Shown here: piece after piece, positions 1 through 10,561 of the stretch
Layout of the letters: every line of letters begins with the position of its first letter
How positions within the stretch are numbered: position 1 is the first letter of the stretch
NCBI GenBank assembly: GCA_038217285.1
Contig: JBBQPO010000218.1
Span: 1-10,561 of the forward strand
Direction: 5' to 3'
Origin: Chthonomonadales bacterium
Lineage (GTDB): Bacteria > Armatimonadota > Chthonomonadetes > Chthonomonadales > Chthonomonadaceae
Length of the DNA: 10,561 bases
Translations under genes and position numbers: made by a program
Notes under the pieces: model-generated
Told to the model about the DNA's origin: nothing
Seen by the model: only the letters and a program-made list of their open reading frames with translations
Database searches by the model: none

Positions 1-1533
1 ATCTTCGACTATGACGGCGACGGCCTGCCGGACCTGTACCTTCTCAATGGCCGTGATCTGTACGGCCGAGGCATCCGAACGCGCAACACGCTCTATCACA
101 ATAACGGCGACGGCACTTTTACCGATGTCACCGACAAGGCCTGCGTACCGGGAACCGATTACGGCCTGGGCGTGGCCGTCGCCGATTTCGACAACGATGG
201 CCGGCCGGACCTCTATATCTGCCAGTATGGCAAAAATGTGCTCTACCACAACAACGGCGACGGCACCTTCACGGATGTGACCGAGAAGGCAGGGGTGGGC
301 GGAACGGACTTTGGAGGCGCCTTCCATACCGGGGTCGCCTGGCTGGACTACGACGGCGACGGCTACCTCGATCTGTTTGTCTGTGGCTATGTGAACTTTC
401 AACGGGACGGCCCCCGCTCTCGATTGTACTGCAGGCTCGCCAACGGCGTTCTGAGCAACTGTCCTCCCTCCATGTACGACGGCACACCGAGTATTCTTTA
501 CCACAACAATCGTGACGGTACCTTCACGAACGTCACCAAGCAAGCCCACGTCTATTTTCCGAACGGGAAGGCGCTCTCCGCGATTACCGGTGACTTCGAT
601 GACGACGGTCGGACCGATCTAATCGTCGGCAACGATGGAGAGGAGGCATGGCTGCTCCACAACACCGGCAGAGGCACGTTTACCAATATCGCTTCCGCTG
701 CGGGCATCGCTTTTGCCGAGGACGGCGCAACGATGGCGGCCATGGGGATCGATCTGGGCGACTATCGCAACGAAGGTCTGCCGGGCCTCTTTATCGCCGA
801 CTTCTCCAAGCGGCCCCACCATCTCTGGCGTGGAATGCCGGGCGGCATTTTCGCGGAAGTCTCGACGCCTTCGCATATCGCGGACCTGACCTTTGCCTAT
901 CTCGGCTTTGGCGGCGGCTTTCTGGATTACGATAACGATGGCTGGCTCGATCTTTTCGAGGCGAACGGGCATGTCTATCCCGAAGTCGATCAGTCGAATA
1001 CGGACGAACACTATCTCCAGACCAATCAACTCTTTCACAATGAGCACGACGGCACGTTTCGCGAGACGACGCAGCAGGCCGGCCCGGCGCTGCAGGTCAA
1101 GCACGCGGGCAGAGGCGTCGCCTTCGGCGACATAGATAACGATGGCGCAATGGACATTCTGATCAACAATAACGACGGACCTCCCCTCCTCCTGCACAAC
1201 CGCGGCACGCCTGGCAGCCATTTCGTCATGTTCCGTCTGGAAGGCACACGCTCGAACCGCGATGCGATCGGCGCGCGGGTCCGGCTCTCTGCGGGCGGTC
1301 TGCACCAGAGGCGCGATGTCAAGAGTGGCGGGAGTTACCTGTCGTCCAGCGATCCGCGCCTTCACTTCGGACTTGGCAAGGCGGCCACTGTCGACCGCGT
1401 CGAAGTCCGCTGGCCGTCGGGTCTACGTCAAACGTTTGGTCCTCTGCCCGCCGACCGGTTCTATCTGCTCCGCGAAGGCGCCGCCGCCCCGAAGCCGCAG
1501 ACGTTCGCCCCACCGCGTTCAGGGAGACAGTGA
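1..1533 (+). CDS. CRTAC1-family protein (FG-GAP/VCBS repeats plus C-terminal ASPIC/UnbV domain), 5'-partial
   Basis: Frame +1 is open from base 1 (IFDYDGDGLPDLYLLNG...LYHNNGDGTFTDVT), so the ORF-track start at 172 is internal. Multiple DxDxDGxxD Ca-binding motifs (DFDNDGRPD, DYDGDGYLD, DFDDDGRTD, DYDNDGWLD, DIDNDGAMD). The C-terminal SNRDAIGARV...GGSYLSSSDPRLHFGLG...VEVRWPSG is typical of ASPIC/UnbV. Stop TGA at 1531-1533. Confidence 0.93.
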   Translation: MFDYDGDGLPDLYLLNGRDLYGRGIRTRNTLYHNNGDGTFTDVTDKACVPGTDYGLGVAVADFDNDGRPDLYICQYGKNVLYHNNGDGTFTDVTEKAGVGGTDFGGAFHTGVAWLDYDGDGYLDLFVCGYVNFQRDGPRSRLYCRLANGVLSNCPPSMYDGTPSILYHNNRDGTFTNVTKQAHVYFPNGKALSAITGDFDDDGRTDLIVGNDGEEAWLLHNTGRGTFTNIASAAGIAFAEDGATMAAMGIDLGDYRNEGLPGLFIADFSKRPHHLWRGMPGGIFAEVSTPSHIADLTFAYLGFGGGFLDYDNDGWLDLFEANGHVYPEVDQSNTDEHYLQTNQLFHNEHDGTFRETTQQAGPALQVKHAGRGVAFGDIDNDGAMDILINNNDGPPLLLHNRGTPGSHFVMFRLEGTRSNRDAIGARVRLSAGGLHQRRDVKSGGSYLSSSDPRLHFGLGKAATVDRVEVRWPSGLRQTFGPLPADRFYLLREGAAAPKPQTFAPPRSGRQ

Positions 1534-3251
1534 TGAAGCCATCTACAAGGCGCAAACGACAAGGATTATCCGGACGTTGGCTCCGGCTTGCCTGGGCGCT
1601 GCTGATCCTGGGCTGCCTGCTGAACGGCTGTGGCCGGACAACGGCGCCTCCTCCGCCTTCTTCTGCCGCCCAGGTTCGCCCCGCCGCGCTCTTTGAGGAT
1701 CGGGCGGCGCAGGCAGGGCTGCAGTTTACGCTTGGCCATAACGGACGCAGCCCTTTGACAATTCTGGAGACGGTGGGGCATGGCTGCGCTTTTTTAGACT
1801 ACGATGGGGACGGCTGGCTGGATATTCTGCTGGTGGGGCCGAACAAGGTCGCGCTCTACCATAATAATCGGAACGGCACGTTTACGGATGTGACGGCCGA
1901 CAGTGGCCTGCGCCAGAAGGGCATCTGGCAGGGCGTGGCGACCGGAGACTACGATAATGACGGCAAGGTCGATCTCTATATCAGCGGGTATCGGGACGGC
2001 GCGCTCTACCACAACGAAGGCAACGGCAAGTTCCGCGAAGTCACCCGTCAGGCCGGACTGAAAACGGATCTCTGGGGTGCGAGCGCCTGTTTTGTCGATG
2101 TGGACAATGACGGCTTTCTGGATCTCTATGTGACCCACTATGTGAAGTACTTGCCGACCAGCGTGCAGTTCTGTCTTCAGACCGGCGTTAAAGCGGCGTG
2201 CGGTCCAACAGTCTACGATCCTGAGAAAGGCGCTCTCTATCATAATAATGCCAACGGCACTTTTACGGATGAGACGATCAAGAGAGGACTGGGAGATGCG
2301 CACGGCAACGCTCTGGGAGTGGCGGTCGCGGACTACGATGGAGACGGCTGGCCGGATATCGCCGTCGCCAACGATCAGATGCCCGGAGACCTCTACCATA
2401 ACAAAGGGCACGGCTCCTTCGAGAACGTCGGGCTCGTGGGAGGGACCGCCTACGATGCGGGCGGCAATGCCCATGCCGGTATGGGCATCGACTGGGCGGA
2501 CTACAGCGCGGAAAGCAAGTTCGCGCTGGTGGTGACGACCTATCAGCATCAACCTAAGAGTCTCTATGTCCAGACCTCGCCGGGCATGTTTGCGGACGTC
2601 TGCTATTCCGTCGGCATCGCGCAACCGACCCTCAACTATGTCGGATTTGGCGTCAAATTTTTTGATTACGACAATGACGGCTTGCAGGACCTCGTGATTG
2701 CCAACGGACATGCGGTCGATAATATCGCGAAGACGGATAGAACGACAGCCTATCCGCAACTGCCGCAACTGTTCCACAATAGCGGCGGCGGCAAACTGGA
2801 AGAGGTGACGGCAAACGCCGGGCCGCCATTTCAGCATCCCATTGTCGGGCGAGGTCTGGCCGTTGGCGACTATGACAACGACGGTCGTCTGGATATTCTG
2901 ATCGTAGACATCGAGGGACATCCGCTCCTACTGCACAATATGTGTCCAGCGCCGAACCACTGGCTTACCCTGAAACTGCAAGGCGTCCAGAGCAATCGCG
3001 ACGGAATCGGAGCCATGCTGCTCATCCAGGCGGGCGGGCGGACGTGGCAGCAGATGGTCACCACGGGAGGCAGCTTTATGTCGGCCGGCGATATACGCGT
3101 GCATCTGGGACTGGGGAAAGCGACACGGGCCGACCGTATCGAGATACGCTGGACAGGCGGCCAAAAGACCATCCTTAAAGATGTGGAAGGCGACCGATTT
3201 CTCACCATTGTCGAGGGACAGAGTCAGGCGTCTGCGCCAACCGGGAGGTGA
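1533..3251 (+). CDS. CRTAC1-family protein (FG-GAP repeats plus ASPIC/UnbV), probable lipoprotein
   Basis: ATG at 1533 overlaps the upstream TGA (TGATG); alternative GTG at 1530; SD-like AGGGAG at 1521-1526. Basic n-region, hydrophobic h-region and LLNG-C lipobox-like motif, then a Pro-rich linker. DYDGDGWLD, DYDNDGKVD, DVDNDGFLD, DYDGDGWPD, DYDNDGLQD and DYDNDGRLD repeats. C-terminal SNRDGIGA...GGSFMS...VHLGLG...IEIRWTGG. Confidence 0.93.
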   Translation: MKPSTRRKRQGLSGRWLRLAWALLILGCLLNGCGRTTAPPPPSSAAQVRPAALFEDRAAQAGLQFTLGHNGRSPLTILETVGHGCAFLDYDGDGWLDILLVGPNKVALYHNNRNGTFTDVTADSGLRQKGIWQGVATGDYDNDGKVDLYISGYRDGALYHNEGNGKFREVTRQAGLKTDLWGASACFVDVDNDGFLDLYVTHYVKYLPTSVQFCLQTGVKAACGPTVYDPEKGALYHNNANGTFTDETIKRGLGDAHGNALGVAVADYDGDGWPDIAVANDQMPGDLYHNKGHGSFENVGLVGGTAYDAGGNAHAGMGIDWADYSAESKFALVVTTYQHQPKSLYVQTSPGMFADVCYSVGIAQPTLNYVGFGVKFFDYDNDGLQDLVIANGHAVDNIAKTDRTTAYPQLPQLFHNSGGGKLEEVTANAGPPFQHPIVGRGLAVGDYDNDGRLDILIVDIEGHPLLLHNMCPAPNHWLTLKLQGVQSNRDGIGAMLLIQAGGRTWQQMVTTGGSFMSAGDIRVHLGLGKATRADRIEIRWTGGQKTILKDVEGDRFLTIVEGQSQASAPTGR

Positions 3252-3254
3252 ACG

Positions 3255-4724
3255 GTGAAAAAAGAGAGCAGAGGAACGATCTTGCGCTGGGCCCTAGTTT
3301 TCGCCGCCTGTCTGGGCATCGCGCTTCCGTTGGCGCGCTGGGGCGCGGCGCGGTCGGAAACGCAGTTCCGTGCCCATCTTCAGAAGGCGTCTACGCAGGA
3401 TCTGCAGGAGCTTGCGCGGAAACGTGATTGGGACCCTCTCGTCTTCTACTGGCTGGGAATGCGGCAGAAGGCACACGGAGACCATGAAGCCGCGATCCAT
3501 TCTCTGGCGCATGCAGTCCTTCTGAACCCGAAATCGTTGGAGACGCGCGCGGCGCTGGAGGCGGAGCGGCAGGAGGGTTACAATGCCCATCTTCGGGACG
3601 CGGGCCTTCCGGAACTAATGGCGATCGCGGCCCGACGCGGCAATGACCCGGTCATCTGGTACTGGCTGGGAACACGCCTGACCGCTGAGGGCCGGCACAA
3701 GCAGGCCGTTCAGGCCCTCTCCCGCTCGGTGGAGCTCAATCCGAAGTCTGCGGTGGCGCATGCCGCCCTGGGACTGGTGCTGGCGCGGACCGATCAGCCG
3801 CAGCCGGCGGAAGAGGAGTTAAGGCAGGCGCTGGCCCTCAGCCCACAGTTGCAGTTCGCCCACTTTGCTCTGGGCAATCTCTACGGAAAATACAATCGCT
3901 GGGAGCAGGCTGAGACGGAGTTGAAGGCGGCTTCAGAAGAGAACCCGGACGACCTGGAGGCGAACTACCTGCTGGCAACTTGTTATGGCAACCTCTTCCA
4001 GGAGGATCTCAAAATGGAAGTGCTGGAGAGACTGGTCAAGCGTGCACCCAACGATATTCGCTTTGAGAAGTCACTGGGATATGTCTATCTGTTCTTTGGC
4101 AAGTTCGTGCAGGCGGAGGCGACCTACCGGCATATTTTGAGTCAGGCTCCTGAAGATCAGGAGACGCACTATCTGCTCGGACGCGCGCTGGCGGAGCAAG
4201 CAGGCAGCCCGGAAGCCTTCGCCGTTGCGGAGCATGAGTTAAAGGGCGTAGCGGCCAGCGCACCGGACAGGCCCGGGACCTTCTTGGCGCTTGGAATTCT
4301 CTACTTCCGGAAGAACGAGCCGGCGCGAGCCGTGCCGGAGTTGGAGCGCGCCATTCGACAGGGAATCATGGAGCAGAAGACCTGGCTCTATCTGGGACAG
4401 TCTTACATGCGGTTGGGGCGTATCGCCGAGGGGAAGCGAACGCTGGACAAGTTCCAGCATGATGCCGGCGTCAAGCGGACGGTAACGCAGTTGGAGAACC
4501 GCCTGCTCAACACTCCCGGCGATACCGACGTCCGCCTGCGCCTGATCCATATCTCTATGGACGATCACAAGTATAGCCGCGCGCTTAATCATCTGAGTCT
4601 CTTACTGGAGCAGAAGAAGAACGACGCGGTAGCCCTGAAACTGATGCGGTTATGCCAGGCGCATATTGCCGCCGACAAGGCCAAAAACGCTTCTCGGGAG
4701 AAGAAGAACGAACAGGAGTTTTGA
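3255..4724 (+). CDS. Tetratricopeptide-repeat protein with N-terminal signal/TM anchor
   Basis: GTG start 3 nt after the previous stop, with GGGAGG at 3243-3248. N-terminal hydrophobic segment (ILRWALVFAACLGIALPL). Repeated TPR-like units (YWLG...A...LNPKS, AHAALG...ALALSP, AHFALG...ENPDD, ANYLLA, HYLLG, WLYLG). Confidence 0.9.
   Translation: MKKESRGTILRWALVFAACLGIALPLARWGAARSETQFRAHLQKASTQDLQELARKRDWDPLVFYWLGMRQKAHGDHEAAIHSLAHAVLLNPKSLETRAALEAERQEGYNAHLRDAGLPELMAIAARRGNDPVIWYWLGTRLTAEGRHKQAVQALSRSVELNPKSAVAHAALGLVLARTDQPQPAEEELRQALALSPQLQFAHFALGNLYGKYNRWEQAETELKAASEENPDDLEANYLLATCYGNLFQEDLKMEVLERLVKRAPNDIRFEKSLGYVYLFFGKFVQAEATYRHILSQAPEDQETHYLLGRALAEQAGSPEAFAVAEHELKGVAASAPDRPGTFLALGILYFRKNEPARAVPELERAIRQGIMEQKTWLYLGQSYMRLGRIAEGKRTLDKFQHDAGVKRTVTQLENRLLNTPGDTDVRLRLIHISMDDHKYSRALNHLSLLLEQKKNDAVALKLMRLCQAHIAADKAKNASREKKNEQEF
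3366..3773 (+). repeat. Internal tandem duplication (213 nt / 71 codons) in the TPR gene
   Basis: GCCCATCTTC at 3372 and 3585, and TACTGGCTGGGAA at 3447 and 3660, are both offset by 213 nt. The protein units FRAHL...DPLVFYWLG...LNPKS...RAAL and YNAHL...DPVIWYWLG...LNPKS...HAAL align without gaps. Confidence 0.8.
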
Positions 4725-4732
4725 GGAGCGGT

Positions 4733-4763
4733 TCGCTCCTCCCTCCGGGCGAGGGAGGAGCGA
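4733..4763. terminator. Perfect 13-bp GC-rich hairpin between convergent genes; putative bidirectional terminator or REP-like element
   Basis: TCGCTCCTCCCTC (4733-4745), loop CGGGC, GAGGGAGGAGCGA (4751-4763). It lies between the TPR stop (4724) and the prepilin stop (4779). No U-tract on either strand. Confidence 0.55.
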
Positions 4764-4778
4764 GGGGGTTAACGTGCG

Positions 4779-5573
4779 TTAAGGAATTTGATTGCCGGGG
4801 ATGTCCACCGTGACTTTGCCGCAGCCCGACACATTTGTCAGGGGCGAACCGTCTGGGACCGGATTCCAGGCGGCCCAGAGTGAGCCGTCCGTCTTGCTCC
4901 AGTCATAGCCGGGGAACTTCTTTAGTCCGGCGTTGGTCGAGTGGCCTCCTGCAGAGGTGCCTTGCTTGGTGCCGCTCTCATAGGCGGTGCCTTTGACATG
5001 TCCGTCCGCATAGAGGAAGTTGCCCTGTCTGTTGTGACGCCAGGCGGTTTCGCTCTCGGCATCGTTCACGGAACACCAGTTCCAGATCGTTTTGTCGTTC
5101 TGAGAGCAGTTGTCGCGCTCGGTAAGGTAGATCGTATTCGCGGGTTTGGGAATGGCCGCCAGGGTTGGCGGGGGCGCATTGTTGGGGCACCAGTTTCCGC
5201 CCATGTTACCGGGCATGGAAAAGGAGCGAACGGCGCCTGCCGTGCCTGCCGTGAGGTCGCTGGGACATCCGGACACGAAGTTGTTCTTGACGTAGGGTTG
5301 AATAAGGCGGTCCCAGGACAGGTCGAAACCCTGCGAGTCCCGATTTGTCACAGATACGTTGCCGGTATGCCAGGGCACGAGTTGCTCGTCATAGTCCTGG
5401 GCATACATCAGTAATCCGATTCCCATCTGTTTGAGGTTGGAGACACAGGAGATCTTTCGGGCCTGTTCTCGTGCCTGTGCAAAAACGGGAAACAGAATGG
5501 CGGCCAGAATCGCGATAATGGCGATTACGACCAGAAGTTCTATCAGGGTAAAACCTTTTTTCTTGCAGTTCAT
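4779..5573 (-). CDS. Prepilin-type N-terminal cleavage/methylation protein, DUF1559 (SBP_bac_10)-like, with H-X9-DG motif
   Basis: [44 protein letters not shown]....MYAQDYDE is the canonical type IV pilin-like leader of this family. C-terminal [13 protein letters not shown] is H-X9-DG. SD AAGGAG upstream (5581-5586 on -). Confidence 0.93.
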
Positions 5574-5629
5574 TGCAGCTCTCCTTACGACCCGTGGGTC
5601 GTCTGGTCAACGTAACTTTGCAGAATGTC

Positions 5630-5851
5630 TTATTTGCCCTGGCCTATATCAGGCGGCGGTTTTGAGCCGGGTTCAGCCCCTGAGTAGCCGGCTTTACTGG
5701 CCTGGTCCGACGTCAATGCGGCAGGATGTCCGGCACCGGCGCCCGGGTAGCTGGGCTTGTCGAAGTTGGAATGCCAGAGGAAAAACCCTACTCCGGCCAG
5801 TGCACAGACAACGACGGCGATGACAACGCCCGGATGCATCTCTTTTTTCAT
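5630..5851 (-). CDS. Small single-pass membrane protein (73 aa), probably co-transcribed with the prepilin gene
   Basis: ATG preceded by SD-like AAAGGGGG. N-terminal MKKEMHPGVVIAVVVCALAGVGFFLW TM helix followed by a Pro/Gly/Ala-rich tail. Same strand as, and 56 nt upstream of, the prepilin gene. Confidence 0.75.
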   Translation of the reverse strand: MKKEMHPGVVIAVVVCALAGVGFFLWHSNFDKPSYPGAGAGHPAALTSDQASKAGYSGAEPGSKPPPDIGQGK

Positions 5852-5923
5852 TTTTTACCCCCTTTCTATTTTCCCTTTCTGACTAGATCATGGAGACATT
5901 TGCTTGCCAGCATAATCACGCGT

Positions 5924-5952
5924 AGTATACCATAAACCCTGATCGAAAACAA
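5924..5952 (-). promoter_or_regulatory. Putative sigma70 promoter for the small-protein/prepilin operon
   Basis: On the - strand: TTGTTT (5952-5947), 17-nt spacer, TATACT (5929-5924), with an extended -10 TG (TGGTATACT). Confidence 0.6.
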
Positions 5953-6065
5953 CAGCAGATGCTATATTTACGCCACAGAAATCATTTCCTGCGCTATAGG
6001 AATCGTGCTGTGTGCCACAGAACCCGCATCCGGAACAAACTGCCATCGCGCATAGATGCGCAACG

Positions 6066-6116
6066 AAATGGAACACACTCAAATGAAACACTCCCTTCTC
6101 GTTTTGTGGGTATAAT
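6066..6116 (+). promoter_or_regulatory. Putative promoter of the ankyrin gene: perfect -10 with tandem direct repeats over the -35 region
   Basis: TATAAT at 6111-6116 with no consensus -35. AAATGGAACACACTC (6066-6080) is directly followed by AAATGAAACACTC (6081-6093). Confidence 0.5.
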
Positions 6117-6118
6117 GA

Positions 6119-6245
6119 GGGTGCGCGTGTAGGGCGCACCCGTGTCCGCGGGCAGGGCCGAGCCCACCTTCACCTTCGATTTGTTTACCACTACCTTCTT
6201 TCTGCCTGGCAGAGCGGACAACAGGCGCTAGGAAAGGAGGTCGTT
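6119..6245 (+). ncRNA. Candidate structured cis-regulatory 5' leader RNA (SD-sequestering hairpin plus possible pseudoknot)
   Basis: GGGTGCGC/GCGCACCC hairpin (6119-6141). TGTCCGC (6143-6149) is complementary to GCGGACA (6214-6220). ACCTTCTTTCT (6193-6203) pairs with GGAAAGGAGGT (6231-6241, includes the SD). GCCTG (6204-6208) pairs with CAGGC (6222-6226). Confidence 0.55.
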
Positions 6246-7793
6246 ATGACCACGACATCTCTGCCTGCTCTCCCCAGCCTGGAACAACTCAAACACCAGG
6301 CCAAGGACCTCGTCAAACAGTTTAAGGCGCACAGTCCCGAGGCGATACGCCGGGTACAGTCTCATCTGCCCCGAGCCACCGGCGTTCCCACGGAATCCCT
6401 CTCCGCTACGAAATTGACACTCAGCGAAGCCCAGTTCGTTCTCGCCCGTGAGTATGCGTTCCCCAGTTGGCCCCGCCTCAAGCGCCATATCGAGACGTCT
6501 CAGCCGGATCAGGATGCCGCGCTCGAAGCCTTCAAGCGCGCGGTTCAGGAGGGAGACAGCCGAAAGCTCCGCACATTACTGCGCACCTATCCGACGCTGA
6601 AAGCCCAGATCGATGCCCCACTGTTCTCGTTTGACTCTCCGGCAGTCTTAAGTGCCGCGAGTCGGAACGATAGAAAGATGATGGAGGCGCTGCTGGAGCA
6701 TGGCGCGGACATCAATGGCAGAAGTCAATGGTGGGCCGGAGGGTTTGGCGTCCTGCCAAACAGTGATCCGGAATTCGCCGCCTATCTTGTCGAGCGCGGT
6801 GCGGTGGTGGATGTGTGGGCTGCGGCGGGAATGAAGCGTCTGGACCGCCTGGAAGCGCTGCTTAGAGAGGAGCCCTCTCTCGTGAATGCGCGGGGCGGAG
6901 ACGGCCAGAGTCCGCTGCATTTCGCGGCGTCGGTCGAGGTCGCCCAGTTCCTACTGGATCATGGAGCGGAGATCGACCTGCGTGACATCGACCATGGCAG
7001 CACACCGGCGCAGTGGATGGCGGCGGATCGGCCGGAGGTCTGCCGGTATCTGCTCACGCGGGGCGCGGAGCTCGACATCTTCATGGCAGTACAACTTGGC
7101 GACGTCGAATTGGTCCGGCAGGCGCTCGCCGCCGATCCCGACAGCCTTCATGCCATTGTCGGTCAGGGCAAACTCACCTCGGGCGCATCGAACGGCGGCC
7201 ATATCTACATGTATACGCTCCGGAACGGTCACAGCCCTCTCTATCTCGCCGCAGAGTTGGGCCATAAGGAGATCTGCCGCCTGCTGTCAACGCAGAGTTC
7301 ACCGCTGGAGAGGCTGCTGGCCGCCTGCCTGAGTGCGGATGAGGCGACCATTCGGGCCGCCCTTGCAGAGAACCCGAATGTCGTCCGATCCCTTCCCCCG
7401 GAGCAGATGCGGCTGATTGCGGATGCGGCCTGGGCGCACAAGACCGAGACGGTTCGTTTGATGCTTCAGATCGGGTTCGACATAGAGGCGCGAGGAGACG
7501 ACGATTCCACGGCGCTGAACCGCGCCGCCGTGCGTGGTTTTGCGGATCTAATCGAGTTGTTGCTGGCGAACGGCGCCTCTCCGGAAGCGAAGAACGCATT
7601 CGGCGGCACGGCGTTGGGCGCTTGCCTATGGGGCGCGGAGAACTTCTGTGATCCGGACGGGGACTATGCCGCCTCGGTCAAGAGACTGCTGGCCGCCAGC
7701 GACCCCCTTGCGGATGTCCGCTATCCCAACGCGAACAAGGCTGTCAATGCGGTGCTGCGCCGCTATCTGCAACAGAAGGCCGTCACACCCTGA
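6246..7793 (+). CDS. Ankyrin-repeat protein with N-terminal LPxxPSLEQLKxQAK...LSEAQFVLAREYxFPSW domain
   Basis: Strong SD AAGGAGGT at 6234-6241. Ankyrin motifs (LLEHGADIN, GDGQSPLHFAA...LLDHGAEID, GHSPLYLAAELGH, DDSTALNRAAVRGFADLIELLLANGA, FGGTALG). No signal peptide, so probably cytoplasmic. Confidence 0.92.
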   Translation: MTTTSLPALPSLEQLKHQAKDLVKQFKAHSPEAIRRVQSHLPRATGVPTESLSATKLTLSEAQFVLAREYAFPSWPRLKRHIETSQPDQDAALEAFKRAVQEGDSRKLRTLLRTYPTLKAQIDAPLFSFDSPAVLSAASRNDRKMMEALLEHGADINGRSQWWAGGFGVLPNSDPEFAAYLVERGAVVDVWAAAGMKRLDRLEALLREEPSLVNARGGDGQSPLHFAASVEVAQFLLDHGAEIDLRDIDHGSTPAQWMAADRPEVCRYLLTRGAELDIFMAVQLGDVELVRQALAADPDSLHAIVGQGKLTSGASNGGHIYMYTLRNGHSPLYLAAELGHKEICRLLSTQSSPLERLLAACLSADEATIRAALAENPNVVRSLPPEQMRLIADAAWAHKTETVRLMLQIGFDIEARGDDDSTALNRAAVRGFADLIELLLANGASPEAKNAFGGTALGACLWGAENFCDPDGDYAASVKRLLAASDPLADVRYPNANKAVNAVLRRYLQQKAVTP

Positions 7794-7823
7794 TACGAGG
7801 GCGCCTGCCTTCGATCTACCGAA

Positions 7824-7863
7824 CGCTATTGCGGAAAGCCAGGGGCGACTTTCCGCAATGGCG
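7824..7863. terminator. 15-bp hairpin between the convergent ankyrin and lptF/G genes; putative bidirectional terminator
   Basis: CGCTATTGCGGAAAG (7824-7838), 10-nt loop, CTTTCCGCAATGGCG (7849-7863), with one G-U pair. No U-tract. Confidence 0.55.
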
Positions 7864-7893
7864 CTCGAACAGCGAGTTGAACGATCCATGAGC

Positions 7894-9042
7894 CTATTCG
7901 CTGCGACGCAGGACGATCAGGCCAACGACCGCGAAGATCACGTTTTGCATCCAGGCCGCGATATGGGGAGCCAGCAAGGGAGCGCCGCCCTCTGGCCCCA
8001 CCGAGCCCAGAATTCGCATCAGCAGCATCGTGTTCCAGTAGACGAATACCAGGCAGATCGAGAGCAGTGTTCCCATGAAGCCGCCGCCGCGGGCGAACCG
8101 CATCGCCATCGGGGGACAACAGAGCGCCATCACCAGACAGGAGAACGGCACGGAGAGCTTGAAGTTGTAGTTGAGAATGGCATAGGGATCGATGACGCCC
8201 TGCGCCGCATTGCGCTTCACATCCTCCCGGAGTTGCAGGAATGACCGGGAAGAGGAGCCCGCCATCTTCCACATCGGCAACTGGAGCTGAAACGCGCTCT
8301 TAAACGCCTGCGGATCGACCGAGATGAAGAGCAGGAACCTCCCCTCCTTTGTCGGCTTCAGTTTCTCCCAGTCGGTGTTCTTACTGTTTCGGCGAAAACC
8401 GGCGGGTTGGTAGAGGGTCCAGACGCCGTTCTCGAACCGGCCGTTCTCCGCGAACACGTCGATCGGAGTCACGTCGCCCGTCGAGACGGCCTGTGGACTG
8501 GCGACGATCTGGACGCCATGAAGCTCGATATAGCCGTGTCGCCGAAAGAGACTGCGGACGTTGATGGCGTAGGCGTTGTCGGCGGACGTGATCCACTGTC
8601 CTGGGACCGGGGCCAACGTTTTGAGTTGGGTCGGAATCTCGTCCAGCACCCCCTGAAACTTTTCCACCGACTTCGGAACCAGATACTCTCCAAAGAAGAA
8701 ATCGCCGACGCTCACCACCAGCCCCGTCAGAAAGATCGGCAGGAAGATCCGCGCCATGCTGATCCCTGCCGCTCGCAGCACCGTGATCTCCGAATCGCGC
8801 CCCAATCGACTGACCGCGAGCGAGGCTGCGACCGCCATCGCGACCGGCATGGTCATGTGAACGAGAAACGGAATGAAGTACAGCACCATGCGCACGATGA
8901 AGCGCAGCGGCACCTGATTCGCCAGCAGTACGTCGGCGTTGTTGTAGAGCACGCTGCCCGTCAGCAACAGGACGATGGCCCCCTGCCCGATCATGAAGGG
9001 AACCACCATTTCGCGCAGCATATATCGGTCCAGAAGTTTCAC
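7894..9042 (-). CDS. LptF/LptG (YjgP/YjgQ) family LPS export ABC transporter permease
   Basis: N-terminal MKLLDRYMLREMVVPF; the LGRDSEITVLRAAGISMARI signature; three TMs, a periplasmic domain, then three TMs (KLSVPFSCLVMAL...SICLVFVYW...LAPHIAAWMQNVIF). GTG start with a GAGG SD-like sequence upstream. Confidence 0.92.
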   Translation of the reverse strand: MKLLDRYMLREMVVPFMIGQGAIVLLLTGSVLYNNADVLLANQVPLRFIVRMVLYFIPFLVHMTMPVAMAVAASLAVSRLGRDSEITVLRAAGISMARIFLPIFLTGLVVSVGDFFFGEYLVPKSVEKFQGVLDEIPTQLKTLAPVPGQWITSADNAYAINVRSLFRRHGYIELHGVQIVASPQAVSTGDVTPIDVFAENGRFENGVWTLYQPAGFRRNSKNTDWEKLKPTKEGRFLLFISVDPQAFKSAFQLQLPMWKMAGSSSRSFLQLREDVKRNAAQGVIDPYAILNYNFKLSVPFSCLVMALCCPPMAMRFARGGGFMGTLLSICLVFVYWNTMLLMRILGSVGPEGGAPLLAPHIAAWMQNVIFAVVGLIVLRRSE

Positions 9043-9114
9043 GCGTCCACCCTCGTCCAGTCGTCAATAGTTGCCTGTCATGGAGACAGACGGCAGCGCT
9101 CGTCGTACAAATCT

Positions 9115-9125
9115 AGTATAGCACA
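9115..9125 (-). promoter_or_regulatory. Putative extended -10 promoter for lptF/G
   Basis: On the - strand TGTGCTATACT (TRTG-n-TATACT), about 72 nt upstream of the GTG start. Confidence 0.5.
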
Positions 9126-9203
9126 GCGCACTTCTTGTGGGTCAGATCAAAAATTGGGGGCCGGAACTACCGGGGATCCGAAGATGCGGCGCTGATAATT
9201 TCA

Positions 9204-9212
9204 TGGTATAAT
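9204..9212 (+). promoter_or_regulatory. Putative extended -10 promoter for the Cys-motif gene (and possibly sixA)
   Basis: TGGTATAAT is a perfect TGnTATAAT in the divergent intergenic region. Confidence 0.55.
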
Positions 9213-9346
9213 GATAGTGTCGGAGGGAGCAGTCCTTGCGATGGTTCACAAAAAAATAGAACGCCCAATGTTCCGTGGCGGAGCCGCCAGCGCACCCGCT
9301 TTCGAGTATCGGAGTGAGGTGCAGCGGTACGGAGGTTGACGACGGA

Positions 9347-9673
9347 ATGAAGACCAGCTTGAAATGTCATTGTGGTCAACGTATCTTGCGGCGCGACGTG
9401 ATGCAGCAGGGCTACTACGTGAAGCAGTTTGGCCCGAGCTTCGTCTACATCAAATACCGTTGCTCCCGCTGCAAGAAACTGGGCGAGCACTTCGTGAAGC
9501 AGGAAGAGTGGGAAGACGGTCTTCTGCAGGACGTCCAGACCGAAGCGAAAGAGGAAGAGCGCACCCGCTTTTCCGGCCTAGGCGCGATTACCCTGGAGGA
9601 GATGCGGCAGTTTCATCACGCCCTGGAGACGACGCAAGCCATTCCCAACCCGCTTGTGGAAGAGCCCGAATAG
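9347..9673 (+). CDS. Hypothetical 108-aa protein with CxC...CxxC putative zinc-ribbon
   Basis: ATG at 9347 preceded by GGAGGT (9331-9336), preferred over the ORF-track start at 9275. MKTSLKCHCGQ...YRCSRCKK followed by an acidic helical C-terminus. GC3-rich codon usage. Confidence 0.78.
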   Translation: MKTSLKCHCGQRILRRDVMQQGYYVKQFGPSFVYIKYRCSRCKKLGEHFVKQEEWEDGLLQDVQTEAKEEERTRFSGLGAITLEEMRQFHHALETTQAIPNPLVEEPE

Positions 9674-9751
9674 AGACAGATTAACATCGCAAGACGCCAG
9701 CCCTTTCCGGGAGTCCGTTCCGTCCGCTGCGGTGAAGCCCAGAGAAGTAGG

Positions 9752-9777
9752 GAAGCGTCGCCATGAGGCGACGCTTC
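9752..9777 (+). terminator. Perfect 11-bp hairpin between the Cys-motif gene and sixA (terminator/attenuator or mRNA-stabilising stem)
   Basis: GAAGCGTCGCC, loop ATGA, GGCGACGCTTC, extendable by two G-U pairs. Followed by a weak T-rich run and then the sixA SD. Confidence 0.5.
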
Positions 9778-9798
9778 TTCATGTGAGGAGCCACGATT

Positions 9799-10293
9799 TT
9801 GCATCTCTTCTTTCTTCGCCACGGCAAAGCCGAAGACTGGTATCCCGGCATCACCGACGCCGACCGGCAACTGACCCCGGAAGGCATCGCGGAGATGCGG
9901 CAGGAGGCGCTCGCTTTCGCCGCATTGAACCCCCGTATCGACCTGATCTACACCAGTCCCTATCCCCGCGCCCTCGAAACCGCGCGCCTCGTCGCAGAAG
10001 CCCTCGCGCTGCCATCCGAACAGTTCCATATCGTGCCGGAGATGGCGGCTGGAGGTTTCCGGATGGGCGTCTTACAGACCCTGACCGCAAAACTTCCGCC
10101 CAGCGCGCGCGTTCTCTTCGTAGGACACGAGCCGGATCTCAGTTCGGTGGCCGGTCAGCTCATCGGCGGCACGCAGATCGAGCTCAAAAAGGGCGGACTC
10201 ATCTACATCGAATCGATCCGCCCACAGCCGGGCGACGGTGTGCTGCGCTGGCTGCTCTCCCCACGCCATCTTACCCGCCTGGCCCAGGAGTAA
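9799..10293 (+). CDS. sixA: Phosphohistidine phosphatase SixA (histidine phosphatase superfamily)
   Basis: LFFLRHGKAE catalytic RHG motif, D..RQLT.EG, TSPYPRALETA, VGHEPDLS and LKKGG motifs; 164 aa. TTG start with GAGGAG SD at 9785-9790. Confidence 0.92.
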   Translation: MHLFFLRHGKAEDWYPGITDADRQLTPEGIAEMRQEALAFAALNPRIDLIYTSPYPRALETARLVAEALALPSEQFHIVPEMAAGGFRMGVLQTLTAKLPPSARVLFVGHEPDLSSVAGQLIGGTQIELKKGGLIYIESIRPQPGDGVLRWLLSPRHLTRLAQE

Positions 10294-10313
10294 CCTTTAC
10301 GCCGAAGAAAGCC

Positions 10314-10336
10314 ATGGAATGAATAATTCATTCCAT
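10314..10336. promoter_or_regulatory. Perfect AT-rich 23-bp palindrome; candidate operator
   Basis: ATGGAATGAAT-A-ATTCATTCCAT: 11-bp perfect arms with a 1-nt centre. Confidence 0.45.
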
Positions 10337-10457
10337 ACAGCCACTCTCCGCCCAGGTCGCTCGATGCAACCCAACCTTCATCGCGTTTGCGGCGTCCAAA
10401 GCCACGAGGAACTGCCTGGTCTTCGCTGCGCTCGCTTGGAAGCCGCCTTGCGCTCAA

Positions 10458-10491
10458 TCACCAGGCACACCTCACCAGGAAAAACTATAAT
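10458..10491 (+). promoter_or_regulatory. Putative promoter for the next (out-of-window) gene
   Basis: TATAAT at 10486-10491, preceded by the direct repeat TCACCAGG at 10458-10465 and 10472-10479. A possible ATG at 10547 runs off the window (MRKRH...). Confidence 0.35.
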
Positions 10492-10561
10492 GGTCGGGGG
10501 AATCTAGACACGGAAACGGGCAAAAATAAGTTAGACTCAAGACACCATGAGAAAACGACAT

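Follow-up and report, generated by a model that had tools for sequence, protein, structure and literature searches.

The window, the whole stretch of 10,561 nucleotides analysed here, contains a gene for an ankyrin-repeat protein, and the question that this locus raises is whether the leader in front of that gene is a functional RNA and, if so, of what kind. From the evidence set out below we hold, with good though not complete confidence, that it is a conserved, pseudoknotted, cis-regulatory leader that locks the Shine–Dalgarno (SD) sequence. The regulated gene (6246..7793, + strand) encodes a protein of 515 residues, in which an N-terminal four-helix domain (residues ~5–85) is followed by ankyrin repeats from about residue 135, with no Pfam match across the first ~130 residues. 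Its closest homologues, 82% identical, carry the name ‘Ankyrin [Chthonomonadaceae bacterium]’, which indicates a Chthonomonadales-like lineage; an initial assignment to the planctomycetes, based on DUF1559 and N_methyl, was abandoned.

All elements of the leader lie on the + strand. The promoter (6087..6116) consists of a perfect -10 box, TATAAT (6111–6116), and a weak -35-like AACACT (6087–6092) at a spacing of 18 nt. The RNA that follows, ~130 nt in length across its family, is composed of two parts with a variable linker between them. The 5′ part opens with P1 (6119..6141), an 8-bp hairpin in which GGGTGCGC (6119–6126) faces GCGCACCC (6134–6141) across a 7-nt loop, GUGUAGG (6127–6133). It continues with the 5′ strand of P2, UGUCCGC (6143..6149; conserved core GUCCGC, 6144–6149), directly 3′ of which lies the junction J2/3 (GGGCA, 6150–6154; GGNNA in the family), and ends in the mini-hairpin P3 (6155..6166), where GGGC (6155–6158) and GCCC (6162–6165) enclose a CGA loop and a conserved A6166 is added. 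The linker (6174..6192) is conserved neither in sequence nor in length. The 3′ part is the hairpin P4 (6193..6241), with a lower and an upper stem around a 13-nt loop (6209–6221). In its lower stem (6193–6203 with 6231–6241; DNA letters ACCTTCTTTCT and GGAAAGGAGGT) the anti-SD strand ACCUUCUUUCU is paired, as RNA, with GGAAAGGAGGU, inside which lies the SD, GGAGG (6236–6240), six bases upstream of the ATG at 6246. The upper stem is GCCUG (6204–6208) with CAGGC (6222–6226), and the loop carries the 3′ strand of P2, GCGGACA (6214..6220), complementary to 6143–6149 and separated from the 3′ strand of the upper stem by a 2-nt spacer, AA (6220/6221). The TATAAT box and the helices P1 to P4 had been placed at these positions by a first-pass annotation of the window, and all of them can be read directly in the sequence.

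The window sequence taken alone nevertheless proves nothing. The minimum free energy fold of 6119–6250 includes P1 and P4, and the P4 hairpin by itself is predicted at -20.8 kcal/mol, yet the total of -51 kcal/mol compares with -46.4 ± 3.7 kcal/mol for shuffled sequences (z -1.27), 22 of 200 shuffles being as stable. Since the fold energy is thus ordinary for the composition, the support for a structured RNA comes from comparative data.

A DNA search revealed a second, diverged copy of the leader on another contig of the same genome (G000:C199:1798-1948, minus strand), located behind a perfect TTGACA-17-TAAAAT promoter and before a 65-codon open reading frame (ORF). The letters of its P1, P3 and P4 are unlike those of the window, whereas the pairing is retained. 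Further copies were obtained by a DNA search of 42 genomes of the window's family, and 16 leaders were aligned (A1) and used to build a covariance model, R1, which contains P1, P3 and P4 and from which the pseudoknots were left out. Within the family, R1 matched 21 of 42 genomes at E ≤ 0.01, with 44 matches in all and up to nine per genome. Full-length matches were present in 24 of 68 genomes of the window's order and in 34 of 151 genomes of an even sample of its phylum, and the phylum of an Acidobacteriota record yielded 13 of 151 genomes at E ≤ 1e-4, the query genome included. Between about one tenth and one third of the sampled genomes of two phyla therefore carry the RNA, counts that are lower bounds because samples were used and the model was trained on a single order.

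The family extends considerably further. A degenerate pattern for the 3′ part, applied to one genome per species, matched at least 120 stretches, and when 80 of these were taken for R1, 65 gave full-length matches (E 3e-32 to 1e-9), one a partial match and 14 none. By record title, the 65 comprise 32 Acidobacteriota, 12 Actinomycetota, six Gemmatimonadota, four Planctomycetota, two Chthonomonadales, two Pseudomonadota, three entries titled ‘uncultured bacterium’ and one each of Dehalococcoidales, Lentisphaerales, Baltobacteraceae and Eiseniibacteriota, names that we take to represent about ten phylum-level groups. The Actinomycetota carriers include isolates of Actinomadura, Rugosimonospora, Peterkaempfera and Actinopolymorpha.

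The fold, with every helix and the two pseudoknots included, was counted in alignment A6, for which 102 leaders had been aligned to R1. Standard pairs occupy 91.3% of cells, against 80.8 ± 0.3% in column shuffles and 38–51% when the 3′ partners are slid by one to three columns; compensatory changes on both sides occur in 33 of 36 pairs, and none of 500 shuffles reaches the observed value on any of five measures. Among the individual helices, P1 is paired in 86% of cells (changes on both sides in five of five modelled pairs), P3 in 97.8% (four of four), the lower stem of P4 in 94% (nine of ten) and its upper stem in 99% (four of five); A6, from which these values come, was, like A2, A4 and A5, fitted to the three helices that R1 contains and is biased in their favour. 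The helices P1 to P4 that had been read from the single sequence are borne out by compensatory changes. Two subsets, one at the level of the order (A2, 54 rows) and one across phyla (A5, 66 rows), agree with the result on 102 leaders, the related genomes among them not being independent of one another. Across about ten phyla the near-invariant core reads GUCCGCGG, A-GGG...CCC-A-CC and CUUUC-N-GCCYG...GCGGAC..CRGGC, although in A5 the column conservation within parts of P4 and the 3′ strand of P2 arises partly by selection, because the A5 loci were picked by a pattern that fixed those parts.

Neither of the two pseudoknots was included in R1, and their pairing is consequently independent of that model. 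The long-range pairing P2, in which GCGGAC of the P4 loop meets GUCCGC of the 5′ part, forms in 99% of cells and shows changes on both sides in five of six pairs, with the variants GUCUGC/GCAGAC, GUCCGU/ACGGAC, GUCCGG/CCGGAC, GUCCAC/GUGGAC and AUCCGC/GCGGAU. As judged from this covariation, the loop-pairing pseudoknot proposed for the window is real. Furthermore, 126 of 131 leaders have a spacer of exactly two bases, which may be any dinucleotide, from the 3′ strand of P2 to the 3′ strand of the upper P4 stem. A spacer fixed in length in this way suggests a geometric constraint, and hence that P2 and the upper stem of P4 form simultaneously.

PK1 (6127..6173), absent from the first-pass annotation, is by the same comparative reasoning a second pseudoknot, formed between the P1 loop and the bases right after P3, so that the 5′ part is closed on itself. 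In the window the loop 6127–6133 faces CCUUCAC (6167–6173), with six of seven pairs and one U.U. Over the 102 leaders PK1 is paired in 73% of cells, with changes on both sides in all six pairs, and covariants include UAAAGU/ACUUUA, AUUGAG/CUCAAU, ACGCAU/AUGCGU and AUGCACU/AGUGCAU. In a partner-swap test the longest helix between loop and flank had a mean of 4.65 when the partners were the true ones, against 3.70 ± 0.12 after permutation, and none of 5000 permutations reached 4.65. Two ‘extra anti-SD copies’ had been noted at 6166–6177; the first of these is the 3′ strand of PK1, and the second falls within the unconserved linker.

That P4 covers the SD, as the single sequence had indicated, is upheld across the family: the anti-SD strand tracks changes in the SD (for example CUUAC...GAAGUU), and the median pairing probability of the SD core is 0.987 in 131 leaders, against 0.64 with the upstream part shuffled. 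The extended SD, GAAAGGAGG, offers ~10 nt of complementarity to 16S rRNA and is paired in the lower stem of P4. The window's anti-SD strand ACCUUCUUUCU is one base off ACCUCCUUUCU, a string with a single occurrence in the genome, immediately behind the conserved 16S-end motif, that we take to be the 16S 3′ tail. At the base that differs between ACCUUCUUUCU and ACCUCCUUUCU, the wobble base U6197 of the window, 68 of the 102 leaders have U.G, 25 have C-G and six have U-A. As far as sequence comparison can tell, the SD is thus unusually long, and the strand by which the leader locks it is a somewhat weaker version of the ribosomal anti-SD tail.

Among the family leaders we found no conserved alternative helix by which the SD could be freed, and RNAalifold proposes none on the 102 leaders. 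The SD-freeing pairing GGCAG/CTGCC put forward in the first-pass annotation is specific to the window, relatives reading GGNNA at the 5′ partner and C[A/U]GCC at the 3′ partner. The idea that J2/3 together with P3 (GGAAAGGG) mimics the SD, and so releases it, was likewise dropped, as the middle bases of GGNNA vary freely; nor is there a matching change in the leaders with anti-SD variants (for example AUGC/GCAU in L112 and L116).

The position of the promoter relative to the RNA is also conserved. A sigma-70-like promoter scoring at least 8 of 12 accompanies 85 of 141 family members, compared with 14.7 of 141 in mononucleotide shuffles, and in 83 of the 85 promoter-bearing leaders the end of the -10 box falls between 3 nt before and 2 nt after the start of the model. 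Because the -10 box ends just before P1, this hairpin is likely to lie at or near the 5′ end of the transcript, and we infer that transcription starts a few bases after the -10 box.

Nearly all leaders have, immediately behind them, an ORF with a shared domain of ~85 residues at its start, LPxxPsLEqLKxQAKdLlK ... LsDAQlVIAREyGFxSW (alignment A3), and the coupling between RNA and domain is close to obligate in both directions. The A3 profile matches the start of the ORF behind 140 of 145 non-redundant RNA matches; of the five exceptions, three concern RNA matches that are partial and one an ORF truncated at 21 codons, which leaves one further case. This count is partly circular for the order-level set A2, because A3 was drawn from it, and in the non-circular sets the figures are 27 of 27 (A4) and 61 of 64 (A5). 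In the opposite direction, the window's own genome holds exactly two ORFs with the N-domain, both preceded by the RNA. In five related genomes it stands before every one of the 25 N-domain genes for which upstream DNA is present, three additional fragments being situated at contig edges; it also precedes 47 of 50 genes in the phylum sample, two of them only with filters off, and 11 of 13 genes in five genomes of other phyla. The link to one protein family is thus strict, as in autoregulatory leaders. The suggestion, made from the single sequence, that similar leaders precede genes of the LPxxPxLEQLxxQAK domain in other soil bacteria proves apt, as the RNA and the same N-terminal domain occur together in many phyla.

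Behind the shared domain the proteins differ. In 46 downstream proteins the C-terminal parts are ankyrin repeats (most of them), LRR, HEAT, CarboxypepD_reg, DUF4287 with AHSA1, or nothing recognisable. The N-domain is basic, with a median pI of 9.6 and seven conserved K/R columns, and its protein identity of 22–67% among members is far below the conservation of the RNA core. Pfam gives weak matches to the N-terminal part of Glyoxalase_8 in eight of 30 members (best E 9e-4), NCBIfam only sub-threshold ankyrin-repeat matches, and a profile search of the PDB only chance-level rows, with no sequence relative. An AlphaFold model of the domain shows four helices at a mean pLDDT of 74; fold searches with it returned no convincing match (best Foldseek E 4.5; best VIA Z 3.9, rmsd 5.2 over 66 residues) and no recognisable RNA-binding fold.

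As regards novelty, Rfam 15 gave no match to the whole window at gathering thresholds and, for positions 5850–6400 at E up to 10, three chance-level rows, the best at 16.6 bits against a gathering threshold of 35; 20 members from other phyla gave a single row at E up to 0.1, with 22 bits against 291. The earlier view that the leader belongs to no named class agrees with this absence of a family match. Searches of the full-text literature found no description of the RNA, some supplements being places where further motifs may be listed. Term searches of the main texts of Weinberg 2010 (PMC2864571), Weinberg 2017 (PMC5737381) and Narunsky 2024 (PMC11109978) found none either within those texts, and four core strings of the leader are absent from four supplementary files of Weinberg 2010 (PMC2864571). 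The Rhodopirellula-1 motif (Weinberg 2010), which has no Rfam entry, was considered and set aside, its consensus being unrelated in the passages of the published Stockholm alignment that were compared. In kind, the window RNA is an SD-sequestering leader and hence an element of a known type; as a family it appears to be new.

Although distinct from each of them, the window RNA displays individual features found in several known classes of leader. Like preQ1-II, preQ1-III, SAM-II and SAM-V, it is a short 5′ leader in which a pseudoknot is coupled to SD occlusion, and in preQ1-III the SD also lies in a separate, downstream hairpin region. However, it has no Rfam match at E up to 10, a different consensus and two pseudoknots; it locks the SD by a mimic of the 16S tail within its own hairpin, with docking of the loop on the 5′ part, and is tied to one protein domain rather than to a metabolic pathway. 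The ZTP (pfl) riboswitch (RF01750) shares the arrangement of two sub-domains with a variable linker and a long-range pseudoknot as a bridge, yet its model gives no match, the conserved nucleotides and gene context differ, and in the window RNA the 3′ sub-domain is itself the expression platform. The leaders of rpsO (S15) and other ribosomal-protein genes are structured, sometimes pseudoknotted, belong to one protein family each and act on translation initiation, and the window-type RNA resembles such autoregulatory leaders in being nearly inseparable from one protein domain. In contrast to them, the N-domain is not a ribosomal protein and lacks a known RNA-binding fold, and the RNA spans about ten phyla with a nearly fixed core. 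Thermometers of the fourU and ROSE types also place a U-rich anti-SD strand with wobble pairs on the SD, whereas the window RNA is much more stable, has a covarying domain with two pseudoknots besides, and keeps its sequence from phylum to phylum.

We propose the following mechanism of how the leader might act. Most likely it is a translational lock with a sensor domain. The 5′ part, when folded and docked on the P4 loop, would clamp P4 shut and keep 30S subunits off the SD. Once docking is lost, the lower stem of P4 could be outcompeted by the perfectly complementary 16S tail, and the conserved G.U, which weakens this stem, would aid the competition. As the family has no conserved SD-freeing helix, the on state is probably just an undocked, breathing P4.

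For the trigger, our leading guess, held tentatively, is the conserved basic N-terminal domain of the encoded protein, which would act in feedback. It is placed first because the RNA and the domain hardly ever occur one without the other, irrespective of the C-terminal repeats, and near-obligate, two-way coupling to a single domain is what is seen for autoregulated RNA-binding proteins. Feedback by the protein sits less well with the lack of a recognisable RNA-binding fold in the Foldseek and VIA searches and with the weak Pfam match; in addition, the RNA core greatly exceeds the protein in conservation, as is more usual for aptamers that recognise universal metabolites. It is also possible, if somewhat doubtful, that the leader represents a new class of metabolite or ion riboswitch, whose aptamer would be made up of the double-pseudoknotted 5′ part and the P4 loop and whose ligand would stabilise docking and so shut off the SD; in that case the process served by the N-domain proteins would be one connected with the ligand. 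Such a class would fit an RNA core that hardly changes over about ten phyla even as the proteins diverge, and the pseudoknotted architecture and conserved junction bases are like those of known aptamers. The covariation described above (33 of 36 pairs; 0 of 500 shuffles) backs a structured candidate aptamer, and the SD-sequestering helix would provide an expression platform that, by computation, overlaps it, with the SD paired to the anti-SD and the P4 loop joined in P2. Known riboswitch classes, however, usually control several unrelated families joined by a metabolite, whereas here the association is with a single domain and is nearly obligate both ways; the 46 downstream proteins scanned include no enzyme or transporter and share only the N-terminal domain, so that neither a common metabolite nor a ligand is suggested by the context.

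Readings that dispense with a specific effector are less likely, because the tertiary design is elaborate and covarying. The leader could be a permanent translational damper that does not switch, its 5′ part reinforcing the lock or guarding the 5′ end from decay, since P4 alone is very stable and no conserved helix frees the SD; near-obligate coupling to one gene family would moreover suit proteins that need to be scarce. We nevertheless consider this unlikely: a plain hairpin would suffice for such a purpose, while two covarying pseudoknots, a fixed 2-nt spacer and junction bases invariant across phyla suggest a specific three-dimensional recognition surface, and ~10 nt of 16S complementarity with a conserved G.U in the lock looks as if the balance could be tipped. 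An RNA thermometer, in which the helix between the U-rich anti-SD and the SD melts with temperature, is brought to mind by the CUUUC strand and the conserved G.U wobble, which resemble the fourU type. It is very improbable, given that P4 is far more stable than typical thermometers, that the elaborate 5′ part and its docking would be superfluous for melting, and that the carriers come from very different habitats and phyla. Finally, there might be no functional RNA at all, the stretch being an upstream coding extension or a repeated mobile sequence. The reading frame is indeed open from 6087 to 6246, but it holds no ATG, GTG or TTG before 6246; linker lengths vary freely, changes in the helices are compensatory and the promoter ends just before P1; and the copies always lie on the strand of the gene, one per N-domain gene. 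We therefore give this last reading almost no credence.

Returning to the translational lock with a sensor domain, we are inclined to think, on balance, that the leader founds a new, phylum-spanning class of regulatory RNA, in which a sensor with two pseudoknots is docked to the loop of a hairpin that imitates the duplex of 16S tail and SD, and which responds to a specific effector, be it a small molecule or the N-domain. To our knowledge, leader RNAs that are widespread and deeply conserved yet uncatalogued are now rare, and the orphan riboswitch candidates that remain are mostly narrow in distribution. The fold is well determined, with two pseudoknots and a clear read-out in SD occlusion, which makes the RNA amenable to bench work, and the copy of the 16S 3′ tail with its conserved wobble suggests a testable design principle for tunable competition with the ribosome. 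As the RNA is tied to the shared N-terminal domain, identifying the effector would explain RNA and proteins alike. Were the effector the N-domain, its four helices would constitute a new module for binding RNA, and the leader would imitate the RNA that the domain targets in the cell. With either effector, the RNA would provide a way into what a large family of ankyrin, LRR and HEAT proteins does in bacteria. In a large protein collection the commonest partners of the N-domain are LRR proteins of ~645 residues and ankyrin proteins, and the domain is sometimes doubled.

The N-domain, the approximately 85-residue N-terminal domain encoded directly downstream of the leader, occurs as a tandem pair in several proteins (P0004, P0018 and P0044, and those encoded at G006:C323, G048:C161, G076:C182 and G112:C4), behaviour that marks it as a module that can be repeated rather than as a signal peptide. 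For five N-domain genes (G028:C32:30272-30535, G028:C2:13801-14043, G124:C155:8385-8624, G205:C1:5137484-5137714 and G208:C1:4880787-4881041) no leader was detectable, even with filters off. These natural exceptions would be helpful controls for the contribution of the leader.

Between the PK1 pseudoknot, in which the P1 loop pairs with bases just after P3, and the SD-locking hairpin P4, the linker is variable apart from an extra hairpin of ~22 nt (GUGUCCUC...GAGAACAC) carried by five leaders (L051, L052, L060, L068 and L087), which is an optional insertion within one leader subgroup. L060, also numbered L002, is a second copy in the window's own genome, located with a short ORF on the minus strand of G000:C199:1600-1948. 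The leader is intact, its promoter is perfect, and the only sequence it precedes is a 65-codon ORF, which covers the initial two thirds of the N-domain before stopping at TGA. This ORF may represent either a truncated paralogue or a pseudogene, with both elements retained. A candidate tRNA-like stretch, spotted by eye, lies immediately upstream.

Upstream of the leader in the window, a 73-codon minus-strand ORF (5630-5851), which carries a strong SD (GAAAGGGGGT) and encodes a hydrophobic N-terminal segment, adjoins the DUF1559/N_methyl gene (4779-5573) on its upstream side and on the same strand. The ORF is likely to encode a small membrane protein and to share a transcript with the DUF1559/N_methyl gene. 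The latter gene had suggested a planctomycete origin for the window, which was rejected as the names given to the closest homologues instead indicate Chthonomonadales (Armatimonadota); DUF1559 is unsafe as a taxonomic marker.
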